Sequence record: OZ335961.1
Strand: one strand, 5' to 3'
Source of the DNA: a phage
DNA length: 64,000 bases
Shown: piece by piece, positions 1 to 64,000 of the stretch
Layout: each line of letters starts with the position of its first letter
How positions within the stretch are numbered: position 1 is the stretch's first letter
The notes under the pieces: model-generated
Databases searched by the model: none
Told to the model about the DNA's origin: nothing
The model's input: the letters and a program-made list of their open reading frames with translations, nothing else
Made by a program: the position numbers and the translations under genes

Positions 1-429
1 TTTACTGTGATAGCAATTGTATCAATCTGCAGACCGCGAGATACACGCAACAGCTGTTGAAGGTCTTCAGCTTTAATTTCGGTAACAACAGATGCTACCG
101 GGAATGGAATTGGTTTATTAGGAGCAACTACTGTACTTGGATCGGCTGCTGGCCAAAAAATTGTTGAACGAGCATCAGCAATTTTAATATTTCCATCTTC
201 TGACTGGGAAATTTCTGCATCGTCATTAACTAGGGACAGAATACCGAGAAAACCGTTCAAATCGTAAATTGCTACATCAAAATCAATGGTGTCAGAAATA
301 TTTGCTTCCGCATAAGTTGTACCATTAACTGCGCGAGTCATAATAAATTGACCGGATTTAAGCATAATACCAGAGTTAATAGTAGCGAAATTTTTAAGCA
401 GAGCAGTAGTATCTTTAGACAGTTTCATG
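1..429 (-). CDS. 45: gp45 sliding clamp (DNA polymerase processivity factor), 3' end truncated at window edge
   Basis: Minus-strand translation from ATG at 427-429 gives MKLSKDTTALLKNFATINSGIMLKSGQF..., matching T4 gp45 N-terminal ~143 aa as recalled. Confidence 0.9.
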
Positions 430-483
430 TAATTTCCTTCAATTCAAATGAGATTTAATTTTATAACTAATTTAATAAAGCAA

Positions 484-873
484 TTAACGATTAAAATCGG
501 CAGCAATTGTTTCCGCAACAAGTTGAGCAGCAACAATTAGACGTTCATCTGCATTACCGCAATAATCATCTTCAAGGCGTTCACCACATGAAGTCATAAT
601 AAATTTAGCACCAGCATTTAAAGATTCTGTCGTATGTTTGCGCATTAGTTCAATCCATTTATTGCTTACTTCACGATCGATAGCTTCATAATACGCATGA
701 CGAGCAGGTGCAGATTTAATTTTATTCTGAATAACTTCCATCGCGTTATCAGAAAGAGACAAAACCCATGCTCGACGAATTTTATTTTGATTTTGTGGAT
801 TTGATTCAGAACGCACGTGTTTTGGCTGAATATCTTTTACATCAACAGTATAATTCACAGTAATTTTAGTCAT
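484..873 (-). CDS. rpbA: RNA polymerase-binding protein RpbA
   Basis: 129-aa ORF immediately downstream of gene 45; size and position match T4 rpbA. Confidence 0.8.
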
Positions 874-882
874 AATACACCT

Positions 883-1071
883 TTAGTCATAATAATCAGT
901 AACAGTCCAAGCTTCATTTCTGTTGGACATTATTTTCGTATATTCTGCTTTAAATGCATTCTTAAGCATAGATTCAGTAACTATATGCTCTTCATTAGAA
1001 AAATTATTTCTCAGAATATATCGTTTTATTTCAGGAATAGTTAATAGATGCTGTCCAGTTGAATATTCCAT
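883..1071 (-). CDS. hypothetical small protein (45.2 position)
   Basis: 62-aa ORF between rpbA and gene 46; synteny only. Confidence 0.5.
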   Translation of the reverse strand: MEYSTGQHLLTIPEIKRYILRNNFSNEEHIVTESMLKNAFKAEYTKIMSNRNEAWTVTDYYD

Positions 1072-1126
1072 GTTTTTCCTCCATAGAGATTATACTCTAA
1101 TAAATTAAAGCATAATCTCTTATAAA

Positions 1127-2809
1127 TTAAACCATTACAGTAAATCGACCAACTTTCTTCATTTGAAGATGTTGACCGTATGCTTGCGGGTCATGGTCTC
1201 TATGTGAAATAACAAAAACATTAGTATTTTTTAAACTATCTAAAATAGTTGAAATAGCTTTTACGCCTTCAACATCGGTTGCTGAATCAAAAACTTCATC
1301 AAGAATTAATGTGTTTATTTTAACACCTGAAACTTTTTCGGCAATATCACGCCAAGTAAATAAAAGAGCAATATCAATTCGTGCTTTTTCGCCTTGACTG
1401 AATGAAGCATAACTAAAATCTTCGCGACCACGGGATTTAATTGTCTCATTAAATTCTTCATCTAATGTAAACACATAATCCGCTTCCATTATTTTAAGAT
1501 AATGGTTAATCTGCTTATTAAATAATGGAATGTACTTTTTAATAATAGCACCTTTAATACCAGAATCTTTGAGCATATCAGTCAAAATTCCTCTGTGGTA
1601 TTTTTCCATTACTAAATTAGTTTTTGTCTTAACAATTTTATCAAGTTCTTCTTGAAGCAGTGCTATTTCATCAGCATGGTCAATAAACTCGGATGATGCT
1701 TTTTCTATAGCCGCTTTAACTTTTTTAGCTTTATCTACCGTCGTGATTAGAGATTGCTTTTTATTGCGAATATCATTCGCCAACGTCTGTTGGGTTTTAA
1801 TATTATCTCGGTATTCATCAACAAGAACTTTTAAATTATCACGATGTGTTGAAAGCTGTTCAAACGAATGCGTGCATTCAGAAACTTTATCTTTAATTTT
1901 AGAAACAACTTTATCACCGGAACTTAATTGTGACAAACAGGTTGGACATAATCCACCTTCGTGATACATATTAATGACTTTATTATACGAGTCAATTTTT
2001 GATTTAATTAAAAATGCTTCTTGACCGATTTTATTAAATGCATCAGTTGGATCTTCATCCAAAACAATATTAACTAATCTTTCATTAGCTTCTTCTATTT
2101 CCGATTTTAACGTTCTAGCTTCTTTTGCCAAATCATCATACATATTCTGCAGACGAGTAAGGTTATCACCAGTTAATTTTTTCTGGCGTTCAACGTTATC
2201 ATTATATATTTTAATTTGTTGGATAATACTATCTTTTTTAACATCAAGCACTTGGTTTTGTGAATTTAATTCACGTATTAGTGCTTTATTAAGCTTATCC
2301 ATTTCAGCTAATGTTCCTACCTCGAGCAGGTCTTCGACAAGCTTTCTTCTTGCAGGAGTGGATAGGCCCATAAAAGGGGTATATCCAGCCGTGCCGAGTA
2401 CGACGATCTGTTTGAAACTGGCATATGACATTCCGATAAGCTGTTCAAATTCTGCTTGGAAATCTTTACTGCTGGCAGATTCATTAAGACGTGTACCGTT
2501 AACGGTGATTTCGAAAACATTCGGTTTTTGTCCTCTTTTGATATAGTACTTTTTCTCATCATATTCCATCCACAGTTCAACTAAAAGTTCTTTCTTATTT
2601 GTGCTGTTTATTAATTGACCTTTCTTTACATCGCGGAATGGCTTGCCAAAAAGCCCAAATGTGATGGCTTCTAACATAGTAGACTTACCACCACCATTTC
2701 GCCCAGTAATAAGAGTTTTTTGAACCTTATCTAGTTGAATATCAATAGGATTTCCACCTACTGACATTATATTTTGATACCTAACTCGGTTTAGTTTAAA
2801 ATTCTTCAC
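1127..2809 (-). CDS. 46: gp46 recombination ATPase, Rad50/SbcC-like
   Basis: 560 aa; N-terminal Walker A GRNGGGKST, long central coiled coil with CPTC zinc hook, C-terminal ABC signature and LILDEVFD Walker B. Confidence 0.9.
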   Translation of the reverse strand: MKNFKLNRVRYQNIMSVGGNPIDIQLDKVQKTLITGRNGGGKSTMLEAITFGLFGKPFRDVKKGQLINSTNKKELLVELWMEYDEKKYYIKRGQKPNVFEITVNGTRLNESASSKDFQAEFEQLIGMSYASFKQIVVLGTAGYTPFMGLSTPARRKLVEDLLEVGTLAEMDKLNKALIRELNSQNQVLDVKKDSIIQQIKIYNDNVERQKKLTGDNLTRLQNMYDDLAKEARTLKSEIEEANERLVNIVLDEDPTDAFNKIGQEAFLIKSKIDSYNKVINMYHEGGLCPTCLSQLSSGDKVVSKIKDKVSECTHSFEQLSTHRDNLKVLVDEYRDNIKTQQTLANDIRNKKQSLITTVDKAKKVKAAIEKASSEFIDHADEIALLQEELDKIVKTKTNLVMEKYHRGILTDMLKDSGIKGAIIKKYIPLFNKQINHYLKIMEADYVFTLDEEFNETIKSRGREDFSYASFSQGEKARIDIALLFTWRDIAEKVSGVKINTLILDEVFDSATDVEGVKAISTILDSLKNTNVFVISHRDHDPQAYGQHLQMKKVGRFTVMV

Positions 2810-3069
2810 AAAAGATTCCTTTTAATGTATCTTTTAGACCATTCTATCATATCATCATAATCTAAAAAGTATTCATCAAATTCAGCCATGCAAACAACAC
2901 CTTGCGCTGCTTTTGATGTGATATAAATTATTCCAACATATCTAGAATCTTCTTCGGTGTAATCAATATTTGCTATGAATTCATCGTTAATGTCAAATGT
3001 CGAAAACTTCACAATATGCATCCTTAATACAAGATACAGCCATATCTTGTAATGATTTAGGTGTGTCAT
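2806..3069 (-). CDS. hypothetical protein (46.1 position); true start may be internal Met near 3021
   Basis: ORF overlaps the next ORF by 77 nt; synteny. Confidence 0.45.
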   Translation of the reverse strand: MTHLNHYKIWLYLVLRMHIVKFSTFDINDEFIANIDYTEEDSRYVGIIYITSKAAQGVVCMAEFDEYFLDYDDMIEWSKRYIKRNLL

Positions 3070-3256
3070 TATCTAAAATGTTGAAGTTAAAAGATACAGC
3101 CCAATCAGTGCAGACCGTAACCTTTTTAATACAATTATCTTCAACCTCTAGCGGTTCAAACCAATATTCAATAATTTCTTTATGCCCAATATCATCTTTT
3201 ACTTCGCATTCAAAATGCTGACTCATCATAACATTTTTAAATTCATCAAAAGTCAT
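2993..3256 (-). CDS. hypothetical protein (46.2 position)
   Basis: 87-aa ORF, stop overlaps gp47 start region. Confidence 0.5.
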   Translation of the reverse strand: MTFDEFKNVMMSQHFECEVKDDIGHKEIIEYWFEPLEVEDNCIKKVTVCTDWAVSFNFNILDNDTPKSLQDMAVSCIKDAYCEVFDI

Positions 3257-4272
3257 TGTGTTGCCTCTACATATAACTGATTTGCATATTGAATAAGTGC
3301 TTCGCGGTCAGAATCAGTGATGTCTGGAATTGCATTAATGTATTCTTCCATCAACATCTGAAGAGATTGAACTTCAACTTCTTCACTATCATCTGACTCG
3401 ACAGAGTTATCAATCTTTGACACAACTCGTAATGAATGCACAACTTTTTCTAGTTCAGATTCGAACTTCGTTAGATTTTTGTCTACTTCAGTTACTATAA
3501 CACGCACTGATAGATTTGTAAAATCTTTATAGTCAATTTTTCCCTTAAATGGATACTGAATTCGACGATGCCAGGTGGTGTTGTTTGGAATAAATTCCAT
3601 TCGTTCTGTTTCTGTATCAAACATCCAGAACCCGCGAGGGTCATTCTCGTCACCTGCAGTTAGTGTCCATGGTGTCCCAATATATCTGACGTTAGCAGCC
3701 TCAGAGATAGTATGGAAGTGACCAGACCACACTTCCTTATAAGTCTTAAGGAAATCAGGTTCAAGACCGTGAGATTTCATTCCTTTATAAAAATAAAATC
3801 CATTCAGTTCCCAGTGACCAACACAAAAAGAAGCAGATGAAGTTTTGATGTGTTCAAGAATTTCACCAGTATTTTCTTCGCACATCCAAGGAATTAAATC
3901 AATCAAACATCCGTCAAAATCTACTGTAGTAGGCTTATCATATACTTTAACATTAGGATATTTAGCCAAAAGCTCAGTAGAAGCATTTGGAGTTAAAGTA
4001 TTTTTAAAGTGCATATCATGGTTTCCTACAACAGTATGTAGGGTAATACCAGCATCATCAAGCATTTGAACTATTTCACGGGCGAATTCCATAGTTTTAT
4101 GCGTGATTGCTTTTCGCACATCAAAAATATCGCCGTATTGAATCCATGCAGTAATTCCATTTTTCTTAGAATATTCTATTGCTTGTTTAATTCCATCCAA
4201 CTGAATGGATTGAACCCACTCATCATCGGCTTTAACACCTAAATGCCAATCACCTAAATTTAAAATTTTCAT
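3253..4272 (-). CDS. 47: gp47 recombination nuclease, Mre11/SbcD-like calcineurin-fold phosphoesterase
   Basis: 339 aa; N-terminal LGDWHLG and GNHD metallophosphatase motifs; adjacent to gp46. Confidence 0.9.
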   Translation of the reverse strand: MKILNLGDWHLGVKADDEWVQSIQLDGIKQAIEYSKKNGITAWIQYGDIFDVRKAITHKTMEFAREIVQMLDDAGITLHTVVGNHDMHFKNTLTPNASTELLAKYPNVKVYDKPTTVDFDGCLIDLIPWMCEENTGEILEHIKTSSASFCVGHWELNGFYFYKGMKSHGLEPDFLKTYKEVWSGHFHTISEAANVRYIGTPWTLTAGDENDPRGFWMFDTETERMEFIPNNTTWHRRIQYPFKGKIDYKDFTNLSVRVIVTEVDKNLTKFESELEKVVHSLRVVSKIDNSVESDDSEEVEVQSLQMLMEEYINAIPDITDSDREALIQYANQLYVEATQ

Positions 4273-4409
4273 ATATCAAGAACCGTCATTGAAATGCAAA
4301 ATAAAATTATTGAAATAAATCCATCTGGAGTGCTAAAGAACCCAATCCAACACGCTCTAGTGAATAGATAAAATGCGAGAAAAAGTATCACATATCCAAG
4401 AAATATCAT
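4269..4409 (-). CDS. small hydrophobic membrane peptide (46 aa; 47.1-like)
   Basis: Hand-translated MIFLGYVILFLAFYLFTRACWIGFF...; stop overlaps gp47 ATG (ATGA); not in ORF track (<60 aa). Confidence 0.4.
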   Translation of the reverse strand: MIFLGYVILFLAFYLFTRACWIGFFSTPDGFISIILFCISMTVLDI

Positions 4410-4432
4410 TATATCAAACTCCGTATAAAGCT

Positions 4433-4450
4433 AAAGGGCCGAAGCCCTTT
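4433..4450 (-). terminator. hairpin terminator with UUCG tetraloop after a-gt
   Basis: Minus-strand RNA AAAGGGC-UUCG-GCCCUUU. Confidence 0.55.
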
Positions 4451-5651
4451 ATTTTGTAATAATGTCAAACTGTTCTTTAAAACAGAAGCTTGAATCTTGA
4501 TGCTGATACAAAAATTCATAAGCTTTTTCACGTTCACGGTCATAAAGATTTCGGTCAGATGACAGTTCTTTAATACGCTCAAATGTTGATTCCATGTCAT
4601 TTTCATCAAACCAAACGATACCGCTATCATGAGAAATTAACGGAGTATTATCAACACGGAATTTTAAATTTTCGCCAGTAGATTTCCAAAATACCGGAAT
4701 TGTTCCACACGCACCAAGCTCGAGATGAGTATATTCTAAAGAACGTTGTAGATATTTTTTATCTAATTTACTCAGCTGATAACCAAATCCGGATTTACTC
4801 ATGCGTTCAAGCATTTCGCTATTTACATAACGGTCAAGAATTTGCGTTGGCAAATTAGGAGCAATTTTAATTTGGTCTACTTGATGAAGACGATAATACT
4901 CGTATGGAATTCCTTTTTCTTTAATAGGAATGAACGCTGGAGAACGTTCCAGACCTTCCATAATAGTACTTAGTCCTGCAGGTTTAAGATGTTTTTCGTG
5001 AAAATCAAACATCTGATAAAAGCCTTTCCATGTAGTCGTACGACCAATCCAACGGTTGACATTCATGTTAATTTCAGAAACATCTTTCCAGTAGGTTGAT
5101 CGAACCTTCACAATATCCATAGGAGGCTGAAAGTTGTATACAGTCGGTGCTTCTTCAATATCATCAAACAGTGAAACAGTTTCTGGATACCATTCTTTCA
5201 TCAAAACTTTATTAAAATCGCCATTATCAGAATGACTAAAAATAACATCAGCTCGACGAACAGTTTCTTCTAATCCCAAATTTCGGCGCAAAGAAAGAGA
5301 AGAATGGTCATGTTGATAAACTACAACACGAACCGAAGGTTTAATGTTATCAATAATTTTTTTATAGTTATTAATAGTGTCTTCTTCGACTGAAGTAGCA
5401 GGAACTGAATTGATAATTAGAATATCACAATCATTTACCAGCTTAAGTGTTTTATCGTATTCTTTTGCCAATAAAACCGGAATTGAAAATGATTTATAAT
5501 CATGCGCGCAATTACGGGTAAATGATTTATCTTTAGCATAAACCAAAGTTACTTCATGACCATTTTTAATAAACCAATCACGTTGCTCAAGAGAAAATTT
5601 AGTTACGCCACAACCTTCAAGACCTCGAGCCATAAAAATGCATACTTTCAT
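4449..5651 (-). CDS. a-gt: DNA alpha-glucosyltransferase (hydroxymethylcytosine glucosylation)
   Basis: 400 aa; strong similarity to T4 AGT as recalled, with scattered substitutions. Confidence 0.9.
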   Translation of the reverse strand: MKVCIFMARGLEGCGVTKFSLEQRDWFIKNGHEVTLVYAKDKSFTRNCAHDYKSFSIPVLLAKEYDKTLKLVNDCDILIINSVPATSVEEDTINNYKKIIDNIKPSVRVVVYQHDHSSLSLRRNLGLEETVRRADVIFSHSDNGDFNKVLMKEWYPETVSLFDDIEEAPTVYNFQPPMDIVKVRSTYWKDVSEINMNVNRWIGRTTTWKGFYQMFDFHEKHLKPAGLSTIMEGLERSPAFIPIKEKGIPYEYYRLHQVDQIKIAPNLPTQILDRYVNSEMLERMSKSGFGYQLSKLDKKYLQRSLEYTHLELGACGTIPVFWKSTGENLKFRVDNTPLISHDSGIVWFDENDMESTFERIKELSSDRNLYDREREKAYEFLYQHQDSSFCFKEQFDIITK

Positions 5652-5704
5652 TTAATATCCTCATTGTTTTGGTTTATTTTACCAAAAATTTATAAAGCAA
5701 TATA

Positions 5705-5718
5705 GGAGCCGAAGCTCC
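5705..5718 (-). terminator. hairpin terminator (UUCG loop)
   Basis: GGAGC-UUCG-GCUCC on minus strand. Confidence 0.5.
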
Positions 5719-5892
5719 TATCCGCATAATACACCATACAGAGGCTCATTAGAGCTTCTAAATTTTATACGTTTATGTGTTATAGTTCCTTTTGCTTTAG
5801 CTTTATCATGAGACTCTTTAAAGCGTCTCATCATTTCTACTTTAAAGGAACGAATTTTATTATAATCTATTTCAGAAGTCTGGGCGTTCATC
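5719..5892 (-). CDS. hypothetical small protein (57 aa)
   Basis: Hand-translated MNAQTSEIDYNKIRSFKVEMMRRFKESHDKAKAKG...; immediately followed by UUCG hairpin terminator; approximate coordinates. Confidence 0.3.
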
Positions 5893-5894
5893 TT

Positions 5895-6101
5895 TCACAG
5901 TTGCCACCATTTTTTGACTTGATAAGAATCAACCCACACTTTCATATTAGGGTCTGCTCTTACAATAGGAGGATTAACTTCTTTAATTGAACTATCATGG
6001 TATTCCTTTTCAGAAATTTTCACGCAAAGATGACCATTCAAAGATTCAGTAAATCCTGCATTAATTTTAAGACGCTTGAATTTTACGTGTGTAAGCATCA
6101 A
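5895..6101 (-). CDS. hypothetical protein
   Basis: 68-aa ORF between a-gt and gene 55. Confidence 0.4.
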   Translation of the reverse strand: MMLTHVKFKRLKINAGFTESLNGHLCVKISEKEYHDSSIKEVNPPIVRADPNMKVWVDSYQVKKWWQL

Positions 6102-6384
6102 TCATATCCTCAATCTGCGATCTAGTAGTCTTCCAAAGAATACTAATGAGTTCATCGTTATATGGCTGTTTTAGAATATCCCGACTTTTCTTGATAGCAT
6201 ATTCGTATTGAGCAAAATTATTGTTTTCAGCTGCAATCTGAGCGTGCTTATAAAGACGGTTCAGTTCGCGTTTGTTTTTAGACAATAACTTATTTGCTTT
6301 TCTTTCTGCTTCAAGACGGTTCTTTTCTTCAATAGAAGAAATAAGCTTTTCCACTTCATCATTAATTTCGGGTTTATCAGTCAT
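6067..6384 (-). CDS. hypothetical protein
   Basis: 105-aa ORF, charged/helical. Confidence 0.5.
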   Translation of the reverse strand: MTDKPEINDEVEKLISSIEEKNRLEAERKANKLLSKNKRELNRLYKHAQIAAENNNFAQYEYAIKKSRDILKQPYNDELISILWKTTRSQIEDMIDAYTRKIQAS

Positions 6385-6385
6385 A

Positions 6386-6604
6386 TTATTTCTCTAATAT
6401 AAAATAAAAATCATCATCTGTTAAATGATACCGATAGTTTAATTCTACACCATTAGATTTAAAAGCGGTATCATACGGATTTTCTGGATCAATATCAATG
6501 TCAAGAGCTAAAACTTCCCTGAGATACATTTTAAGTAAATAGGGAATAGCTTCAACTTCAGGTATTTCTTCCAAGAATCCGGAGAGGTTAATCGTTAGCC
6601 TCAT
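6386..6604 (-). CDS. hypothetical protein
   Basis: 72-aa ORF directly downstream of gene 55. Confidence 0.45.
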
Positions 6605-7145
6605 ATAAAAAATCCAAACTAGGAGAATCGTCTACAACACTTTTCTTTTCAGCCCCCGGTGTTCTATAGGTTGATTCTTCGTAATGCGTCATTTTATCGT
6701 AGATGTCTTGAATAAAAGTTTCATCTACTAACGCAACCATATCGTCGTCACGACTGTCATAGACATTGTGAACGAAGTAACTGTATTTCTTTGCAACTTC
6801 CTTACGTTCTTTTTTAATACGTTGGACGAATGCATTAAAACAAGCTTGAGTTATATATGCATGTGGGTTTTTATATTTCGTTTCATCAAAATTATGAAGT
6901 CCCTTAATAGAAGCTTCTATACCATCTGCAATCATTTCTTGTTTCCAGGATTGGGTGTATCCTGAAAAGTTGAAACGTTTAGATAAGCCTTCTGCGATAA
7001 GCATAATGGCTAATCCGATAGTATCATTCTGACGAACTACTTTATTTGGGTCTTTATTATTTGCTAATTCTGTTTTCCAATCAATAATAGCTTGTAAAAG
7101 CTCTTTATTGTTTACGTAATTATATTTAGGCTTAGTTTCTGACAT
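6588..7145 (-). CDS. 55: gp55 late-transcription sigma factor
   Basis: [24 protein letters not shown]... matches T4 gp55 (185 aa) as recalled; ORF track begins 2 codons earlier at 7151. Confidence 0.9.
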
Positions 7146-7223
7146 TTTCACCTCTTAGCTCAATTCATAGATCTATTATATCATAATATTTGAAGATCTA
7201 TCTTAAAGCATAGAGGGTATCAG

Positions 7224-7493
7224 TTATCTAAGTAAGCAGTATGCTTGGAATACTTTCTCCATCATCTTTTTAAATTCATGAATATCTATATAATGACTAG
7301 TTAAATCAGCATGATATAAAAAGTCTAAAAACTTTTCATGTGTGCTAACATATTCACTTTCATTTAATTCAGAAACATGGCTTTCCCAATATCCAACACC
7401 AGTCTTATTTGGGAAAAATGAAATTTTCATGTATTGGTCAACATAGAAAATGCCATAATTTTCAATAGTAATAGAAATATTAATAAATTTCAT
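7224..7493 (-). CDS. hypothetical protein
   Basis: 89-aa ORF, 55.x region. Confidence 0.45.
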   Translation of the reverse strand: MKFINISITIENYGIFYVDQYMKISFFPNKTGVGYWESHVSELNESEYVSTHEKFLDFLYHADLTSHYIDIHEFKKMMEKVFQAYCLLR

Positions 7494-7711
7494 GCATTCA
7501 TCAACTTAGCCGCTTCAAGAGCTGCATCTAGTGAATCAAACTGGTCAACGTATTCAATCAATTCGCCATAATTAGCGTATAACCACCATTGGCTAAATTC
7601 ATACTCAAGGATGAATCCATTTCCTTCAATTTGAGTTAAACCAATGCCATTTGTATTTACTTCATATCCGGCAAGACGTAAATCGTTAATAAGAGCTTCG
7701 TTCATATTCAT
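7490..7711 (-). CDS. hypothetical protein
   Basis: 73-aa ORF, start/stop overlap with neighbours. Confidence 0.45.
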   Translation of the reverse strand: MNMNEALINDLRLAGYEVNTNGIGLTQIEGNGFILEYEFSQWWLYANYGELIEYVDQFDSLDAALEAAKLMNA

Positions 7712-8034
7712 ACCTTAGCAATTTTCAGGTCAGCAAATTTTTTCTTGCGTTGATTTTTCATACGACGAATAGTTTTATCAGAAATTTCATGCTTTTGATA
7801 AGCTTTAGATTCTACGCCAAAAGCTTTAACATCAAATTCTGACAAGATATATTGAACCAACAATTCGCGGACAGTATTGCGTCCAATCTTCTGATCGTTC
7901 TGTTTCATCGTCTGATGAAGCTCTTTTTCCCATTTATCCAAAATTTGAGGAGTTACAATATCGCCTTTTTCTAGCAAAGAAACTACTTTATCATATGCAT
8001 AAGAATTGATGGCGTTTTTAATTTGAATAGTCAT
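7708..8034 (-). CDS. hypothetical protein
   Basis: 108-aa ORF. Confidence 0.5.
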   Translation of the reverse strand: MTIQIKNAINSYAYDKVVSLLEKGDIVTPQILDKWEKELHQTMKQNDQKIGRNTVRELLVQYILSEFDVKAFGVESKAYQKHEISDKTIRRMKNQRKKKFADLKIAKV

Positions 8035-8074
8035 ACATTATCCTCAATTACATTAAAATTTTATTATCCAAAAA

Positions 8075-8086
8075 GGGCCGAAGCCC
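8075..8086 (-). terminator. hairpin terminator (UUCG loop)
   Basis: GGGC-UUCG-GCCC on minus strand. Confidence 0.5.
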
Positions 8087-8287
8087 TTAGCTAAACTGTT
8101 TGGCACCCTTCCAGCCTTCGTACATCATTGCAGCTGATATTAATATTGCTCCTGCGCATTTTGAATATTTGTGATTCCAAAACCAATTTAGAAAAACTTC
8201 GTCATCAATACCTTGGGCTATCATATTTTCAAAGAACTGGCGACGAGCTTCAGCAATTCGTTGCGATAATTTAGATTCAGGATTCAT
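8087..8287 (-). CDS. hypothetical protein
   Basis: 66-aa ORF preceded by terminator hairpin. Confidence 0.45.
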   Translation of the reverse strand: MNPESKLSQRIAEARRQFFENMIAQGIDDEVFLNWFWNHKYSKCAGAILISAAMMYEGWKGAKQFS

Positions 8288-8425
8288 TTAAATTTTCCAG
8301 TTACCATTTTCATCAATAAATTTAATCCAGTCATTTACTGACCACTTGGTCGTATCGCCTTTGGAGCAACATTTAAAGTGTATAATCCTTGTTTAAAAAG
8401 CATGCGTTTGATATTCATATTTTCC

Positions 8426-8721
8426 TCAGCTGTAACGATAGCACTCGTTTGATTTACGCTTAGCAACTCGTTGAGAAGTATTATAATCAAAATCATCATC
8501 AATGTAAACTGATTTTTTCAACTTTCTTACTTCACCACGTAATTGACGATTTAGCTCATCTTTAACTTCTGAATCAATGCCTTTCATTCTACGCCATTTA
8601 TCTGAGCGAAAAATGTTTTCAACCATATCTTTATAACTTACACCATCAGGAGCTTTACGCTTTCCGAAATAGTCATAATCACGAACTTTCAAGTCTTTAC
8701 GACGATACGTTTTACCCATGG
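8426..8721 (-). CDS. hypothetical basic protein (likely start MGKTYRRKDL)
   Basis: ORF track 8426..8764; upstream small ORF overlaps so internal Met at ~8721 is more likely start. Confidence 0.45.
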
Positions 8722-8889
8722 AGTTTAATTTCCTTAGCAACTGAACTAAATACAGCACGATCACAAATCAAGTGTTTATTCCATTTAAGTAAAATATAGT
8801 GAACCTCAAAATCATCTACTGCTGTAACAATAACAATATGTCCGTTAACACGATAATACTGATCTCTTTTAATCTCTTTATCAACCATA
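8714..8889 (-). CDS. hypothetical small protein (58 aa)
   Basis: Hand-translated MVDKEIKRDQYYRVNGHIVIVTAVDDFEVHYILLKWNK...; downstream of an early promoter. Confidence 0.35.
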
Positions 8890-8914
8890 TCAAATCCTCA
8901 AAGGCAATTCATAT

Positions 8915-8950
8915 GTTAATAATACCACAGTTTGAACTTCCTGTAAACAA
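8915..8950 (-). promoter_or_regulatory. early (sigma70-type) promoter
   Basis: Minus-strand GTTTAC -35, ~18-nt spacer, TATTAT -10; approximate. Confidence 0.5.
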
Positions 8951-9029
8951 CTTTGTGAAAATTATTTTAGGGAACGATAAGAAGGGAACGATAGCTTAGA
9001 ATGGTAATATACAGAATGTGAGAAAGAAA

Positions 9030-9042
9030 GGCCCAGAGGGCC
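9030..9042 (-). terminator. rho-independent terminator after nrdH
   Basis: GGCCC-UCU-GGGCC followed by UUUCUUUCU on minus strand. Confidence 0.6.
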
Positions 9043-9046
9043 CGTC

Positions 9047-9355
9047 TTAATCTTCTATGATATCTCTATCATATCCAAGTGAAATGAGAGTTTCTTTGAA
9101 GTGTTTAATGTTCTTTTGTCTAGAATCATTGATGAAAATGACTGGATAACGAATGTTAAGAGATGTGAATCCAGCGCGTTTAGCAAGAGATACAATCAGT
9201 GGACGATCATACTCAATCTTACCATTATTTGTAAGAACTTTATAGAAAGTAAAAGGAGCATTGAGCTCCTTTAGAAGTTTTGTAACTGATTGACATCCAG
9301 GACAACGACCTACTTCATCTGGAATTCCATAGACTTCAATCTTGTTTTGTTTCAC
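9047..9355 (-). CDS. nrdH: glutaredoxin/NrdH-like redoxin
   Basis: 102 aa with CPGC dithiol motif near N-terminus; located upstream of nrdG/nrdD as in T4. Confidence 0.65.
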   Translation of the reverse strand: MKQNKIEVYGIPDEVGRCPGCQSVTKLLKELNAPFTFYKVLTNNGKIEYDRPLIVSLAKRAGFTSLNIRYPVIFINDSRQKNIKHFKETLISLGYDRDIIED

Positions 9356-9357
9356 AA

Positions 9358-9570
9358 CTATTCCTTACTAAGAACAGCATTCAGTTTGTTAGTAATTTTA
9401 TCCAGACGCTCATTGAACTCGCTAGAAGACAGTCCTTTTTCTGGAGAAATCAAACTAATCACGAAAAATATAGCAATAAAAGGAATAAGAAAAATAGCTC
9501 CAACTGCCATAAACAAAAAGAATGTTACTGTTGTAAGAAAATCAGCTAAACCTTTACGAAATTTATACAT
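9358..9570 (-). CDS. small membrane protein
   Basis: 70 aa with one long hydrophobic segment. Confidence 0.45.
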   Translation of the reverse strand: MYKFRKGLADFLTTVTFFLFMAVGAIFLIPFIAIFFVISLISPEKGLSSSEFNERLDKITNKLNAVLSKE

Positions 9571-9685
9571 ATTTTACCCTTAATTGATTAACCAAGCATT
9601 GATAAGCACTAAACTATATTGTGAATAAAATTCTGGACCAAAATGAAAAATCATATCATTTATAGTGTCCATAATATAATTCAAT

Positions 9686-10156
9686 TTAATCATGTTTCCA
9701 CACCCCATCGGTATTTGACCAAAGTCGCTGATTATCTGATCCTCGCCACAGCTTTTTGGTCGGAAGATTTTTCTCATACTTCCCATCAATAATAACATCA
9801 ACATATTTAAGCATTTCTAGTTGTTTAATATCTTCAAACTTATATCCTGTCCACAACCAAATGCTTTTATTGGGATAAAGATTTTTTACTGTTTGAACAA
9901 TGCAATGAACAACATCTCGGTTATCAGGATAGAGGGGGTCTCCTCCAGTTATAGTTAATCCTTCTATATAATCATTATTCAAACATTCAATTAATTGCTC
10001 TAGTGTTTCACCAGTGAATGGAATACCATTTCTAGCATTCCATGTTGATTTATTATAACACCCCTCGCATTTATGCAAACAACCTGTAACGAAAAGAACG
10101 ACCCTGCATCCAGGGCCATTCACAAAATCGCAAGGATAAAATCTATCATAATTCAT
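9686..10156 (-). CDS. nrdG: anaerobic ribonucleotide reductase activating protein (radical SAM)
   Basis: 156 aa; CxxxCxxC radical-SAM motif (CLHKCEGC); adjacent to nrdD. Confidence 0.85.
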   Translation of the reverse strand: MNYDRFYPCDFVNGPGCRVVLFVTGCLHKCEGCYNKSTWNARNGIPFTGETLEQLIECLNNDYIEGLTITGGDPLYPDNRDVVHCIVQTVKNLYPNKSIWLWTGYKFEDIKQLEMLKYVDVIIDGKYEKNLPTKKLWRGSDNQRLWSNTDGVWKHD

Positions 10157-11970
10157 TGGTGTTTAACCCTATGCATGATTTCTTTATTTTTGCCGAGATT
10201 AAATCCGCGTTCGTTCGGATTTCCCAAATAACCACAAGTTCTTCTTATTGTGTTCATCTTTTTAGGATCAGTTTCTCCACAAATAGAACAAACAAATCCG
10301 TTTTCAGTAGGAGTCATTTCATGTGTACTTCCGCATGTAAAACATTTATCTACTGGCATATTAACACCAAAATAATCTAAATGTTGTGCAGCATAATCCC
10401 ATACAGCCTCAAGACCTTTTAAGTTATTTTTCATATCAGGAAGTTCAACATAAGAAATGTGACCACCTGTCGCAATGAAATGATATGGTGCTTCTCGAGA
10501 AATCTTTTCAAACGGAGTAATATTTTCTTCTACTGAAACGTGGAAACTGTTAGTGTACCAGCCTTTATCAGTAACATCCTTTACACTTCCATATTTTTCA
10601 GTATCAAGTTTACAGAAGCGATAGCACAGGTTTTCAGCAGGTGTAGAATACAAACTAAAAGCAAAACCGGTTCTTTCAGTCCACTGTTTAAGACGAGCAT
10701 TCATTTTAGTCAAAATTTCCTGTCCAATATCACGACCGACAAGAATATTCAATTCGTGAATACCAATGTATCCTAGGGACACTGAACTTCTACCGTTTTT
10801 AAATAACTCAATTATGTCGTCATCAGGTTTAAGACGAACCCCGAATGCACCTTCTTGGTAAAGAATAGGAGCAACAGTCGCTTTAACTCCTTTTAAGGAA
10901 CTAATTCTACACATCAAAGCTTCAAAACACAAATCCATTCGTTCATTGAACAATTCGGCAAATTTCTGTTCATTGAATTGTGTTCCAATATAAGAATCTA
11001 ACGCAATGCGAGGAAGATTTAGTGTTACAACGCCAAGATTATTACGTCCATCAAGAATTTCATTACCAGTCGAATCTTTCCATACACTTAAGAAACTACG
11101 GCAACCCATTGGAGAAACAGGAATAGATGAACCGGTGATAGCTTTATTGTTCTTAGCTGAAATAATATCAGGATACATTCTTTTGCTTGCACACTCTAGA
11201 GCAAGCTGCTTAATATCATAGTTCGGATCGTCTTTATAAAGATTGACACCCTCTTCAACGAACATAACAAGTTTAGGGAAAATAGGAGTTATCCCATCAC
11301 GACCAAGGCCTTTAATACGATTTTTCAGAATTGCTTTCTGAATCATTCGTTCGGTCCAGTCAGTTCCCGTACCAAACGTAATTGTTACAAAAGGCGTTTG
11401 TCCGTTTGAACTAAAGAGAGTATTTACTTCGTATTCATAAGCTTGGAATGCATCGTATACGTCTTTTTCTGTTTTAGATTGGGCGTAATTCAACGCATCA
11501 GCGATTTGCCATTTTTCTGCATCCTCAATATGTTTTGCATAGGTGCGTTTAACATAAGGAGAAAGTACTTTATCTACATTCGCAAAAGTCGTTCCGCCAT
11601 ATTGATGAGAAGCAACCTGTGCAGTAATTTGTGCCATAATTGCAGTAGCAACGCCGATTGATTTAGGAGTTTCAATCTGTGCATTACCGAGCTTAAATCC
11701 GTTTTCAAGCATTCCTTTTAAATCTACTAAACAGCAATTAGTAAATGGAAGAGCAGGGGAATAATCAATATCATGGAAATGGATAATTCCGCTTTCATGC
11801 GCTTTCATAATAAAAGACGGGACCATATTTTTGGCAATGTGTTTAGACACAATACCAGCCATAAGGTCCCGTTGAGTTGGAAAAACACGAGAATCTTTAT
11901 TAGCATTCTCGTTCAAAAGGTCTTTATTAGTTTTATGAATCAATCCTTCAATTTCTTTTTCAATTGTCAT
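10153..11970 (-). CDS. nrdD: anaerobic ribonucleoside-triphosphate reductase (glycyl radical enzyme), uninterrupted
   Basis: 605-aa continuous ORF; C-terminal zinc-ribbon CFTCGSTHEM...CSICG and glycyl radical motif RTCGYLG. Confidence 0.9.
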   Translation of the reverse strand: MTIEKEIEGLIHKTNKDLLNENANKDSRVFPTQRDLMAGIVSKHIAKNMVPSFIMKAHESGIIHFHDIDYSPALPFTNCCLVDLKGMLENGFKLGNAQIETPKSIGVATAIMAQITAQVASHQYGGTTFANVDKVLSPYVKRTYAKHIEDAEKWQIADALNYAQSKTEKDVYDAFQAYEYEVNTLFSSNGQTPFVTITFGTGTDWTERMIQKAILKNRIKGLGRDGITPIFPKLVMFVEEGVNLYKDDPNYDIKQLALECASKRMYPDIISAKNNKAITGSSIPVSPMGCRSFLSVWKDSTGNEILDGRNNLGVVTLNLPRIALDSYIGTQFNEQKFAELFNERMDLCFEALMCRISSLKGVKATVAPILYQEGAFGVRLKPDDDIIELFKNGRSSVSLGYIGIHELNILVGRDIGQEILTKMNARLKQWTERTGFAFSLYSTPAENLCYRFCKLDTEKYGSVKDVTDKGWYTNSFHVSVEENITPFEKISREAPYHFIATGGHISYVELPDMKNNLKGLEAVWDYAAQHLDYFGVNMPVDKCFTCGSTHEMTPTENGFVCSICGETDPKKMNTIRRTCGYLGNPNERGFNLGKNKEIMHRVKHQ

Positions 11971-12440
11971 TTTAAACTCTTTCTAAGCTGCTTCTTAAAT
12001 GAAGCTATTAATTGTGTTTTAGTGTCAGATTCATTATATTCAAATCCTCTTTGAAGCATCTCAGCCATCATTTCCTCTTTTCCTAAACGAGAAAATTCCT
12101 TTGATTTATCTCCAACGAAGTTAGGGTGAATATTATTTTGGGTGTAATCGGATTTTAAATAAGTAAGTAAATTTTCTAACCATTCAAGATAATCAACACC
12201 TTGTCCCTTTAAGCCAGAACGATTGAATTTATGCTTCATTTGACCTTCTGCAGCATTACAGAGATTACAGAGCAATCCACGTACCTTTCCTGCTTTTGGT
12301 CCATTTAATTCATGGTCATGGTCAAGGTGATTAGCTTGAACATCAGGATTTAGTTCTCGTTGGCAAATTAAGCATTTACCGTTTTGTGCATCATAAAATT
12401 TCTGTTTTTCTTCTTTGTATAATTTGCCAGTCAATAACAT
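11967..12440 (-). CDS. 49: gp49 endonuclease VII (Holliday junction resolvase)
   Basis: 157 aa; Cys-rich N-terminus CLICQ...HLDHDHE; matches T4 endo VII as recalled. Confidence 0.9.
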   Translation of the reverse strand: MLLTGKLYKEEKQKFYDAQNGKCLICQRELNPDVQANHLDHDHELNGPKAGKVRGLLCNLCNAAEGQMKHKFNRSGLKGQGVDYLEWLENLLTYLKSDYTQNNIHPNFVGDKSKEFSRLGKEEMMAEMLQRGFEYNESDTKTQLIASFKKQLRKSLK

Positions 12441-12481
12441 AATAAAACCCTTACCTTGAATAGATAAGGGTATTTATTATT

Positions 12482-12658
12482 TTCAAGTATTGTAAAACAT
12501 TCGATGCAATCGCTTATATTGTCGAATCATCTTTTTAGTAGGACGAGAATAAGTTCCTATACAAGTGGTCATATTAGGGTCAGTAGGACTTCCTTTAATA
12601 AAAAGTTTCCAAACCTTACCACCATTTAACTTTTCAGTATAAATTAATTCGGTTTTCA
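12482..12658 (-). CDS. hypothetical small protein (58 aa)
   Basis: Hand-translated MKTELIYTEKLNGGKVWKLFIKGSPTDPNM...; approximate. Confidence 0.3.
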
Positions 12659-13123
12659 TTAAAACGCTCGGTCAGAAAAAGAAATTTGAGTTTCAAGCCA
12701 TTCAATATATTCTGCCGCAGCTTGCATCAAATTTCCTTCATAACCATCGTTATTTTCTTGTGCAGCTAATTTAGCTAATGCATATGAAATACGTTCACCT
12801 TGAAAAGCGGCTTTAGGTTTATGAATAGCTTGATCAATTCGTTCTACAACTTCTTCAATTTCGCCATTTTCTGCGGATTCAGTATTCCACAAGCACCAAT
12901 ACGTAATTGGCTTATCATAGATGTTAACAATCTTTCCATCAGAAAGTTCAATTTCAATAATTCCAGTATCAGGTTCTATATCATCTTCGCATTCTTTTGC
13001 AAGTTCACGAACTTTAAAGACAGTACCTGCACTAAGTTCCGGCCAGTAATTACACAGCCCTTTATCAGCACGATTAATTCTAAACCACTTATCTACTGCA
13101 ATCATATCCCATCTCCATATCAA
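12659..13123 (-). CDS. hypothetical acidic protein (pin/49.x position)
   Basis: 154-aa ORF; synteny with T4 pin region, identity not verifiable from memory. Confidence 0.45.
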   Translation of the reverse strand: MIWRWDMIAVDKWFRINRADKGLCNYWPELSAGTVFKVRELAKECEDDIEPDTGIIEIELSDGKIVNIYDKPITYWCLWNTESAENGEIEEVVERIDQAIHKPKAAFQGERISYALAKLAAQENNDGYEGNLMQAAAEYIEWLETQISFSDRAF

Positions 13124-13228
13124 TTAAGTCATTTATCGTTGGTTCATTATATACTGTTTCTTCATCAGTGTAAACCGGTTCTTCCGGCTCTGGCTCTACT
13201 GTTTCCCATCTAGCCGCCCACCAAGGTT

Positions 13229-13549
13229 TTATAGCGTAATCCATTCTCGTATTGTCTGAGTTACTACACGTTCACGGGGCTCAACTAGTTCAACAGTCGG
13301 AACTGCATAATACCAGTCAGAATGGTAAGAACCTGAGCGAGATTCATTTACAGACACATGAACGTTATGTTTTGGACTAAAATAAACGCACTGCCGATAT
13401 TGGCATTTGCCATCTTGTACCCAATCTTCTATTTCGATAGGTTTAAGATAATCCGAAAAATCGAAATCATAATTTTCTGAAAATGCATCATGGTCTTCGA
13501 TGATTTCACTCAGAACTGCATCAACATCTAATTTATTTTCAATAGTCAT
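13229..13549 (-). CDS. hypothetical protein
   Basis: 106-aa ORF. Confidence 0.5.
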   Translation of the reverse strand: MTIENKLDVDAVLSEIIEDHDAFSENYDFDFSDYLKPIEIEDWVQDGKCQYRQCVYFSPKHNVHVSVNESRSGSYHSDWYYAVPTVELVEPRERVVTQTIREWITL

Positions 13550-13854
13550 TTGTCACACCACCAATTCGATACTTCAAAATCAGGTTCACCGTTTTCCCAA
13601 TACCAAGGACCTACCGGATGCCAATCACCATGCTCATCTTCTTCAAATTCTTCAGATTCAAGCCCAACATATTGCCATTGGACTTCATAAGCGGTATCAC
13701 CGATTACAACCGTGTTCTCACCATACGGATTAGCCACAACAAAGTCAATACCTTCTGCTTTAGCCAACCAAACCATGTATTCATAGAGTTTATATTCTAG
13801 GTCGTCTTCGGTGCCATCACCTAGAAAAATGGTTTGTTCGTTTAACCCAATCAT
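13546..13854 (-). CDS. hypothetical acidic protein
   Basis: 102-aa ORF, Trp/Glu-rich. Confidence 0.5.
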   Translation of the reverse strand: MIGLNEQTIFLGDGTEDDLEYKLYEYMVWLAKAEGIDFVVANPYGENTVVIGDTAYEVQWQYVGLESEEFEEDEHGDWHPVGPWYWENGEPDFEVSNWWCDK

Positions 13855-14039
13855 AATTCCACCATAAATTCAAATAACTGGTCGCGTACACAAGTATCAG
13901 TCCAACCCCATTCGTTGGCTTCTTCTTTTAACCAATCCGGGAGATTTGCTAATACGGTTTCTTTACTAGGGGCAGGAGTATCAAACTCTCTCGCCAACTC
14001 TCTTGCGCAGGTTTTATAGGCCATATCAAATTCAGTCAT
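13851..14039 (-). CDS. hypothetical protein
   Basis: 62-aa ORF upstream-overlapping nrdC. Confidence 0.45.
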   Translation of the reverse strand: MTEFDMAYKTCARELAREFDTPAPSKETVLANLPDWLKEEANEWGWTDTCVRDQLFEFMVEL

Positions 14040-14299
14040 TTGAAATATGCTCGCAGTTCGTCAAAGCCGCCAATAGAAGTTCCATCAGGAGCAAATACCT
14101 GAGGCATGGTCAAACCAATTTGAGTATCACGACCTAGTTTCGTCAGAAGCTCAGCGATTTTCTCATCATCAAAAACACCTTTTTCCGGCATAATGTTGAT
14201 AAATTCAAACGGCTGTTTCTTCACAGTCAAAAGACGTTTTGCATTATCGCAATATACACATTTATGGATGTTGCTATCATAACCATATACTTTAAACAT
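14036..14299 (-). CDS. nrdC: thioredoxin/glutaredoxin NrdC
   Basis: 87 aa with CVYC active site; matches T4 thioredoxin as recalled. Confidence 0.85.
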   Translation of the reverse strand: MFKVYGYDSNIHKCVYCDNAKRLLTVKKQPFEFINIMPEKGVFDDEKIAELLTKLGRDTQIGLTMPQVFAPDGTSIGGFDELRAYFK

Positions 14300-14300
14300 A

Positions 14301-14558
14301 TTATTCCTTAATTCCTAGTACTTGTTTAAAAGTCTCGTCGTAATCAAGACTTTGGCCCGTTTGTTCTTTATGTTTGTATATAATATCACTTACTTCTGAT
14401 AGCATATTTTTATATGAACGAGTTAAAGCAGATTTAAGCACGCTGTATCTATCAGGAAATTTACCATGTTCATTATAATACGCTATTGCTAATTCACGGA
14501 CTGCCTTTTCAGCAATCTCCATATATTCTTTACGCTTGGTCATTTTCTTCTCGGTCAA
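14301..14558 (-). CDS. hypothetical protein (nrdC.1 position)
   Basis: 85-aa ORF. Confidence 0.5.
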
Positions 14559-14847
14559 ATCGGTGTTTGCAATGACGACATTTATAACGAAGATTACTAG
14601 TCTGCCAATGGACTAATTGAACCTGTTCAGTACCGCATTCAGGACAATTAGGAACGTTTTTAGAAGCCCTTTCGCGACGTTCAACCATAGCCATAATGGC
14701 ATCCCAAGCTGGAGGTTTAAAGTCTAAATCATCACAATCATGAATCTTTCCACGCATTTCCAGATCGTCTTCTTCACCATCCATAATAATTTTAATTAGA
14801 CTGGAATTACTTGAAGCTGCGATATCTTCTAATAGACGCTTTTTCAT
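14530..14847 (-). CDS. hypothetical zinc-ribbon protein (nrdC.2 position)
   Basis: 105 aa; C-terminal CPECG...CRHCKH four-Cys motif. Confidence 0.5.
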
Positions 14848-15773
14848 TTTAATACCTCAATAGCATTACGTAAACCATTTGCTTTTGCATTAAGAGCTTT
14901 TAACAATTTGGTGTGTTCGTCAATCTGGGCTTCAACTTCAATTAAGCGAGCATTGAGATATTCACGTTCTTCGCTCAAGTTATCAATCTTTTCTACTTTA
15001 GGCTCTTTTACAACTGTCTTATATGTATTAGGGTTCTTCAGTTTAATTAGAATGCGTGAACTGTATAACATTGAACCATTATCTTCGGTTTCGTCATACA
15101 TTTCTACTACGTCCATGATTTTTAACATCATGCGGAGTTTATAAGACAACGAACGAATAGTTTTGTTGTGCTTATTAATTTCTCTAGAGTTCATGGTGCC
15201 GAGATTACGTGAGTAATAATAAGGAACCTGGATATTAATTAACACTGATGAACCACCTGGCTTATGTGTTACTTCATCAGCAATAACCCAGTCCTTAACA
15301 TGAACTGTATTTGTACGGTCATCACCAGCGGTAAATAGTTTGCGAGCATGCTTAAAAAGCATATTCACTTGGGTATTGAATTGACAAGCAAATTTATCAG
15401 CAAATTTAGTTTCAGGAATGGTAGATAACCAATCAGCCAAATGGGTCTTTTTAACATCGTTAACAATAGTAAATTCAACCAAATCGGTTATAGATGTCGT
15501 AGATTTAATGAAGCTCGGCTTCATAAAGTTTTTAATGTTATCGCGAGCTACAGTAGAAGATAACATACGAGAACGTTTAAACCATTCAAGCAAATTGCCT
15601 AACGAATGAGAATAAGCGTTTTGAGTATCTTTACAGATATGATTTTCCTGACCAACATATTGAAGGAAATCACGAAGAATATTATTGATTACTGCTCTGT
15701 GTCCGATCTGATAATTACGGTGTTTAGTAATAAGACTATCAAAATAATCAATATAATGTTTACGAGTTTTCAT
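14844..15773 (-). CDS. hypothetical protein with C-terminal coiled coil (paralog family member 1)
   Basis: 309 aa; C-terminal heptad-rich tail LSEEREYLNARLIEVEAQIDEHTKLLKALNAK. Confidence 0.55.
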   Translation of the reverse strand: MKTRKHYIDYFDSLITKHRNYQIGHRAVINNILRDFLQYVGQENHICKDTQNAYSHSLGNLLEWFKRSRMLSSTVARDNIKNFMKPSFIKSTTSITDLVEFTIVNDVKKTHLADWLSTIPETKFADKFACQFNTQVNMLFKHARKLFTAGDDRTNTVHVKDWVIADEVTHKPGGSSVLINIQVPYYYSRNLGTMNSREINKHNKTIRSLSYKLRMMLKIMDVVEMYDETEDNGSMLYSSRILIKLKNPNTYKTVVKEPKVEKIDNLSEEREYLNARLIEVEAQIDEHTKLLKALNAKANGLRNAIEVLK

Positions 15774-15825
15774 GTTCTTCTCACTTGGTTAATGATTTAT
15801 ACTCCGAGCCATCCTTGGCTTTAAA

Positions 15826-16857
15826 TTACTTAATTAACTGTAAAGCTTGTTCCAAACGGTCAAGACGATTAACAGATTCTTCCCAAATCCTTTTAGCCTG
15901 CTCATAATCTTTCTGCGCTTTATTAGAAATTTCTAGAGCTTCTTTATAAGCTTTTTCTAATGCAATAACTTCTGGACGAATTTCTACCGGTTCAGGTGAA
16001 TCATCAAGACATTCCATTAGTTCCTCAAGGGTAGTTTCTTCTTTAGGAGTATTCACAATTTCATCACATTTTTGTTGGTAAATTTCTTTATCAGTCGGTG
16101 AGTACGCACACTTTACTTCACGGAGACTAACTACAATTTTATATCCTTCCCAACCGCATATATTCTTAAAAGGATAAGTATAAATATTTTCTACTGTTTC
16201 CATACAAAGTAATGCGGTCTCTAACTGACGAGTTATATCGCTAGCAATTGAGAAAAATTTATTAATGTTCTTTTGATTAGCTTCTGGTGTAAAAAATTCA
16301 TAATTCACAAAAATAGCTGCTTTATTTTTATCAAGCTCATATTCTTTTATGATAATCATATCAGAAGCCCAAGGATGAATTTGACGATAATCACCATAGC
16401 ATAATTTAGAAGCTGATTTTAGAAGTTGCTTCTTGAAAAGTCTGAAATTACTAATCCAACGACGAGTAAAAATATTCTCAGGGTCTTCTTTATTATTAAG
16501 ATGATAAGAATTAACATCACCGAACCAATTATATCCTACTACATCTTTAGTTCGTTTAATTTCTTTCCCAAATTTACTAAGAATATCTCTGTTGACTAAG
16601 TATGAAAGAAGACGAGAACCTTTAAAGGTTTCCTTAATATCATCTTTATATTCGCAACTAGAAATTTTATGAACTTCATGAATAAATTTGCCGGAAGAAA
16701 CAATACTTGCATCAGTATTGTTGAGCCACTGATTGATAATAGAAAGAACACTATTCTGACTAGACATAGATTTAACTTTATCATCAATAACGCTATTGAA
16801 TGATTTGATATATTCGTTACGAGTCATATTAATCTCCTCAGTAGAAAGTAAGAACAT
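15826..16857 (-). CDS. hypothetical protein with C-terminal coiled coil (paralog family member 2); likely start at internal MTRNEY near 16827
   Basis: 343 aa in track; early promoter -10 overlaps the first codons; shares LFKKQLLKSASKL-type motif with next gene. Confidence 0.55.
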   Translation of the reverse strand: MFLLSTEEINMTRNEYIKSFNSVIDDKVKSMSSQNSVLSIINQWLNNTDASIVSSGKFIHEVHKISSCEYKDDIKETFKGSRLLSYLVNRDILSKFGKEIKRTKDVVGYNWFGDVNSYHLNNKEDPENIFTRRWISNFRLFKKQLLKSASKLCYGDYRQIHPWASDMIIIKEYELDKNKAAIFVNYEFFTPEANQKNINKFFSIASDITRQLETALLCMETVENIYTYPFKNICGWEGYKIVVSLREVKCAYSPTDKEIYQQKCDEIVNTPKEETTLEELMECLDDSPEPVEIRPEVIALEKAYKEALEISNKAQKDYEQAKRIWEESVNRLDRLEQALQLIK

Positions 16858-16886
16858 TATACCACATCCTTGTGGCGAAGTAAACT
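16855..16886 (-). promoter_or_regulatory. early promoter
   Basis: Minus-strand GTTTAC - 18 nt - TATAAT; approximate. Confidence 0.55.
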
Positions 16887-17913
16887 AGTTTAGTGCATTT
16901 AGTGCATTGCTCAGTTTAGAACGTTGCTTCGTAAGATTTTTGACTTTTTCTTGAGCTTTTTCTAGCATCTTTTCAGCTTCTAACACTTCATTAGTTGCTT
17001 TAACGAGTTCATCATCTACTGCCTTGATAGACTTCTCAATCGCATCCGCGTGCCATTTTTCAACAGGTTTAAGACTCGGATTTTCAACAGGAAGAAAATT
17101 CACTTTATTGAATTTCCATGCATCCTCATTACCTGAGCTATACATCCAAAATTTAGGATCGTTTGATGAGCAATTGGATAAATTTAAGTTATAGTTATCT
17201 TGTACTTCCTGTTTTTTCTCTTGCGGGATTTCGTCCTTTCTCAAAAAATCATATTTAAATGAAACGATCATATCAAGTTCATATGTTGTTGTGTCTAATT
17301 TAAATCGCTCAAAACGGGGTAAAATCTTAGACTGAACAGCGGCAACAACATCCATATACTTAAATGCTTCTGTCAACTGCGATTTAAGGCATTCGCAAAT
17401 TGAAAGAGAATTTTTTGTATTAGGTTTAAAGCTAATTCGTGCAGTTCTGTTATTTTCTTTTAATGGTCTTACTTCCATCTGAAGAGTATAACCATCAAAT
17501 TTCAGGTTCTTTAAATTAATGTCAGAACCTTTTAATCGACTAGCCGTCGACAAAATTTGCTTTAATTGTTTACGGAATAGAGCAATAAATCTCCATTCAA
17601 TACGATAATGATTTGGATTGAAAAATCCAGATGATAAATCGACCTTACTTTGACCAACGCCTTGAACAAATAGAGGATTTTTATAATCAATAGTTTTACA
17701 GAAATCGGTGAGCTGCTCACGAGCCGTCATTTGTGTAATATACCCCGCTTTACTAAAATTACTCACCCATTCACTGCTATTTAGATATTTAAAGTGATGA
17801 ATAGCACGATTAACTTTATCAGGGTCTAAATTATTTTCACACAAAAATGTCATAACATTACGAGTATCGCTGGCAATACGAACCATATCTTCAATTTGAG
17901 AACGAGTTTTCAT
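16885..17913 (-). CDS. hypothetical protein with C-terminal coiled coil (paralog family member 3)
   Basis: 342 aa; motif LFRKQLKQILSTASRL and C-terminal coiled coil. Confidence 0.55.
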   Translation of the reverse strand: MKTRSQIEDMVRIASDTRNVMTFLCENNLDPDKVNRAIHHFKYLNSSEWVSNFSKAGYITQMTAREQLTDFCKTIDYKNPLFVQGVGQSKVDLSSGFFNPNHYRIEWRFIALFRKQLKQILSTASRLKGSDINLKNLKFDGYTLQMEVRPLKENNRTARISFKPNTKNSLSICECLKSQLTEAFKYMDVVAAVQSKILPRFERFKLDTTTYELDMIVSFKYDFLRKDEIPQEKKQEVQDNYNLNLSNCSSNDPKFWMYSSGNEDAWKFNKVNFLPVENPSLKPVEKWHADAIEKSIKAVDDELVKATNEVLEAEKMLEKAQEKVKNLTKQRSKLSNALNALN

Positions 17914-17921
17914 GGTGTTCC

Positions 17922-18833
17922 TTAAGATTTAAGTAAATCAACAATTTTAATTAACTTTTCACGCTCGGATTTAGCTTTACTACTCAATCCAGATAGTCTG
18001 AAAATTTCATCATCATATTGTTGAATAGAAATATTCAGCTCTTCAATCTGTTTATTAAAATAATCAATTTGTTCAGAATGTTTTTCGTTACTACGAACTG
18101 GTACAGGTTTCGTAGGCAATGTAGTTGAACTGGATTCATCCGGGCGGTAAATTAAAATACAACTTGAACCAATAGGGCATTTTGCACCAGATGAATATTC
18201 TAATGTTCCAGATTCTTTTAAAACTTCAAAAGCTAAACAGAGATGATGCCCCATATTAATATAATCTGTAGAGCGAGCTCTGATGTAATAATCATCGCCA
18301 CGAATACTAAATTTAAAGCATTTAAGGTCTTCTGTATTATTGGTCTTAAAAATCATTTGTTTATCTAGACCTTTAGCTAATCGAGCGCCCAATGCTAATA
18401 ATCGTCGTTGATTTTCCCACAAATCCGCAATCATTTGATCGAATGATAATTTCGGCATTAGTCGACCGTAAAGGTCATATCCTTTATTATAATTACGAAG
18501 GATTTCACTCGCGTTAATACGAGACAATGCTCCAATTTTATTAAGGGCTTTCATAATGCGATTAGATAAACTCATTCCAGACCCGTTTGTTCGCTGCAAA
18601 TGTTTTTCTAATCCAAATCCAATATCAACTTTAAACTTATCTAAAATTTCTGCATGAACATCTCTGTCAATAACATTCAAATCCAAAGTTGGGTTAAATC
18701 TATGAAAAAATTTATCTGGCTCTCCACGGCGAAATACAGTCCATTCATTCATCATTTTTTTATTAACTAAAGATTTAATTACTGCATTGACATTATTAAT
18801 TACTACTGACATATTTTCCTCACTCAATTTCAA
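17922..18833 (-). CDS. hypothetical protein with C-terminal coiled coil (paralog family member 4)
   Basis: 303 aa; similar architecture. Confidence 0.55.
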   Translation of the reverse strand: MKLSEENMSVVINNVNAVIKSLVNKKMMNEWTVFRRGEPDKFFHRFNPTLDLNVIDRDVHAEILDKFKVDIGFGLEKHLQRTNGSGMSLSNRIMKALNKIGALSRINASEILRNYNKGYDLYGRLMPKLSFDQMIADLWENQRRLLALGARLAKGLDKQMIFKTNNTEDLKCFKFSIRGDDYYIRARSTDYINMGHHLCLAFEVLKESGTLEYSSGAKCPIGSSCILIYRPDESSSTTLPTKPVPVRSNEKHSEQIDYFNKQIEELNISIQQYDDEIFRLSGLSSKAKSEREKLIKIVDLLKS

Positions 18834-19227
18834 TTTTACTAAATATACAGAATAAGATGGAACAGACTATATAAGCACCACACACAGATTGAACTAATAC
18901 CATTCCAAAGAACCAAACAATATTATCAAACAATGTCTGTTTTACGTCGAAAGGACGTAAACTTACAGTAATATTATCACCTTTTTCTATTGAAGAATAC
19001 ATCTCTGGGGAAATATATTCACTAAATCTATAACCGTCTTTGAGTTCATATACGGCAATAAACGATAAACTAGACCCTTTTCCTTGCGTTCCTGTAATGG
19101 TATTAACTACAGTAACATCATAATCTTTATAATGCATATAATCATTAATTGCGTAATAACCATATGCAACTACTACACATAAACAACATATCAATAAATT
19201 CAATCTTCTAATTATCAACCGTTTCAT
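18820..19227 (-). CDS. membrane protein
   Basis: 135 aa; N- and C-terminal hydrophobic helices. Confidence 0.5.
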   Translation of the reverse strand: MKRLIIRRLNLLICCLCVVVAYGYYAINDYMHYKDYDVTVVNTITGTQGKGSSLSFIAVYELKDGYRFSEYISPEMYSSIEKGDNITVSLRPFDVKQTLFDNIVWFFGMVLVQSVCGAYIVCSILFCIFSKIEIE

Positions 19228-19282
19228 AATAATCTCAATTAAAAGGGCTTAGAACCATTATACCATCCTTGGTATAAAGCGG

Positions 19283-19810
19283 TTATGCGAGTACCGTCTT
19301 TAACCGTTCTTCAAACTTCCGAAGAGTATTTTGGCGTTCAGCTCTTTGCTTTTTGTAAGTTTCAATACGCTCTGAAATGAGAGTGTATCGTTCATTTACT
19401 GATTCTTTCATAAAATCAGGAATTTCACGAGAAGCTTTAATCTCGTCAAATTTATCAATAACAGCTTGCTCTTCAGCAATTAAGTTATCATACATTAAAA
19501 TATCTTTCTTGATGAACTCAATATCTTCTTGAGTTACACGAGATAATTTAGATGCTTTATCCTTTTTGTACTGTTCATTAGTATCACGAGACCAGTGTAA
19601 TGTACGATTTTTATTCGTATTTTTGTAAATTTCTACAATACCAATCTCATCAATAATAACGATCCAATTCCAACGGGATTTGTAAATTTGTCCTCCATCA
19701 ACAGTGATTTCACCTCCGATTGAGATGTCGTTAAAGAACTTGCTTTGTGCTTCAGATTTAAATTTACCATCGTTGTAATTTACCAAGTTGAAAATATCTT
19801 TAGCGTTCAT
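19283..19810 (-). CDS. hypothetical protein
   Basis: 175-aa ORF downstream of early promoter. Confidence 0.5.
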   Translation of the reverse strand: MNAKDIFNLVNYNDGKFKSEAQSKFFNDISIGGEITVDGGQIYKSRWNWIVIIDEIGIVEIYKNTNKNRTLHWSRDTNEQYKKDKASKLSRVTQEDIEFIKKDILMYDNLIAEEQAVIDKFDEIKASREIPDFMKESVNERYTLISERIETYKKQRAERQNTLRKFEERLKTVLA

Positions 19811-19825
19811 TTTGTGTTCCTCCGT

Positions 19826-19868
19826 AGTTGATAGTTGTATAGTACCACAGAGGAACAGTCTTGTAAAC
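19826..19868 (-). promoter_or_regulatory. early promoter with conserved downstream element
   Basis: GTTTAC -35 plus conserved GTACTATACAACTATCAACTAC element shared with several other sites. Confidence 0.5.
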
Positions 19869-19870
19869 CA

Positions 19871-20185
19871 CTAAAAGAAACTTCTTTCACAATTTTTTCC
19901 ACTGAACCAAGCGCTCACTGCTTTCTTAGTCTCAGGAGCAGTGTTATCCATAAACCATTCAAAGGCAGCCTTTTTGTGATTCTGGAGGGCTTCTCGGGCT
20001 TTAATCTGCTCACGGTCTATTAACACTAACATATGAGCCTTTCTTGTCACCATGGGCTTCTTATGATTTTTTGAATACTCCCAGTCATTTGTCCATCGCA
20101 TTGTCGTTGCGAACTGAAATACAGCTTCTTTAATCTTAGTTTCGTAAATTTCACGAGCCTTTGAGTATAACATCACTACCTCCAT
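19871..20185 (-). CDS. hypothetical protein
   Basis: 104-aa ORF. Confidence 0.45.
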   Translation of the reverse strand: MEVVMLYSKAREIYETKIKEAVFQFATTMRWTNDWEYSKNHKKPMVTRKAHMLVLIDREQIKAREALQNHKKAAFEWFMDNTAPETKKAVSAWFSGKNCERSFF

Positions 20186-20273
20186 TCACCAGTTTAATTC
20201 TAGTCATCTTTTTAACGGCAGTCCATATAATCTATTTCTGAACTGCCTTTTGTCATAGAAGTCCTCTTATGAA

Positions 20274-21260
20274 TTATTTCAGAAGAGTAACCTCAGCGAT
20301 TTCTTCCCAACCGTTTTTGTCGGTCATAATAAAGTCAGCAAGATAAAGAGCAGTACGCAGTGAAACATTGCGTAAACGATTAACATTAACTTTCATCCAT
20401 GATAATGCTTTATAAGTTTCTTCATCAGAAAGACCGCGCTTTTGCATCATGTCAGTTGAAAGAATAACATCTTCAACCCTGACCATAATTTCTTCATTAG
20501 TGTGAACACCCAAATCCAAATAAACCGAGCGGGACACTAATGCTTGTAAATGTGGAGCAAGTTTAGTACCACGGTCTAATTCGCGGTCAATGTCAACGTT
20601 TGTGATAAAAACAATCGTTCCTTTAAATTCAAACTCACGCTCAATGCCTTTTTCTTCTAAGTAAGAAGACGCAGTACTCCAGCAGACTTTACGGGTCTCT
20701 CCAGTGTCCAGAGCGGCTTTTAGAAGATTAAGAATATCCATATCAGAGAAAACATCCACATCATCAATCAAAAGGACAGAATTCTCTTCACGATTATTCC
20801 AAAGCTGCTCATAAAGACCAATACCAGAGATTTTACCATTAATGCTTTTATATTCAATGTATCCAATATCATTTGCTTTATTCAAAGCTTTATCTAAAGA
20901 ATACGTTTTACCAATACCTGCAGCGCCAGAGATAATCAATGAACGAATATTTCCATTAATAATACCATTCGTCATCATTCCCATAACATTAAATCTTTTA
21001 TTAATGCGGGTTTTCATATCTTCATACGATTCTTTAACTTCTTCAACTTTTACACCATCATATGAAATATCTGATTTGTAAACCCAAACACCGCGACGTT
21101 TACCGTCAATTTCAACAAAAACTTTACCATCTCCTTGTGCATCTACCGGAGCATTATCTGGGAACCATTCGCCTAAGAGCTCAAAAGTTCCAGAGATTTC
21201 TTTACCGAAGTAGATACCCTTATTGATAGTTACAGTTTTCATTTTATTCTCCAATTTCAC
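20274..21260 (-). CDS. P-loop NTPase (AAA-like ATPase)
   Basis: 328 aa; Walker A GAAGIGKT and Walker B LLIDDVD. Confidence 0.6.
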   Translation of the reverse strand: MKLENKMKTVTINKGIYFGKEISGTFELLGEWFPDNAPVDAQGDGKVFVEIDGKRRGVWVYKSDISYDGVKVEEVKESYEDMKTRINKRFNVMGMMTNGIINGNIRSLIISGAAGIGKTYSLDKALNKANDIGYIEYKSINGKISGIGLYEQLWNNREENSVLLIDDVDVFSDMDILNLLKAALDTGETRKVCWSTASSYLEEKGIEREFEFKGTIVFITNVDIDRELDRGTKLAPHLQALVSRSVYLDLGVHTNEEIMVRVEDVILSTDMMQKRGLSDEETYKALSWMKVNVNRLRNVSLRTALYLADFIMTDKNGWEEIAEVTLLK

Positions 21261-21311
21261 ATTTGTTTTGATAGGGTAATAATATCACACTACTACCCTA
21301 CTGTAAACAAT

Positions 21312-21575
21312 TTATTTTAATGTTTGCCAAATTTTTACTGCTTCGCGACGAGATACTTCTACAGCTCCAAGTTCTACGGCTTTTTGGCGTCGGCGAGCAT
21401 GTAAGTCATAATGTTTAATGCGTTTATCTTGAAACCAAGAACGTTTCATTCCTATTGCTTCTGCCATTTTATGAAGCTCTTCAATATCTCCATCAGTGAA
21501 CATATGACAATTTTTAGTTGGATGACCGCGAAGTTTCCATCCATGATTCATTAAAACATCTACGTAAACTGTCAT
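21312..21575 (-). CDS. hypothetical conserved small protein
   Basis: 87-aa ORF; basic. Confidence 0.5.
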   Translation of the reverse strand: MTVYVDVLMNHGWKLRGHPTKNCHMFTDGDIEELHKMAEAIGMKRSWFQDKRIKHYDLHARRRQKAVELGAVEVSRREAVKIWQTLK

Positions 21576-21721
21576 TGATTCTGCTCCAAATATGTTTCTA
21601 TAATTTTCTGAGCGAGATAAACTGCGTTATCTTCAGTTGCATCTTCTAAGAAATTTTCAAAATAAGCTGAAATTTCTTCTGTGTCAATCAACTTTTTTAC
21701 TTCAATTAACGTAGTTTTCAT
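21572..21721 (-). CDS. hypothetical small acidic protein (49 aa)
   Basis: Hand-translated MKTTLIEVKKLIDTEEISAYFENFLEDATEDNAVY...; stop overlaps next start. Confidence 0.3.
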   Translation of the reverse strand: MKTTLIEVKKLIDTEEISAYFENFLEDATEDNAVYLAQKIIETYLEQNQ

Positions 21722-21744
21722 TTTATTCCCCAAATCCGTATCAG

Positions 21745-21786
21745 TTGATAGTTGTATAGTACCATAAAGCTTTATGCTTGTAAACC
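21745..21786 (-). promoter_or_regulatory. early promoter with conserved downstream element
   Basis: Same conserved element as 19826-19868. Confidence 0.5.
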
Positions 21787-21815
21787 GTTTTGTGAAAAAA
21801 TTTTGAAATAAAAAA

Positions 21816-21833
21816 GGGAGCCCGAAGGCTCCC
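21816..21833 (-). terminator. rho-independent terminator after NTase-like gene
   Basis: GGGAGCC-UUCG-GGCUCCC followed by UUUUUAUUU. Confidence 0.7.
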
Positions 21834-21835
21834 TA

Positions 21836-22849
21836 TCATTTATAATAACTTCGATGGTTTTCAAGATAAATCCTCTCAAGGAAGTCATCCCAGAAACCCA
21901 TGTCTACTTTTTGCTGCATACCGTTCTTAGAAGCTTCAATGGATGCTGCTTCTACTTGATCGACCACATCTTCCAAAAACTCTTGAACAGTTTTAAATGG
22001 ATGTTTACCCAACTTCACGTCGAGAATAAATGGAGCGTCTTGAAGTGGATAGACTAAGTCACCAGTTTTGTAAATTTCCAATAGTTGGAGTCCACCACGG
22101 CAAGCATGACTCAGAGCTTTCCAGTCAATGCCCTCATTCGCTTCAGCCTTACGAGCACGTTCGCCGTATTCAGCATCAAGTTTATTCAAAGATTGCTTAA
22201 GCTCGATAAGAGAAAGCGTTGTTTGATATTTACGACCCAACACAGTGTAGAACGTTTGTGGGCCTGTTTTCTCATGATTATGGAATACCCATTCACAGAA
22301 TTCGTTCTCTGGAAGACGATGCTTAATATCTTCTACCTTAGTTCGACGTTGCTTAATGGAACCGTCTTCTTGATAATCAACCCATTGGTCAGGGATTTGA
22401 CTAACTACTTTCAATACATCACGTAATGCGGCCAAACGAGAACCCTTGACGCCGTATTTAGAAGCTTGCTTGCGAACATATCCTAAATAGGATTTCATGT
22501 TAGTCGTATAAAAACGAGAACGATTGTCTTGAATAAACTTCCATACATCAGGCAAATCAGATTTAACCACTAACTCAGGTGGAGTGTGGAGCATATCCAA
22601 TGCTACAGTTTCACCATCTGCTGCTAATTTAAAGAAATATTTAAGACTGTATAGTTCATGGTCAATATCATCTTTAGTGTTTTTAGATGATGTGTTGTTA
22701 GTGTTTTTACTCATATGCTCTTTAACATTTCCGATAAGAATATCGCGAGCACGAGGAACAAAAATTTCTTTAAAATCTACATCAGATTCTGGAGTAGAAG
22801 TTCCATAAAGATGACTACCAAAATAGCTTTTCATTACTGTTTTCATCAT
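21836..22849 (-). CDS. minimal nucleotidyltransferase (Pol-beta superfamily) fold protein
   Basis: 337 aa; N-terminal GS-x9-SDVDF motif (FGSHLYGTSTPESDVDF) typical of Pol-beta-type NTases; followed by strong terminator. Confidence 0.55.
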   Translation of the reverse strand: MMKTVMKSYFGSHLYGTSTPESDVDFKEIFVPRARDILIGNVKEHMSKNTNNTSSKNTKDDIDHELYSLKYFFKLAADGETVALDMLHTPPELVVKSDLPDVWKFIQDNRSRFYTTNMKSYLGYVRKQASKYGVKGSRLAALRDVLKVVSQIPDQWVDYQEDGSIKQRRTKVEDIKHRLPENEFCEWVFHNHEKTGPQTFYTVLGRKYQTTLSLIELKQSLNKLDAEYGERARKAEANEGIDWKALSHACRGGLQLLEIYKTGDLVYPLQDAPFILDVKLGKHPFKTVQEFLEDVVDQVEAASIEASKNGMQQKVDMGFWDDFLERIYLENHRSYYK

Positions 22850-23307
22850 TCAGCCTTATATTCAATAACAGGACATACTTTAGCTTTACGTGCTTTTAAA
22901 AATTCGACGATAATAGATTTCTTGGGTTGAATAGGAGGTAAACCTTTATACGCCCTATCAATATTTTCTACATGTAAAGCATAATCCTTTTTCCATTTAT
23001 AATCTTTATATTTTTCATGCAGTTGTGCAGGAATAACAAATGAACCAATAATAAGTAAAACAAGCAAAATGGCAAGTGTAAATGCTGATGGAATAAGAGT
23101 CCATAAACTACCAAAAATAAGCCATTTCTGTATGATTTCTGCGCAGATAATAGTTAGACCTGTGAGTACAGTACATCCGAAAAAAGAAACGAAAAATGTA
23201 GGGATAACAATAGACCAAAAGTATGCACATAATGTCTTAGGTCGTTTCCATTCGTCGTTAAACATTTTGAATAATTTATAATGCCAAGAGTTTTCATTAA
23301 TAATCAT
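22846..23307 (-). CDS. membrane protein
   Basis: 153 aa; 3 predicted TM segments. Confidence 0.5.
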   Translation of the reverse strand: MIINENSWHYKLFKMFNDEWKRPKTLCAYFWSIVIPTFFVSFFGCTVLTGLTIICAEIIQKWLIFGSLWTLIPSAFTLAILLVLLIIGSFVIPAQLHEKYKDYKWKKDYALHVENIDRAYKGLPPIQPKKSIIVEFLKARKAKVCPVIEYKAE

Positions 23308-23309
23308 AA

Positions 23310-23831
23310 TTATCCTTTCATTGAAGGTGTAACAGTTGTTAAATACTTAATCATAGCTTCAGCTTCTGATTTTGATAATGAAATTTCTCCATTGTTTTGA
23401 CGAATAGAAATAAAATCCGGATGATGGTCACCACCAGCTTTTAAAATACACATATAAGTATCAGTTTCATCTTCAATATCTGAAATGATTGAAGCAGTTC
23501 CACATGAATGTGGTTTTTGATAAATCAATACAGCTTTTCTTCCACCGTTTGACTGTTCATAAACTTTTAACACATCAAACAAATCACTTCTTTTATCAAT
23601 AGCTAAGATGTTGTTTTCATCTTCAATGTTAAATCCTTCGGATACTTCATAAAGTGTCACCCATAAATCGCCAATATCAATAACAGCGTTCACTTTTCCA
23701 TGACTTTCAAGAGCATTACAAATTTTCTTGATTTCATCATAACTCATTTTAATAATATCATCTCCTTGAATAAGAAAGATGTCATTTTTAAATTCAACAC
23801 GAATTAAACCGCTTTCACTTGAAATAAACAT
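23310..23831 (-). CDS. hypothetical protein (paralog pair member)
   Basis: 173 aa; shares GFNIE-D/S-E and C-terminal KxYLxxVxPxM motifs with adjacent ORF. Confidence 0.5.
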   Translation of the reverse strand: MFISSESGLIRVEFKNDIFLIQGDDIIKMSYDEIKKICNALESHGKVNAVIDIGDLWVTLYEVSEGFNIEDENNILAIDKRSDLFDVLKVYEQSNGGRKAVLIYQKPHSCGTASIISDIEDETDTYMCILKAGGDHHPDFISIRQNNGEISLSKSEAEAMIKYLTTVTPSMKG

Positions 23832-23837
23832 ATTTCC

Positions 23838-24392
23838 TCACTTTGAAATCATAGTTGGAATGACAGAATCAAGATAAGTCTTTAGTAAAACAGCTTCTTC
23901 TTTGTTTAATACAACAACATTAACATCATTTACCGATTGACGAATAGTTAAGACATCTCCTTCTTCGTAACACTTTGATACATTTAAAACAGTTTCATAA
24001 TTTTGATTACAAGCGTTAGTAATAATAGCATTGCAATTTTTAAACCATTTTAAACTATGTTTTCTTTCATTAGAATAATAAAAATATTTAATCTTAGCTA
24101 TAAAATTATCCCAATTATTAATTGATAAGCATATTGACTCGCTTTCAATATTAAATCCTGGGCATAAAGAATAAAAATGAATTTTATGCTCATCATTGAT
24201 GCTTACAATTTTATCAGTATAAGGTTTTTCAATTTGGGTTAAATGAATGATTTCGCTAGGAGTAAAATATAGCATATCGTCTTCTTGTGTGAAACGATAC
24301 ATATTATTTACTTTTTCTATAGCCAATTCACCAAAAAGTGAACTAACTTCTAATACTAATCGTTTCATATTGATTCTCTTCGACTCACTCAC
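23838..24392 (-). CDS. hypothetical protein (paralog pair member)
   Basis: 184 aa; see above; track start is GTG-like, true ATG may be a few codons in. Confidence 0.5.
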   Translation of the reverse strand: MSESKRINMKRLVLEVSSLFGELAIEKVNNMYRFTQEDDMLYFTPSEIIHLTQIEKPYTDKIVSINDEHKIHFYSLCPGFNIESESICLSINNWDNFIAKIKYFYYSNERKHSLKWFKNCNAIITNACNQNYETVLNVSKCYEEGDVLTIRQSVNDVNVVVLNKEEAVLLKTYLDSVIPTMISK

Positions 24393-24722
24393 AATTACAT
24401 ACTCCTTTGAATAATATCAATAATGTTGTTCACCAGATTATAAGTAAACATTGGGTAATTATATTGAATCATCACATACACAACAAACAAAACTTTCATT
24501 CTCTTCTCCTTGGCAGTTGACAAGATTACTATACCATAACCTTGCCAACTTGTAAACCGTTAAATGACGTTTTCAATAAAATTCTGAAGCTTTGTGTGAG
24601 CATCAACCATGATTTTCATTTCTTCCTTTGCGAAAGCTGTACCTCTTTCTCGAGCAGAATACTCATAGTCAGAAACTGCATTAGCATATTCTTCAATTAG
24701 CTTCATTAAAAACATCTGCTTT

Positions 24723-24917
24723 TCAGTTTTCATTATTCCACCTAATCATTTCAAGATATTGAACTAACTTAGCTTTGGATTTATCCAAATCTCTTTTAGC
24801 TGCTTCTATACCGTCGTATGAATATCCTTCACAATGCTCAACTGCCAATTGGTATGAATCTATTTCAATATCACGTGCTAATTTGATGATTTTTTCAAAC
24901 TGTTCGCGTGTTAGCAT
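24723..24917 (-). CDS. hypothetical protein
   Basis: 64-aa ORF. Confidence 0.4.
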   Translation of the reverse strand: MLTREQFEKIIKLARDIEIDSYQLAVEHCEGYSYDGIEAAKRDLDKSKAKLVQYLEMIRWNNEN

Positions 24918-24919
24918 AC

Positions 24920-25138
24920 TTAAACTCTCGTATTATGATTGATAATTTCATCAAGAAACATGTCTAAAGCTTCTACAGCATTATCAACTTTAGCTTCAAG
25001 TTCTTCAATACCTGACGAAGCAAAGTTAATGCGTTCCTCATCTGCTTTGCGAATTAAAGCTACCAATTCTTTAAATTTATCTGCTTGTTCAATGCTAATC
25101 ATTATTCCACCACGTATGAAAGAGAGAATATTGCACAC
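24920..25138 (-). CDS. hypothetical protein
   Basis: 72-aa ORF. Confidence 0.4.
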
Positions 25139-25287
25139 GCCATATGAGTTGCAGCTTCATCACACATATCATAACGTTTCTTAAGAAGTTCTACAAGTTC
25201 TTCACTAGTAACTTCATCCATGTCGACGAAAAAATCACCATTAATGATGACGTAGATATTTCCTTCTTGATTGAGTGCTTCAATTTT
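25102..25287 (-). CDS. hypothetical acidic protein (likely start MKIEALNQ)
   Basis: Track ORF 25102..25335; AGGAGA RBS precedes internal Met. Confidence 0.4.
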
Positions 25288-25364
25288 CATGATGTTCTCC
25301 TCTTTATCCGATAGTTGTATAGTATCACAGCTCAAATGGAAAGTAAACCGGTAAAATGAAAAAA

Positions 25365-25380
25365 GTCTCCCGAAGGAGAC
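25365..25380 (-). terminator. rho-independent terminator after rI.-1
   Basis: GUCUCC-UUCG-GGAGAC followed by UUUUUUCAUUUU. Confidence 0.7.
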
Positions 25381-25385
25381 TAATG

Positions 25386-25772
25386 TTATTCGAGGGAAAG
25401 AAGATATTTGCTCTGGTAAAACATCCCAGTAATATCATCTATCGTGCTTTGAATGGCTGGAGGCATTTCTTTATAAATGCTGTTAGATTGGTCTAGTATG
25501 TGATCAATCATTTTAATTGTGTCGGTAGGAAGTTTACTAGCATCTGGAATTGAAGGTGTGTATTTTCTACCAGAATACCCCAAATATTGCTCACCAAATT
25601 TATCAATCAAATCTGGCAACTCAGAGAAAATAAAATCGTATGCTTTGTGTCTAGCATAACTTTTAGTTTCAAAATGAGCAGAATGAAAATAAGCTTGTGC
25701 AGCCATTAATAAACCTAAGTATTCATCTGCCTTTGAAGGTTTTCCACTCTGTGAAAAGTCGCTGAATTTCAT
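25386..25772 (-). CDS. hypothetical protein (rI.-1 position)
   Basis: 128-aa ORF directly downstream of rI. Confidence 0.55.
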
Positions 25773-26062
25773 TCAGTCTCCAATTTAATGTTCATAATTC
25801 TAGCGTATGATTGTGCCATCTCCGCGCCTCGCTCTATACATTCAAAATCGGAAGAGCACGGGTCATTTTTATAAGTCGTTCGCATAAAACTATAGAACTG
25901 TTCAGATGATTCTACGCTTTTATTTTCAAAAAGCATATAAACGTGTCTAATACCAGATTCCATAAATTTATCAAAATGAGGATCGACATTCGCTTCAATC
26001 GGTGGAGATAAAGCAAACGCTAATCCTAGCATGGCAAATAGTGCCGTTGCTTTTAAGGCCAT
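25769..26062 (-). CDS. rI: lysis inhibition regulator rI (secreted/membrane-anchored)
   Basis: 97 aa; N-terminal signal-anchor MALKATALFAMLGLAFALS; matches T4 rI as recalled. Confidence 0.85.
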   Translation of the reverse strand: MALKATALFAMLGLAFALSPPIEANVDPHFDKFMESGIRHVYMLFENKSVESSEQFYSFMRTTYKNDPCSSDFECIERGAEMAQSYARIMNIKLETE

Positions 26063-26074
26063 AAAGGCCTCCTA

Positions 26075-26287
26075 TCATTTTTGTCCTGTATTTACTTTAT
26101 GCCGGTGCACGGCCTTAACTTTATCAAGGTATTTTTCAAAATTTCGCAATCTAGTATAGTCTGCTGGAGATTGGTTGAGTGATACTTCTCGACGCAAAGC
26201 TGAAATGATATTTCCAACTTCCCTACGAATTTCATCTAATTGAAGAACAGTAAGATTGCGAAGTTGCTTTTCAGTTAATTGTAGCAT
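26075..26287 (-). CDS. hypothetical protein
   Basis: 70-aa ORF. Confidence 0.45.
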
Positions 26288-26329
26288 ATATACCCCTTTA
26301 GTTAGATAAACCTATTTATAACTTTTGCA

Positions 26330-26911
26330 CTAACCGAGCTTTTTAGTTAATTCATTCCAATGTTTTCTGCACAAAGAAACATAAATTTCATCACCAATAC
26401 AGATTTGATTACCTTCTTTAACTGGTGTTCCATCTTCCATTAATCGAGCTGTCATAATAGCTTTTTTACCACAATGACAAACTGCTTTTAGTTCAATAAG
26501 TTTATCTGCAATCGCCAAAAGTTCTTTAGAACCTTCAAATAATTTTCCAGCGAAATCAGTCCTTAGACCATAAGCCATAACAGGAACATTATATGTATCA
26601 ACAATTCTGCTTAATTGATGTACCTGTTCAGTTTTTAAAAACTGGGCTTCATCTACAAATACACAATGAATATCTTTTTGTGCTTCAGCCCATTTATAGA
26701 ACTCAAAAATATCCATATCATCCGTAATAATATTCGCTTCCTGTTTAATTCCAATGCGAGAAACGACTTCACAGACAGAATCGCGAGTATCAATAGCAGG
26801 CTTAAGAACTAATACACCCATTCCACGTTCTTTATAATTATGCGCAGCAGTCAAAAGAGAAGCAGATTTTCCAGCATTCATTGCTGCATAAGTAAAAATT
26901 AAACTCGCCAT
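26330..26911 (-). CDS. tk: thymidine kinase
   Basis: 193 aa; P-loop NAGKS near N-terminus, C-terminal zinc-binding cysteines; matches T4 Tk. Confidence 0.9.
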   Translation of the reverse strand: MASLIFTYAAMNAGKSASLLTAAHNYKERGMGVLVLKPAIDTRDSVCEVVSRIGIKQEANIITDDMDIFEFYKWAEAQKDIHCVFVDEAQFLKTEQVHQLSRIVDTYNVPVMAYGLRTDFAGKLFEGSKELLAIADKLIELKAVCHCGKKAIMTARLMEDGTPVKEGNQICIGDEIYVSLCRKHWNELTKKLG

Positions 26912-26920
26912 ATCACCTTC

Positions 26921-27106
26921 TTAAAGCGTATTCACATAAGCTATTAATTCGTTTTCTTTCTTATCAAACCGATCAGCAAATTCTTCTTGCTGTTCGGGAG
27001 ATAGCGGGCCATATTCATCATAAAAGGTGTTTGCTTCTGTATGCTCATCTAGAAGTTCATGGATAAGCTCAAACAATTTATCTTTTTGTTCTTTACTCAG
27101 ACTCAT
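26921..27106 (-). CDS. hypothetical acidic protein
   Basis: 61-aa ORF. Confidence 0.4.
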   Translation of the reverse strand: MSLSKEQKDKLFELIHELLDEHTEANTFYDEYGPLSPEQQEEFADRFDKKENELIAYVNTL

Positions 27107-27272
27107 ATATTAATTTCCAGGAGTTTTAAAATAATTCGCTTTTGCTTAAATATTTCCACAGTTAAATGATCAGTATCTTTTTGGTCAATTCCAGTTGCAA
27201 AACCTTTATTAACAGCGAGTTCAATTAAATTATCAAGTTCACGTAACACTTCATATTGTAGCTCAGAACTAT

Positions 27273-27500
27273 TCATTTCGGTTTACCTTCTTTAACGAAA
27301 TCAGGATAAGGATAAAATCCTGAATAAAATCCTTCACCTTTATGATTGATGCATCCTTTATTAGAACAATAGCACCAATAATCGAAATCACAAGTCATTT
27401 CATCATTACATAAAGCAAAAACAACTGGCCATTTACACTTTTCGCAGTGGGCATTTTTAAGAATACTAGTTTGGCTCATAACCATGTAACCTTTAAGCAA
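27273..27500 (-). CDS. hypothetical cysteine-rich protein
   Basis: 75 aa with 8 Cys (CEKCK...CNDEMTCDFDYWCYCSNKGC). Confidence 0.45.
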   Translation of the reverse strand: MLKGYMVMSQTSILKNAHCEKCKWPVVFALCNDEMTCDFDYWCYCSNKGCINHKGEGFYSGFYPYPDFVKEGKPK

Positions 27501-27688
27501 TATTCTTCTACATGTTGTTTACGACCTTTCTTATCAATAAAGGTATATTCAACGAATGTTCCAATATAGTCTTTATCTACATTATGTGGACTATTAATTG
27601 GGCATTTAGTACGGCAAATGCGTTCCCATTGACGAATAACTTCTGCTTTGTTTTTAGGATCAAACGGATGCGGGTAATGTACTTTCAT
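27476..27688 (-). CDS. hypothetical protein
   Basis: 70-aa ORF. Confidence 0.45.
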   Translation of the reverse strand: MKVHYPHPFDPKNKAEVIRQWERICRTKCPINSPHNVDKDYIGTFVEYTFIDKKGRKQHVEEYCLKVTWL

Positions 27689-28139
27689 AATCCACCACTA
27701 TTAAATCAATATCAGGAGTAAACATGTCGATTAATTTAGAAACCTTATCCCAATCACCGCCAGCAATACCACAACCTATGCGTGGAATATAAATTACTGG
27801 TTTAAACAAAAGGGTTTCTGCCTGTTGATTTAATTCTATCATACAGTTTACTAAAGCACCATAATCAAGATTAGGACCCGGTTCGTATTGCGTATACAGG
27901 TTATAGCATATACCAAATCCCGTAGGATTATGTTTAAAAACAATAGACATATCGCCTAATTTATCACGAGAACCGTACTCGGTAGTGGTTTTATCTATTT
28001 CTAAAATTTTGGGATAGGCTCTTGCTAATTGACCTGCTACACCAGAGCCCATTGTGTGGAAGCAATTGCACCCGTGCGCAATAATATTACCTTGAAGAAA
28101 TAGGGCGACAATATCGCCCTTGATATATTTTACAATCAT
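27660..28139 (-). CDS. macro-domain (ADP-ribose binding/processing) protein
   Basis: 159 aa; GDI...AHGCNC...MGSGVAGQLA and IGCGIAGGDW motifs resemble macro-domain Gly-rich loops. Confidence 0.55.
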   Translation of the reverse strand: MIVKYIKGDIVALFLQGNIIAHGCNCFHTMGSGVAGQLARAYPKILEIDKTTTEYGSRDKLGDMSIVFKHNPTGFGICYNLYTQYEPGPNLDYGALVNCMIELNQQAETLLFKPVIYIPRIGCGIAGGDWDKVSKLIDMFTPDIDLIVVDYESTLPASV

Positions 28140-28483
28140 CTAGTACTCAATCCTCGATTATAAGAATCTACTAAACGGTCAACCATTGAATGACAAGCGG
28201 CTTTATCTTTCTCCTCCGCAACTGAACATTCTAAAGTATTCCACTTTTTAGCATATCGTTTTAACAATGTATCATTTTTATATCTGCTTGATTTATCTCT
28301 TTCTCCATCTTTATATGCATATATTAATTTCTGCGCAAATTCAGCTTGGCATGCTTTATTTTTTCCGCAATAATCCGCGGCAGTACGGTTTACATACTCT
28401 CTAATTTCAGTATATGATGTATCTGCTGATGCAGAAGCAGAAAATGAAATTAATCCTATACATAAAACCAAAATTTTAGTCAT
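28136..28483 (-). CDS. secreted small protein (vs position)
   Basis: 115 aa with cleavable-looking signal peptide MTKILVLCIGLISFSASASA. Confidence 0.5.
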   Translation of the reverse strand: MTKILVLCIGLISFSASASADTSYTEIREYVNRTAADYCGKNKACQAEFAQKLIYAYKDGERDKSSRYKNDTLLKRYAKKWNTLECSVAEEKDKAACHSMVDRLVDSYNRGLSTR

Positions 28484-29021
28484 TTACTATTTCCAAAAGT
28501 TTATTATTTTTAAGGTAGTTAGCCTTTTCTAGGACTTCAGAAGCATATTTAGAACCTGCTTTAACATTCCATCCCGAATTATAAGAGGATATTGCTTTTC
28601 TTATATCGCCCTTATGTATATTTAACCAATAAGAAAGTTCAATGTACGCCCAGGAAGCTGAATTGGACCGTTTATTCAACATTCTTTTTATTTCAGCATC
28701 GGTCATATTATAACCAAGTTCCTTAACTCTTGCTCGCATGGTTGGCAAATAATTTTGGAACATTCCGTAGGCATGATGCTTTGGTTTAGATTTTAAATTA
28801 ACTCCGGCAGAGCTTTCTTGCCATAAAATAGCAGCCATTATATGACCTAATCCGCTTTTGTGGATATTTTTGTGTGTTTTATATTTTCCATCCTTAGAAA
28901 ATTGTTCCCCGAATTGATATGCGTAACGCATGTTATCGAGTTGGACATTACTGAAAGTATGCTCGGAGCTATGCGCCATCATTGAAATGGCCAATAGACC
29001 AGCGAGTAGTGCTTTTCTCAT
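28476..29021 (-). CDS. secreted lytic transglycosylase-like protein (vs.1 position)
   Basis: 181 aa; signal peptide; SLT-domain-like motifs QES, GMFQ, YNSG. Confidence 0.55.
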   Translation of the reverse strand: MRKALLAGLLAISMMAHSSEHTFSNVQLDNMRYAYQFGEQFSKDGKYKTHKNIHKSGLGHIMAAILWQESSAGVNLKSKPKHHAYGMFQNYLPTMRARVKELGYNMTDAEIKRMLNKRSNSASWAYIELSYWLNIHKGDIRKAISSYNSGWNVKAGSKYASEVLEKANYLKNNKLLEIVND

Positions 29022-29028
29022 GCTTACC

Positions 29029-29490
29029 TCATTGAGTTTTAATTACTGCTTTAGAAGCCTTTCCTGGTAAACGACGACTGTTGATAATTGCCATCCTGCA
29101 CTGAAGTGACGGGTCTTTGAACTTCGCATTAGGTTTACAAACTGTAAATCCAAGCCAAAGATTTCCATCTGTGATTTCTAAACGTCCAGGACGATATTCG
29201 ACCCCATCAATAAAATCCTCGTCAATGTCAGGACGCGGAGGCATACTCAAGAATTCATTAACTTCTAAAACATGGTCTTTTATTTTGTGGAATAATTCAA
29301 AAACATATGTCTCATCAATCTCCCGCTGAATTGCACGATCAAGAAGATGCTGAGAATATTTTAGATGAAACGATGAGACTCCTGCTGCTTTTGATGCCTC
29401 ACGAATCTCATTGTTAATTTGACGAAACTCCGACTCAAAGTGACGACGGAGCTTATTTCGACGGATAAAAACTTCTGTGTTGATAGTCAT
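29029..29490 (-). CDS. regB: RegB sequence-specific endoribonuclease
   Basis: 153 aa; matches T4 RegB as recalled; early promoter immediately upstream. Confidence 0.85.
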   Translation of the reverse strand: MTINTEVFIRRNKLRRHFESEFRQINNEIREASKAAGVSSFHLKYSQHLLDRAIQREIDETYVFELFHKIKDHVLEVNEFLSMPPRPDIDEDFIDGVEYRPGRLEITDGNLWLGFTVCKPNAKFKDPSLQCRMAIINSRRLPGKASKAVIKTQ

Positions 29491-29504
29491 GTTATTCTCC
29501 TCTT

Positions 29505-29546
29505 AACTGATAGAAAAATTATACCACAGTCAAGAGGAAAAGTAAA
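29505..29546 (-). promoter_or_regulatory. early promoter upstream of regB
   Basis: GTTTAC - 18 nt - TATAAT on minus strand. Confidence 0.55.
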
Positions 29547-29549
29547 CAG

Positions 29550-29828
29550 TTATTCTTTAAATCTAATCAATTTATTCATAGACTTTGAAACTTCTGCACG
29601 GACCTCATGTAGGTTTTTAAGCTGTTCAAGACGTTGCTCATAGTAAGCAATTTCATCTTCTTCAAGACAGTCCTGTGAATCTTCTTTAAGATAACGTGCA
29701 TAGTCCTGGAAAGCTTTACGGACTACTTCTTGGAAGTCATCAAGACTTTGAATTTTCTTAGGAGCAACAGATACACGACGAGGGGCAGTATAATACTCAT
29801 AACCAAACCCTGCGCTTAATTGAGCCAT
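29550..29828 (-). CDS. hypothetical small protein; candidate Acb2-like cyclic-oligonucleotide sponge (assignment tentative)
   Basis: ~92 aa from [13 protein letters not shown]; position corresponds to T4 vs.3/vs.4. Confidence 0.45.
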
Positions 29829-30094
29829 TAGTATTTTTCCTCTGGTTGGAACACAGCACGACAAGCCCACATACTGGCTTCTTTGAGTTTCGTTTTAGCA
29901 ATAGTTAACTGATCGAGGCTTTCAGCATAATTCTTCGTGAATTCACAGTCTTCACAATTATCTAGTGCTTCCCAGAATTCATCATATAAAGCATCAAAGA
30001 TAAGTCCTAAACGAACTTCAGCATCTTTGATAGCATTCACTTTACTGATTTTATCGTCAGTATGTGGCTTATAACCTTTAATATCTTCAATCAT
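29828..30094 (-). CDS. hypothetical acidic protein (vs.4/vs.5 position)
   Basis: 88-aa ORF. Confidence 0.45.
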
Positions 30095-30308
30095 ATTCTA
30101 CTTCCTCACCAGTGCCCAAATCATATTCAACTAAACGAATAGGTTCATGAATGCCATATCCTTGAACAGAAATTTCTGTTGTAGGATAAATTCCATTAAT
30201 ATCACCCATGTTCCATGCTTCATTAAATTGCTGTTCGCCTGAATTACTAAACCATTCGGCGAAAGCATTTAACACATCTTCAGAACCTTCAATAATTATC
30301 TTTGCCAT
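30087..30308 (-). CDS. hypothetical acidic protein
   Basis: 73-aa ORF. Confidence 0.45.
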   Translation of the reverse strand: MAKIIIEGSEDVLNAFAEWFSNSGEQQFNEAWNMGDINGIYPTTEISVQGYGIHEPIRLVEYDLGTGEEVEYD

Positions 30309-30670
30309 TACAAGCTCTCAGTAAAGGTACGAGCAATAACGTCGCGTTGCTGTTCCGGAGTCAGAGAGTTAAAGCGAACTGCATATCCGGATACACGGAT
30401 GGTCAGCTGCGGATATTTTTCCGGATGCTTAACTGCATCTTCCAGAGTTTCACGACGCAGAACGTTAACGTTCAGGTGTTGACCACCTTCAATTTTAACT
30501 GTAGGTTGTGTTTCAATTTCAATTTCACGGGTGTGCAAACCGTAGAAAATTTCTGGGTCTACAAAAGAGTCCTCTTTAAAGGTTTTAGAAACAATAATTC
30601 GTGCTTGAATACCATCTTCAAAATAAATAGTACCTTTATGTGTGCCTTCAAGAATTTGATATGCTTTCAT
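30308..30670 (-). CDS. autonomous glycyl radical cofactor (GrcA/YfiD-like)
   Basis: 120 aa; C-terminal ~60 aa ([59 protein letters not shown]) near-identical to E. coli GrcA as recalled, including RVSGY glycyl radical motif. Confidence 0.7.
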
Positions 30671-30677
30671 ATAAACC

Positions 30678-31058
30678 TCAATTAGAAAATAAATTTATCC
30701 AAGATTGCTCTTTAATTAAAAATGGCTCAGAATCATATGCCATTAAACTTTGGGTGATTAGTCCTTTAAAAGGTCCATCAATAAATTCCATGGTAAAATA
30801 CGGAATTTTATTCATTAATCTTGCATTAGGAGCAGTACACAAAACTCTGCATCCTTTGAATACGCCTTTTTGTAATTTGTACTGCTTAGGATAAAATTCG
30901 CTCAAGACGTTATTATTTGCTAAAATTTCAAAATGATTCACCAATTTATTTTTAATAGTTTTTGGCGAAAAATAAAGATATTCGAAAAGTTGCGTATCTG
31001 TCATCATTGCATTCCAATTACGAAAAACTGCGGACGAGTAATACCACCAATGCAGCAT
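30678..31058 (-). CDS. hypothetical protein (start likely internal; overlaps next ORF)
   Basis: 126-aa track ORF overlapping upstream gene by 55 nt. Confidence 0.4.
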
Positions 31059-31591
31059 TTACTATTGCAGCAGTGTTGCACAGTTTCAATATGAATATCA
31101 TAAATTTTATCCATATCAGGAGATTTAACAGGCTCATCGATTATATACAAAATTCGAGAAAGCGATAAACCTCTGAACTTGCTACCTCTATTACCAACAA
31201 AACTACGGACAGAATCGGTAAATAAGCGGAATCGAATATCATCGCTAGAATAACGAGAAAATTCTTTTTTAATGTGGCCCGCAGAAATTTTAGCGTAAGC
31301 TGAAGTATTAGAAAGAACAATAACTGTTCCACCATCATATAACCAATTAGCGGCAAAATTAGTTACTGCAGTTGATTTACCAGATTGACGTCCACCATCT
31401 AGTCGAAGTGTGCAATACTGTTTGAGTAAGTCTTCAAATGGTGGGATATAATCGTTTTTACAAATTTCTTCTACTCTAGCATCAGAATGGTGTGTAAAAG
31501 CATTCATCAGGGATAGATAAGGACCAGTTAAAAATGTTCTCATTTTATTCTCTCTAAATTTGGGCCATTCCATGGCGCATGAATTATCCAT
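31004..31591 (-). CDS. P-loop-containing hypothetical protein (vs.8 position)
   Basis: 195 aa; Walker A-like GGRQSGKST. Confidence 0.5.
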   Translation of the reverse strand: MDNSCAMEWPKFRENKMRTFLTGPYLSLMNAFTHHSDARVEEICKNDYIPPFEDLLKQYCTLRLDGGRQSGKSTAVTNFAANWLYDGGTVIVLSNTSAYAKISAGHIKKEFSRYSSDDIRFRLFTDSVRSFVGNRGSKFRGLSLSRILYIIDEPVKSPDMDKIYDIHIETVQHCCNSKCCIGGITRPQFFVIGMQ

Positions 31592-31684
31592 TTCTGTATT
31601 TACCCATTACCGCACTTGGGCTCGACCTTATTACAGGTTGGCGGGAATCCCTCATAGAATCATGAGGTCCAGCTTGTTCCCATG

Positions 31685-31987
31685 TTATTTGCCTTTAATT
31701 ACTTTAGCTGCTTCGATAGCCGCTTGCTGAAGGTCATCCATAGACATACCGAATTTAGAAGCAAAGTTATCAATTTTCTTTTCGACGGCATTCAAAGGCT
31801 TGGCCTGTTTACCTTCATTAGCGCCAGGAAGAGCGAGAATACGCTCTTTGTCAATATAAAGGCTTACAAGTTTCTTACGGTCTTTATCGGACAAATCATG
31901 AAATGAATGGGCCTTTTTATTTATAGCGGCTTCTAATTTACCTGCACTCACTCGCGCTTCAGTAATAAATTCTTGATATGTTTTCAT
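31685..31987 (-). CDS. ipII: internal protein II (capsid-targeted)
   Basis: 100 aa starting MKTYQEFITEA (capsid targeting sequence). Confidence 0.8.
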   Translation of the reverse strand: MKTYQEFITEARVSAGKLEAAINKKAHSFHDLSDKDRKKLVSLYIDKERILALPGANEGKQAKPLNAVEKKIDNFASKFGMSMDDLQQAAIEAAKVIKGK

Positions 31988-32028
31988 ATGTTTCCTTTAA
32001 ATGTAAATAGGCCTAAGTATCGGCCTTA

Positions 32029-32604
32029 TTAATTACCACGGGCTGCATTAGCAACGGCGTAAGCGTACTGAACATTAGCGTCTTTAAACGTACCTTTAGA
32101 GGTATCTAGTTCTGCCTTAAAGCCGCCTTTAGTCATAACCTCAGCGAATTCTTTACGGAAAGCCATTGCATCAAGACCTTTCCATGTCGATTTGTGCTTG
32201 GCGAATTCAAGACCAGCGTAGTTGACAGCCTTAGCCAATTTATTGTCAATAACCCATTTACCTGCTTTAGGCACAAACACCGGGCCTTTCTGTTTAGAGA
32301 ACAGTTTTAAATTCCAGCGACGAAGATCACCGTCAGCTTTAACAAAAGCTGCGTCCAAGTTACTAGCAACAACATCTTGAATATGGCCAAATTTAAGCCC
32401 ATCAACTTCAATATTTAGATCGGTACGCCAGCGAAGTCCTTCCCAAGCGAAAGCTTTAAAGTCGGAAGCTTTTGTAGCTAAGTATCGTTCAATAGGGGCT
32501 GTTTTAGGGTCAAAACCGTTTCCTCGGTAAGTCCACTCATCTTTATTAATGCCTTTGGCCTTTTCCACAGAAGCTTCAGCGATAAATTCTTTATACGTTT
32601 TCAT
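32029..32604 (-). CDS. ipIII: internal protein III (capsid-targeted)
   Basis: 191 aa starting MKTYKEFIAEA. Confidence 0.8.
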   Translation of the reverse strand: MKTYKEFIAEASVEKAKGINKDEWTYRGNGFDPKTAPIERYLATKASDFKAFAWEGLRWRTDLNIEVDGLKFGHIQDVVASNLDAAFVKADGDLRRWNLKLFSKQKGPVFVPKAGKWVIDNKLAKAVNYAGLEFAKHKSTWKGLDAMAFRKEFAEVMTKGGFKAELDTSKGTFKDANVQYAYAVANAARGN

Positions 32605-32675
32605 GTGTTTCCTTTAAATATTTTAATTAGTAACTGTGAATATACTATCACAGTTCTAGAAGAAAGTAAACAACT

Positions 32676-33206
<531 letters not shown>

Positions 33207-33662
33207 TTAAAAGAGGCTGTTCATTATTCGGTAAAGTGAAGGACCCATCACATATTGCCACTGAGTACGAGGAATAAGAGCAAAAGCATCCATCTCTGGA
33301 ATCATAACACCATCTTTATTTTCAAAATAAGATTCGCAATGGCAATTTCTAAACATCTCATGCTCTACTGGAATCGTATAATAAAATAACTGCAAGTCTT
33401 TATTACTAGAATATTTAAATACACCTAGGTCTTCTAGAAGGTCTGGATTATAATCGATAAAACCAGTCTCTTCTGAGCATTCTCTTTTTGCAGCTTCCAG
33501 TGCATTCAAATCAGAACTTTCTACACGCCCCTTTGGAATATCCCAGCGATGTGCCATCATTCCAGACTTACGAGAACCAGTAACTCGTCCCATAAATAAA
33601 TCTTTATCTTCTGTCATAAAGATAATACCAGCTGATAATGTTTTCATTTTAATTTCCTGCAT
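33207..33662 (-). CDS. nudE: Nudix hydrolase
   Basis: Nudix box GRVESSDLNALEAAKRECSEETG. Confidence 0.8.
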   Translation of the reverse strand: MQEIKMKTLSAGIIFMTEDKDLFMGRVTGSRKSGMMAHRWDIPKGRVESSDLNALEAAKRECSEETGFIDYNPDLLEDLGVFKYSSNKDLQLFYYTIPVEHEMFRNCHCESYFENKDGVMIPEMDAFALIPRTQWQYVMGPSLYRIMNSLF

Positions 33663-34132
33663 TCAGTGATAAAGTTATTTAAATTTTGAGTATATTTCTT
33701 TTCATCAAAAATCTTTTGTTGTCTGCGTAGCCGCCATGGCATTTCAATGAACGTGTACCATATCCCAGATAATATTGCTGCTGTCAAAATATTAACAAGT
33801 ATGGTTAAAAGAATCCAATCTTCTATTCTGTCCATTGGATTTTTTATGAAAAAGTAAAATACGAATGATGTCACAGGAAGACTAATAATATACCACAGAA
33901 TCATAATTTTATCTGTGAACCAATCAGCGTTCGTTAACTTAGCGCGACCATTATGAATACACACGAATTTATCGTCTGTTATAGTAGATGGCTTAACTGG
34001 TTGATATCCCATTCTAAACTCCCTAATCAACAAATTTTTCATATCTTCGGAACAGCCATTCCAATCAACTCTATCAACTGGAATGCCATCATCCCCATCA
34101 TCTAAATCATACCAGCGAGTTTTTAAAATCAT
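33644..34132 (-). CDS. membrane protein
   Basis: 162 aa with 2 TM helices. Confidence 0.5.
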   Translation of the reverse strand: MILKTRWYDLDDGDDGIPVDRVDWNGCSEDMKNLLIREFRMGYQPVKPSTITDDKFVCIHNGRAKLTNADWFTDKIMILWYIISLPVTSFVFYFFIKNPMDRIEDWILLTILVNILTAAILSGIWYTFIEMPWRLRRQQKIFDEKKYTQNLNNFITECRKLK

Positions 34133-34491
34133 TTAATTTTCCTGCAATCGCTCACGAACTCTTCCATTGATTCTTTTTCAATATAAGACATGTAGTTGTT
34201 ATATTCTTTTAATTGTATTTTGTAATCCTTTTTTCTTTGCCAATTTATTTTAAAATTATCATAATGAAAATATAGTATAGTACCAAAGAATGAAAATAAT
34301 GAAATCGCTATAGTATAACGAAGTTCGCTCCAAACCTCTGTTATAATTGCTGAACTATCGATGTTTAAAATAATACAGTCAATCATTAATCCAATAAGAC
34401 TACCAGCAAGAGCTACAGCCAACGCCACAGCAAAAATTAAAAATGACTCAGAAAAAGAATATTTGACTTTATTTAGTTTTGGCTTTTGCAT
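34129..34491 (-). CDS. membrane protein
   Basis: 120 aa with 2 TM helices. Confidence 0.5.
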   Translation of the reverse strand: MQKPKLNKVKYSFSESFLIFAVALAVALAGSLIGLMIDCIILNIDSSAIITEVWSELRYTIAISLFSFFGTILYFHYDNFKINWQRKKDYKIQLKEYNNYMSYIEKESMEEFVSDCRKIK

Positions 34492-34886
34492 CGTGATTCC
34501 TTAACAAATTTCATAATTTCATTAAATTCATACATATTTAGTTTAAGCTGGTGTTCCTTTTTAATCTTTTTACACTGAGCTTTCCATTCACGTACACGTT
34601 TACGATAATGCCTTCCTTGATACCAATATCCTACCCAATTTACAGGTACCAATAAAAATGGAACTACTAATGGAAGAATTAATACTAACAAAAATATTAC
34701 GCCAGATTCAATATCAGTCATAACGTCTATAACCATTCCAGCAATCAGCAGAATCACAAATGATACAGCTGTCACAGGACCTATTAATACATCAGTAGAA
34801 ATTAGCTGACGCTTTGGTTCATACTTCACAGGTTTACTTGGAAGGTATAGTGATGGCTTTGACATATTCTCTACATTCCTTAACAA
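34473..34886 (-). CDS. membrane protein
   Basis: 137 aa with 2 TM helices and basic C-terminus. Confidence 0.5.
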   Translation of the reverse strand: MLRNVENMSKPSLYLPSKPVKYEPKRQLISTDVLIGPVTAVSFVILLIAGMVIDVMTDIESGVIFLLVLILPLVVPFLLVPVNWVGYWYQGRHYRKRVREWKAQCKKIKKEHQLKLNMYEFNEIMKFVKESRCKSQN

Positions 34887-35442
34887 ATTTTTCTAATAAT
34901 AAATCGCTTTCAAAATTGGGATTTTCTACGAATTTATCAAAAAGATCATCAACAATAGTCAAGATATTCTTTTTGCTAAGAATACGTTTATTTTCATGCT
35001 TTGTTTCAGAATCAACTATAAGAGTAAAGAAATATTTCTTTCCCTGAAATTTTACCGTAGTATCAATATAAAATAAATTTGACTTTTGTAAATTACGTTT
35101 AAACCATGCGTCACTTAAACTATAAACGCCAAGATAATCATAATCGTCATTTAAATAACAAACTGTCCATTCAGGAGAAATGAAATCAGTAAATTCAACA
35201 TCAAAATCACATGTCAATGAATGAATTGATTCAATACTTTTAATGAGTATTCCAGGACGTATTAAAGACTTTTTACCTCTATAAAATCTTCCAGAAAGAC
35301 TTTCATCAGTTTCATATGAAGACCCCCAATAGTAATTACGTCCTTCTGCCATGCGTTTAAGAGCATTTAGTAATTGGTCTGGAACATCAACCTGTCTTTG
35401 GAACTCTTCAAACATTGAATTGAAATCACTTTGCATTTTCAT
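34834..35442 (-). CDS. hypothetical protein
   Basis: 202-aa ORF. Confidence 0.5.
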   Translation of the reverse strand: MKMQSDFNSMFEEFQRQVDVPDQLLNALKRMAEGRNYYWGSSYETDESLSGRFYRGKKSLIRPGILIKSIESIHSLTCDFDVEFTDFISPEWTVCYLNDDYDYLGVYSLSDAWFKRNLQKSNLFYIDTTVKFQGKKYFFTLIVDSETKHENKRILSKKNILTIVDDLFDKFVENPNFESDLLLEKFVKECREYVKAITIPSK

Positions 35443-35463
35443 TCCTATTTACTCCAAGTAATA

Positions 35464-35477
35464 GGGGCCGAAGCCCC
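35464..35477 (-). terminator. hairpin terminator (UUCG loop)
   Basis: GGGGC-UUCG-GCCCC on minus strand. Confidence 0.55.
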
Positions 35478-35483
35478 TTATCA

Positions 35484-36077
35484 TTATTTCAGAGAATTAA
35501 TGTATTCCTGAACATCGGCAGAGGTAGTTTCAACCCCAGAAATATTACCGTTAAAGGTTTCAACCCGAGCAAGGGTATCTTCAATATCAACCTTAGTCAG
35601 TGCTGCAATTTCAACTACATCATCGGCAGTACTAATTCCAAGGGCATTTGCTGCACGAGTTTCACGGATATATTCCAATTTAACCGCAAGTTCTTGACGA
35701 GCATCATCTAACTCAACTACTTTCTTGGCGATTTCAATTCGCATTTCAGCATAACCGTCAGCCTTAGTAGTCAACTGCTCAGCTGTTCGACGATATAGTA
35801 AACCGAGTTTAGCATGCATTGTTACATCTTGACCTTCGGAAAGAAGTTTACGAATTTCACGCTCTTTTGATTCAGCCTGTCGATTCTTTTCGATAACAAG
35901 TTCACGAATACGTTTTTCTTCGTTAATAGATTTAACAGAAGCAGTTTTTAGATCTTTAATTTTATCAAGTAGTTTTGCTGCTGCAGCAGTATACTGTTCT
36001 TCGACAGATAGATTTTTAGCCATAGCAGAACCAAGTTTAGTGCGAATAAACTCAACAATTTTCTTCAGTGTGTTCAT
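35484..36077 (-). CDS. coiled-coil protein (possible PspA/IM30-like fold)
   Basis: 197 aa, helical heptad-rich; followed by UUCG-type terminator. Confidence 0.5.
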
Positions 36078-36181
36078 AGTATTTCCTTAGGTTGATTAAG
36101 ATTTAAAATCCGTAAAAGTAGTATTATACTCTATCATCAAGTTACAGGCTCATAATATCTCAATCATGAGCCTATGTAAAC

Positions 36182-36445
36182 TTATTTCATATTATTGAAA
36201 TATTCTTCTGCGATTTCGTCGTTATCGTGGTAAACTTTAGAAGACAGTTTAACATAACCTTCAGCAGTGAACATATTAATCACAACCTTTACAGTATACC
36301 ACTGTCCGTCTTCATTACCCATTACTGCGTAAGTTTCAAACATCGGATGGTCAGGACCGATAACTTTAATATCATTCACTGTACGACCAAAATCTTCTGA
36401 AACGCATTTCATAAAGAAGTTGAACAGTTCGCCGTAATTATCCAT
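36182..36445 (-). CDS. hypothetical protein (start likely MDNYGELF)
   Basis: Track ORF 36182..36499; early promoter -10 overlaps the first codons. Confidence 0.45.
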   Translation of the reverse strand: MDNYGELFNFFMKCVSEDFGRTVNDIKVIGPDHPMFETYAVMGNEDGQWYTVKVVINMFTAEGYVKLSSKVYHDNDEIAEEYFNNMK

Positions 36446-36474
36446 TTCATTCTCCAAGTTGTTTTTCTGTATCA

Positions 36475-36522
36475 GTAGTTGATAGTTGTATAGTACCATG
36501 GAAGAACAGGGATGTAAACAGT
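36475..36522 (-). promoter_or_regulatory. early promoter with conserved downstream element
   Basis: GTTTAC -35 plus GTACTATACAACTATCAACTAC. Confidence 0.5.
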
Positions 36523-36658
36523 TTTGTGAAAAAATTTTTAAAAAGTTTTAGGGAATTCTAGGGCAGGGAGGGGTAATTAAAGGATAGGATAATATATTAT
36601 AAAGGGTAGAAACTAAATGATGCCTAGAGAGGTCCAGAAAGGTCTAGATACCAAAAAG

Positions 36659-36677
36659 CCCTATCATTTAGATAGGG
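36659..36677 (-). terminator. rho-independent terminator after 187-aa capsid-targeted protein gene
   Basis: CCCUAUC-UAAAU-GAUAGGG followed by CUUUUUGG. Confidence 0.55.
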
Positions 36678-36685
36678 ATTTAAAA

Positions 36686-37249
36686 TTATTTACCTAGTTT
36701 AGTTATTATAGCTTCGGCAGCAGCTTTTAGCTTAGATGCGGTGTTAATACGATTTTTAATTTCAGTATACGCATCGCCAAGAACATCAAGGCTATCAGAA
36801 TAAACACTTACACTATTGCGTTCGCTATTTGAAATAGAACCTTTAGTTTTACGATCAAAATCGGTGTACACGTCTTGAAGATCACGGGCTGCCTTCTTTG
36901 CATCATCCAATGCGTCAAGAGCTTTATTTAAAGCATTAACATATTTTTTAGTGTCAAACATATTCTTAGAAATTTTAACAGGTGCACGTTCAGGAGTAGC
37001 TAATGCAGATTTAGGAACCTGAGCGCCAGATGCCAGTTTCTTAGAAATTTTGAAAAATGCTTTATTGAATTTATTTTCTTGACTCATCGTAAAAGAACTA
37101 TTATCGATGTTGTACATTTCAATAGCTTTAGCTTTCCACTTAAGAAAATCGCCGCGGTCTTTTGGGTCTAATTGGAAGAATACTTTAGTAAGATCTGCTT
37201 CAGATGGTAATTTTGCTGCTTCGGTTAAAAATTCGGCATAGGTTTTCAT
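36686..37249 (-). CDS. capsid-targeted internal-protein-like protein (187 aa)
   Basis: N-terminus MKTYAEFLTEAAKLPSE resembles T4 capsid targeting sequence; own terminator downstream. Confidence 0.55.
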   Translation of the reverse strand: MKTYAEFLTEAAKLPSEADLTKVFFQLDPKDRGDFLKWKAKAIEMYNIDNSSFTMSQENKFNKAFFKISKKLASGAQVPKSALATPERAPVKISKNMFDTKKYVNALNKALDALDDAKKAARDLQDVYTDFDRKTKGSISNSERNSVSVYSDSLDVLGDAYTEIKNRINTASKLKAAAEAIITKLGK

Positions 37250-37343
37250 TTAAAATCCTTGAAATAATTTATCGGTTGGTTATTAATTATTTATTACTTT
37301 GTTATTATCCGTAACAGCATTCTATATGTGATTCAAACTAAAA

Positions 37344-37367
37344 AGCCCCAACCTTTTGGTCGGGGCT
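37344..37367 (-). terminator. rho-independent terminator
   Basis: 9-bp stem with AAAA loop followed by U-tract on minus strand. Confidence 0.6.
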
Positions 37368-37374
37368 AAGAATG

Positions 37375-37848
37375 TTATTTGATTTGTTTAGCAGACCAAA
37401 TGCGGTCTTTAATAATTTTTTGGATGTCTTCAACATACTCAAGAGAGTGAACATGTGGATTATCTTTGAAACTATAAGCACGGGCTAACTTTTGGCCTTC
37501 GGTTTTGATTACTAAAAGCTCTTTAAGGATAGCTTCATATTTAGCGATAATTCCTTTAACGATATTTTTTTCTTGTGCAGCTTTAGGATCTGCTTTAGGA
37601 GCAGGTTTACCCGAAGCCTTTGCAAAAGCAGCGCCAGTAGCAACTAGACTTTTCCAGGCCATACTAACTGCATTTCCCGTAAATCCTTCTGCTTTCATGT
37701 CGCGAGCAAATTGGAATCGTGATTCGTCAGAAGCATCTTTATAGGAATATTTACCCGCTGCAATGGCTGCTTTTGCGACAGCTTGAATTTCGGTGCTAGA
37801 TGCTTCATTTAACACCGCTTCATTTAAAAATTGAGCATATGATTTCAT
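37375..37848 (-). CDS. capsid-targeted internal-protein-like protein (157 aa)
   Basis: N-terminus MKSYAQFLNEAVLNE; late promoter TATAAATA upstream and hairpin terminators on both sides. Confidence 0.55.
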   Translation of the reverse strand: MKSYAQFLNEAVLNEASSTEIQAVAKAAIAAGKYSYKDASDESRFQFARDMKAEGFTGNAVSMAWKSLVATGAAFAKASGKPAPKADPKAAQEKNIVKGIIAKYEAILKELLVIKTEGQKLARAYSFKDNPHVHSLEYVEDIQKIIKDRIWSAKQIK

Positions 37849-37888
37849 CTTATTTCCTGTTTTAATTCGTGGATTTAATATACTACTG

Positions 37889-37896
37889 TATTTATA
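37889..37896 (-). promoter_or_regulatory. late promoter (TATAAATA)
   Basis: Exact TATAAATA on minus strand ~40 nt upstream of the 157-aa capsid-targeted protein gene. Confidence 0.55.
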
Positions 37897-37902
37897 CTAA
37901 AA

Positions 37903-37926
37903 AGCCCCAACCTTTCGGCTGGGGCT
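37903..37926 (-). terminator. rho-independent terminator closing the tRNA/stable-RNA transcription unit
   Basis: AGCCCCAGCC-GAAA-GGUUGGGGCU followed by UUUUUAGUAUAAAUA. Confidence 0.65.
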
Positions 37927-37959
37927 AAGCCTTGCGGCAACCTTGTCGGGGTTCCACCT

Positions 37960-38234
37960 GCTAAGGCAAGTGTTTGTACGAAACGCCGGGATTCGAACCC
38001 GGTTATTAAGCAGTTGACGCTACTCAATATTTTTAAAAGGCCATATCTCGACCATATCCGAACGTTCCGTCAAAAACGCTACTCGGCTTACGGCAAAGAT
38101 ATTTCCTCGAATCGATAATTCTGTGCGCCGTTTCAGCTGTGATGTAAGGGGGCATTAACAGATCGTAAAGATTTGTTAATGCCAGTCCTTACCCAGGGAA
38201 CATCAGTCCGACGACTTACCGGTAGCGACCCGGT
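37960..38234 (-). ncRNA. possible small stable RNA(s) / tRNA-like element downstream of tRNA-Arg
   Basis: ORF-free stretch with T-arm-like GGTTCGAATCC (~37981-37994) and a perfect 10-bp hairpin GGCATTAACA...TGTTAATGCC (~38144-38176); position corresponds to T4 stable RNA region. Confidence 0.3.
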
Positions 38235-38310
38235 TTCTTGTTTGGTCGAGGCAGTAGGGATCGAACCTACGACCTAGGACTTAGAAGGTCCTTGCTCTTC
38301 CTTCTGAGCT
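38235..38310 (-). tRNA. tRNA-Arg (anticodon UCU)
   Basis: Hand-folded cloverleaf, perfect 7-bp acceptor stem, GGTTCGATCC T-arm, encoded CCA; coordinates approximate. Confidence 0.7.
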
Positions 38311-38314
38311 ATGC

Positions 38315-38389
38315 CTCGTATTTGGCGGACATGCATGGATTCGAACCATGGACCAATTGATTAACAGTCAACTGCTCTACCACTGAGCT
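38315..38389 (-). tRNA. tRNA-Asn (anticodon GUU)
   Basis: Hand-folded; anticodon loop CUGUUAA; GGTTCGAATCC T-arm; encoded CCA; coordinates approximate. Confidence 0.6.
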
Positions 38390-38394
38390 ACACA

Positions 38395-38480
38395 TCCAAA
38401 TTGGTGGGGAGTGGTGGAGTCGAACCACCCGAGTCGCAATGACAATGGATTTACAGTCCACACCGCTACCTCTACGGGAT
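38395..38480 (-). tRNA. tRNA-Tyr (anticodon GUA), type II with long variable arm
   Basis: Hand-folded; anticodon loop CUGUAAA; long variable arm like bacterial tRNA-Tyr; encoded CCA; coordinates approximate. Confidence 0.55.
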
Positions 38481-38489
38481 AACTCCCCA

Positions 38490-38564
38490 AATTAATTTGG
38501 TGGCCCTGGGTGGAATTGAACCACCGTCTGGCGATTATGAGTCGCTTGCTTGAACCTTCCAGCT
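38490..38564 (-). tRNA. tRNA with CAU anticodon (Ile2 or Met type)
   Basis: Hand-folded; anticodon loop CUCAUAA; encoded CCA; coordinates approximate. Confidence 0.6.
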
Positions 38565-38565
38565 A

Positions 38566-38641
38566 CAGGGCCTTGGTGCTGATTGACGGAATCGAACCGC
38601 CGACCTTCTCATTACAAGTGAGTTGCTCTACCTACTGAGCT
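38566..38641 (-). tRNA. tRNA-Thr (anticodon UGU)
   Basis: Hand-folded; anticodon loop CUUGUAA; 1 nt from neighbouring tRNA; coordinates approximate. Confidence 0.65.
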
Positions 38642-38646
38642 AAATC

Positions 38647-38736
38647 AGCAAAACTGGCGGAGGCGATAGGATTTGAACCTATGAGTCGCCGGAGCGACTG
38701 CCGGTTTTCAAGACCGGTGCATTAAACCACTCTGCC
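38647..38736 (-). tRNA. tRNA-Ser (anticodon UGA), type II
   Basis: Hand-folded; long variable arm; sequence GGAGGCGTGGCAGAGTGG... matches T4 tRNA-Ser as recalled; coordinates approximate. Confidence 0.7.
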
Positions 38737-38750
38737 ACGCCTCCAAATAT

Positions 38751-39401
38751 TTATATATTGTTAATTTGATTTAGAATTCTTTTTGCTTGAGTATGACTTA
38801 CGCCAATATGCTTAGCATATTTAGATAATTCACCGCGCTTAGAAAAATCATATAATTTAGAAATTTCTATTCTTCTTTTTCTTTCATCCGCAGAAACTTT
38901 TGCTTCGTTCGCTTTTGCTATTTTACGTTTAGCTTCTTGAGAATGAGTTTTACCAGCAAAGCCATTCTTCATTAATCCATTTGAAGACCATCCTTTTAAT
39001 TTTCCGTTAGAATGTGCCTTTTTAACACCCAATGAAATTAATTCGCGTTGCTGATCTGTCATAGGATAATTATTTATATGATCCCATCCACCTTCACCGC
39101 CAAGTTTTAAATTATACACATCTGGTCTATTTAAAAACTCTTCTGTAACAATATTTTTCTCGGCTTCAAGCATAGATTCTTTATCATCAAAATACTCTAA
39201 TATTTCTTTAGAGAAATTTTCTATACCATACTTATCTTGGGCTCGTTTTAATAATTTACCAGAACCCATATATCCATCATCTAAATTTTCGGTAGAATGC
39301 ACACCAATATAAATTTTATTATTAATTTTATTTGTTATTTTATAAAGATAAAAATGCATATCAGTCCCTAATAAAGAACTGAGCGTCTCACGACGAGTCA
39401 T
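38751..39401 (-). mobile_element. segB: GIY-YIG homing endonuclease (SegB-like) embedded in tRNA cluster
   Basis: 216-aa ORF; N-terminal GIY-YIG motif FYLYKITNKINNKIYIGVHS...GYMGSG; located between tRNA-Gly and tRNA-Ser. Confidence 0.75.
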
Positions 39402-39405
39402 AAAT

Positions 39406-39479
<74 letters not shown>

Positions 39480-39484
39480 AAATT

Positions 39485-39571
39485 TGGTGCGAGAAGTGGG
39501 ACTCGAACCCACAAGGAAATCATTCCGCAGCATTTTAAGTGCTGTGCCTTTACCAATTTGACCATTCTCGC
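39485..39571 (-). tRNA. tRNA-Leu (anticodon UAA), type II
   Basis: Sequence GCGAGAATGGTCAAATTGGTAAAGGCACAGCACTTAAAATGCTG... matches T4 tRNA-Leu as recalled. Confidence 0.8.
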
Positions 39572-39572
39572 G

Positions 39573-39645
39573 CTGGGAATAAAGGACTCGAACCTTTGCA
39601 TCCTGGAATCAAAATCCAGTGCCTTACCAACTTGGCTAATTCCCA
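39573..39645 (-). tRNA. tRNA-Gln (anticodon UUG); 3' CCA apparently not encoded
   Basis: Starts TGGGAATTAGCCAAGTTGGTAAGGCA...; anticodon loop UUUUGAU; abuts tRNA-Leu (dimeric precursor arrangement). Confidence 0.7.
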
Positions 39646-39731
39646 ATTATTAACAAAGGCTCTCAAACAAGAACCCTTGATGATAGAGGGTATTAATCAG
39701 TGCGATATAAGTTAATAATAACAAATATTTC

Positions 39732-40247
39732 TTAAAGCAAATTAAACATTTTAACGGTCGGTAAAACAATTTCTTCTTCGATATAAGCAAATTCTACATG
39801 TTCAACTACACGCAAGAAATCATATTCATAATATTCAGAAGCATGACCAAGAATATCAATGAGGCCTTCAGATATCTTATTACCATTCACAAAGAATAAG
39901 TCAAATACGCGTTCTTCATCTTCTTCGGATTTATTACCAAGTTCAACTTCTATATCAAAGACCTTTTTAATGAATTCTGGATAAAGTTGGTCTGAGAACA
40001 GTCCTTCAACCAAATATTCATATATAAAAAGCTCTTGCTCGCTGAATAAACCATTACCACAATAACGGTCAGCTTTGGTGCTAGAATGACGGCTCTTAAA
40101 CTTCTTCAAAAGATATTTAAATTGTTGGAGCTCATGCTCTTCTACGCCAAACAGTGTTTTAGTTTTATAGTTGTCACCATCATTTTCATAGGTAGTGACA
40201 TCAATTACGTAACCCTTAGGAATTGTGCTGCCTAAACGAATATACAT
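39732..40247 (-). CDS. hypothetical acidic protein
   Basis: 171-aa ORF directly upstream of tRNA cluster. Confidence 0.5.
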   Translation of the reverse strand: MYIRLGSTIPKGYVIDVTTYENDGDNYKTKTLFGVEEHELQQFKYLLKKFKSRHSSTKADRYCGNGLFSEQELFIYEYLVEGLFSDQLYPEFIKKVFDIEVELGNKSEEDEERVFDLFFVNGNKISEGLIDILGHASEYYEYDFLRVVEHVEFAYIEEEIVLPTVKMFNLL

Positions 40248-40543
40248 TTGCTCACCATATTAATGTAAGTATATTTAATACATTCAAGACCCAAAGGATT
40301 CTTGAAAATATCATATTCAAGAGGACCTTTTTCTGTTTCAATAAAGAAATCAAAATTTACTGTATTAAATTTACGGTCTTCCTTTACTAATTTAACCTGT
40401 GAAGACGAACGGTCAATGTAAACCTTTTCAACTTCAAAACACGTTAAAATGCCATAATCATCAATCAAGGCTTTAGCTGCTTCTTGATCATATTTATATC
40501 CATTTTCAATGGATGATACTTTAGCATAAAGAATCATTATCAA
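40232..40543 (-). CDS. hypothetical protein
   Basis: 103-aa ORF. Confidence 0.45.
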   Translation of the reverse strand: MIMILYAKVSSIENGYKYDQEAAKALIDDYGILTCFEVEKVYIDRSSSQVKLVKEDRKFNTVNFDFFIETEKGPLEYDIFKNPLGLECIKYTYINMVSKCIFV

Positions 40544-40959
40544 CCTTCATCAACAATAGTATGCGTATTGGCATTAACTATTTGCCACCAATCAAAGCGA
40601 TTAGAACCATACATCGGTTTGTTTTCATTTTCTTTGATAATATCACGGAGTTCATCTTCGGTGGCGGCTTTCGCGATTAAATCAGCATATCCACCGCGAG
40701 GATAATAATTATCACCTGCAAAAAGTAAAAAGTTTGGTTTAATGTTATTGAACTCTTCAAGAGTAATAACTTTTCCTGACGGTTGAACAATCTCTACATA
40801 TTTATATCCCAATTTTTGAGCCGCATCTACTGCTTCAAGCAAAGTATCATGAGCCCATCCAATTTGACAACCTGGCTTTTCAGATGGATTAGCCTGATAA
40901 TCCGCATACACTTTATACATTCTATTCACCTTTAGAAATTTTATCCATAACAATAGCAA
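40540..40959 (-). CDS. hypothetical protein (likely start MYKVYADYQ)
   Basis: 139-aa track ORF. Confidence 0.45.
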   Translation of the reverse strand: MLLLWIKFLKVNRMYKVYADYQANPSEKPGCQIGWAHDTLLEAVDAAQKLGYKYVEIVQPSGKVITLEEFNNIKPNFLLFAGDNYYPRGGYADLIAKAATEDELRDIIKENENKPMYGSNRFDWWQIVNANTHTIVDEG

Positions 40960-41107
40960 TTAAACCAATTAAAAATGCTACTACAAGTGAAAACACATTT
41001 TCTGCTGTAGTCAATAATCCGCATATAAATCCAACAAACATTGAAAAACTAAAAGCGGAAGCAGAAATTGCAATAGCAACATTTCGAATTAATTCACAAC
41101 GTTTCAT
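40922..41107 (-). CDS. small membrane protein
   Basis: 61 aa, two hydrophobic segments; early promoter upstream. Confidence 0.45.
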   Translation of the reverse strand: MKRCELIRNVAIAISASAFSFSMFVGFICGLLTTAENVFSLVVAFLIGLIAIVMDKISKGE

Positions 41108-41119
41108 TTTATTCTCCTC

Positions 41120-41166
41120 GGTAGTTGATAGGGTAATAGTATCACAACTAAAACCCTATGTAAACA
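41120..41166 (-). promoter_or_regulatory. early promoter
   Basis: GTTTACATAGGGTTTTAGTTGTGATACTATTACCCTATCAACTAC on minus strand. Confidence 0.5.
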
Positions 41167-41183
41167 ACTTTGTGAAATATTTA

Positions 41184-41471
41184 TTACAAAAGATTTTTAG
41201 CAATAATCTTGAGATGTGCCGCAGAAATGTGTTTAGCTTTAAACAACGCAGTTTCTTCAGCAGGAGAGATAATGATTGTAGCACCATCCTTTTTAGCAGA
41301 CCACCCATCACCTAGATAAACAGTACCTTTGATTTCTTCGCCATCAACCAGACTAATCATTGGTTTACCTTCTCGTCCTTTATTTGCTTTAATAACTTCA
41401 GAAGTAAGAGTAGCTTCGGTAATAGTAGAAACTGGGGTAATTGTAGAAGTAAATTCTTTAAATGTTTTCAT
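41184..41471 (-). CDS. capsid-targeted internal protein (IPI-locus variant, 95 aa)
   Basis: N-terminus MKTFKEFTSTITPVSTITE; own early promoter cassette. Confidence 0.55.
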   Translation of the reverse strand: MKTFKEFTSTITPVSTITEATLTSEVIKANKGREGKPMISLVDGEEIKGTVYLGDGWSAKKDGATIIISPAEETALFKAKHISAAHLKIIAKNLL

Positions 41472-41489
41472 TTTATTTTCCTAATTAAT

Positions 41490-41531
41490 TTTGATGAGAT
41501 AATGGTATCACAACTAAAACCCTATGTAAAC
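41490..41531 (-). promoter_or_regulatory. early promoter cassette upstream of IP-like gene
   Basis: Near-identical to cassette at 41825-41862. Confidence 0.5.
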
Positions 41532-41543
41532 AACTTTGTGAAA

Positions 41544-41801
41544 TTATTTTAAATCTTCTAATCGTTTCTTCATCTTAGAACCGTTCTTAGCGATTTCGCC
41601 TGCATCAGAGCATAATGCTAAAAGAGCTTTAACTTTAGTTTGGTCTCCTTTAAAAGATGAAGGATCGACTGCAGCAGCAAGTTCTTTAATACGAGAGAAA
41701 AGACGCTCAGCTTCAGCTAAAGCCATTCCAAGCTTTACTTCCATACCGTGGGAAGATTCAGTAATAGTAGTTTTTGTAGCAAACTCTTTGAAAGTTTTCA
41801 T
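41544..41801 (-). CDS. capsid-targeted internal protein (IPI-locus variant, 85 aa)
   Basis: N-terminus MKTFKEFATKTTITE; own early promoter cassette nearly identical to the neighbour's. Confidence 0.55.
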   Translation of the reverse strand: MKTFKEFATKTTITESSHGMEVKLGMALAEAERLFSRIKELAAAVDPSSFKGDQTKVKALLALCSDAGEIAKNGSKMKKRLEDLK

Positions 41802-41824
41802 TTTATTTTCCTAATTAATTTTGA

Positions 41825-41862
41825 TGAGATAATAGTATCACTACCTCATCAGCATGTAAACA
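41825..41862 (-). promoter_or_regulatory. early promoter cassette upstream of IP-like gene
   Basis: Near-identical to cassette at 41490-41531. Confidence 0.5.
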
Positions 41863-41873
41863 ACTTTGTGAAA

Positions 41874-42570
<697 letters not shown>

Positions 42571-42571
<1 letters not shown>

Positions 42572-43296
42572 TATAGTACCTTTAGTGTATTTTTAATTTT
42601 AGAAAAAAGTTCTTCAAGAGAACCGTCGTTTGTAATTACTAAATCGCCATCATGAATTGGCAATCCAGCTTCTGTAATATGAGTATCATTGGATTTTTGA
42701 CCAGGACGAACTACATGAATTACTGTAGCACCCATCGCCCTAGCCGCATCCATTTCATGATCTTGACGAGTATCAGGAACGATATAATAATCATAGCCTG
42801 AGTTAAATTTATCAAGATAATCTAAAGCAAATAATTTTACCCAATACATGCGGTCGAAGTTATTAACAATCAAATCCGTACCTAGGGCTTGCATCAGACG
42901 ACGGACTGACCATTGATCTTCAATATTATTTATAACATCAGCAATCTTGTTAAATGCTACGAAAGTAACTGATTCTTTTCCTTCGTCATCAAAAACAAAC
43001 ACGCCTTTAATTGGGCTTTTACTATTAAGATAGCAAAATGCTTGTTCCATAATCGTAATTACTTCTAATTTAGTCAAATTTAAATTAGTCTCACGATCAT
43101 AGTCAATTCCTTCAAACTCTTTACGAGTTAAGCAAGGATAGTCAGTGTTTGCTGCAAACACGCCCCATGCATAAGCCAATGCATCTTTAATAGGACCGGC
43201 AAGTTGATATTTAGCTGCAGAATAATTATTCATGATAAAATCTGCAGTAGTATCTTTTCCACTACGCTTTACACCACTTAAAAAGATTAGTTTCAT
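42571..43296 (-). CDS. 1: gp1 deoxynucleoside monophosphate kinase
   Basis: 241 aa; P-loop GVKRSGKDT. Confidence 0.9.
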
Positions 43297-43345
43297 ATGT
43301 TTCTCCTCAAATTTAGTTAAGATTATAACACATGAAACTGAAGCA

Positions 43346-43876
43346 TTAAACTTCTGCTATAATTTTGCCATCTTTTTCTACTTGAAAATACGTATAAGGA
43401 ATCGTTGCTGTGCATACTAAAGCTGGGTCTGAATCTTCCGTGTAGCTAAATTCTACTTCAGACAGGTCTGAAACCCAAGGCTTATAAAAATTTATTGACA
43501 TCACAATTTCAGTTTTACTATTATCTAAAATGTAAAGCGTAATGTATTCAGGACCTGTTTTTTGGGCAGTATTTTCACCTGTAAGATAGTTACTAGTTCC
43601 TAGCATCCATTCATACATTCCTATCCACGACTTAAGCTCTTCATCAACTATAAATCTCACGATGAGTGGATCGTACTCAAATGTAACTCCTGGACGTTGT
43701 GCTCGGCCTAGTCCAAACGGCCCAGTCACGGTATCAGTAACAGGTATTCTAATTCCCGGAATAGGAACTGACTGAGCATTTAAAGTAAAAGCAGATGTAG
43801 TATTACTATGCGGTATTGATACTACAAAGTTAGTTGTATTTGCTTGGTTAAAAATTTGTTGCAGAGCTTGTGACAT
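43346..43876 (-). CDS. 3: gp3 tail tube terminator / sheath stabilizer
   Basis: 176 aa from MSQALQQIFNQ (track ORF extends 27 codons upstream to 43957). Confidence 0.8.
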   Translation of the reverse strand: MSQALQQIFNQANTTNFVVSIPHSNTTSAFTLNAQSVPIPGIRIPVTDTVTGPFGLGRAQRPGVTFEYDPLIVRFIVDEELKSWIGMYEWMLGTSNYLTGENTAQKTGPEYITLYILDNSKTEIVMSINFYKPWVSDLSEVEFSYTEDSDPALVCTATIPYTYFQVEKDGKIIAEV

Positions 43877-43982
43877 ATATTCCTCATAATGCTTTATAAA
43901 TGTTGGTGGTATAATGGGTCTAAGTCCCTTCCATTCAATTCCAATTAGAACAAACAATAGAAAAGAATGGAAGATAATAGAA

Positions 43983-44807
43983 TTAGATATTTGACCAGAC
44001 TTTGTTTGCAGAGAAACGTTTTCCTTTTGAAACGAACTGCTGAAGTGGCATTAACACAACGTTCGCCCAGTCTTTCGGGGCGATTTCAACAAGGCTACCC
44101 ATAATATTACCAGGTATATATGCCTTAATCATTTGGTCTGCACCCCTAAATCCTTTCACTTGACTCCAATCAATTTTTAATTTCGTTTTATTAGTAATAG
44201 TAGGTGTATTTGAATATTGCTTTAAAAGCTCTTCTAGAAATTGCTGACGAGCTTTAGGCGGAATATAGTGCAAGTTCAATCCGTACATTAAATTGTGTTT
44301 ACCTAAACCAAGGTAAATTATCAAAGGAAATTTATCCCAGTAAGGAAGAGTTTCCTTGTGTTTAGCATCATAAGCAAAAGCATATATTCGTCCCGGCTGC
44401 GGGCGAACAACTTTATGTCCTTTTACTTGCTTAATAGTTTCAGCAAACCACTTTCTGGTTTTATTATTAATTGCTGCGCCTTCATTACGAATTTTATCAC
44501 GCAATGTTTGCCTGAATGAATTTATCATAAGCAGTTGTCTTTCTTGCTTATTGAGTTTATTCATTGGTTTTGATTCAAGCTTTTGAATCTTTTCAGCTGT
44601 TTTAATTCCTGAAGCATATTTTGACATTGCTGAAGTAAACGTAGAGTATTTGATTCCTCTTTCTTCGGCAAATTGCTTTCCTGTCATTCCTTTTGCTTTG
44701 GCCTTTTTGTATTCAAGACCTATCTGAATCCATTTCTTTTCGTTTAATGATTGCTTAACCTTTGGAACTTGGGGAGTGCTTTCATTAATTATTTGAAAAA
44801 TAGCCAT
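43983..44807 (-). CDS. 2: gp2 DNA end-protector protein
   Basis: 274 aa; size and synteny with T4 gp2. Confidence 0.8.
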
Positions 44808-45259
44808 TATGCCCCCTTAAAGCCAAGAGCTCGTAATCCATCTTCTGTTAAAATTCTAAATTTTATTCCACGCTTTTCAGCTAAAGATTGCGCTGCTTTC
44901 CATTTGTCAGTATTAACGGAATATGTATAAATTTCATTCATAAATCTTTTCTTCGCTGCAGTTGTTAGATGTGCCGGTTTAACTGGTGGTTGTGTTTCTT
45001 TTTTAGGTTTTATTTCAATAAAAAATTCTTGTCCAGAAGAATCTTTCATCCAAATATCCATGAAGTATCTACGTTTTTTCCCTTCTGCATTACAAAAATA
45101 AGGAATTACTGCTGTTTCACTACCCCATGCAATAATTTCTGGATTTTTATCTAACCATTCAAAAAAGAATTTTTCCCAATTTGATCTATACGTAATTTTT
45201 TTAGGGTCACCTCTATATTTTGATATATTTTTAGGAACCCATTTTCCAGAATATGCCAT
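44807..45259 (-). CDS. 4: gp4 head completion protein
   Basis: 150 aa; synteny. Confidence 0.8.
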
Positions 45260-45270
45260 TGGATTCTCCT

Positions 45271-45278
45271 TATAAATA
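45271..45278 (+). promoter_or_regulatory. late promoter (TATAAATA) for gene 53
   Basis: Exact TATAAATA ~30 nt upstream of gene 53 ATG. Confidence 0.6.
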
Positions 45279-45285
45279 GATAATA

Positions 45286-45293
45286 TATTTATA
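45286..45293 (-). promoter_or_regulatory. late promoter (TATAAATA) for genes 4/2/3, divergent from gene 53 promoter
   Basis: TATTTATA on plus strand just upstream of gene 4 start. Confidence 0.5.
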
Positions 45294-45306
45294 AACAGGA
45301 GGGCCC

Positions 45307-45897
45307 ATGCTCTTTACATTTTTTGATCCGATTGAATATGCGGCCAAAACGGTGAATAAAAACGCGCCGACTATTCCTATGACAGATATTTTTAGAAACT
45401 ATAAAGACTATTTCAAACGTGCTCTTGCAGGATACCGCTTACGCACTTATTATATTAAAGGTTCACCACGTCCGGAAGAATTAGCAAATGCTATATATGG
45501 AAATCCGCAGTTGTATTGGGTTTTATTGATGTGTAATGATAATTATGATCCGTATTATGGATGGATTACTTCGCAAGAAGCTGCTTATCAAGCATCTATA
45601 CAAAAATACAAAAACGTAGGTGGAGACCAAATAGTATATCATGTGAACGAGAACGGTGAAAAATTTTATAATTTAATATCATACGATGATAATCCATATG
45701 TTTGGTATGACAAAGGCGATAAAGCTAGAAAATATCCTCAATATGAAGGAGCACTTGCTGCGGTCGATACGTATGAAGCTGCTGTTCTTGAAAATGAAAA
45801 ACTTCGTCAAATAAAAATAATAGCAAAATCAGACATCAATTCATTTATGAACGACCTTATACGTATAATGGAGAAATCTTATGGAAATGATAAGTAA
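45307..45897 (+). CDS. 53: gp53 baseplate wedge protein
   Basis: 196 aa; first plus-strand late gene; late promoter TATAAATA upstream. Confidence 0.85.
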   Translation: MLFTFFDPIEYAAKTVNKNAPTIPMTDIFRNYKDYFKRALAGYRLRTYYIKGSPRPEELANAIYGNPQLYWVLLMCNDNYDPYYGWITSQEAAYQASIQKYKNVGGDQIVYHVNENGEKFYNLISYDDNPYVWYDKGDKARKYPQYEGALAAVDTYEAAVLENEKLRQIKIIAKSDINSFMNDLIRIMEKSYGNDK

Positions 45898-47608
45898 TAA
45901 CCTTAATTGGTTTGTTGGTGTTGTTGAAGATAGAATGGACCCATTAAAATTAGGTCGTGTTCGTGTTCGTGTAGTTGGTCTGCATCCACCTCAAAGAGCG
46001 CAAGGCGACGTAATGGGTATTCCAACTGATAAATTACCATGGATGTCAGTTATTCAACCTATAACTTCTGCAGCAATGTCTGGAATTGGAGGCTCCGTTA
46101 CTGGTCCAGTAGAAGGAACTAGAGTTTATGGTCATTTTTTAGACAAATGGAAAACTAACGGAATTGTTCTTGGCACATATGGCGGAATAGTTCGCGAAAA
46201 ACCTAATAGACTTGAAGGATTTTCTGACCCAACTGGACAGTATCCTAGACGTCTAGGAAATGATACTAACGTATTAAACCAAGGCGGAGAAGTAGGATAT
46301 GATTCGTCTTCTAACATTATCCAAGATAGCAATTTAGACACTGCGATAAATCCTGATGATAGACCACTATCAGAAATTCCAACTGATGATAATCCAAATA
46401 TGTCAATGGCTGAAATGCTTCGCCGTGATGAAGGATTAAGACTAAAAGTTTATTGGGATACTGAAGGATATCCGACAATTGGCATTGGTCATCTTATCAT
46501 GAAGCAGCCAGTTCGTGATATGACTCAAATTAATAAAGTTTTATCAAAACAAGTTGGTCGTGAAATTACCGGAAATCCAGGTTCTATTACAATGGAAGAA
46601 GCGGTAACTTTATTTGAACGTGATTTAGCTGATATGCAACGTGACATTAAATCACATTCTAAAGTTGGCCCAGTTTGGCAAGCAGTTAATCGTTCTCGTC
46701 AAATGGCATTAGAAAATATGGCATTTCAGATGGGCGTTGGCGGTGTAGCTAAATTTAACACAATGTTAACAGCTATGTTAGCCGGAGATTGGGAAAAAGC
46801 ATATAAAGCTGGTCGTGATTCATTGTGGTATCAACAAACAAAAGGCCGTGCATCTCGTGTTACCATGATTATTCTTACAGGGAATTTGGAATCATACGGT
46901 ATTGAAGTGAAAACACCGGCTAGGTCTTTGTCTGCAATGGCTGCTGCTGTAGCAAAGTCTTCTGATCCAGCTGACCCTCCTATTCCGAATGATTCGAGAA
47001 TTTTATTTAAAGAACCTGTTTCTTCATATAAAGGTGAATATCCGTATGTTCATACAATGGAAACTGAAAGCGGTCATATTCAGGAATTTGATGATACCCC
47101 CGGGCAAGAACGATACAGATTAGTTCATCCGACTGGAACATATGAGGAAGTATCACCTTCAGGAAGAAGAACAAGAAAAACTGTTGATAATTTGTATGAT
47201 ATAACAAATGCTGATGGTAATTTTTTGGTAGCTGGCGATAAAAAGACTAACGTCGGTGGGTCAGAAATTTATTACAACATGGATAATCGTCTCCACCAAA
47301 TAGATGGAAGCAATACAATATTTGTGCGTGGCGATGAAACCAAGACAGTTGAAGGTAATGGAACTATCCTAGTCAAAGGTAATGTTACTATTGTAGTTGA
47401 AGGTAATGCTGACATTACAGTTAAAGGAGATGCTACCACTTTAGTTGAAGGAAATCAGACTAATACAGTAAATGGAAATCTTTCTTGGAAAGTTGCTGGG
47501 ACAGTTGATTGGGACGTTGGTGGCGATTGGACAGAAAAAATGGCATCTATGAGTTCTATTTCATCTGGTCAATACACAATTGATGGATCGAGGATTGACA
47601 TTGGCTAA
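45881..47608 (+). CDS. 5: gp5 baseplate hub / cell-puncturing device with lysozyme domain
   Basis: 575 aa; internal T4L-like lysozyme domain (MLRRDEGLRLKVYWDTEGYPTIGIGH) and C-terminal VxGxxxV beta-helix repeats. Confidence 0.95.
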   Translation: MEMISNNLNWFVGVVEDRMDPLKLGRVRVRVVGLHPPQRAQGDVMGIPTDKLPWMSVIQPITSAAMSGIGGSVTGPVEGTRVYGHFLDKWKTNGIVLGTYGGIVREKPNRLEGFSDPTGQYPRRLGNDTNVLNQGGEVGYDSSSNIIQDSNLDTAINPDDRPLSEIPTDDNPNMSMAEMLRRDEGLRLKVYWDTEGYPTIGIGHLIMKQPVRDMTQINKVLSKQVGREITGNPGSITMEEAVTLFERDLADMQRDIKSHSKVGPVWQAVNRSRQMALENMAFQMGVGGVAKFNTMLTAMLAGDWEKAYKAGRDSLWYQQTKGRASRVTMIILTGNLESYGIEVKTPARSLSAMAAAVAKSSDPADPPIPNDSRILFKEPVSSYKGEYPYVHTMETESGHIQEFDDTPGQERYRLVHPTGTYEEVSPSGRRTRKTVDNLYDITNADGNFLVAGDKKTNVGGSEIYYNMDNRLHQIDGSNTIFVRGDETKTVEGNGTILVKGNVTIVVEGNADITVKGDATTLVEGNQTNTVNGNLSWKVAGTVDWDVGGDWTEKMASMSSISSGQYTIDGSRIDIG

Positions 47609-48137
47609 TATACTTCCAATGAGCGCTGATTTAGGAGAATCCATGGAAGGTTCTTCTATCGACGTCACCTTTACCGCTCAATTAGAAACAGGTGAAACGT
47701 TAGTATCTATAAATATAACTAGTTACGAAGAAACTCCTGGGGTTTTAGTAGAAGAAAATCGTTTATATGGAACGTATGAATCTGTGTTTGGATTTGGAAA
47801 TGACGCACTAAAATATCGTTTAGATAATGAATTTAAAACTGCTGCTTCATGGGAAGACCTTCCAACTGATTCTAATACTCAGTTATATCTATGGAAAGCT
47901 CCTCAAAACCTCCAGAAGACATTCACTTACGAAGTAACATTAATATATGACTATCAAGAACAAAGTGAATCTGGAGGTTCTGGTAGTAATTCTAGGTCAT
48001 CTTCTGATACTACTGAGCCAACGGATCCTCCTGCTCCAATAAGAAAAACTCTTGTTAAAAATTACACAAAAACTATAGTTGGAAATTGGAGTCGTTGGGC
48101 TAATAAATTAAGAAGCTACGTATATGAGAGGCAATAA
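47580..48137 (+). CDS. hypothetical protein (5.1 position)
   Basis: 185-aa ORF, Ser/Thr-rich C-terminal region. Confidence 0.55.
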
Positions 48138-48430
48138 TGTCAGGATTAAGTTATGATAAGTGTGTTACTGCTGGTCATGAAGCGTGGCCTCCAACAGTTG
48201 TGAATGCTACACAAAGTAAAGTATTCACTGGAGGAATTGCTGTTCTCGTGGCAGGTGATCCAATTACAGAACATACAGAAATTAAAAAGCCATATGAAAC
48301 ACATGGCGGAGTGGCACAACCTAGAACTTCTAAGGTATATGTCACTGGAAAGAAAGCTGTTCAAATGGCTGATCCAATATCATGCGGTGATACTGTGGCT
48401 CAGGCATCATCTAAAGTATTCATTAAATAG
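48137..48430 (+). CDS. gp5.4 PAAR-repeat spike tip protein
   Basis: 97 aa; PAAR-like motifs; follows gene 5. Confidence 0.75.
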
Positions 48431-48438
48431 GATTTAAA

Positions 48439-50421
48439 ATGGCAAATACCCCTGTAAATTATCAATTAACAAGAACAGCAAATGCTATTCCCGAGATATT
48501 CGTCGGGGGTACATTTGCTGAAATAAAACAAAACCTCATTGAATGGCTTAATGGCCAAAATGAATTTTTGGATTATGATTTTGAAGGCTCAAGATTAAAC
48601 GTTCTGTGTGACCTTTTGGCTTATAATACATTGTACATTCAGCAGTTTGGTAATGCTGCCTTGTATGAAAGCTTTATGCGTACTGCTAATTTGCGTAGTT
48701 CAGTAGTTCAAGCTGCACAAGATAATGGATATTTACCTACTTCAAAATCAGCTGCTCAAACTGAAATTATGCTAACTTGCACAGACGCATTGAATAGAAA
48801 TTACATTACTATTCCTCGCGGTACTCGCTTTTTAGCATATGCAAAAGATACTTCCGTTAATCCTTATAACTTTGTATCTACCGAAGATGTTATTGCTATT
48901 CGCGATAAAAATAACCAATATTTTCCGCGTTTAAAATTAGCCCAAGGGCGTATAGTAAGAACTGAAATCATTTATGATAAATTAACACCTATTATCATTT
49001 ATGACAAAAATATAGATAGAAACCAAGTTAAGCTGTATGTTGATGGAGCAGAATGGATTAACTGGACAAGAAAGTCAATGGTTCATGCTGGTTCTACATC
49101 AACAATTTACTACATGCGTGAAACTATTGATGGAAATACTGAATTTTATTTTGGTGAAGGTGAGATTTCCGTTAATGCGGCAGAAGGAGCATTGACTGCT
49201 AATTATATTGGAGGTCTTAAACCTACCCAGAACTCTACGATTGTTATTGAGTACATCAGTACTAACGGTGCAGATGCGAACGGCGCAGTCGGATTTTCAT
49301 ATGCAGATACATTAACAAATATAACTGTCATCAATATTAATGAAAATCCAAACGACGACCCAGATTTTGTTGGAGCAGACGGCGGCGGTGACCCAGAAGA
49401 TATTGAGCGTATTCGCGAATTGGGTACTATTAAACGCGAAACCCAACAACGCTGCGTAACTGCGACTGATTATGATACATTCGTTTCAGAGAGATTTGGT
49501 TCTATTATTCAAGCAGTTCAAACTTTCACTGATTCTACAAAACCCGGTTATGCATTTATTGCTGCTAAACCTAAATCAGGTCTGTATTTAACTACTGTAC
49601 AGCGTGAAGATATTAAAAATTATCTCAAAGACTATAATTTAGCTCCTATTACACCATCAATTATTTCTCCTAATTACCTTTTTATTAAGACTAATTTAAA
49701 AGTCACATATGCTTTAAATAAGCTGCAAGAATCTGAACAGTGGCTTGAAGGTCAAATAATTGATAAAATTGATCGTTATTATACCGAAGACGTAGAAATT
49801 TTTAACTCATCTTTCGCTAAATCTAAGATGTTGACATATGTAGATGATGCAGATCATTCTATCATTGGCTCATCAGCGACAATTCAAATTGTTCGTGAAG
49901 TACAAAACTTCTATAAAACGCCTGAAGCAGGTATTAAATACAATAATCAAATAAAAGATCGTTCTATGAAATCTAATACATTTTCATTTAATTCTGGACG
50001 AAAGGTTGTAAATCCTGATACTGGTTTAGAAGAAGATGTATTATATGACGTTCGTATAGTATCAACAGACCGAGATTCTAAAGGAATTGGTAAAGTTGTT
50101 ATTGGTCCATTTGCTTCTGGCGATGTTACAGAAAATGAAAACATTCGGCCATATTCAGGCAACGATTTTAACAAATTAGCAAATTCTGATGGACGCGACA
50201 AATACTATGTTATCGGTGAAATAAATTATCCAGCTGATGTGATTTATTGGAATATCGCTAAAATTAATTTAACATCTGAAAAATTTGAAGTTCAGACTAT
50301 TGAATTATATTCTGACCCAACCGATGATGTTATCTTTACTCGCGATGGTTCACTGATTGTATTTGAAAATGACTTACGTCCACAATACTTAACTATCGAT
50401 TTGGAGCCTATATCACAATGA
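48439..50421 (+). CDS. 6: gp6 baseplate wedge protein
   Basis: 660 aa; size/synteny. Confidence 0.9.
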   Translation: MANTPVNYQLTRTANAIPEIFVGGTFAEIKQNLIEWLNGQNEFLDYDFEGSRLNVLCDLLAYNTLYIQQFGNAALYESFMRTANLRSSVVQAAQDNGYLPTSKSAAQTEIMLTCTDALNRNYITIPRGTRFLAYAKDTSVNPYNFVSTEDVIAIRDKNNQYFPRLKLAQGRIVRTEIIYDKLTPIIIYDKNIDRNQVKLYVDGAEWINWTRKSMVHAGSTSTIYYMRETIDGNTEFYFGEGEISVNAAEGALTANYIGGLKPTQNSTIVIEYISTNGADANGAVGFSYADTLTNITVININENPNDDPDFVGADGGGDPEDIERIRELGTIKRETQQRCVTATDYDTFVSERFGSIIQAVQTFTDSTKPGYAFIAAKPKSGLYLTTVQREDIKNYLKDYNLAPITPSIISPNYLFIKTNLKVTYALNKLQESEQWLEGQIIDKIDRYYTEDVEIFNSSFAKSKMLTYVDDADHSIIGSSATIQIVREVQNFYKTPEAGIKYNNQIKDRSMKSNTFSFNSGRKVVNPDTGLEEDVLYDVRIVSTDRDSKGIGKVVIGPFASGDVTENENIRPYSGNDFNKLANSDGRDKYYVIGEINYPADVIYWNIAKINLTSEKFEVQTIELYSDPTDDVIFTRDGSLIVFENDLRPQYLTIDLEPISQ

Positions 50422-53400
50422 CAGTAAAAGCACCTTCAGTCACTAGTCTCAGAATTTCCAAGTTATCCGCAAATCAGGTGCAAGTACGCTGGGATGACGT
50501 TGGTGCTAATTTCTACTATTTTGTAGAAATCGCTGAGACAAAAACAGACTCGGGGGAAAATCTCCCGAGTAATCAATATAGATGGATTAACTTAGGATAT
50601 ACTGCAAATAACAGCTTCTTTTTTGACGATGCTGACCCATTGACATCATACATTATTAGAGTAGCTACAGCTGCACAAGATTTTGAGCAGTCTGATTGGA
50701 TTTATACCGAAGAGTTTGAAACTTTTGCTACAAATGCTTATACATTTCAAAACATGATTGAAATGCAATTAGCCAATAAATTCATTCAGGAAAAATTTAC
50801 TCTTAATAATTCTGACTATGTTAATTTTAATAATGACACTATAATGGCTGCATTGATGAATGAATCATTCCAATTCAGCCCATCATATGCTGATGTTTCA
50901 TCAATAAGTAATTTTATTATTGGTGAAAATGAATATCATGAAATACAGGGTTCTATTCAGCAAGTATGTAAGGATATTAACCGAGTTTATTTGATGGAAT
51001 CAGAAGGGATTTTATATCTTTTTGAGCGTTATCAACCTGTAGTTAAAGTATCTAATGATAAAGGACAAACCTGGAAAGCTGTAAAGCTCTTCAATGACCG
51101 TGTAGGATATCCTTTATCTAAGACAGTATATTACCAATCTGCGAGCACAACATACGTTCTAGGATACGACAAGATTTTCTATGGCCGCAAATCTACTGAT
51201 GTTAGATGGTCAGCTGATGATGTTAGATTTAGTTCACAGGATATAACATTTGCTAAACTTGGTTATCAACTTCATTTGGGATTTGATGTTGAAATCTTTG
51301 GTACTTATGCTACATTACCTGCAAACGTGTATCGTATAGCTGAAGCTATTACTTGCACCGATGATTACATTTACGTTGTCGCCAGAGACAAAGTTAGATA
51401 CATAAAAACAAGCAATGCACCTATAGATTCTGACCCATTATCTCCAACATATTCGGAAAGGCTTTTTGAACCTGATACAATGACTATAACTGGAAATCCT
51501 AAAGCAGTATGCTATAAAATGGATTCTATCGGTGATAAAGTTTTTGCTCTTATTATTGGTGAAGTTGAAACATTAAATGCTAATCCTAGAACATCAAAAA
51601 TAATTGATTCTGCTGATAAAGGAATATATGTTTTAAATCATGGCACAAAAACGTGGAAAAGAGTTTTTGGCAATACTGAAGAAGAAAGAAGACGTATTCA
51701 ACCCGGGTATGCGAATATGTCAACTGATGGTAAATTAGTTTCGCTATCTTCAAGTAATTTTAAATTTTTAAGTGATAATATTGTTAATGACCCTGAAACT
51801 GCAGCAAAATATCAGTTAATTGGTGCCGTTAAATATGAATTTCCTCGTGAATGGTTAGCTGATAAGCATTATCATATGATGGCATTTATAGCAGATGAAA
51901 AATCTGATTGGGAAACTTTTACTCCTCAGCCAATGAAATATTATGCAGAACCATTCTTTAACTGGTCTAAAAAATCTAACACACGGTGTTGGATAAACAA
52001 CTCTGATAGAGCTGTAGTAGTTTATGCTGATTTAAAATACACTAAAGTTATTGAAAATTTTCCAGAAACATCTCCAGACAGATTAGTTCATGAATACTGG
52101 GATGACGGTGATTGCACTATAGTAATGCCAAACGTTAAATTCACTGGATTTAAAAAATATGCGTCTGGGATGCTTTTTTATAAATCCTCCGGTGAAATAA
52201 TTTCTTATTATGATTTTAACTATCGAGTGAGAGACACGGTTGAAATAATTTGGAAGCCAACTGGAATATTTTTAAAAGCATTTTTACAAAACCAAGAGCG
52301 TGAAACTCCTTGGTCACCAGAAGAAGAGCATGGATTAGCTGACCCTGATTTAAGACCATTAATTGGCACAATGATGCCTGATTCTTATTTACTACAAGAT
52401 TCGAATTTTGAGGCATTTTGCGAAGCATATATTCAGTATCTTTCTGATGGATATGGAACTCAGTATAACAATTTACGAAATTTAATTCGTAACAAATATC
52501 CACGAGAAGAGCATGCATGGGAATATTTGTGGTCAGAGATATATAAAAGAAACATTTATTTAAATGCTGACAAACGTGATGCTGTTACAAGATTTTTCGA
52601 ATCACGTAGCTATGATTTTTATTCTACTAAAGGAATTGAAGCATCATACAAATTTCTTTTTAAAGTTCTTTATAATGAAGAAGTTGAAATTGAAATTGAA
52701 TCTGGGGCTGGTACTGAATATGATATAATCGTTCAATCTGATTCTTTGACCGAAGACTTAGTAGGACAAACGATTTATACAGCTACAGGAAGATGTAATG
52801 TTACTTATATAGAAAGAAGCTATTCTAATGGTAAATTGCAATGGACCGTAACTATTCATAATCTTTTGGGAAGATTAATTGCCGGTCAAGAAGTTAAAGC
52901 AGAAAGACTCCCTAGTTTCGAAGGCGAAATTATTCGCGGGGTTAAAGGAAAGGATTTGCTTCAAAATAATATAGACTATATTAATAGAAGTAGATCATAT
53001 TATGTAATGAAAATTAAATCCAATTTACCTTCTTCCCGCTGGAAATCTGACGTTATTCGTTTTGTTCATCCAGTAGGATTTGGATTTATAGCAATTACTC
53101 TTTTAACAATGTTTATTAATGTTGGTTTAACTCTTAAACATACAGAGACTATAATTAATAAATACAAAAACTACAAATGGGATTCTGGATTGCCTACTGA
53201 ATATGCTGATAGAGTAGCTAAATTAACTCCAACTGGTGAAATTGAACATGATTCAGTAACAGGAGAAGCAATTTATGAACCTGGCCCAATGGCTGGTGTA
53301 GAATATCCTCTTCCTGATGACTATAATGCTGAAAATAACAATTCAATATTTCAAGGTCAATTGCCGTCTGAACGACGCAAATTAATGAGTCCTTTATTTG

Positions 53401-53516
53401 ATGCATCTGGAACAACATTTGCACAATTTAGAGATTTAGTTAATAAACGTCTAAAAGATAATATAGGAAATCCAAGAGACCCTGAAAATCCAACACAGGT
53501 TAAAATAGATGAATGA
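50418..53516 (+). CDS. 7: gp7 baseplate wedge initiator
   Basis: 1032 aa; size/synteny. Confidence 0.9.
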   Translation: MTVKAPSVTSLRISKLSANQVQVRWDDVGANFYYFVEIAETKTDSGENLPSNQYRWINLGYTANNSFFFDDADPLTSYIIRVATAAQDFEQSDWIYTEEFETFATNAYTFQNMIEMQLANKFIQEKFTLNNSDYVNFNNDTIMAALMNESFQFSPSYADVSSISNFIIGENEYHEIQGSIQQVCKDINRVYLMESEGILYLFERYQPVVKVSNDKGQTWKAVKLFNDRVGYPLSKTVYYQSASTTYVLGYDKIFYGRKSTDVRWSADDVRFSSQDITFAKLGYQLHLGFDVEIFGTYATLPANVYRIAEAITCTDDYIYVVARDKVRYIKTSNAPIDSDPLSPTYSERLFEPDTMTITGNPKAVCYKMDSIGDKVFALIIGEVETLNANPRTSKIIDSADKGIYVLNHGTKTWKRVFGNTEEERRRIQPGYANMSTDGKLVSLSSSNFKFLSDNIVNDPETAAKYQLIGAVKYEFPREWLADKHYHMMAFIADEKSDWETFTPQPMKYYAEPFFNWSKKSNTRCWINNSDRAVVVYADLKYTKVIENFPETSPDRLVHEYWDDGDCTIVMPNVKFTGFKKYASGMLFYKSSGEIISYYDFNYRVRDTVEIIWKPTGIFLKAFLQNQERETPWSPEEEHGLADPDLRPLIGTMMPDSYLLQDSNFEAFCEAYIQYLSDGYGTQYNNLRNLIRNKYPREEHAWEYLWSEIYKRNIYLNADKRDAVTRFFESRSYDFYSTKGIEASYKFLFKVLYNEEVEIEIESGAGTEYDIIVQSDSLTEDLVGQTIYTATGRCNVTYIERSYSNGKLQWTVTIHNLLGRLIAGQEVKAERLPSFEGEIIRGVKGKDLLQNNIDYINRSRSYYVMKIKSNLPSSRWKSDVIRFVHPVGFGFIAITLLTMFINVGLTLKHTETIINKYKNYKWDSGLPTEYADRVAKLTPTGEIEHDSVTGEAIYEPGPMAGVEYPLPDDYNAENNNSIFQGQLPSERRKLMSPLFDASGTTFAQFRDLVNKRLKDNIGNPRDPENPTQVKIDE

Positions 53517-54513
53517 TTCAAGTGTTATCTATCGTGCGATAGTTACTTCAAAATTTAGAACAGAAAAAATGTTGAATTTTTATAATTCAATTGGAAGTGG
53601 TCCAGATAAAAACACTATCTTTATCACATTTGGAAGATCAGAACCGTGGTCATCAAATGAAAATGAGGTGGGCTTTGCTCCACCTTATCCAACTGATTCT
53701 GTATTGGGTGTAACTGACATGTGGACTCATATGATGGGAACTGTAAAGGTTCTTCCATCTATGCTTGATGCAGTTATTCCTCGTAGAGATTGGGGAGATA
53801 CTAGATATCCGGATCCATACACATTTAGAATTAACGATATTGTAGTGTGTAACTCAGCTCCTTACAATGCTACCGAATCAGGCGCAGGCTGGTTAGTATA
53901 TCGTTGTTTAGATGTTCCTGATACAGGAATGTGCTCAATTGAGTCTTTAACTAATAAGGATGAATGCCTTAAGTTAGGTGGAAAATGGACTCCTTCTGTT
54001 AGGTCAATGACTCCTCCTGAAGGTCGAGGAGACGCGGAAGGAACAATCGAACCCGGAGACGGATATGTTTGGGAATATCTTTTTGAGATTCCGCCTGATG
54101 TATCTATAAATAGATGCACGAATGAGTATATCGTGGTTCCTTGGCCTGAGGAATTAAAAGAAGACCCGGCTAGATGGGGTTATGAAGATAATCTCACTTG
54201 GCAACAAGATGATTTCGGATTAATTTATCGCGTTAAGGCAAACACTATACGTTTTAAAGCATATTTAGATTCAGTTTATTTTCCGGAAGCTGCATTGCCT
54301 GGAAATAAAGGATTTAGACAAATATCAATAATCACGAATCCTCTTGAAGCTAAAGCTAATCCAAATGACCCAAACGTTAAAGCTGAAAAGGATTATTATG
54401 ATCCGGAAGATTTAATGAGGCATTCGGGCGAAATGATTTATATGGAAAATAGGCCACCTATTATCATGGCAATGGATCAAACAGAAGAAATCAATATTCT
54501 GTTTACATTTTAA
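53509..54513 (+). CDS. 8: gp8 baseplate wedge protein
   Basis: 334 aa; followed by plus-strand terminator. Confidence 0.9.
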   Translation: MNDSSVIYRAIVTSKFRTEKMLNFYNSIGSGPDKNTIFITFGRSEPWSSNENEVGFAPPYPTDSVLGVTDMWTHMMGTVKVLPSMLDAVIPRRDWGDTRYPDPYTFRINDIVVCNSAPYNATESGAGWLVYRCLDVPDTGMCSIESLTNKDECLKLGGKWTPSVRSMTPPEGRGDAEGTIEPGDGYVWEYLFEIPPDVSINRCTNEYIVVPWPEELKEDPARWGYEDNLTWQQDDFGLIYRVKANTIRFKAYLDSVYFPEAALPGNKGFRQISIITNPLEAKANPNDPNVKAEKDYYDPEDLMRHSGEMIYMENRPPIIMAMDQTEEINILFTF

Positions 54514-54518
54514 CTTAA

Positions 54519-54541
54519 GGGAGCCCATGGGCTCCCTTTTT
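54519..54541 (+). terminator. rho-independent terminator after gene 8
   Basis: GGGAGCCC-AUGG-GCUCCC followed by TTTTT on plus strand. Confidence 0.7.
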
Positions 54542-54544
54542 CTT

Positions 54545-54552
54545 TATAAATA
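54545..54552 (+). promoter_or_regulatory. late promoter (TATAAATA) for gene 9
   Basis: Exact TATAAATA between gene 8 terminator and gene 9. Confidence 0.6.
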
Positions 54553-54576
54553 CTATAAACTCATAAGGAAACCGCT

Positions 54577-55443
54577 ATGTTCATTCAAGAACCAAAGAAA
54601 TTGATTGATACCGGCGAAATTGGTAACGCTTCTACTGGTGATATCTTATTCGACGGTGGTAATAAAATTAATAGTGATTTTAACGCAATTTATAATGCGT
54701 TTGGCGATCAGCGCAAAATGGCAGTAGCAAATGGCACTGGAGCAAATGGACAAATTATCCATGCTACTGGATATTATCAAAAACACTCTATTGCAGAGTA
54801 CGCAACTCCAGTGAAAGTTGGCACTAGGCATGATATTGATACCTCTACTGTAGGTGTTAAAGTTATCATTGAAAGAGGCGAACTTGGCGACTGCGTTGAA
54901 TTTATTAACTCAAATGGATCTATATCAGTTACTAATCCTTTAACGATTCAAGCGATTGATTCAATTAAAGGTGTTTCAGGTAATTTGGTAGTAACTAGCC
55001 CATATAGTAAAGTTACTTTACGTTGTATTTCATCTGATAATTCTACATCGGTTTGGAATTATTCTATTGAAAGCATGTTTGGACAAAAGGAATCACCAGC
55101 TGAAGGTACATGGAATATTTCTACATCCGGATCAGTTGATATTCCACTATTTCATCGTACTGAATACAATATGGCTAAATTGCTAGTTACGTGCCAATCG
55201 GTAGATGGAAGAAAAATTAAAACAGCAGAAATAAATATTCTTGTGGATACTGTTAATTCAGAAGTCATTTCTTCTGAATATGCTGTCATGCGGGTCGGCA
55301 ATGAAACCGAAGAAGACGAAATCGCTAATATTGCATTTAGTATTAAAGAAAATTATGTAACGGCGACTATAAGTTCTCCAACTGTCGGTATGAGAGCAGC
55401 AGTTAAAGTTATCGCTACGCAGAAAATCGGGGTGGCTCAATAA
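54577..55443 (+). CDS. 9: gp9 baseplate wedge / long tail fiber socket
   Basis: 288 aa; late promoter TATAAATA upstream. Confidence 0.9.
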   Translation: MFIQEPKKLIDTGEIGNASTGDILFDGGNKINSDFNAIYNAFGDQRKMAVANGTGANGQIIHATGYYQKHSIAEYATPVKVGTRHDIDTSTVGVKVIIERGELGDCVEFINSNGSISVTNPLTIQAIDSIKGVSGNLVVTSPYSKVTLRCISSDNSTSVWNYSIESMFGQKESPAEGTWNISTSGSVDIPLFHRTEYNMAKLLVTCQSVDGRKIKTAEINILVDTVNSEVISSEYAVMRVGNETEEDEIANIAFSIKENYVTATISSPTVGMRAAVKVIATQKIGVAQ

Positions 55444-57248
55444 TGAAACAAAATATTAATATCGGTAATGTTGTAGATGATGGTACCGGTGACTACCTGC
55501 GTAAAGGTGGTATAAAAATAAATGAAAACTTTGATGAACTTTATTATGAACTCGGTGATGGTGATGTTCCATATTCAGCCGGTGCCTGGAAAACTTATAA
55601 TGCTTCATCTGGGCAAACACTAACGGCAGAATGGGGAAAATCATACGCTATTAATACTTCGTCTGGGAGAGTAACACTACAACTTCCTAAAGGAACTGTT
55701 AATGATTATAATAAAGTAATTAGAGCTAGGGATGTATTCGCAACATGGAACATTAATCCAGTTACTTTAGTAGCTGCTTCTGGAGATACAATTAAAGGGT
55801 CGTCATCATCGGTTGAAATTAATATTCAATTTAGTGATTTGGAGTTAGTTTATTGTGCTCCAGGACGTTGGGAATATGTCAAAAATAAGCAAATTGACAA
55901 AATTATTAGTTCAGATATTAGTAATGTAGCTCGCAAAGAATTTTTAGTAGAAGTTCAAGGACAAACTGACTTCTTAGATATTTTCCGTGGAACTAGTTAT
56001 AATGTTAATAACATAAGAGTAAAACATCGCGGTAACGAATTATATTACGGCGATGTATTTAGTGAAAACAGTGACTTTGGCTCTCCAGGGGAAAATGAAG
56101 GAGAATTAATTCCTCTTGATGGATTTAATATTAGGTTAAGACAGCCTTGTAATATTGGTGACACTGTTCAAATTGAAACATTTATGGATGGTGTATCACA
56201 ATGGAGAAGTTCATATACAAGACGCCAAATAAAAGTACTAGATTCAAAACTAACATCAAAGACTTCTTTAGAAGGAAGCATTTATGTTACTGATTTATCG
56301 GCGATGAAATCAATTCCATTTTCTGCATTTGGATTAATTCCTGGTGAACCTATTAATCCTAATTCTCTTGAGGTTCGTTTTAATGGAATTTTACAGCAGC
56401 AGGCTGGAACAGCTGGATATCCTCTGTTTTTGTGCGAAGGCGCTAATTCAGATACGCAAGAAGGATGTATATCTCTTGGTGGCGAATGGAAAGAATCAAA
56501 CACCGATTATTCTATAGAATATGAAGACGGAAAACCTGTCAGTCTTTTATTTGATAGAAAATTTGAATCCGGCGACATTATCGTTATAACATGGTTCAAT
56601 AACGATTTAGGAACTCTTTTAGAAAAAGATGACATCATTGAATTGACTGATGACCGCTATGTTAGCAAAGGATCATCTACCGAGGTTACTGGTGATGTAG
56701 CCTTAACGGATTTTGATAAAATTGGTTGGCCAAATGTTGAAAAAGTTGATTCTTATACTAGAACGTATAATTCAATATCATCTATTTTCGACAGCATTTA
56801 TCCAGTTGGTTCAATTTATGAAAATGCTATAAACCCAAATAATCCAGTGACTTATATGGGATTTGGTTCGTGGAAATTATTTGGTAAAGGACAAGTTTTA
56901 GTAGGATGGAATGATGATGTTACAGATCCAAACTTTGCATTAAACAATAATGATTTAGATTCTAGCGGAAATCCTTCACATACTGCAGGTGGAACAGTTG
57001 GAACAACATCAGTAACGCTTGAAAACGCAAATCTTCCTGCGACTAAAACTGATGAAAGAGTTTTAATTGAAGACGAAAATGGATCAGTTATTATTGGAGG
57101 TTGTCAATATGACCCAGATGAAACTGGTCCTATATATACAAAATATCGTGAAGACTACGCAACAACAAACTCTTCACATACTCCTCCTGCTAATATTAGT
57201 AATATTCAACCATCTATTACTGTATACCGTTGGATAAGGATTGCATAA
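55443..57248 (+). CDS. 10: gp10 baseplate wedge / short-fiber attachment
   Basis: 601 aa. Confidence 0.9.
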
Positions 57249-57250
57249 TG

Positions 57251-57907
57251 AGTTTACTTAATAATAAAGCGGGAGTTATTTCCCGCTTAGCGGATTTTCT
57301 TGGTTTTAGAACTAAGAAAAATGATATTTCGGTTATGAATAATCAACCAGTAGGCGCGGTAACAATTTCACAAATATCAAAAGGTTTTTATGATTCAAAT
57401 GTAGAATCTGCTATCAATGATGTTAGAAATATGGCAGAGCAACAGGTTGGAGCTGTATTAGTTAATATAAGTGGCGTATCTCCTACTGGTGTGCAACAAA
57501 CAGATTATTGGTCATTTGAAGGAACTGTTACTGATACTTCAGCAAAACCGGGTGACCCAGTTATCGTTAACATGTTTGGTATTCCAGTTAAAGCTACTAA
57601 TGGAATGACTTCAATTGAATTCACAAGTGCCGTTAGAATAGCTCTACAGGAAATGGTTGTAAAATTTATCGCAATTGATTCATTTGAAGACCATCCTACC
57701 ATAGGAAATAAAATACAAGTTAAGTATTTAGATAACCAAGAACATATCTTAGAACAATACTCTGATAAAGGAATTACTTTCAAACAAGAAATAATTTCTC
57801 CTTCTAAACCTGGGTATGGAACTTGGCAATTATTAGGTGCGCAAACTGTTACGCTAGATAGTCACACACAACCTACAGTATTTTATTATTTTGAGAGAAT
57901 AGCATGA
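57251..57907 (+). CDS. 11: gp11 baseplate wedge / short-fiber connector
   Basis: 219 aa from MSLLNNKAG (track starts 7 codons upstream at 57230). Confidence 0.85.
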
Positions 57908-59454
57908 GTAACAATACATATCAGCACGTATCAAATGAATCAAAATATGTTAAATTCGATCCAGTAGGATCGAATTTTCCTGACACTGTCACGACAGTGC
58001 AATCTGCATTGTCAAAAATAAGTAATATTGGCGTAAATGGTATTCCTGATGCAACTATGGAAGTTAAAGGAATAGCAATGATTGCGTCAGAGCAAGAGGT
58101 TTTAGATGGAACTAATAATTCTAAAATCGTTACACCAGCTACATTAGCAACAAGATTATTGTATCCAAATGCTACTGAAACTAAGTATGGTTTAACGCGC
58201 TATTCAACAAATGAAGAAACTTTAGAAGGCTCAGATAATAATTCGTCAATAACTCCACAAAAATTGAAATACCATACTGACGATGTATTCCAAAACAGGT
58301 ATTCATCTGAATCATCAAATGGAGTTATTAAAATATCATCTACACCTGCGGCTTTGGCAGGTGTAGATGATACTACAGCGATGACTCCATTAAAAACCCA
58401 AAAACTTGCAATAAAATTAATTTCACAAATAGCTCCTTCCGAAGATACTGCATCAGAATCTGTGAGAGGTGTAGTTCAGTTATCAACTGTCGCTCAAACT
58501 CGTCAAGGAACTCTTCGCGAAGGATATGCAATTTCCCCATATACCTTTATGAATTCTGTTGCAACACAAGAATATAAGGGTGTTATACGTTTAGGAACGC
58601 AGTCGGAAATTAACAGTAATTTGGGGGATGTTGCAGTAACAGGTGAAACACTAAATGGTCGAGGAGCTACTGGTTCTATGCGTGGAGTAGTTAAATTAAC
58701 GACGCAGGCCGGTATTGCCCCTGAAGGTGATAGTTCTGGAGCATTAGCATGGAACGCGGATGTAATTAATACTCGTGGTGGACAAACTATTAATGGTTCT
58801 TTAAATTTAGACCATCTTACAGCAAATGGAATTTGGTCACGCGGTGGAATGTGGAAAAATGGCGATCAGCCAGTTGCGACAGAACGTTATGCGTCCGAAA
58901 GAATTCCAGTTGGGACTATTATGATGTTTGCAGGTGATTCAGCACCTCCTGGTTGGCTTATGTGCCATGGTGGAACCGTGTCAGGTGACCAATTTCCTGA
59001 TTATAGAAACGTAGTTGGAACGAGATTTGGTGGGGATTGGAATAATCCAGGGATTCCTGATATGCGAGGTCTTTTCGTCAGAGGAGCTGGCACAGGCGGT
59101 CATATTTTAAATCAACGAGGACAAGATGGTTATGGAAAGGATAGACTTGGCGTAGGATGTGACGGAATGCATGTTGGTGGTGTCCAGGCGCAACAAATGT
59201 CATACCATAAACACGCCGGTGGTTGGGGGGAATATAACAGAGGTGAAGGCCCATTTGGCGCGTCAGTTTATCAAGGATATCTTGGAACTAGAAAATATTC
59301 CGATTGGGATAATGCTTCATACTTCACTAATGATGGATTTGAATTAGGTGGACCGAGAGACGCTCATGGTACACTTAATCGTGAAGGATTAATTGGTTAT
59401 GAAACTAGACCATGGAATATATCATTAAACTATATTATTAAAGTTCATTACTAA
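57904..59454 (+). CDS. 12: gp12 short tail fiber
   Basis: 516 aa; receptor-binding C-terminal region; slightly shorter than T4 gp12 as recalled. Confidence 0.9.
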
Positions 59455-60921
<1,467 letters not shown>

Positions 60922-60924
60922 CAT

Positions 60925-60940
60925 GGGGCCGCAAGGCCCC
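60925..60940 (+). terminator. hairpin (weak terminator/attenuator) after wac
   Basis: GGGGCC-GCAA-GGCCCC, weak downstream U-tract. Confidence 0.4.
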
Positions 60941-60952
60941 AAAGGATTTTAA

Positions 60953-62654
<1,702 letters not shown>

Positions 62655-62695
62655 TAAATATTATAAACTAATTAAAGCCCAGATTAGGAGAAATC

Positions 62696-64000
<1,305 letters not shown>

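Follow-up and report, generated by a model that had tools for sequence, protein, structure and literature searches.

RNA repair as a counter-defence was first discovered in phage T4, whose Pnkp enzyme makes 3′-OH and 5′-phosphate ends that are sealed by the RNA ligase Rnl1. A family of nucleotidyltransferases (NTases) associated with RNA repair was named RlaP by Burroughs and Aravind in 2016, as cited in PMC12776372 and PMC7824862. Two members, from Pseudomonas fluorescens and P. aeruginosa, have been characterised biochemically (PMC12776372). They add one or two NMPs to the 3′-OH of RNA, accept any NTP and also dATP, prefer Mn2+, and use neither DNA nor E. coli proteins as substrates. On a nicked tRNA mimic, the break in the anticodon loop was favoured over the 3′ acceptor end, and a tRNA with one nucleotide missing from its anticodon loop regained part of its aminoacylation. 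RlaP has been proposed to counter RloC and similar "smart" ribotoxins, whose cut is followed by removal of a nucleotide, and the 3′-OH end of the RlaP product suits 5′-phosphate ligases such as those of T4 (PMC12776372). The same repair role has been predicted for the RlaPs of phages (PMC7824862). In a sequence similarity network published in a 2025 preprint, the characterised Pseudomonas enzymes belong to cluster 1a, unlike T4 NrdC.11, a member of the same Pfam family (PF10127), which falls into cluster 5 (PMC12776372).

The window analysed here, a stretch of 64,000 nucleotides of a phage genome (sequence record OZ335961.1), encodes a close relative of this T4 protein. As in the Pseudomonas RlaPs, an NTase domain at the N-terminus of the relative is followed by a helical part at the C-terminus. 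The GS and DxD motifs are common to both, as is a third acidic residue; the motif K-x3-[HY]-x2-R in the helical part appears to be shared as well. Relatives of both types are found in RtcB operons. By contrast, NrdC.11 contains a beta insert of about 60 residues and a conserved K56-N57 loop, which the Pseudomonas RlaPs lack, and it occurs in phages without an operon link to a ligase.

The nrdC.11 orthologue and its surroundings

The gene occupies positions 21836..22849 on the minus strand of the window (stop codon 21836-21838) and encodes 337 amino acids if translated from the first ATG; the ORF product begins with MMKTVMKSYFGSHLYGTSTPESDVDF. The genome is that of a T4-like phage (Tequatrovirus), and the gene is its orthologue of T4 nrdC.11: 326 of 336 residues (97%) are identical to T4 NrdC.11 (NP_049709; T4-like gene cluster GC1542), the remaining ten being substitutions, and window positions 21713-22850 correspond to T4 positions 55312-56449, which comprise nrdC.11 and its terminator, with 93.8% nucleotide identity. 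In RefSeq (NC_000866), the T4 protein already carries the label "nucleotidyltransferase". Since the ORF is a near-identical orthologue of an annotated T4 gene in a named family, its recognition as an NTase gene is correct but ordinary; gene, fold assignment and family are already contained in RefSeq, Pfam, PHROGs and the literature, and the annotation adds nothing new. Across the 15 kb surrounding the gene, identity to many Tequatrovirus phages of Escherichia and Shigella is about 96-97%. The gene itself was matched at the DNA level in 669 and at the protein level in 1514 phage records, spanning phages of Escherichia, Klebsiella, Aeromonas, Acinetobacter and Vibrio, and a large metagenomic library yielded 3237 matching cluster representatives (clustering at 50% identity).

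At the 5′ end of the ORF there are two adjacent in-frame ATG codons (ATAAGGCTGAATGATG). An AAGG element resembling a Shine-Dalgarno sequence is situated 5′ of both, and they overlap the TGA with which the upstream gene ends. Counted from the second ATG, the protein has 336 amino acids, the length of T4 NrdC.11 and of nearly all homologues. Because T4 and nearly all homologues begin at this codon, the true start is probably the second ATG at position 22846. One base past the stop codon, the gene is followed by an intrinsic terminator (21809..21834, minus strand) composed of an 8-bp GC-rich stem, a UUCG loop and a U6 tail. The hairpin, AGGGAGCC-UUCG-GGCUCCCU, extends from 21834 to 21815 on the minus strand, directly before the U6 tract, and is conserved with T4. 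An earlier note on this DNA had credited the ORF with a strong terminator of its own, which is borne out by the position of the hairpin and by its folding energy of -17.7 kcal/mol (z = -3.85 compared to shuffled sequence). The description of the sequence in that note was correct, apart from the strand (minus), which had been left unstated.

In T4, the HNH homing endonuclease gene mobD is located between nrdC.11 and mobD.1. DNA of mobD was absent from the region of the window that was compared, and its place is taken by the adjoining segment 22851-23812, so that the T4 mobD slot contains a gene for a predicted membrane protein of 153 amino acids (22846..23307, minus strand; phrog_944) and a second, extra copy of a MobD.1/y05I-like gene (23310..23831, minus strand). 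Two y05I-like genes are thus arranged in tandem (23310..23831 and 23838..24392). The NTase gene had been thought to sit where T4 carries mobD, but the alignment with T4 revealed that it is T4's own nrdC.11, adjoining the empty mobD slot. Homing-endonuclease motifs had not been evident, in agreement with the Pfam and PHROG analyses, which detected no HNH or GIY-YIG endonuclease domain.

On the other side of the gene, the organisation is like that of T4, where nrdC.11 has the same length and the same terminator and is likewise situated upstream of nrdC.10. However, the two genes are parted in the window by a 458-bp insertion (21255-21712) comprising two ORFs. One of them encodes 53 amino acids (21572..21733, minus strand; phrog_6888), the other a DUF4031 protein of 87 amino acids (21312..21575, minus strand; Pfam E 1.6e-21). 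The 575-bp segment holding the insertion (21261-21835) was covered to at least 80% in 155 phage records. The NrdC.10 orthologue (20274-21260, minus strand) is a P-loop protein of 328 amino acids with the motif GAAGIGKT, for which AAA/STAND hits were obtained below threshold only. NrdC.10 stays near nrdC.11 in T4-like phages of Escherichia and Acinetobacter, but not in Vibrio and Caulobacter phages.

Within the window, the Pfam and PHROG scans covered the genes from 20274 to 24392. Neither NrdC.10 nor the DUF4031 protein, the 53-aa ORF product, the membrane protein of 153 amino acids or the MobD.1-like protein recurs beside the cellular relatives, and therefore no functional coupling is assumed. 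In the gene flanks of T4, ECO4, Cr30, phi-Grn1, V07 and Apostate, there is no annotated RNA ligase or Pnkp, and a conserved RNA-ligase neighbour, sought in the Vibrio phages phi-Grn1 and V07, the Acinetobacter phage Apostate and the Caulobacter phage Cr30, was not found. In Cr30 (locus L003, 5997-6797), the gene directly downstream of the NrdC.11 homologue belongs to the Pfam family Acb3, a CBASS inhibitor (E 1.8e-68); this adjacency is a single case and absent from the other phages examined. T4 stays viable after loss of the nrdC.11-mobD.3 region, which fits an accessory role of the gene.

Active site and domain layout

PF10127 (RlaP, "RNA repair pathway DNA polymerase beta family") was the sole Pfam family matched by the protein, with 42.1 bits compared to a gathering cut-off of 23 (E 1.1e-10). 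The match is limited to residues 7-135, corresponding to positions 23-142 of the 249 profile positions. PHROG 388 ("nucleotidyltransferase") was matched over the full length (E 1.9e-135), and a precomputed PF10127 assignment exists for every homologue among the matches listed. NCBIfam gave no hits for the protein, PADLOC none at E <= 0.1, and PDB sequence searches, made with the protein alone and with profiles of both alignments, returned no match.

The conservation of the active site was determined in an alignment of 137 homologues with identities to the query down to about 34%. The N-terminal Pol-beta-type NTase core, the part matched by the Pfam RlaP profile, comprises residues 1-113 (22511..22849, minus strand). 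Its hG[GS] motif is F10-G11-S12, in which the glycine is present in 137/137 and the serine in 136/137 homologues (G11-S12 at 22814..22819, minus strand). The [DE]h[DE]h motif is D23-V-D25-F; D23 and D25 (22775..22783, minus strand), two predicted metal-binding carboxylates, are both invariant (137/137). The NTase signature attributed to the start of the ORF product is hence present, albeit from residue 10 onwards and not at the very start. The third acidic residue, whose location had been proposed as a check, could be assigned to a candidate, D63-H-E65 (22655..22663, minus strand), since position 63 is D or E in all 137 homologues and position 65 E or D in 136 of them. A further conserved acidic residue is D85 in the motif ALDML (22595..22597, minus strand; D/E in 137/137). 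Loss of the catalytic triad and a non-NTase fold had been named as grounds for abandoning the assignment. Both were looked for and neither occurred; as D23, D25, D63, E65 and D85 are conserved in the alignment, a loss of the triad does not speak against it. Membership in the Pol-beta superfamily with the GS...DxD signature is thus supported by the Pfam and PHROG profiles, the conserved acidic set and the fold.

Between the DxD motif and D63 there is a low-complexity loop rich in Asn, Ser, Thr and Lys (HMSKNTNNTSSKN, residues 45-57, window 22679-22717), which ends with K56-N57. All 137 homologues have K or R at position 56 and N at position 57. The structural model is less confident in this loop, which has no counterpart in canonical RlaP.

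An AlphaFold2 model based on the homologue alignment (pLDDT 88.3, pTM 0.72) placed the GS motif between a strand (3-10) and a helix (12-15) of the alpha/beta core 1-113. DxD lies at the beginning of strand 24-31, D63 and E65 on strand 62-68. The core is followed by two helices (residues 119-151), a beta-rich insert (residues 152-212; 22214..22396, minus strand) with strands 155-159, 165-169, 185-192, 196-203 and 206-209, and a C-terminal domain which forms a helical bundle in the model (residues 213-337; 21839..22213, minus strand) and carries the invariant motif DWKALSHAxR (22097-22126, minus strand). The insert is absent from canonical RlaP and lies outside both the Pfam RlaP match and the hhalign matches described below. 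A "minimal" NTase, as the protein had been called, is not compatible with this layout of 337 amino acids, in which core, helices 119-151, beta insert and C-terminal helical bundle are combined. A core-only NTase of the MNT type was rejected for the same reason, the core being joined by a beta insert specific to the clade and by the helical domain.

The best PDB fold matches of the model were NTases, with the Hailong protein HalB as the top structural hit. The structural neighbours are of the KNTase/HalB type, none of the top fold matches being of the cGAS type. Kanamycin nucleotidyltransferase/ANT(4′) and the "nucleotidyltransferase-like protein" 3c18 have the same two-domain architecture of NTase and helical bundle. 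In a viral fold library, only other "nucleotidyltransferases" of phages and giant viruses were matched.

Cellular relatives and canonical RlaP

Cellular relatives were surveyed using one genome per prokaryotic species, which resulted in 80 bacterial and archaeal loci with relatives 29-54% identical to the phage protein. The neighbouring genes were clustered and the cluster representatives checked by Pfam. The 80 contigs may include DNA of phages or prophages that was binned with the genomes, the two top hits with 52-54% identity being the likeliest cases. In 28 of the 72 loci with enough flanking sequence, a canonical full-length RlaP (PF10127, E 1.8e-69) is encoded downstream on the same strand, usually at a distance of 3-74 nt. 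Such pairs of an NrdC.11-type and a canonical RlaP gene occur in loci of the series L006-L083, e.g. L082 (6001-7784), L047, L029 and L036. Moreover, an RtcB RNA ligase was detected in 11, Ro60/TROVE in five and a Pnkp ligase domain in three of the 80 loci, and these genes are often located upstream of the NrdC.11-type NTase. Since RtcB, Pnkp, Ro60 and canonical RlaP are found beside the cellular relatives, a role in RNA repair is supported.

The relationship between the two types was analysed by profile comparison. An hhalign of the NrdC.11 clade against the canonical neighbours gave a weak match (E 0.0047) over 105 N-terminal columns, in which D63 pairs with the canonical D82 and D85 with E104, both invariant. 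Residues 213-337 aligned colinearly with 21 canonical RlaPs over 102 columns, again weakly (E 0.0074), with the invariant residues K244, H248 and R251 opposite canonical K161, Y165 and R168. An HMM built from the 21 canonical neighbours missed the NrdC.11 orthologue and revealed no second RlaP in the window. Because this narrow HMM misses the protein, the subfamily link is based on the broader Pfam model together with the weak hhalign matches. We conclude from these comparisons that NrdC.11 is a divergent branch of RlaP, set apart by a beta insert specific to its clade. This agrees with its separate cluster in PMC12776372.

Two consequences arise for the phage protein. The beta insert of the clade and the K56-N57 loop are absent from canonical RlaP, and therefore substrate or product could differ. 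Since the protein is paired with canonical RlaP in many cellular loci but alone in the phage, a partner absent from the phage may be needed. In bacteria, the occurrence of both gene types in tandem points to a possible sharing of tasks between them.

Proposed function and alternative readings

By analogy with the Pseudomonas RlaPs, we infer that NrdC.11 would be catalytically active and play a role during infection. It is likely, to a modest degree, that the orthologue, an RlaP-family NTase, adds one or two NMPs to the 3′-OH of broken RNA and thereby serves tRNA repair as a counter-defence. Two divalent metal ions, probably Mn2+, would be held by D23, D25 and D63/E65, judging by homology to the Pseudomonas enzymes, and on the same model one or two NMPs from any NTP would be transferred to the 3′-OH end without a template. 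In the infected cell, NrdC.11 would refill nucleotides trimmed from tRNA that has been cleaved by host anticodon nucleases, for instance after excision of the wobble base by RloC. Its step would come between the formation of the 3′-OH by the phage Pnkp and the sealing of the break by a 5′-phosphate RNA ligase (T4 Rnl1 or Rnl2). Judged by the known chemistry of the T4 enzymes, an RlaP step may well slot in between the Pnkp and Rnl1 reactions. NrdC.11 would thus be an accessory and dispensable counter-defence enzyme. That an NTase might modify nucleic acids had been suggested before and is consistent with the link to RNA repair.

CCA-adding enzymes and poly(A) polymerases would be comparable to NrdC.11 in that they, too, extend an RNA 3′-OH without a template by means of an active site of the Pol-beta fold. 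They possess other accessory domains, however, and NrdC.11 did not match their profiles. RlaP, by contrast, has no NTP specificity and stops after one or two additions (PMC12776372).

A more specific proposal, which we regard as tentative and somewhat doubtful, is that proteins of the NrdC.11 type form a structurally distinct RlaP subfamily, recognisable by the beta insert and the K56-N57 loop, which in cells normally works in tandem with canonical RlaP within RtcB/Ro60/Pnkp repair operons, but in T4-like phages as the lone third enzyme of the classic T4 pathway of tRNA repair (Pnkp, NrdC.11, Rnl1). If this were true, the phage would survive "smart" anticodon nucleases like RloC, which excise a nucleotide to defeat repair. 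Restoration by NrdC.11 of nucleotides excised by RloC-like nucleases would answer the question of how, and whether, phages counter nucleotide-excising anticodon nucleases.

NrdC.11 might instead be an RNA 3′-end NTase acting outside break repair, which tails or marks host or phage RNAs (mRNA, tRNA 3′ ends or small RNAs) and alters their stability or function. The Pseudomonas enzyme labels rRNA- and tRNA-sized species as well as single-stranded RNA with any NTP and with low specificity (PMC12776372), the phage gene has no linkage to ligase genes, and the beta insert predicted for the clade could redirect the choice of substrate. Nevertheless, we consider such a function unlikely, as relatives of the same clade reside in RtcB, Ro60 and Pnkp neighbourhoods, and RlaP prefers a break in the anticodon loop over the 3′ acceptor end (PMC12776372). 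The maturation of T4 tRNAs relies on the CCA-adding enzyme of the host, which argues against a CCA-repair role.

It is still less probable that the target of nucleotidylylation is a protein or a small molecule, e.g. a host HEPN toxin that would be neutralised in this way. MNT antitoxins AMPylate HEPN RNase toxins, and KNTase/ANT/Lnu enzymes modify antibiotics. NrdC.11 resembles such enzymes solely at the level of the fold (MNT/KNTase-like), but the matches are weak and reflect the common fold, and no sequence profile of those families matched. In addition, the genomic context of the relatives is RNA repair, and the RlaP enzymes assayed did not use proteins of E. coli as substrates (PMC12776372).

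The top structural hit raises the question of whether NrdC.11 synthesises oligodeoxyadenylates or another oligonucleotide in the manner of HalB, its product being a decoy that keeps a Hailong-type effector off. HalB (PDB 9dbh and 9dbj) makes oligodeoxyadenylate in bacterial defence. With a TM-score of about 0.25, the likeness is confined to the common NTase core; NrdC.11 is 12-15% identical to HalB with a length difference of about 120 residues ("shorter"), and neither a sequence or profile match to HalB, i.e. no relationship at profile level, nor a PADLOC hit was found. Moreover, RlaP stops after one or two nucleotides and does not extend DNA (PMC12776372). A synthase of this kind is therefore very improbable. 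The production or interception of cyclic or linear nucleotide second messengers by a cGAS/DncV-like enzyme, which the earlier note had raised as interference with signalling, has the Pol-beta fold with its catalytic signature and the Acb3 gene of Cr30 in its favour, but is the least credible function, since no CD-NTase, SMODS or defence-family profile (Pfam, PADLOC) matched, the structural neighbours are of the KNTase/HalB and not of the cGAS type, and Cr30 stands alone among the phages examined.

At some distance from nrdC.11, the window contains a cluster of nine tRNA genes (38243-39645, minus strand) for Arg, Asn, Tyr, Met, Thr, Ser, Gly, Leu and Gln, a set which we take to differ from the eight tRNAs of T4.

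Follow-up and report, generated by a model that had tools for sequence, protein, structure and literature searches.

The stretch of phage DNA analysed here (the window, 64,000 nucleotides of sequence record OZ335961.1) encodes a stand-alone macrodomain protein that belongs, by sequence and by structure model, to the ALC1-like/TARG1-like class. The gene occupies the position of T4 tk.4, which has also been named adfM. Its product is likely an ADP-ribosyl-glycohydrolase that removes ADP-ribose installed by DarT2 from the thymidines of phage single-stranded DNA, probably by a chemistry of Gln, Asn and water. A preliminary description of the window had proposed a macro-domain protein and a link to DarT-based host defences. 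It was right, and the finding is not new: a macro-domain role against DarT2 is already known for T4, and the existence of a named, genetically characterised orthologue makes the gene an already known kind of thing.

The window derives from a Tequatrovirus and, across 20 kb, is approximately 95% identical to Escherichia phage ECML-134 and related phages. Read directly from the sequence, the ORF runs from ATG to stop over 159 codons and spans exactly 27660-28139 of the minus strand. Its translation includes the segments IAHGCNC...MGSGVAGQLA and IGCGIAGGDW. The features of the gene and its surroundings are as follows.

27660..28139, minus strand: tk.4/adfM coding sequence, 159 aa, with a single macro domain (ORF and translation).
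28136..28139, minus strand: ATGA, in which the start codon of tk.4 and the stop codon of vs overlap (sequence read directly).
27660..27688, minus strand: 29 nt shared by the 3' end of tk.4 and the beginning of tk.3 (ORF coordinates).
28102-28120, minus strand: GC-rich hairpin with a perfect 8-bp stem (GGGCGAUAUUGUCGCCC) and a U-rich run after it, at codons 7-13 of tk.4 (sequence).
29518-29546, minus strand: TG-extended sigma-70-like match, TTTACT-17-TATAAT, just upstream of regB (promoter scan).

The ORF is far beyond a chance reading frame, as indicated by strand agreement, gene overlaps, an identical protein in another phage and widespread relatives. The gene and all of its neighbours lie on the same strand. 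The ATGA junction of vs and tk.4 is identical in T4 and in Shigella phage sb3 and suggests translational coupling in the regB-vs.1-vs-tk.4 gene string. The 29-nt overlap with tk.3 codes for the extra C-terminal residues relative to T4 Tk.4, and the annotations of sb3 and Dhakavirus IME281 show this overlap too. Phage sb3 encodes a protein identical to that of the window. DNA-level matches to the gene were found in 580 phage records, and tblastn relatives of the protein in 2784 of 50,697. A search of 1.84 billion cluster representatives returned 6271 related clusters at E<=1e-3 and 1621 at E<=1e-10.

The window and annotated T4 share the gene order rI.-1, rI, rI.1, tk, small tk.x ORFs, tk.3, tk.4, vs, vs.1 and regB. 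The ORF is flanked by tk.3 and vs, just as tk.4 is in T4, which identifies it, in sequence terms, as the positional orthologue of tk.4 and a member of the AdfM orthologous group. The two proteins are 58% identical over 155 aa (BLASTP, E=3e-71). A scan of 26000-31000 for sigma-70-like promoters returned 14 matches, fewer than the 20.3 obtained in shuffles. The site at 29546-29518 is the sole plausible consensus promoter for the regB-vs.1-vs-tk.4 string and is given as a candidate. The hairpin at 28102-28120 is identical in T4 and sb3 and lies just ahead of the point at which the alleles diverge. Folding of its 81-nt context does not improve on that of shuffled sequences (z = -1.4), and therefore no regulatory claim is made for it.

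Profile searches, the check that the preliminary description had recommended, readily detect the macro domain. Pfam Macro (PF01661) matches with E=1.5e-8 and 35 bits, above its gathering cutoff of 22, and the match spans nearly the whole profile (positions 2-117 of 118). A single-sequence search of solved macrodomains recovered BT1257 (5e-10), yeast Poa1p (1.5e-9) and SCO6735 (5.6e-8), and further down M. tuberculosis DarG (3.5e-5) and TARG1 (0.009). With a profile built from 118 homologues, the matches were BT1257 at 8e-19, TARG1 at 5e-16, SCO6735 at 2.4e-15, Poa1p at 2.4e-14 and DarG at 2.4e-11. An AlphaFold model computed on the 118-homologue alignment reached a mean pLDDT of 93.9 and a pTM of 0.89. 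Foldseek placed TARG1 first for this model (1e-9), followed by Poa1p, BT1257 and DarG, and YmdB and MacroD structures ranked far below the TARG1-like class. The Pfam match, the sequence and profile matches and the ranks of the model together point to the ALC1-like/TARG1-like class. By sequence and structure, the closest proteins are TARG1, DarG, Poa1p and SCO6735/BT1257, and not MacroD, PARG or viral macrodomains. The two Gly-rich motifs, which had been likened to ADP-ribose binding loops, both align with the loops of solved macrodomains, as expected for a macro fold.

More specific family assignments were rejected. Several homologues carry a JGI label of YmdB/MacroD-type O-acetyl-ADP-ribose deacetylase. 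The corresponding model (NCBIfam NF001661) gave 19.1 bits, far short of its cutoff of 291, and the structural rank was lower. The DarG equivalog (NCBIfam NF048014) gave 29.8 bits against a cutoff of 250, the match covered only positions 2-142 of 338, and the catalytic Lys is missing. The window protein, at 159 aa, is without the C-terminal DarT-binding half of DarG, and its gene is flanked by vs and tk.3 with no darT. The PADLOC model of DarG gave 1.3e-7 for the window protein and 4.4e-39 for PhiKZ gp104. A toxin–antitoxin origin by way of bacterial homologues was also considered and dismissed. The Pelagimonas homologue stands alone among unrelated housekeeping genes, the second supposed bacterial homologue sits in another phage, and neither of the two gave evidence of a toxin–antitoxin system.

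The function of the T4 orthologue has been approached genetically. When T4 transposon insertions were screened on DarTG2-expressing cells, tk.4 alone emerged as a significant hit, and its clean deletion sensitised the phage to DarTG2 (bioRxiv 10.1101/2025.11.20.689424, a preprint of November 2025). The authors noted the likeness of tk.4 to the macrodomain of M. tuberculosis DarG, named the gene adfM (anti-DarT factor Macrodomain) and proposed that it removes ADP-ribose from DNA (10.1101/2025.11.20.689424). This evidence is genetic, comes from a preprint and shows the DarTG2 requirement for the T4 allele only (10.1101/2025.11.20.689424). In our literature search, this HIDEN-SEQ preprint alone treated tk.4 as a macrodomain, and no biochemistry of T4 Tk.4 was found. 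The counter-defence role that had been suggested for the window gene is thus supported through its T4 orthologue, which is needed against DarTG2 (10.1101/2025.11.20.689424). We infer that the window allele, 58% identical, does the same job as T4 Tk.4.

A second phage protein, PhiKZ gp104, was independently named AdfM (Cell Rep 2026, PMC13309987). It strips DarT2-made ADP-ribose from a DNA oligonucleotide in vitro and rescues DarT2 toxicity (PMC13309987).

The preliminary description had correctly stated that T4-like phages encode ADP-ribosyltransferases; three have been reported, Alt, ModA and ModB. An eraser beside them would make a tidy writer–eraser pair, in which the macrodomain reverses or tunes the ADP-ribosylation of host proteins by the phage itself. 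The chance that this is the function is very slight. Alt is reported to act on Arg84 of MazF and ModA on Arg265 of the RNA polymerase alpha subunits, whereas TARG1-like macrodomains cleave ADP-ribose from esters of acidic residues and from nucleic-acid bases and are not known to act on arginine. Moreover, the depletion of tk.4 insertions was reported specifically in the presence of DarTG2 (10.1101/2025.11.20.689424).

GenBank labels on near-identical genes read "macro domain protein", "phosphatase" or "Poa1p-like". The latter two names correspond to a Poa1p-like activity, namely an ADP-ribose-1''-phosphate phosphatase or another hydrolase of small ADP-ribose derivatives, which we consider improbable for the window protein. 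The "phosphatase" label was inherited from Poa1p by homology. No source of ADP-ribose-1''-phosphate is known during T4 infection of E. coli, since T4 RNA repair bypasses the 2'-phosphate junction. For T4 tk.4, sensitivity to DarTG2 is the one phenotype that was found (10.1101/2025.11.20.689424).

The active site was examined in a MAFFT alignment of eight proteins (the window protein, T4 Tk.4, SCO6735, BT1257, TARG1, the DarG proteins of M. tuberculosis and T. aquaticus, and PhiKZ gp104). Conservation was assessed in 118 close homologues and in 150 representatives of clusters at <=50% identity. The relevant segments are given below.

28065..28076, minus strand: codons of HGCN, H22-G23-C24-N25, with N25 as the conserved active-site Asn (translation and alignment).
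28032..28052, minus strand: Gly-rich loop 1, MGSGVAG (M30-G36), counterpart of the first Gly-rich loop in solved macrodomains (alignment).
27888..27902, minus strand: codons N80-L-Y-T-Q84, with Q84 at the position of the catalytic Lys (alignments).
27750..27785, minus strand: Gly-rich loop 2, P119-W130, PRIGCGIAGGDW (alignment and translation).

The segment H22-G23-C24-N25 aligns with H24-V25-C26-N27 of SCO6735 in the eight-protein alignment. N25 is kept in 150 of 150 representatives and aligns with N27 of SCO6735 and N23 of PhiKZ gp104. Mutation of this Asn cripples both enzymes, as N27S is nearly inactive in SCO6735 (PMC9411070) and N23A loses activity in PhiKZ gp104 (PMC13309987). In loop 1, G31 and G33 are invariant in all eight aligned proteins, and G33 is found in 150 of 151 representatives. 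Q84 aligns with K84 of TARG1, K80 of DarG and the Lys of PhiKZ gp104, and corresponds to Gln85 of SCO6735, both in the profile-to-TARG1 alignment and in the MAFFT alignment. It is invariant, with 118 of 118 close homologues and 150 of 150 representatives carrying it. In loop 2, G124 corresponds to G128 of SCO6735, and A126 lies at the position of TARG1 Asp125. H22 and G124 are nearly invariant in both sets.

The TARG1-type dyad Lys84/Asp125 is thus absent and is replaced by Gln84/Ala126 at the aligned positions. The window protein shares the active-site configuration of the Gln-type proteins SCO6735 and BT1257, with Q84, N25, G124 and H22 aligning with Q85, N27, G128 and H24 of SCO6735. SCO6735 itself is without Lys84/Asp125, yet it outpaces DarG and TARG1 in cleaving DarT-made thymidine-ADP-ribose, and it rescues DarT toxicity in E. 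coli (PMC9411070). Its Q85A and Q85E variants are inactive (PMC9411070). Catalysis by the window protein probably follows the chemistry of SCO6735 rather than that of DarG, judging by this analogy. One element of SCO6735 is lacking: the loop after the Gln has 7 residues in the window and T4 proteins and 12 in SCO6735. Among 150 relatives, the loop has 7 residues in 74, 10 in 47 and >=12 in 15.

The loss of the classical catalytic Lys and Asp could also be taken to indicate a reader that binds ADP-ribosylated targets without hydrolysis, and the non-catalytic ALC1 macrodomain is fairly close to BT1257 (1.7e-12). Such a role is hardly probable. The Gln-type SCO6735 is a highly active hydrolase (PMC9411070), and the residues that it requires (the Gln, the Asn and the loop 2 Gly) are invariant or nearly so in the family of the window protein. 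The conservation of SCO6735-type catalytic residues thus makes a non-catalytic reader unlikely, and mere binding would be expected to leave replication of the modified DNA blocked. The window protein presumably hydrolyses the ADP-ribose linkage rather than merely binding ADP-ribose.

The preferred reading, removal of DarT2 marks from phage DNA, builds on the fold, class, conserved residues and synteny established for the window protein and on the genetic requirement against DarTG2 established for T4. According to this reading, the regB-vs-tk gene string would supply a stand-alone macro-domain enzyme. DarT2 released in the infected cell would put ADP-ribose on thymidines of the single-stranded phage DNA and block replication. 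The phage macrodomain would hold the ADP-ribose between its two Gly-rich loops and cleave the ribose–thymine bond, which would restore normal DNA and release free ADP-ribose. For SCO6735, it has been proposed that the Gln positions the distal ribose and that a water held by the backbone of Val25 attacks (PMC9411070). In the window protein, Q84, locked by N25, may position the distal ribose in the same way for attack by a backbone-held water, with no catalytic lysine involved.

Several points stand against this reading. The window allele is only 58% identical to the tested T4 protein, and its family has neither the Asp of TARG1 nor the catalytic Lys that TARG1 shares with DarG. The mobile loop, five residues longer in SCO6735 and proposed to aid its processivity on DNA (PMC9411070), is also lacking, and the DarG scores are weak (NCBIfam 29.8 against 250 bits; PADLOC 1.3e-7 against 4.4e-39 for PhiKZ gp104).

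The window allele of tk.4 differs markedly from its surroundings. Identity to the neighbouring T4 genes is 100% for vs, 99% for vs.1, regB and tk, and 91% for tk.3. In bins of 30 nt, DNA identity to T4 is mostly 93-100% in both flanks and 37-80% across a block inside the coding sequence.

27660..28113, no strand: mosaic block in tk.4 (binned identity profiles and per-gene identities).

A three-way profile in bins of 50 nt gave mostly 78-94% identity to Dhakavirus IME281 and 38-76% to T4 inside tk.4, and 96-100% to T4 and 41-82% to IME281 in its flanks. Among 30 T4-like IMG/VR loci retaining regB, those of a group of approximately 170-kb phages carry a tk.4 allele with 90-92% identity to that of the window. 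This group includes IME281, and its vs and regB share only 44-46% and 59-60% identity, respectively, with their window counterparts. By sequence comparison, the window tk.4 therefore falls in the Dhakavirus-type allele class (92% identity), and a Dhakavirus-like tk.4 between T4-like flanks indicates that the gene has been exchanged between genera as a gene-precise cassette. The tk.4 slot of T4-like phages holds many allele classes with 53-99% identity. This exchange fits the behaviour expected of a counter-defence gene.

Allele diversity and cassette exchange fit selection by varied opponents. They would also suit a broader nucleic-acid de-ADP-ribosylase, with alleles tuned to a main or extra target beyond DarT2-modified thymidine, such as uracil-linked ADP-ribose on RNA or the marks of other transferases. 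Macrodomains of the TARG1-like class, the Gln-type SCO6735 among them, in addition reverse uracil-ADP-ribose on single-stranded RNA, and SCO6735 acts on protein substrates too (PMC9411070). However, the T4 screen phenotype is specific to DarTG2 (10.1101/2025.11.20.689424), and no bacterial uracil-RNA transferase defence was found in the literature searched. Such breadth has a small chance of being the better account; it overlaps the removal of DarT2 marks instead of excluding it.

Relatives of the gene in unrelated phages have a different neighbourhood. A Gln-type homologue, 37% identical and with the same invariant residues, occurs in Vibrio phage Thalassa and Acinetobacter phage phiAbaA1, where it lies beside or between Prs-like and NAMPT-like genes.

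Thalassa, locus L008, 2632-5691: macro homologue with Prs-like and NAMPT-like genes.
phiAbaA1, locus L009, 467-3971: macro homologue with Prs-like and NAMPT-like genes.

The Prs-like genes are annotated as "ribose-phosphate pyrophosphokinase", and the NAMPT-like genes match Pfam NAPRTase (2e-31 and 6e-26). In a set of 78 IMG/VR loci, a NAMPT-like gene lies <=5 kb from the macro gene in 4 of about 44 non-T4-like loci (L041, L046, L048 and L055). We take the Prs-like and NAMPT-like pair to resemble the NARP1 pathway of NAD+ reconstitution, which uses ADP-ribose. A literature search for a link between NARP1 and macrodomains found none. These neighbourhoods point to a possible link of the macro gene to NAD+ salvage in some unrelated phages, which may serve as a lead.

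A wider picture can be sketched tentatively, with a better chance of failing than of holding as a whole. T-even AdfM may form a separate, lysine-less, Gln-type lineage that is related to SCO6735 and was recruited independently of PhiKZ AdfM. Its alleles may move as cassettes because they differ in the transferases that they neutralise (thymine-DNA, uracil-RNA or others). Elsewhere, the enzyme may have been wired to NAD+ reconstitution, recycling the released ADP-ribose.

Other features of the window were noted. The region from tk to tk.3 (26921-27500) differs from T4. It contains a Cys-rich ORF of 75 aa (27273-27500; Pfam Phage_zn_bind, 2.7e-29) and an ORF of 57 aa (27103-27276; phrog_3452), both without a T4 counterpart at that place, as well as a DUF7438 ORF with 54% identity to T4 Tk.2. 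The annotation of IME281 has a similar arrangement of small ORFs. A vs.6 orthologue of 120 aa (30308-30670, minus strand) consists of a C-terminal glycyl-radical motif only (Pfam Gly_radical, 2e-18) and, much like bacterial GrcA, appears to be a small spare glycyl-radical domain that stands alone. A NUDIX hydrolase of 151 aa (33207-33662, minus strand; Pfam 8.3e-13; phrog_1185 "nudix hydrolase") is probably the orthologue of T4 NudE (e.1). T4 NudE hydrolyses ADP-ribose among other substrates, and the NUDIX protein could thus dispose of the product of the macrodomain. An orthologue of the anti-CBASS protein Acb1 (57B) is encoded at 41874-42329 on the minus strand (Pfam Acb1, 2.6e-60; mislabelled "RNA ligase" in PHROGs) and is a second counter-defence gene within the window.

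Together with AdfN, which acts against DarTG1, and Acb1, which acts against CBASS, tk.4 belongs to a counter-defence kit that helps to set the killing range of T4-like phages. The range of hosts that these phages can kill matters for phage therapy. A macro domain countering DarT2 has already been published for T4, so the finding by itself adds little. Its remaining value is in a catalytic centre without the lysine, the exchange of cassettes across genera and, in other phages, a possible connection to NAD+ salvage. The enzyme is without the catalytic lysine assumed for DarG-like erasers. As its allele was swapped precisely from another genus, natural alleles offer a ready panel for studying the specificity of DNA and RNA ADP-ribose erasers.

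Compared with known systems, the closest is T4 Tk.4, which has the same tk.3-vs slot, size class and invariant residues as the window protein. Identity between the two is only 58%, compared with 91-100% for the neighbouring genes. Four additional C-terminal residues are present in the window protein, and its loop 2 reads IGCGIAGGDW in place of IGAGIGKGNW. Human TARG1 (OARD1/C6orf130), which too removes thymidine-ADP-ribose, aligns without gaps over the loop after the catalytic position. It carries the dyad Lys84/Asp125 where the window protein has Gln84/Ala126, and Ser at the position of N25. Yeast Poa1p, a eukaryotic enzyme acting on a tRNA-splicing by-product, aligns poorly with the window protein in its C-terminal half. 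The DarG proteins of M. tuberculosis and T. aquaticus have the catalytic Lys80 in place of Gln84, and DarG includes a C-terminal DarT-binding half (model of about 338 aa) that the window protein (159 aa) does not have.

PhiKZ gp104 is, like the window protein, a stand-alone phage macrodomain that counters DarT2, and its N23 corresponds to N25. It is only 21% identical to the window protein, is of the DarG type (match to M. tuberculosis DarG, 9e-25) and keeps the catalytic Lys (FPTK). Since gp104 is a Lys-type, DarG-like protein, and both T4 Tk.4 and the window protein are of the Gln type and resemble SCO6735, they fall on different branches, and the two proteins named AdfM appear to be independent recruitments. 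SCO6735 has approximately 26% identity to the window protein and is chromosomal, whereas the window and T4 proteins are phage-encoded. Like BT1257, it has a mobile loop of 12 residues after the Gln; the window and T4 proteins have 7 residues there, a length shared by TARG1 and DarG. On the aligned active-site residues, T-even AdfM is better called SCO6735-like than a captured DarG.

Follow-up and report, generated by a model that had tools for sequence, protein, structure and literature searches.

A vs.6 (Y06I) homolog of a T4-type phage with an Escherichia-like glycyl radical domain, a probable spare part for pyruvate formate-lyase

The window analysed here is a stretch of 64,000 nucleotides from a phage (record OZ335961.1). 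Its minus strand carries an open reading frame for a GrcA-like protein of 120 residues, which starts with ATG, has a computed mass of 13,867 Da and contains no cysteine (Table 1). The GAGG Shine-Dalgarno sequence of this gene overlaps the TGA stop codon of the upstream vs.7 homolog, while its TAA stop codon overlaps the ATG start codon of vs.5 (TAATG). Since the genes are tightly packed and overlap at their stop and start signals, vs.6 is presumably co-transcribed with its neighbours. A scan for promoters and terminators at the vs.6 locus gave no excess over shuffled sequences. The antisense reading frame of 127 residues with a TTG start was treated as spurious, because the conserved frame is the one on the minus strand.

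There is an overlap of 55 nt between the listed reading frames of the neighbouring homologs of vs.7 and vs.8. As the PHROG match to vs.7 begins at residue 18 of the listed vs.7 frame, the true start of this gene is probably an internal ATG, yielding a protein of ~109 residues as in phage T4T. The vs.4 homolog, found two genes downstream of vs.6, features an Acb2/Tad1 hairpin domain; an Acb2-type protein at this position would presumably act as a cyclic-nucleotide sponge against CBASS defence.

Table 1 Features of the vs.6 locus and of the nrdD/nrdG genes in the 64,000-nt window
Feature	Position	Strand	Basis or remark
vs.6 / Y06I homolog, autonomous glycyl radical cofactor (GrcA-like)	30308-30670	-	120 aa, ORF list
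Putatively host-derived tract, 185 nt including stop codon, residues 61-120	30308-30492	-	glycyl radical domain
Phage-diverged 5' part, residues 1-60	30493-30670	-	remote homolog of GrcA N-terminus
Predicted beta-strand region, residues 1-50	30521-30670	-	AlphaFold2, four strands
R92-V93-S94-G95-Y96 codons, glycyl radical loop	30383-30397	-	read from sequence
Codon of the radical glycine G95	30386-30388	-	GrcA and PFL alignments
GAGG Shine-Dalgarno sequence	30676-30679	-	5 nt upstream of vs.6 ATG
Antisense ORF, 127 aa	30302-30685	+	TTG start, treated as spurious
vs.4 homolog	29828-30094	-	PF24729 Acb2/Tad1 hairpin domain, E = 1.3e-19
vs.7 homolog	30678-31058	-	listed ORF
vs.8 homolog	31004-31591	-	listed ORF
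nrdD, anaerobic class III ribonucleotide reductase (a glycyl radical enzyme), 605 aa	10153-11970	-	PF13597 1.8e-171, PF01228 1.2e-25
nrdG, radical-SAM activase of NrdD	9686-10156	-	PF13353 2.2e-48, PF04055 8.6e-7

The exact 120-residue sequence is present at NCBI as USW07342.1, named autonomous glycyl radical cofactor of Salmonella phage GRNsp7. The vs.6 protein of T4 is identical to the window protein in 118 of 120 positions, with both differences (T47A and T54P) in the N-terminal half, and a match to phrog_1209 (6.5e-63) covers residues 1-120. In T4T the counterpart is vs.6, flanked by vs.5 and vs.7 within the regB-denV interval, and the gene order in the window is alike. The vs.8-vs.7-vs.6-vs.5-vs.4 block conserved in T4-type phages is present, and the 5-kb neighbourhood of the gene shows an identity of 94-96.5% to T4-type genomes. 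We regard it as highly probable that the reading frame corresponds to vs.6 (Y06I) in a phage of T4 type (Tequatrovirus) and codes for a spare part of pyruvate formate-lyase (PFL). Y06I is, as we take it, the UniProt entry name of T4 vs.6; the equation of the two follows from this name, from the matching size and from vs.6 being the sole small Gly_radical protein at the locus. The computed masses of ~13.8-13.9 kDa are in line with the ~14 kDa published for the T4 Y06I spare part. Previously, vs.6 was listed among 11 ORFs of unknown function that are conserved in five T4-like genomes, and its Gly_radical domain was noted (Nolan et al. 2006, PMC1524935).

When the vs.6 gene was used as megablast query, 745 phage records were matched, and in 719 of these the match extends over 80% or more of the gene; nearly all matched phages are of T4 type, with Escherichia, Shigella, Yersinia, Salmonella and Klebsiella as hosts. 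By blastn, at least 1516 phage records contain homologs, including T5-like phages and jumbo phages of ~350 kb, and 2107 of the 8000 candidate proteins scored are homologous at E ≤ 1e-20. In several NCBI records, the 120-residue phage protein is assigned to Escherichia coli, Shigella sonnei or Salmonella enterica. The contigs of these bacteria-labelled records measure 165-169 kb, so that they probably represent genomes of T4-type phages that were deposited as part of bacterial assemblies. Another record, on a 410-bp contig, assigns a 60-residue partial sequence of the same protein to Enterococcus faecalis.

The original prediction described the C-terminal ~60 residues as nearly identical to E. 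coli GrcA, including the RVSGY motif. This wording is an understatement, as residues 61-120 are identical to GrcA 68-127 in 60 of 60 positions. Over the whole protein, BLASTP yielded 73 identities in 100 positions (E = 2e-52). The Pfam domain Gly_radical (PF01228) was found at residues 60-101 (E = 2e-18), and the NCBIfam model of GrcA (TIGR04365) matched residues 20-120 with 154.7 bits (E = 1.3e-45). This score is below the equivalog cutoff of the model of 170 bits because the N-terminal half is divergent; RefSeq still names the phage vs.6 orthologs GrcA despite the score.

Alignment to the C-terminus of PflB, proposed as a check together with the GrcA comparison, showed the expected relationship as well: residues 58-120 of vs.6 and 697-759 of PflB are identical in 49 of 63 positions (78%), again including RVSGY. 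Among PDB entries, the protein matches the NMR structure of YfiD (PDB 6owr, E = 4.6e-42) and, with the same residue ranges as in the PflB alignment, the PFL structure 1h16 (E = 4.6e-26). The tail of an AlphaFold2 model was superimposed by Foldseek on PFL (2pfl) with an rmsd of 0.8 Å over 43 columns. G95 of vs.6 corresponds to G102 of GrcA and G734 of PFL (numbering from PMC12338860). The stand-alone architecture is the same as that of E. coli GrcA/YfiD (P68066), which is slightly longer (127 instead of 120 residues). In PflB, in contrast, the domain is part of an enzyme of 759 residues, whereas vs.6 is a free-standing 14-kDa protein and lacks the catalytic residues Cys418/Cys419.

For the N-terminal half, it had been stated that it is unrelated to GrcA, and this statement has to be withdrawn. 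BLASTP of the N-terminal halves alone gave an E-value of 4e-6, and residues 22-60 of vs.6 share 33% identity with residues 28-67 of E. coli GrcA (39 aligned residues). Comparison of a profile of nine phage N-terminal halves with one of twelve host N-terminal halves yielded 96.4% in hhalign (E = 1.3e-9) over all 61 columns. Since the N-terminal halves match both by BLASTP and in the profile-profile comparison, the whole gene can be regarded as a grcA homolog, albeit with very uneven divergence. Identity of the N-terminal half between phage proteins and host GrcA ranges from 26 to 33%, and the phage half lacks the host motif NSFWLLD. Among phages, its dN/dS values range from 0.05 to 0.29, i.e. 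it is under purifying selection.

In the AlphaFold2 model, the four beta strands of residues 1-50 have a pLDDT of ~90, and residues 61-67 form a linker of low confidence. A Foldseek search with the N-terminal half of the model returned no significant structural match, just weak KOW-like ones. The predicted ordered beta domain differs from the N-terminus of E. coli YfiD, which has been described as disordered (PMC13450708). This could be a real difference between the two proteins or over-confidence of the model. The same 2026 review calls the role of the YfiD N-terminus "enigmatic", yet reports that it affects radical installation (PMC13450708). Because of this effect in YfiD, radical-installation kinetics or partner of vs.6 could differ from those of YfiD in view of the divergent N-terminal half. 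The phage N-terminal module, which is under purifying selection and predicted to be folded, may help to explain how the N-terminus of GrcA acts when the radical is installed.

The uneven divergence is far more pronounced in the DNA. The last 185 nt of the gene (gene nt 179-363) differ from E. coli grcA by three mismatches, all of which are synonymous (identity ~98.3-98.4%), and the tail has no non-synonymous change compared to E. coli. In each of 5426 complete E. coli genomes, this 185-nt tail matches the chromosomal grcA gene (98.4%, E = 3e-84). In the 5' part, identity to E. coli grcA is 49.6% over the alignable codons (residues 22-60). Blocks of 30 nt within the tail show identities of 100, 100, 100, 100, 97 and 93%, compared to 40-50% just upstream, and the homology to E. 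coli grcA DNA ends at the stop codon. Other than the E. coli gene, the phage gene lacks the DNA upstream and downstream of grcA and sits in a phage operon. The G + C content rises from 32.2% in the 5' part to 49.2% in the tail, with 35.0% for the whole window. GC3 rises from 18% to 42.4%, a value equal to that of the E. coli grcA tail.

Three gene copies were compared at single-base level and share the breakpoint, and the 185-nt E. coli-like tract is common to T4 vs.6 and the window gene. When phages were searched with E. coli grcA as query, 732 phage records were matched, and in all 40 of those listed the alignment begins at nt 200 of grcA. Of these 40 listed matches, none is at least 99% identical and none covers at least 80% of grcA; they diverge from E. 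coli grcA by 1.6-5% and include several T4 sequences. We found no description of this DNA mosaic in the accessible literature, and it is the one fresh detail beyond the known function of vs.6.

According to the account in PMC8683613, E. coli YfiD and T4 Y06I are spare parts of ~14 kDa on which the PFL activase installs a glycyl radical; the activated proteins form complexes with O2-cleaved PFL and restore its activity in vitro (Wagner et al. 2001, BBRC 285:456, via PMC8683613). The two proteins are the only validated spare parts (PMC8683613), and the account is repeated in a 2026 review (PMC13450708). The route of the radical from G102 of activated GrcA to Cys419 of PFL has been described as well (PMC12338860). 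According to the original prediction, the phage protein may be a spare part that restores either NrdD or host PFL after oxygen cleavage. The part concerning host PFL agrees with the function published for T4 Y06I, from which the window protein differs in 2 of 120 residues. Since the function is established for the T4 ortholog, the spare-part finding, like the vs.6 gene itself, is already known from the literature and from RefSeq annotation.

In the proposed mechanism, the C-terminal 60 residues of vs.6 would duplicate the PFL glycyl radical domain in stand-alone form, in which the host radical-SAM activase PflA would install the radical on G95 by hydrogen abstraction. The activated protein would dock on host PFL that has been cleaved by oxygen at G734, take the place of the cleaved C-terminus and supply the radical to Cys419, by which the conversion of pyruvate into acetyl-CoA plus formate would be restored. 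The expected activase (PflA) and the expected target (O2-cleaved PflB) are the same as for E. coli GrcA. For the window protein, we infer activation by PflA and rescue of PFL from its near-identity to the T4 ortholog and E. coli GrcA.

T4-type phages shut off host gene expression. Because of this shut-off, a phage-encoded spare part would keep PFL working during oxygen fluctuations; during micro-aerobic or anaerobic infection in the gut, the phage copy would keep host PFL running after the host can no longer express its own genes. Sustained PFL activity would provide ATP, acetyl-CoA and formate, of which formate would serve as reductant for phage NrdD. A search of the accessible literature for an in vivo phenotype or role of vs.6 returned none.

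As had been predicted, the same genome encodes NrdD and its activase NrdG, and Pfam places both on the minus strand of the window (Table 1). The C-terminus of the window NrdD reads CFTCG...CSICG...RRTCGYLG, with the radical loop following two CxxC pairs that are taken to be a zinc site. Class III ribonucleotide reductases, among them T4 NrdD, use formate as reductant (PMC4493059). The nrdD gene of the window is a single uninterrupted reading frame of 605 residues. A group I intron is carried by T4 nrdD (sunY), and the window phage appears to have an intron-less allele.

The host-like 3' half might be an artefact, either an assembly chimera or contamination with host DNA, or a recent pickup without function. 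A DNA identity of 98% to the host and a host-like G + C content do have the look of contamination. Nevertheless, among 732 independent phage records, each of the 40 matches listed has an identical junction, which excludes an artefact, and the listed matches are 1.6-5% diverged from E. coli instead of reaching 99% identity. In addition, the reading frame runs through the junction without interruption or frameshift in 13 of 13 phage copies translated, and substitutions in the tail are shared between phages. The shared junction, the divergence and the common substitutions refute the artefact reading, to which we give hardly any credence. Another view holds that vs.6 is a decoy that soaks up host PflA or blocks PFL and thereby redirects fermentation. 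It could draw on the N-terminal half, which is strongly diverged from host GrcA (33% identity) and forms an ordered beta domain in the AlphaFold2 model, unlike the disordered N-terminus of YfiD; in E. coli, this region influences radical installation (PMC13450708). We consider such a decoy very unlikely, as every residue of the tail is conserved, including the parts that contact PFL, which fits a working replacement, and the in vitro work on T4 Y06I, as related in PMC8683613, reports reconstitution of PFL and not inhibition.

Slightly more can be said for NrdD, the second target of the original prediction, although this reading is also unlikely. Here, vs.6 would be a spare radical domain for phage NrdD, or a substrate of NrdG, and would rescue the anaerobic ribonucleotide reductase after cleavage by oxygen. 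The presence of nrdD and nrdG in the same genome is in line with this, as is the homolog of Salmonella jumbo phage 7t3, which is flanked by nrdD and nrdG. Nolan et al. (2006, PMC1524935) suggested an involvement in nucleotide metabolism, and reviews regard it as an open possibility that glycyl radical enzymes besides PFL have spare parts (PMC8683613, PMC13450708). However, BLASTP detected no similarity between vs.6 and the window NrdD (E = 2.6), and as vs.6 shows no similarity to the C-terminus of NrdD either, a spare part for NrdD was rejected as the main function. NrdD features the CxxC pairs and the RRTCGYLG loop, while vs.6 is free of cysteine and its tail shares 78% identity with PflB 697-759 and 100% with GrcA. 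Moreover, vs.6 lies ~18 kb from nrdDG in T4-type genomes, and the co-occurrence is explained equally well by PFL supplying formate to NrdD.

Judged from co-occurrence and known biochemistry, this supply of formate by PFL is a plausible explanation for the association of grcA-like genes with nrdDG. The T5-like phage LmqsSP1 likewise has a grcA-like gene as well as both nrdD and nrdG. That the association recurs suggests that PFL repair, the supply of formate and phage dNTP synthesis are linked in the gut.

In a neighbour-joining tree built from 180-nt tails, the sequences from Tequatrovirus and Mosigvirus cluster with E. coli and another Escherichia species (99% bootstrap support), and their nucleotide identity to E. 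coli is 95.6-98.3%. Tails of other Enterobacteriaceae hosts show identities of 83-91% to the window tail, roughly tracking species relationships. Since host tails follow species relationships and the tract has host composition, the direction of transfer is read as host to phage. In this view, the 5' half is an old, AT-rich and diverged phage grcA. The 185 nt at the 3' end would stem from Escherichia grcA, either by replacement or by retention, and this most likely took place a single time, near the base of Tequatrovirus and Mosigvirus.

Some tail substitutions are common to T4, HX01 and the window, and dS within Tequatrovirus is the same in both halves (0.113 vs 0.121). Both observations fit one acquisition followed by ordinary divergence and exchange between phages, a scenario that rests on few sites. 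Between the window and HX01, dS amounts to 0.44 for the 5' part and 0.23 for the tail, and the synonymous counts show no significant difference (Fisher p = 0.32). A tail younger than the split of Tequatrovirus and Mosigvirus is favoured by total nucleotide differences (p = 0.015), but not by the synonymous counts (p = 0.32). Frequent ongoing gene conversion from E. coli was also considered and downgraded to one or few past events, because of the uniform start at nt 200, the lack of listed matches of at least 99% identity and the substitutions shared by T4 and HX01. The vs.6 gene offers a clean, datable case of a lytic phage gene in which a functional domain is nearly verbatim host DNA, joined in frame to an old phage half. 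Its mosaic is useful for studying host-to-phage recombination in T-even phages, which contain hmC.

GrcA-like genes are also found in Mosig-, Jiaoda-, Karam-, Slopek-, Pseudoteven- and Biquartavirus, in Tequintavirus (T5-like) and in jumbo phages of ~350 kb. Compared to vs.6, they have the same size (120-122 residues), the same architecture and the same two-part invariant core (10 + 19 letters), while origin and age of the tails as well as the genomic position differ. In Jiaodavirus (Klebsiella/Salmonella phages PSE-D1 and 15882-3-2; locus 481-660), the tail has a G + C content of 56-58% and a GC3 of 58-63%, compared to a GC3 of 25% in the 5' half. Where tails of the E. coli type read LEDAVKH, it has LLDAVEH, the residues of the Klebsiella/Salmonella type. 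Among 81 host species, the best match to this tail is Pseudocitrobacter with just 90.6%, and the support in the tree is weak (22%). No near-identical donor was found among these 81 host species, with K. pneumoniae being absent from the 80 host loci kept and unnamed among the 120 listed protein matches. By composition and residues, a second, independent host-derived tail in Jiaodavirus seems likely.

It is conceivable, and we put it forward tentatively, that host grcA DNA has overwritten the radical domain of GrcA more than once and in separate phage lineages, with an Escherichia-type tail in Tequatrovirus and Mosigvirus and a Klebsiella-type tail in Jiaodavirus. The spare part would thereby remain matched to the PFL system of the current host, while the phage would keep its own N-terminal module; the reason would be formate from PFL for NrdD. 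A short follow-up might be worthwhile only for the mosaic and the possible repeated matching to the host.

The tails of Karamvirus, T5-like phages and 7t3 have a phage-like GC3 of 8-33%. In Salmonella phage 7t3 (MK773491, a jumbo phage of ~349 kb), the grcA-like gene (locus 321-683) lies directly between the gene of the NrdD large subunit and nrdG. Because its GC3 is just 8%, the 7t3 tail appears fully adapted to phage composition. The T5-like Tequintavirus phages SE8 and ESCO30 carry a grcA-like gene for 122 residues among small ORFs of the tRNA/early region, and in ESCO30 a tRNA-Met gene is located ~280 nt upstream of it. The N-terminal half of the T5-like protein barely resembles that of the T4-type protein (29% identity).

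Follow-up and report, generated by a model that had tools for sequence, protein, structure and literature searches.

Two Tequatrovirus genes located between rnaC and e.8 encode probable internal proteins of the T4 type

What are the two genes that separate rnaC from e.8 in this Tequatrovirus, and what would their products do? The source phage has 99.4% identity to Shigella phage sb3. The window (the whole stretch of 64,000 nucleotides analysed here) carries at this position two open reading frames (ORFs) of 157 and 187 amino acids (aa), both beginning with a predicted capsid-targeting sequence (CTS). The first-pass annotation had reported both ORFs without a strand; they are present at the coordinates listed below and lie on the minus strand. 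It had placed them between the e.x genes and the tRNA cluster, which is the right region and can be refined to the interval between rnaC and e.8. Its impression that T4 has no internal proteins at this position holds: T4 has no gene there, the gap between e.8 and rnaC is only 285 bp, and an ortholog is absent.

The features of the locus, in the direction of the minus strand, are as follows.

about 38122-38241: rnaD homolog, placed via the T4 alignment
37977-38115 (about), minus strand: rnaC (species 1 RNA) homolog, from the T4 alignment; upstream boundary of the locus
37926-37903, minus strand: terminator T1, AGCCCCAGCCGAAAGGTTGGGGCT then TTTTT, from the terminator scan; fold -20.6 kcal/mol, z = -3.8
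37896-37889, minus strand: exact T4 late-promoter octamer TATAAATA, 2 nt past the T1 T-run and 40 nt upstream of the 157-aa ATG
37858-37855: Shine-Dalgarno sequence of the 157-aa gene, AGGA
37848-37375, minus strand: gene of the 157-aa protein with a predicted CTS, beginning MKSYAQFLNEAVLNEA / MKSYAQFLNEAVLNEASS, from ORF translation
37367-37344, minus strand: terminator T2, AGCCCCGACCAAAAGGTTGGGGCT then TTTTT; -19.5 kcal/mol; end of the 157-aa cassette
37295-37288, minus strand: putative late-promoter-like element AATAAATA (7/8), 38 nt upstream of the 187-aa ATG
37249-36686, minus strand: gene of the 187-aa protein with a predicted CTS, beginning MKTYAEFLTEAAKL (MKTYAEFLTEA...), from ORF translation
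36677-36659, minus strand: terminator T3, CCCTATCTAAATGATAGGG then CTTTTT; -10.7 kcal/mol; end of the 187-aa cassette
36182-36445, minus strand: e.8 homolog of 87 aa (MDNYGELF...), whose start and upstream region align with T4 e.8; downstream boundary of the locus

The rnaC and rnaD homologs have about 90% identity to T4, and their coordinates are carried over from the T4 annotation by alignment. An Rfam search of the region returned tRNAs only, with no match for rnaC or rnaD. The equivalent of the e.8 homolog carries that name in the annotations of phages SA21RB, ime09, and PST.

Cassettes and expression signals

Among related phages the locus occurs in four states: empty (T4, T2, RB7, and PST), with the 157-aa gene only (phiD1), with the 187-aa gene only (Shigella phage CT01), and with both (the window). 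The cassette junctions are identical and fall exactly at terminator T-runs; GGGGCTTTTT/AG... and ...CTTTTT/GGTATCTA, with the slash at the junction, recur in the window, T4, phiD1, and CT01. Each gene is a self-contained cassette of promoter-like element, Shine-Dalgarno sequence, ORF, and terminator; it sits downstream of rnaC, inserted at the point where the T-run of the terminator before it ends. T1 is the ancestral rnaC terminator, which the alignment also finds in T4, and T2 is a near-identical copy of it. Past the T-run of T3, the sequence rejoins the T4-type region upstream of e.8. These four states and the identical T-run junctions bear out the earlier description of the genes as independent modules. 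The same description had strong hairpin terminators around each gene; three hairpins are there, T1 and T2 being strong and T3 clearly weaker. Presence and absence of the genes vary independently among close relatives, so both are dispensable and polymorphic, and the terminator-bounded cassettes offer a clean natural example of effector gain and loss.

The arrangement resembles the PeSL cassettes of T4-like phages, in which indels of single genes within hyperplastic regions are bordered by small conserved regulatory repeats with a stem-loop, the apparent points of recombination (Arbiol et al. 2010, PMC2839356; Comeau et al. 2014, PMC4122927). Here too, the 157-aa cassette is enclosed by near-identical hairpins (T1 and T2), and every junction coincides with a T-run. 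In a PeSL, however, the stem-loop overlaps an early promoter, whereas at this locus a late promoter (157-aa gene) or a late-like element (187-aa gene) comes after the stem-loop, and no early-type GTTTAC...TAxxxT promoter was found adjoining either T1 or T2. Elsewhere in the window, ipI and ipV do lie between early-promoter repeats of a true PeSL-like kind.

An exact late promoter had been claimed for the upstream, 157-aa gene, and the octamer TATAAATA indeed stands between T1 and the ATG. By itself the octamer is not significant, with 17 occurrences in the window where 10.8 +/- 3.2 would be expected. Its weight as a promoter comes from its position and from conservation, since the terminator-TTTTTAGTATAAATA arrangement also lies upstream of the 157-aa homolog in Klebsiella phage KP1. 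The annotation of phage SA21RB calls the octamer a late promoter. For the 187-aa gene, no exact late promoter and no convincing middle (MotA-box) or early promoter was found upstream. CT01 has GATAAATA (7/8) at the site equivalent to AATAAATA, and the 157-aa homolog of Mosigvirus APCEc01 likewise has AATAAATA. Judged by promoter sequence, the label of late-expressed modules is thus well supported for the 157-aa gene only, because the putative 187-aa promoter matches at just seven of the eight positions. A late promoter is also the only kind identified for the 157-aa gene, in contrast to ipIII, ipI, and ipV of the window, which have early-type promoters ahead of them.

The leader and the mature proteins

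As judged from sequence, both ORFs carry an N-terminal CTS with the mapped determinants. The T4 IPII/IPIII leader MKTYQEFIAE and codons 1-10 of the 187-aa protein (MKTYAEFLTE, followed by A) and of the 157-aa protein (MKSYAQFLNE) are of the same 10-residue type. In six-frame translation, the strict pattern MK[TS][YF]x[EQ]F[LI]xE has four sites in the window, at ipII, ipIII, and the 157-aa and 187-aa genes, and none in 200 shuffles. A looser pattern has six sites in the window, all of which start long minus-strand ORFs. Mutagenesis of T4 IPIII assigned residues 4 and 7 to targeting and residues 8 and 10 to gp21 processing (PMC9026906). Y4, F7, L8, and E10 are kept in both leaders, and both finish in (L/I)-x-E followed by A, which is precisely the ending of IPI, IPII, and IPIII; at residue 10 stands a single such site, as it does in IPII and IPIII. 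The resemblance to capsid-targeting starts noted earlier therefore extends to all four positions defined by mutagenesis and to the leader end. Cleavage had been expected after glutamates at about 15-17; it is predicted after E10 in both proteins, at L8-T9-E10/A in the 187-aa protein and L8-N9-E10/A in the 157-aa protein, and also after E15 in the latter (L13-N14-E15/A). This second site comes from a 15-bp tandem duplication at 37827-37802. A further internal L-K-E occurs at residue 110 of the 157-aa protein.

The leader is also what the 157-aa family conserves best. We compared divergent homologs from Mosigvirus, Jiaodavirus, and Yersinia, Cronobacter, and Serratia phages. M1 and F7 are invariant and L8 is near-invariant, with mature parts down to 26-32% identity; in 11 divergent members, position 4 is F or Y and F7 is again invariant. 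Between genera the C-terminal half is swapped and the N-domain retained; family members have a conserved N-domain ('AWKS'), a Pro/Lys linker, and a C-terminal helical hairpin that is exchangeable. The family occurs in about 510 sequenced phages and the 187-aa protein in about 165. Members of the family are found in Tequatrovirus, Mosigvirus, and Jiaodavirus and among Yersinia, Cronobacter, Serratia, Enterobacter, and Erwinia phages. Databases almost always label both proteins 'hypothetical', and annotation pipelines miss the CTS leader. A single UniProt entry calls the homolog of Klebsiella phage KPKp 'Internal head protein'.

The predicted mature proteins are about 15.5 kDa with pI 9.6 (157-aa) and about 19.6 kDa with pI 9.5 (187-aa), compared with pI 9.0-9.65 for the T4 IPs, and both have a net charge of +8 to +9. 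The AF2 model of the 157-aa protein (pLDDT 73) has a disordered leader, a helical N-domain, a PAPK linker, and a helical hairpin; that of the 187-aa protein is all-helical at low confidence (pLDDT 60). Its linker, at about residues 71-95, is dispensable, as CT01 has an in-frame 25-aa deletion there. Neither predicted model contains a recognizable enzymatic or binding fold. Searches with both proteins gave no match above threshold in Pfam and NCBIfam and no match by sequence in the PDB, and no similarity to IPI* or other proteins was found in sequence or, with the 157-aa model, in fold. In PHROGs, both match phrog_2280, of unknown function. A match of the 187-aa protein to cytochrome b562 was sub-threshold and reflects merely helical bundle character. 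The two proteins are not supported as paralogs, since BLASTP aligns the leader only and hhalign, run on the two families with their leaders removed, gives a probability of 0.3%. Both genes are under purifying selection, with dN/dS of 0.06-0.09 (157-aa) and 0.05-0.11 (187-aa). Selection this strong, together with the broad conservation of the 157-aa family, is less typical of a narrow arms-race effector and counts against such a role.

Are the proteins in the virion? The first-pass annotation had proposed virion proteomics as a check. The 157-aa protein has a homolog with 97.5% identity in phage fD1, g140, which was detected in virions by LC-MS at the strict particle-associated threshold ('PPAP'; PMC8309999 Table S3). 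Since the fD1 preparation also yielded 49% of the fD1 gene products, DenV, NudE, and lysozyme among them, and 672 host proteins (PMC8309999), it has low specificity, and the detection is weak evidence of packaging. For the 187-aa protein, no data were found in the literature by locus tag or for Tequatrovirus virion proteomes.

Probable role and alternatives

The two proteins are probably previously unnamed internal proteins of the T4 type, to which we would assign, by analogy, an injected anti-defence role. They share with the T4 IPs small size, basic character, and dispensable, polymorphic, monocistronic genes with regulatory elements on either side. They differ in that their mature regions have no detectable similarity to IPI-III, and in that the T4-type IP loci are denV-e or 57B-tRNA.4. 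The interval between rnaC and e.8 is probably a third, hitherto unrecognized internal-protein locus, and the ip repertoire, which in the window also includes homologs of ipII, ipIII, and ipI, would extend to three or more loci instead of two.

On the model of T4 IPIII, the leader would attach the precursors to the gp22 scaffolding core late in infection, and they would be built into the prohead. The gp21 protease would then cut each precursor after Glu10 and the 157-aa one additionally after Glu15, releasing the mature proteins, which would be retained with the packaged DNA and ejected with it into the next host. There they may neutralize a defence acting on the incoming DNA before phage gene expression. 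They are likely anti-defence candidates because both carry the N-terminal packaging tag of the T4 internal proteins. Ip1-3 each inhibit a distinct, specific GmrSD (PMC12373910), and Bas37_0260, a CTS protein, inhibits McrBC (10.1101/2025.11.20.689424). By this analogy, the target would most likely be a modification-dependent nuclease (type IV, GmrSD or McrBC-like), because all four functionally characterized CTS proteins (Ip1, Ip2, Ip3, and Bas37_0260) inhibit such nucleases.

A generic head role in DNA charge neutralization, condensation, or ejection has long been proposed for the bulk IPs. It would suit two basic proteins predicted to be simple helical hairpins without a recognizable fold, and the spread of the 157-aa family over many Tevenvirinae genera under strong purifying selection fits housekeeping better than a strain-specific role. 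Seven other named Ips, ip4-10, also had no activity against the GmrSD variants tested (PMC12373910), so that possession of a CTS need not imply activity against GmrSD. We nevertheless consider packaging without a specific host target unlikely. T4, T2, RB7, and PST have neither gene, which argues against an essential head function, every CTS protein of known function is a specific type IV restriction inhibitor, and the exchange of the C-terminal half on a retained N-domain in the 157-aa family resembles target-driven diversification.

Two further readings dispense with delivery to the host. The proteins might not be packaged, the leader being a by-product of recombination at ip gene starts (mosaicism) and the proteins acting late in the cytoplasm. 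The mature parts are without homology to any IP, and virion detection is confined to the 157-aa homolog, in the contaminated fD1 preparation. Yet the leader is kept at the protein level, at the mapped positions, in homologs that elsewhere have diverged to about 26-30% identity, so selection appears to act on the leader itself. In T4, the 10-residue CTS alone is enough for foreign proteins, GFP for instance, to be packaged (PMC9026906; PMC3012670), and a CTS protein made late should thus be packaged; fD1 g140 was above the strict virion threshold. We regard this reading as improbable. A role as accessory proteins of the prohead core, which would reach the scaffold and be broken down or expelled during maturation like gp67, gp68, and the gp22 fragments, appears likewise improbable. 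The targeting and cleavage logic equals that of scaffold components, and the extra L-K-E of the 157-aa protein fits such a role, but each protein has essentially one N-terminal cluster of sites, as IPs do, whereas scaffold proteins have multiple sites. The dispensability and polymorphism of the genes and the presence of peptides of the 157-aa homolog in mature fD1 particles also speak against it.

Among phage effectors, only internal proteins are in place at the moment of DNA entry. Just a handful have an assigned function, and since 2025 all of these are highly specific inhibitors of type IV restriction. Many of the carrier phages are candidates for therapy of infections by E. coli, Shigella, Yersinia, and Klebsiella. 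As probable injected effectors, the two proteins provide concrete genes, for deletion or for supply in trans, with which host-range barriers can be mapped. More tentatively, and with considerable doubt, the locus may serve as a third IP locus of the Tevenvirinae at large, with the 157-aa family as the most widely conserved injected protein of that subfamily and both proteins disarming defences other than the GmrSD and McrBC systems assigned to Ip1-3 and Bas37_0260; the two would then be ready-made probes for immune systems acting on incoming T-even DNA. The family would have been overlooked because T4, T2, and PST lack the gene.

Ip4-Ip10 of T-even relatives, reportedly the subject of work by Repoila et al. 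in 1994, are, like PST IpIV/IpV/IpVI and Bas37_0260, similarly recognized solely by the leader, with unrelated mature sequences and hyperplastic loci. These proteins lie at the two classical ip loci, and the rnaC-e.8 site of PST is empty. Identity of either protein with one of Ip4-10 is unlikely because the locus differs. PST IpIV, although of equal length to the 157-aa protein (157 aa), is unrelated to it in sequence, and PST IpV is identical to the window ORF at 41544-41801.

Arrangement of the rnaC-e.8 interval

The window comes from a Tequatrovirus genome, and all locus elements in it, from the tRNA cluster to e.8, are on the minus strand. For the 1.5-kb region there are 675 matching phage records, and its identity to Shigella phage sb3 is 99.4%. 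The first-pass annotation had described the 157-aa and 187-aa ORFs, their N-termini, the hairpins, and an exact late-promoter octamer, all of which are real; it had left out the strand.

Features of the locus in transcription order (window coordinates)
39645-38243, minus, tRNA cluster, first in transcription order
about 38241-37977, minus, rnaD and rnaC
37926-37903, minus, T1, strong terminator hairpin (-20.6 kcal/mol)
37896-37889, minus, TATAAATA, exact late-promoter octamer, then a Shine-Dalgarno sequence
37848-37375, minus, 157-aa ORF
37367-37344, minus, T2, hairpin near-identical to T1 (-19.5 kcal/mol)
between T2 and the 187-aa ORF, minus, 94-nt spacer with AATAAATA (37295-37288) and a Shine-Dalgarno sequence
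37249-36686, minus, 187-aa ORF
36677-36659, minus, T3, weaker hairpin, modest terminator (-10.7 kcal/mol)
downstream end, minus, e.8 upstream region, then e.8 (36445-36182)

The claim of strong terminators around each gene holds for T1 and T2, but T3, at only -10.7 kcal/mol, is modest. The exact late promoter noted before the upstream ORF is confirmed as TATAAATA, ahead of the 157-aa ORF. The window contains 17 copies of this octamer where 10.8 ± 3.2 would be expected, which alone is not significant, yet the same hairpin-TTTTTAGTATAAATA order upstream of the 157-aa homolog in Klebsiella phage KP1, of a different genus, counts in its favor. For the 187-aa gene, AATAAATA matches the octamer at 7 of 8 positions and is a putative late-type element, from which this gene may be expressed late.

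A GIY-YIG/NUMOD3 homing endonuclease (Pfam; 38751-39401, minus) lies between tRNA-Ser and tRNA-Gly, where SA21RB, PST, and T4 have tRNA-Pro; segB of T4 is at another place in the cluster. ARAGORN found neither tRNA-Pro nor tRNA-His in the window cluster. The e.7 gene is missing (36078-36181), and e.6 (35484-36077) directly adjoins e.8; this interval holds e.7 in T4 and other small ORFs in SA21RB, phiD1, and PST.

Terminator-bounded cassettes

The junctions were located by aligning the intergenic segments of the window and its relatives. In T4, rnaC and its terminator run through TTTTT directly into GGTATCTA..., upstream of e.8, and the e.8-rnaC interval is a 285-bp gap and no more. In the window, the T4-type terminator ends in TTTTT joined to AGTATAAATAC..., which opens the 157-aa cassette. 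This cassette closes with a second terminator copy, whose TTTTT is joined to AGTTTGAATCAC... of the 187-aa cassette, and the latter closes with T3 and TTTTT joined to GGTATCTAGA... of the e.8 upstream region. Yersinia phage phiD1 (also written fD1) has only the 157-aa cassette at the locus. Shigella phage CT01 has only the 187-aa cassette, whose junction with the rnaC terminator is direct and identical to that seen elsewhere. The site is empty in T2, RB7, Sf24, and PST, and, as the first-pass annotation had supposed, T4 has no internal protein here. All four configurations (empty, 157 only, 187 only, both) thus exist among relatives. Each of the two genes acts as a separate module, as had been proposed, and these modules are bounded by terminator T-runs. 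They resemble the PeSL shuffling cassettes of the Krisch laboratory (PMC4122927), although the promoter is early in PeSLs and late here.

Repeats truly of the early type flank ipI and ipV elsewhere in the window. The ipI locus (41184-41801, minus) contains two genes with a capsid-targeting sequence (CTS), ipI (41184-41471) and an 85-aa ORF (41544-41801) identical to IpV of Yersinia phage PST, each preceded by a near-identical AAATAATTTCACAAAGTTGTTTACAT...GTGATAC early-promoter repeat in a PeSL-like arrangement. In Escherichia phage vB_Eco_F26, a short additional CDS between the 187-aa gene and e.8 (segment L008, 2292-2414) matches the 3' end of the 187-aa gene and is apparently a partial duplication of the cassette.

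Leaders, mature proteins, and possible roles

The N-termini had been said to resemble capsid-targeting sequences, and this is borne out. Six-frame translation gives four matches to the strict pattern MK[TS][YF]x[EQ]F[LI]xE, namely ipII, ipIII, and both ORFs, against none in 200 shuffles. A looser pattern adds ipI and the 85-aa ORF, and each of its six sites starts a long minus-strand ORF. In T4 IPIII, the first 10 residues are enough to have a protein packaged, GFP included. Targeting depends on residues 4 and 7 and processing on residues 8 and 10, with gp21 protease cleaving after (L/I)-x-E (PMC9026906; PMC3012670). Y4, F7, L8, and E10 are present in both ORFs, with Ala as the next residue. 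In the 187-aa protein, (L/I)xE occurs just once, at residue 10, as in IPII and IPIII; that of IPI is at residue 19. Residues 10 and 15 of the 157-aa protein each end an L-N-E that precedes Ala, and the latter site arose from a 15-bp tandem duplication (37802-37827, minus) in which TTAAATGAAGC is repeated at 15-nt spacing. Its Mosigvirus and Jiaodavirus homologs have one such site without the duplicate. Across 11 aligned family members, down to 26-32% identity to the window protein, the leader M-x-x-[F/Y]-x-x-F-[L/V]-x-E is still recognizable, with no variation at M1 and F7 and almost none at L8.

The predicted mature proteins (15.5 and 19.6 kDa, pI 9.5-9.6) are within the pI range of mature T4 IPI*, IPII*, and IPIII* (9.0-9.65). 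AlphaFold2 gives the 157-aa protein a disordered leader followed by helical domains (pLDDT 73); in its family the leader adjoins a conserved N-domain (GKYSY...RFxF...AWKS), beyond which come a Pro/Lys/Ala linker and a genus-dependent C-terminal half. The 187-aa model is helical at low confidence (pLDDT 60). The CT01 homolog (L007, 1501-1989) has lost 25 aa in frame between two KISK repeats; the deletion coincides exactly with the low-confidence linker of this model, which suggests two separable helical domains. Pfam and NCBIfam contained no family for either mature part, a PDB sequence search returned no relative, and fold matches were generic helical hairpins only. Both proteins are assigned to phrog_2280 despite having no detectable homology to each other past the leader (hhalign probability 0.3%), and neither resembles IPI, IPII, or IPIII outside it.

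By analogy with T4, from which we infer every step after translation, both are probably internal proteins that would be packaged, processed, and injected. When purified virions were analyzed by LC-MS, the phiD1 protein g140, 97.5% identical to the 157-aa protein, exceeded a strict threshold for particle association (PMC8309999 Table S3). The same analysis picked up 49% of all phage gene products along with 672 host proteins, so this direct evidence, which concerns the 157-aa family, is supportive rather than decisive. A generic, non-specific role inside the head would suit conserved, basic, helical proteins, but it does not fit the free loss of both genes in T4 and T2, and we consider it unlikely. 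That the proteins are not packaged at all is very improbable, as it is hard to square with a leader under selection even among deeply diverged homologs and with a CTS that suffices for packaging. Also very improbable is a scaffold accessory degraded in maturation, which the single N-terminal site cluster and the peptides in mature particles disfavor. Two other proteins are likewise 157 aa long: PST IpIV, at the ipII position (L004, 2427-2900), has the leader MKTYQEFITEA and an unrelated sequence, its length being coincidental, and phiD1 g129 ('head protein'), encoded upstream of denV, is also listed as particle-associated in the phiD1 proteome (PMC8309999).

As packaged internal proteins, both may, tentatively, inhibit type IV or other DNA-entry-stage defenses. 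This suggestion comes from precedent, since the mature sequences identify no function: Ip1, Ip2, and Ip3 each block one specific GmrSD type IV nuclease (PMC12373910), and the CTS protein Bas37_0260 inhibits McrBC (bioRxiv 10.1101/2025.11.20.689424). Against the GmrSD variants assayed, Ip4-10 were not reproducibly active (PMC12373910), which cautions against over-generalizing an anti-GmrSD role.

Distribution and naming

Phage records with the 187-aa protein number 165, almost all of them sharing at least 95% identity, and those with the 157-aa family 512. In Mosigvirus APCEc01 (73% identity) and Klebsiella Jiaodavirus KP1, homologs of the 157-aa protein are syntenic, coming shortly after the tRNA/rnaC region. 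T4-like phages that infect Yersinia, Cronobacter, Serratia, Enterobacter, and Erwinia also carry members of this family; a profile search across 1.8 billion representatives returned only 13 proteins. Both ORFs are under purifying selection (dN/dS 0.05-0.11 against four relatives, one a Mosigvirus at dS about 1.5).

The class of internal proteins is well established, as is the wealth of unrelated CTS proteins among T-even relatives (Repoila 1994, as cited by later papers), and PST IpIV-VI are further named members. The third locus and both families nevertheless appear unrecognized: a recent paper counts 'two Ip loci' (PMC12373910), the Krisch laboratory annotation of PST covers only the two known loci, and hundreds of records give these genes no name; Ip4-10, described at the ipI locus, are probably distinct. 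Virtually all homologs are named 'hypothetical protein'; for the homolog of the 157-aa protein in Klebsiella phage KPKp, one UniProt entry has 'Internal head protein'. A T4 specialist would find this unsurprising, but it yields concrete, directly testable anti-defense candidates. Five database proteins (P0012, P0013, P0014, P0024, and P0025) combine pieces of the 157- or 187-aa protein with unrelated sequence and may be assembly chimeras or real recombinants; in P0013, the 157-family N-domain is joined to an adjacent Klebsiella-phage ORF.

Follow-up and report, generated by a model that had tools for sequence, protein, structure and literature searches.

The T4 stable RNAs rnaD and rnaC at the end of the tRNA operon of a T4-like phage: rnaC is a conserved tRNA-like RNA

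The window analysed here is a stretch of 64,000 nucleotides from sequence record OZ335961.1; it belongs to a T4-like (Tequatrovirus) genome, and the genes at the locus under study lie on the minus strand. Nine tRNA genes occupy positions 38243–39645 of this strand, as judged by ARAGORN and Rfam, and the array is split by a GIY-YIG homing-endonuclease gene; 0.7 kb upstream, there is a SegB-like gene. The encoded CCA of the last tRNA, a tRNA-Arg, is followed by one nucleotide and then by the start of rnaD, and the distance from this tRNA to the terminator is ~315 nt. A sequence-only reading of the window had seen no plausible ORF in this stretch, and indeed the longest one, with both strands checked, does not exceed 50 aa. 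The terminator that it had placed at ~37903–37926 is found there: a hairpin of 10 bp—seven of them G-C pairs—runs from 37926 to 37903 on the minus strand and is followed by TTTTT. The features of the locus, in the direction of transcription, are the following:

38748–38755, minus strand: TATAAATA, T4 late-promoter consensus a few nucleotides upstream of tRNA-Ser (motif match only)
38243–38318, minus strand: tRNA-Arg (UCU), final tRNA of the array (ARAGORN; Rfam, 68.1 bits; alignment A1)
38121–38241, minus strand: rnaD (species 2 RNA) orthologue, about 119–121 nt (annotated rnaD of RB5 and Aplg8 via alignment A1)
38116–38120, minus strand: spacer between rnaD and rnaC
37977–38115, minus strand: rnaC (species 1 RNA) orthologue, 139 nt, a tRNA-like cloverleaf (identity to annotated rnaC; alignment A1; covariation)
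37927–37976, minus strand: conserved 3′ trailer from rnaC to the terminator (invariant in alignment A1)
37898–37926, minus strand: intrinsic terminator of the tRNA/stable-RNA operon, hairpin and T run

The two RNAs are set at a fixed distance: in every examined phage carrying both, the first base of rnaC follows 7 nt after the conserved GGCGCAC of rnaD. The 3′ trailer starts with an invariant CAA, folds into a 7-bp hairpin at 37955–37972, and is presumably lost in 3′ maturation. The view of the region as non-coding and structured is borne out by its high conservation in phage records and by low folding z-scores relative to shuffled sequence, namely −4.55 for rnaC (37977–38115), −4.19 for rnaD (38121–38241), and −6.16 for the whole 350 nt. 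Upstream, the TATAAATA at 38748–38755 is a possible late start for the subcluster running from tRNA-Ser through tRNA-Arg to rnaD and rnaC; the motif occurs 17 times in the window versus 10.8 expected, so that a single site is weak evidence.

By megablast, positions 37880–38260 match 761 phage records at 80–99% identity, 699 of them at 90–99%, and almost all of the matching records are from Tequatrovirus-type coliphages and Shigella or Yersinia phages. The records of T4, RB5, Aplg8, and GiZh carry ncRNA features rnaC and rnaD at the aligned positions: the T4 record KJ477684 annotates rnaC as "small, stable RNA; species 1 RNA", and the RB5 record annotates rnaD ("species II RNA") and rnaC. Alignment A1 is free of gaps over the rnaD/rnaC stretch. 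The rnaC of the window is identical at 139 of 139 positions to the annotated rnaC of RB3, RB10, and Aplg8, differs from that of T4 at two of 139 positions (~98.6% identity), and is at least 99% identical in 491 of the 744 matching records. It shares with T4 rnaC the length of 139 nt and the place after rnaD and before the operon terminator. rnaD is more variable, with 78–99% identity across records (91.6% to RB5 and 88.8% to T4); it shares with T4 an invariant 5′ hairpin and core as well as the place directly after the CCA of tRNA-Arg, whereas the apical hairpin is of the "GGCAUUAACA" version in the window and of the "UUGCGUUAAU" version in T4. The upstream tRNA set also differs from that of T4, being of the T2/RB3 type with tRNA-Tyr and tRNA-Asn present and another tRNA-Arg sequence.

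As judged by this alignment, the region is thus identified as the orthologues of T4 rnaD and rnaC—an already known entity and routine Tequatrovirus annotation. The sequence-only reading had correctly located the place where T4 encodes its two stable RNAs, since the alignment puts the T4 rnaD and rnaC orthologues there. Its candidate small stable RNA was right in kind, but the region holds two separate RNAs, the known rnaD and rnaC. The idea of a new entity falls away: the alignment shows simply the T4 RNA C/D orthologue, the outcome that had been named beforehand as the refuting one. A pattern scan matched 10 T4-like metagenome contigs and, among 185,579 genomes of bacteria and archaea, none; with the stringency used, the element seems to be restricted to phage sequences.

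Known since the 1970s, the species 1 and 2 RNAs are products of textbook T4 genes. In T4, a primary transcript of ~1.75 kb is the precursor of eight tRNAs and of the species I and II RNAs, and it ends after species I (PMC2330249). RNAC and RNAD are late RNAs in T4 validated by Northern blot assay, where they are called "RNAs of yet unknown functions" (PMC9697503); a 2010 review likewise gives the biological roles of both as unknown (PMC3014915), and across papers of 2010–2025 no function is reported for either RNA in the 2010, 2022, or 2025 literature. Processing of T4 tRNA precursors by RNase P has been described (PMC11143913), and an anti-defence role is reported for the T-even tRNA/segB region (PMC13096335). 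The sole mutation common to three lines of the T4-like phage BW1 evolved on semi-permissive ECOR34 is an SNP in rnaD (PMC12685909). The expectation that the region is co-transcribed with the tRNAs agrees with the single nucleotide separating it from tRNA-Arg, with the shared terminator, and with the T4 precursor transcript (PMC2330249).

For the structure of rnaC, distinct homologues were gathered from the phage collection, IMG/VR, and metagenomes, and BLAST was then iterated from divergent members. The consensus fold is a four-arm cloverleaf with the arms in tRNA order:

38108–38114 with 37979–37985, minus strand: acceptor stem, 7 bp (rnaC 2–8/131–137; covariation)
38038–38107, minus strand: long composite arm of ~70 nt in the place of the D arm (rnaC 9–78), apical loop UUGACG at 38068–38073
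38004–38029, minus strand: 10-bp arm (rnaC 87–96/103–112), 6-nt loop CGUCAA at 38014–38019
37986–38002, minus strand: T arm (rnaC 114–130), 5-bp stem (114–118/126–130), loop UUCGAAU

The long arm and the 10-bp arm are joined by an 8-nt linker, and one nucleotide separates the 10-bp arm from the T stem. The 3′ strand of the acceptor stem is CGUUUCG (37979–37985) and adjoins the T stem; the acceptor stem holds two invariant U·U mismatches. The T-arm-like element picked out by the sequence-only reading is real (CCGGG/ATTCGAA/CCCGG on the plus strand), but it sits at 37986–38002 and not at ~37981–37994. The element had also been described as lacking a matching acceptor stem, which proved wrong: the 7-bp stem formed by 37979–37985 and 38108–38114 directly adjoins the T stem and includes a covarying pair.

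A covariation analysis, a check that the sequence-only reading had suggested, supports the rnaC cloverleaf across phages. In alignment A4 (25 sequences), compensatory changes occur in 21 of 53 pairs—compared with a mean of 6.1 ± 1.4 for shuffled alignments and 3–7 for slid controls—and 95.8% of cells are paired. The more diverse alignment A7 (18 sequences) features compensatory changes in 26 of 52 pairs versus a shuffled mean of 12.1 and slid controls of 4–9, with 95.0% of cells paired. Among the 18 sequences, the acceptor pair 4–135 is A-U in seven, G-C in 11, and broken in none, and the third pair of the T stem varies between G-C, U-A, and A-U. The canonical T-loop is swapped for UGCAUCC or UGCAUGC in LC53 and L012/L034; hence, full mimicry of the tRNA elbow by rnaC is not conserved. 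A competing internal acceptor helix, ACGGAACG/CGUUUCGU, underlies both a weak Rfam match to tRNA-Sec and a "tRNA-Met" call in phage id4496. This helix was rejected because it shows no compensatory change and scores worse than all 500 shuffles; one of its pairs is broken in nine of 18 sequences.

The two apical loops of rnaC, UUGACG (38068–38073) and CGUCAA (38014–38019), are perfect complements of each other. Their complementarity is kept in 29 of 29 distinct rnaC sequences examined, with underlying stems that diverged to ~70% identity and covary. In phage P8, the loops are UUGGCG and CGUCAA, turning an A-U pair into G-U, and in two Klebsiella phages they are UUGGCG and CGCCAA, turning it into G-C. 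The loop–loop helix is, hence, 100% paired, and its pair 46–99 is A-U in 15 sequences, G-U in one, and G-C in two. Counted as events, this amounts to one compensatory event in one lineage plus one intermediate, which is supportive but not statistically strong. The complementarity could reflect a kiss within one molecule or a contact between two molecules; the intramolecular kiss would need the long arm to be bent back sharply at its internal loops. Instead, each of the two loops could recognise one strand of some external duplex. Where the loops pair with each other, no anticodon is presented and rnaC cannot decode; whichever loop pairing holds, the arm at the place of the anticodon arm presents no anticodon.

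rnaC is widespread in Tevenvirinae, being found in Tequatrovirus, Mosigvirus (RB69), Karamvirus, Winklervirus, Kanagawavirus, Moonvirus, and Gelderlandvirus, and further copies come from a group of Klebsiella phages (25 records) and one Erwinia phage. Outside the T4/RB69 group, it is found without rnaD and inside tRNA arrays—the latter in at least seven other Tevenvirinae genera—typically with tRNA-Trp and tRNA-Gly as neighbours and with spacers of 5–9 nt as between tRNAs. It is absent from VR5 and CUA3. The acceptor stem is followed on its 3′ side by U-ACA-A in most phages and by U-CCA-A in the Klebsiella phages; by its exact tRNA position, the U-CCA of the latter reads as a discriminator base with an encoded CCA.

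Compared with a canonical tRNA (RF00005), rnaC shares the 7-bp acceptor abutting a 5-bp T stem, the UUCGAAU loop, and the four-arm junction in tRNA order, and in addition the placement and spacing within arrays and—in the Klebsiella-phage copies—the encoded CCA. It differs by lacking a D arm and a 7-nt anticodon loop on a 5-bp stem, by its length of 139 nt, by carrying mostly ACA for CCA, and by the two acceptor U·U mismatches. The scan of the rnaC/rnaD region with RF00005 gave no match even at E ≤ 10 (family threshold 29 bits), and ARAGORN called no tRNA over 37977–38241. rnaC is a tRNA mimic, strongly conserved, with an intact and covarying acceptor stem and T arm, and not a decayed tRNA; the tRNA remnant considered in the sequence-only reading is, for these very features, discarded.

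Known RNA families offer no closer match. In the Rfam scan advised by the sequence-only reading, no family was found for rnaC or rnaD, either at gathering thresholds or at E ≤ 10, so membership of both RNAs rests on homology to annotated genes. The matches returned are at chance level: tRNA-Sec with 16.6 bits (E = 1.3; threshold 47 bits), isrK, and mir-1302. A tmRNA reading was tried and rejected, as ARAGORN made no such call, Rfam gave no tmRNA match at E ≤ 10, and rnaC is without a tag ORF. YrlA likewise gave no Rfam match at E ≤ 10, and rnaC is without its Ro-binding stem. In the TLD of tmRNA and in bacterial YrlA, a mimic of acceptor and T arm recruits tRNA enzymes to a non-decoding RNA, and the 3′ETS-leuZ of E. 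coli is a stable functional RNA excised from a tRNA operon transcript. rnaC is likened to these three by working principle, with no match in sequence or model.

rnaD is built differently, with an invariant core and an exchangeable hairpin:

38218–38234, minus strand: 5′ hairpin, 5 bp with a 7-nt loop
38209–38215 with 38125–38130, minus strand: invariant closing helix (rnaD 27–33/112–117)
38140–38195, minus strand: apical hairpin with a perfect 10-bp stem (38174–38183/38151–38160)

The closing pair of the 5′ hairpin is A-U, G-U, or G-C, and its second pair changes from C-G to U-A in phage W70. The internal loops (GACUGA/GAAA and CCC) are invariant, and the invariant internal-loop sequence includes GUUCCC. 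In the short helix, pair 40–107 is U-A or A-U or, in the phage of the window, U·U, where position 107 is U; in most phages it is U-A. The perfect 10-bp hairpin had been recognised by the sequence-only reading and is real, but lies at 38151–38160/38174–38183 and not at ~38144–38176—its coordinates, like those of the T-arm-like element, being 5–8 nt off. Its arms can be lengthened to 14 nt with 93% complementarity. The 5′ hairpin, pair 40–107, and the apical stem covary; for rnaD in alignment A6 (20 sequences), five pairs show compensatory change versus 3.2 for shuffles and 0–1 for slid controls. The apical hairpin as a whole occurs in at least four unrelated versions that are swapped wholesale among phages with nearly identical flanks, namely the window/T4 type, the CUA3/VR25 type, the TH58/VEc20/P8 type, and the W70 type.

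The Vequintavirinae phage W70 also has a recognisable rnaD core, which starts immediately behind the CCA of a tRNA-Met. VR5 (Dhakavirus) and CUA3 carry rnaD without rnaC, and rnaD there joins the same 3′ trailer directly; rnaD is missing outside Tequatro-, Mosig-, and Dhaka-type phages. Since rnaD occurs without rnaC in some phages and rnaC without rnaD in others, the two are separable cassettes, and since each is missing in some phages, neither can be a universal requirement nor an obligate partner of the other. Three motif readings of rnaD were rejected. For a hammerhead (CUGAUG…GAAAC), the core is CUGAUGU with A9 replaced, no third helix separates the closing stem from CUGAUG, and the Rfam hammerhead model gave no match on the rnaD region at E ≤ 10; for the K-turn and box C/D readings of the core, the motifs are incomplete and no model matched.

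Taken as a whole, the region very probably consists of T4-type rnaD (about 120 nt) and rnaC (139 nt) as units of the tRNA operon that are released by the host tRNA-processing machinery, with rnaC as a tRNA mimic. Identity, placement, secondary structures, loop complementarity, and distribution of the two RNAs are observed here. For T4, the literature reports that both are transcribed together with the tRNAs and accumulate as discrete RNAs, and this would apply to the phage of the window by analogy. In the proposed pathway, rnaD and rnaC would be the last two units of a polycistronic tRNA operon transcript ending at the terminator 37903–37926, and they would be freed by the host tRNA-processing machinery and not via promoters of their own. 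The 7-bp acceptor of rnaC stacked on the 5-bp T arm would serve as the determinant for the RNase P cut at its 5′ end, with an elongated arm standing in for the D arm and the 10-bp arm with its 6-nt loop for the anticodon arm. rnaD would be a tRNA-trailer RNA, beginning immediately behind the CCA of the preceding tRNA and combining an invariant core with a swappable apical hairpin; the RNase P cut at the rnaC 5′ end together with 3′ maturation of the upstream tRNA would also free rnaD. The conserved 3′ trailer would be trimmed off last. Late accumulation may be explained by the TATAAATA upstream of tRNA-Ser, as suggested by the motif match.

As for function, it is tentatively proposed that rnaC, and perhaps rnaD, is a non-decoding tRNA-like decoy or sponge that draws off a tRNA-binding factor of the host, for instance a defence nuclease aimed at tRNAs or an enzyme of processing or modification. 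This idea is preferred because of the tRNA-like design, the location in an anti-defence island (PMC13096335), and the adaptive SNP in rnaD. A more specific version, in which the shape of rnaC is locked by the conserved 6-bp kissing pairing and the swappable hairpin of rnaD sets the specificity—with the two acting, together or separately, as decoys or sponges against host tRNA-directed factors such as anticodon or variable-loop nucleases—is doubtful.

Several other explanations were weighed against the decoy. rnaD, and possibly rnaC, may be a base-pairing regulatory sRNA with the swappable apical hairpin of rnaD as the target-recognition module, which is rather unlikely. The wholesale exchange of this hairpin between otherwise near-identical phages around an invariant core would suit such a role, as would the fact that spacers of E. 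coli tRNA precursors can serve as sRNA sponges (3′ETS-leuZ). Yet the 64-kb window holds no site complementary to the rnaD apical loop with up to three mismatches, matches of the rnaD core elsewhere in the window are marginal and none is convincing, and the variable part of rnaD is mostly closed stem; a duplex of rnaD and rnaC, at −62.6 versus −52.8 ± 5.6 kcal/mol for shuffles, is not unusual. That both RNAs are by-products without function—processed spacer, or what is left of decayed tRNA genes, accumulating solely because of being structured—is improbable. Each RNA is missing from some related phages, no function is reported in the papers of 2010–2025, and classical deletions of the T4 tRNA region are viable on laboratory hosts, all of which would be expected of by-products. 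Such remnants would hardly reach an identity of 99% or more in 491 of 744 phage genomes, as rnaC does, nor keep their structure, again as rnaC does, by compensatory changes over at least eight genera with stems diverged to about 70% identity. The invariance of the loop sequences and of the rnaD internal loop even in a Vequintavirinae phage and the convergent adaptive SNP in rnaD point in the same direction.

A chiefly DNA-level role of the conserved sequence, as a target of the homing endonuclease SegB or as a recombination site, is very unlikely. The T arm of rnaC, GGTTCGAATCC, does match the core GGTTCRANTCC of the SegB recognition site (PMC2330249), and the SegB-like gene is close by; against this, substitutions preserve RNA pairs (G-U and compensatory) over all 139 nt, beyond the T arm, and the RNAs were physically detected in T4. 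A role as SegB site could, hence, only be an added layer and not the main explanation. It is extremely unlikely that the region encodes small proteins, for which ORFs of 40 aa (38033–38155, minus strand) and 50 aa (37875–38027, minus strand) and the one or two "hypothetical proteins" annotated over the rnaD/rnaC locus in many GenBank records could be cited. The 40-aa ORF begins within the variable hairpin of rnaD and extends into rnaC, so that it is not conserved, as rnaC occurs without rnaD in many genera; the substitution pattern is moreover that of RNA-type covariation, and the protein annotations are probably wrong. Hardly credible, finally, is that rnaC is a genuine, if unusually shaped, tRNA that decodes. 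In phage id4496, a 95-nt tRNA-Met is called over rnaC by ARAGORN and by the depositors alike (L007 1546–1640), and the tRNA-Sec match (16.6 bits, E = 1.3) seems to agree with them, but both calls draw on the unsupported internal helix ACGGAACG/CGUUUCGU while covariation is seen for the terminal acceptor stem, the loop of the "anticodon" arm is 6 nt long and pairs with another loop, and the score is far under the gathering thresholds of 47 and 29 bits.

The comparison provides handles for experiments: the rnaC cloverleaf, the loop–loop pairing with its natural variants in Klebsiella phages and the encoded CCA there, the place of rnaC within the tRNA arrays of Tevenvirinae, and the invariant core of rnaD with its swapped hairpin. 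If the more specific decoy idea is true, rnaC and rnaD would be RNA-based anti-defence or host-range determinants in the tRNA island of T-even phages.

Some homologs of the small RNAs rnaC and rnaD carry doubtful annotations. In Enterobacter phage id4496 (record L007, PQ824230), ARAGORN and the deposited annotation agree on a 95-nt tRNA-Met (CAT) at 1546-1640, which covers two-thirds of the rnaC homolog, on its 3' side. According to covariation, the acceptor helix behind this call is not the true one, so the tRNA-Met (CAT) of id4496 is likely a false tRNA. In many other records, rnaC or rnaD lies under "hypothetical protein" labels.

The surroundings of rnaD and of the operon terminator feature the following motifs:

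37344-37367, minus strand: terminator hairpin, AGCCCCGACCAAAAGGTTGGGGCT
37903-37926, minus strand: terminator hairpin of the operon, AGCCCCAGCCGAAAGGTTGGGGCT
37889-37896, minus strand: T4 late-promoter consensus TATAAATA, directly following the operon terminator's T run
38218-38234, plus strand: hairpin and then TTCTTGTTT, scoring as a terminator-like site

The plus-strand site is complementary to the 5' hairpin of rnaD, and its terminator-like score is probably incidental. The two minus-strand hairpins are almost the same and enclose an ORF (37375-37848). This ORF and the adjacent one at 36686-37249 are phrog_2280 paralogs of unknown function with similar N-termini; T4 features e.8 and e.7 at this locus instead. 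The repeated terminators may mediate cassette exchange. The placement of the late-promoter match is suited to driving the phrog_2280 gene downstream.

Further upstream, the tRNA array includes:

38402-38488, minus strand: tRNA-Tyr
38751-39401, minus strand: SegB-like GIY-YIG homing-endonuclease ORF of 216 aa

The N-terminal 117 aa of the SegB-like ORF share 83% identity with T4 SegB, whereas the C-terminal half is unrelated to it. The ORF is flanked by tRNA-Gly and tRNA-Ser, unlike T4 segB, which is located between tRNA-Ile and tRNA-Arg. T4, RB5, and GiZh carry tRNA-Pro at the site occupied by the ORF, and the whole window holds no ortholog of T4 tRNA-Pro. The ORF has the look of a Seg nuclease with a swapped domain, and a tRNA gene seems to have given way to it.

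The tRNA-Tyr only just exceeds the Rfam threshold (30.3 versus 29 bits) because of its long variable arm. In T6, according to a 2026 paper, tRNA-Tyr's variable loop is what the Septu defence system targets, and escape proceeds by segB-driven amplification of this locus (PMC13096335). Rfam places a tRNA just upstream of tRNA-Met in Escherichia phage W70 (record L055, OP778610; 4140-4218): It scores 35.8 bits in Rfam—above threshold—and has an unusually long insert between acceptor and T arm. It is absent from the ARAGORN calls and from the OP778610 annotation.

The T loop of rnaC is not the same in every copy. In Serratia phage LC53 (L006) and two IMG/VR contigs (L012 and L034), UGCAUCC or UGCAUGC stands in place of the canonical UUCGAAU, and the T stem and the remaining rnaC are kept despite this change. 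Such a swap within an otherwise retained RNA indicates that the tRNA-elbow motif of rnaC is, as judged by these copies, dispensable in some lineages.
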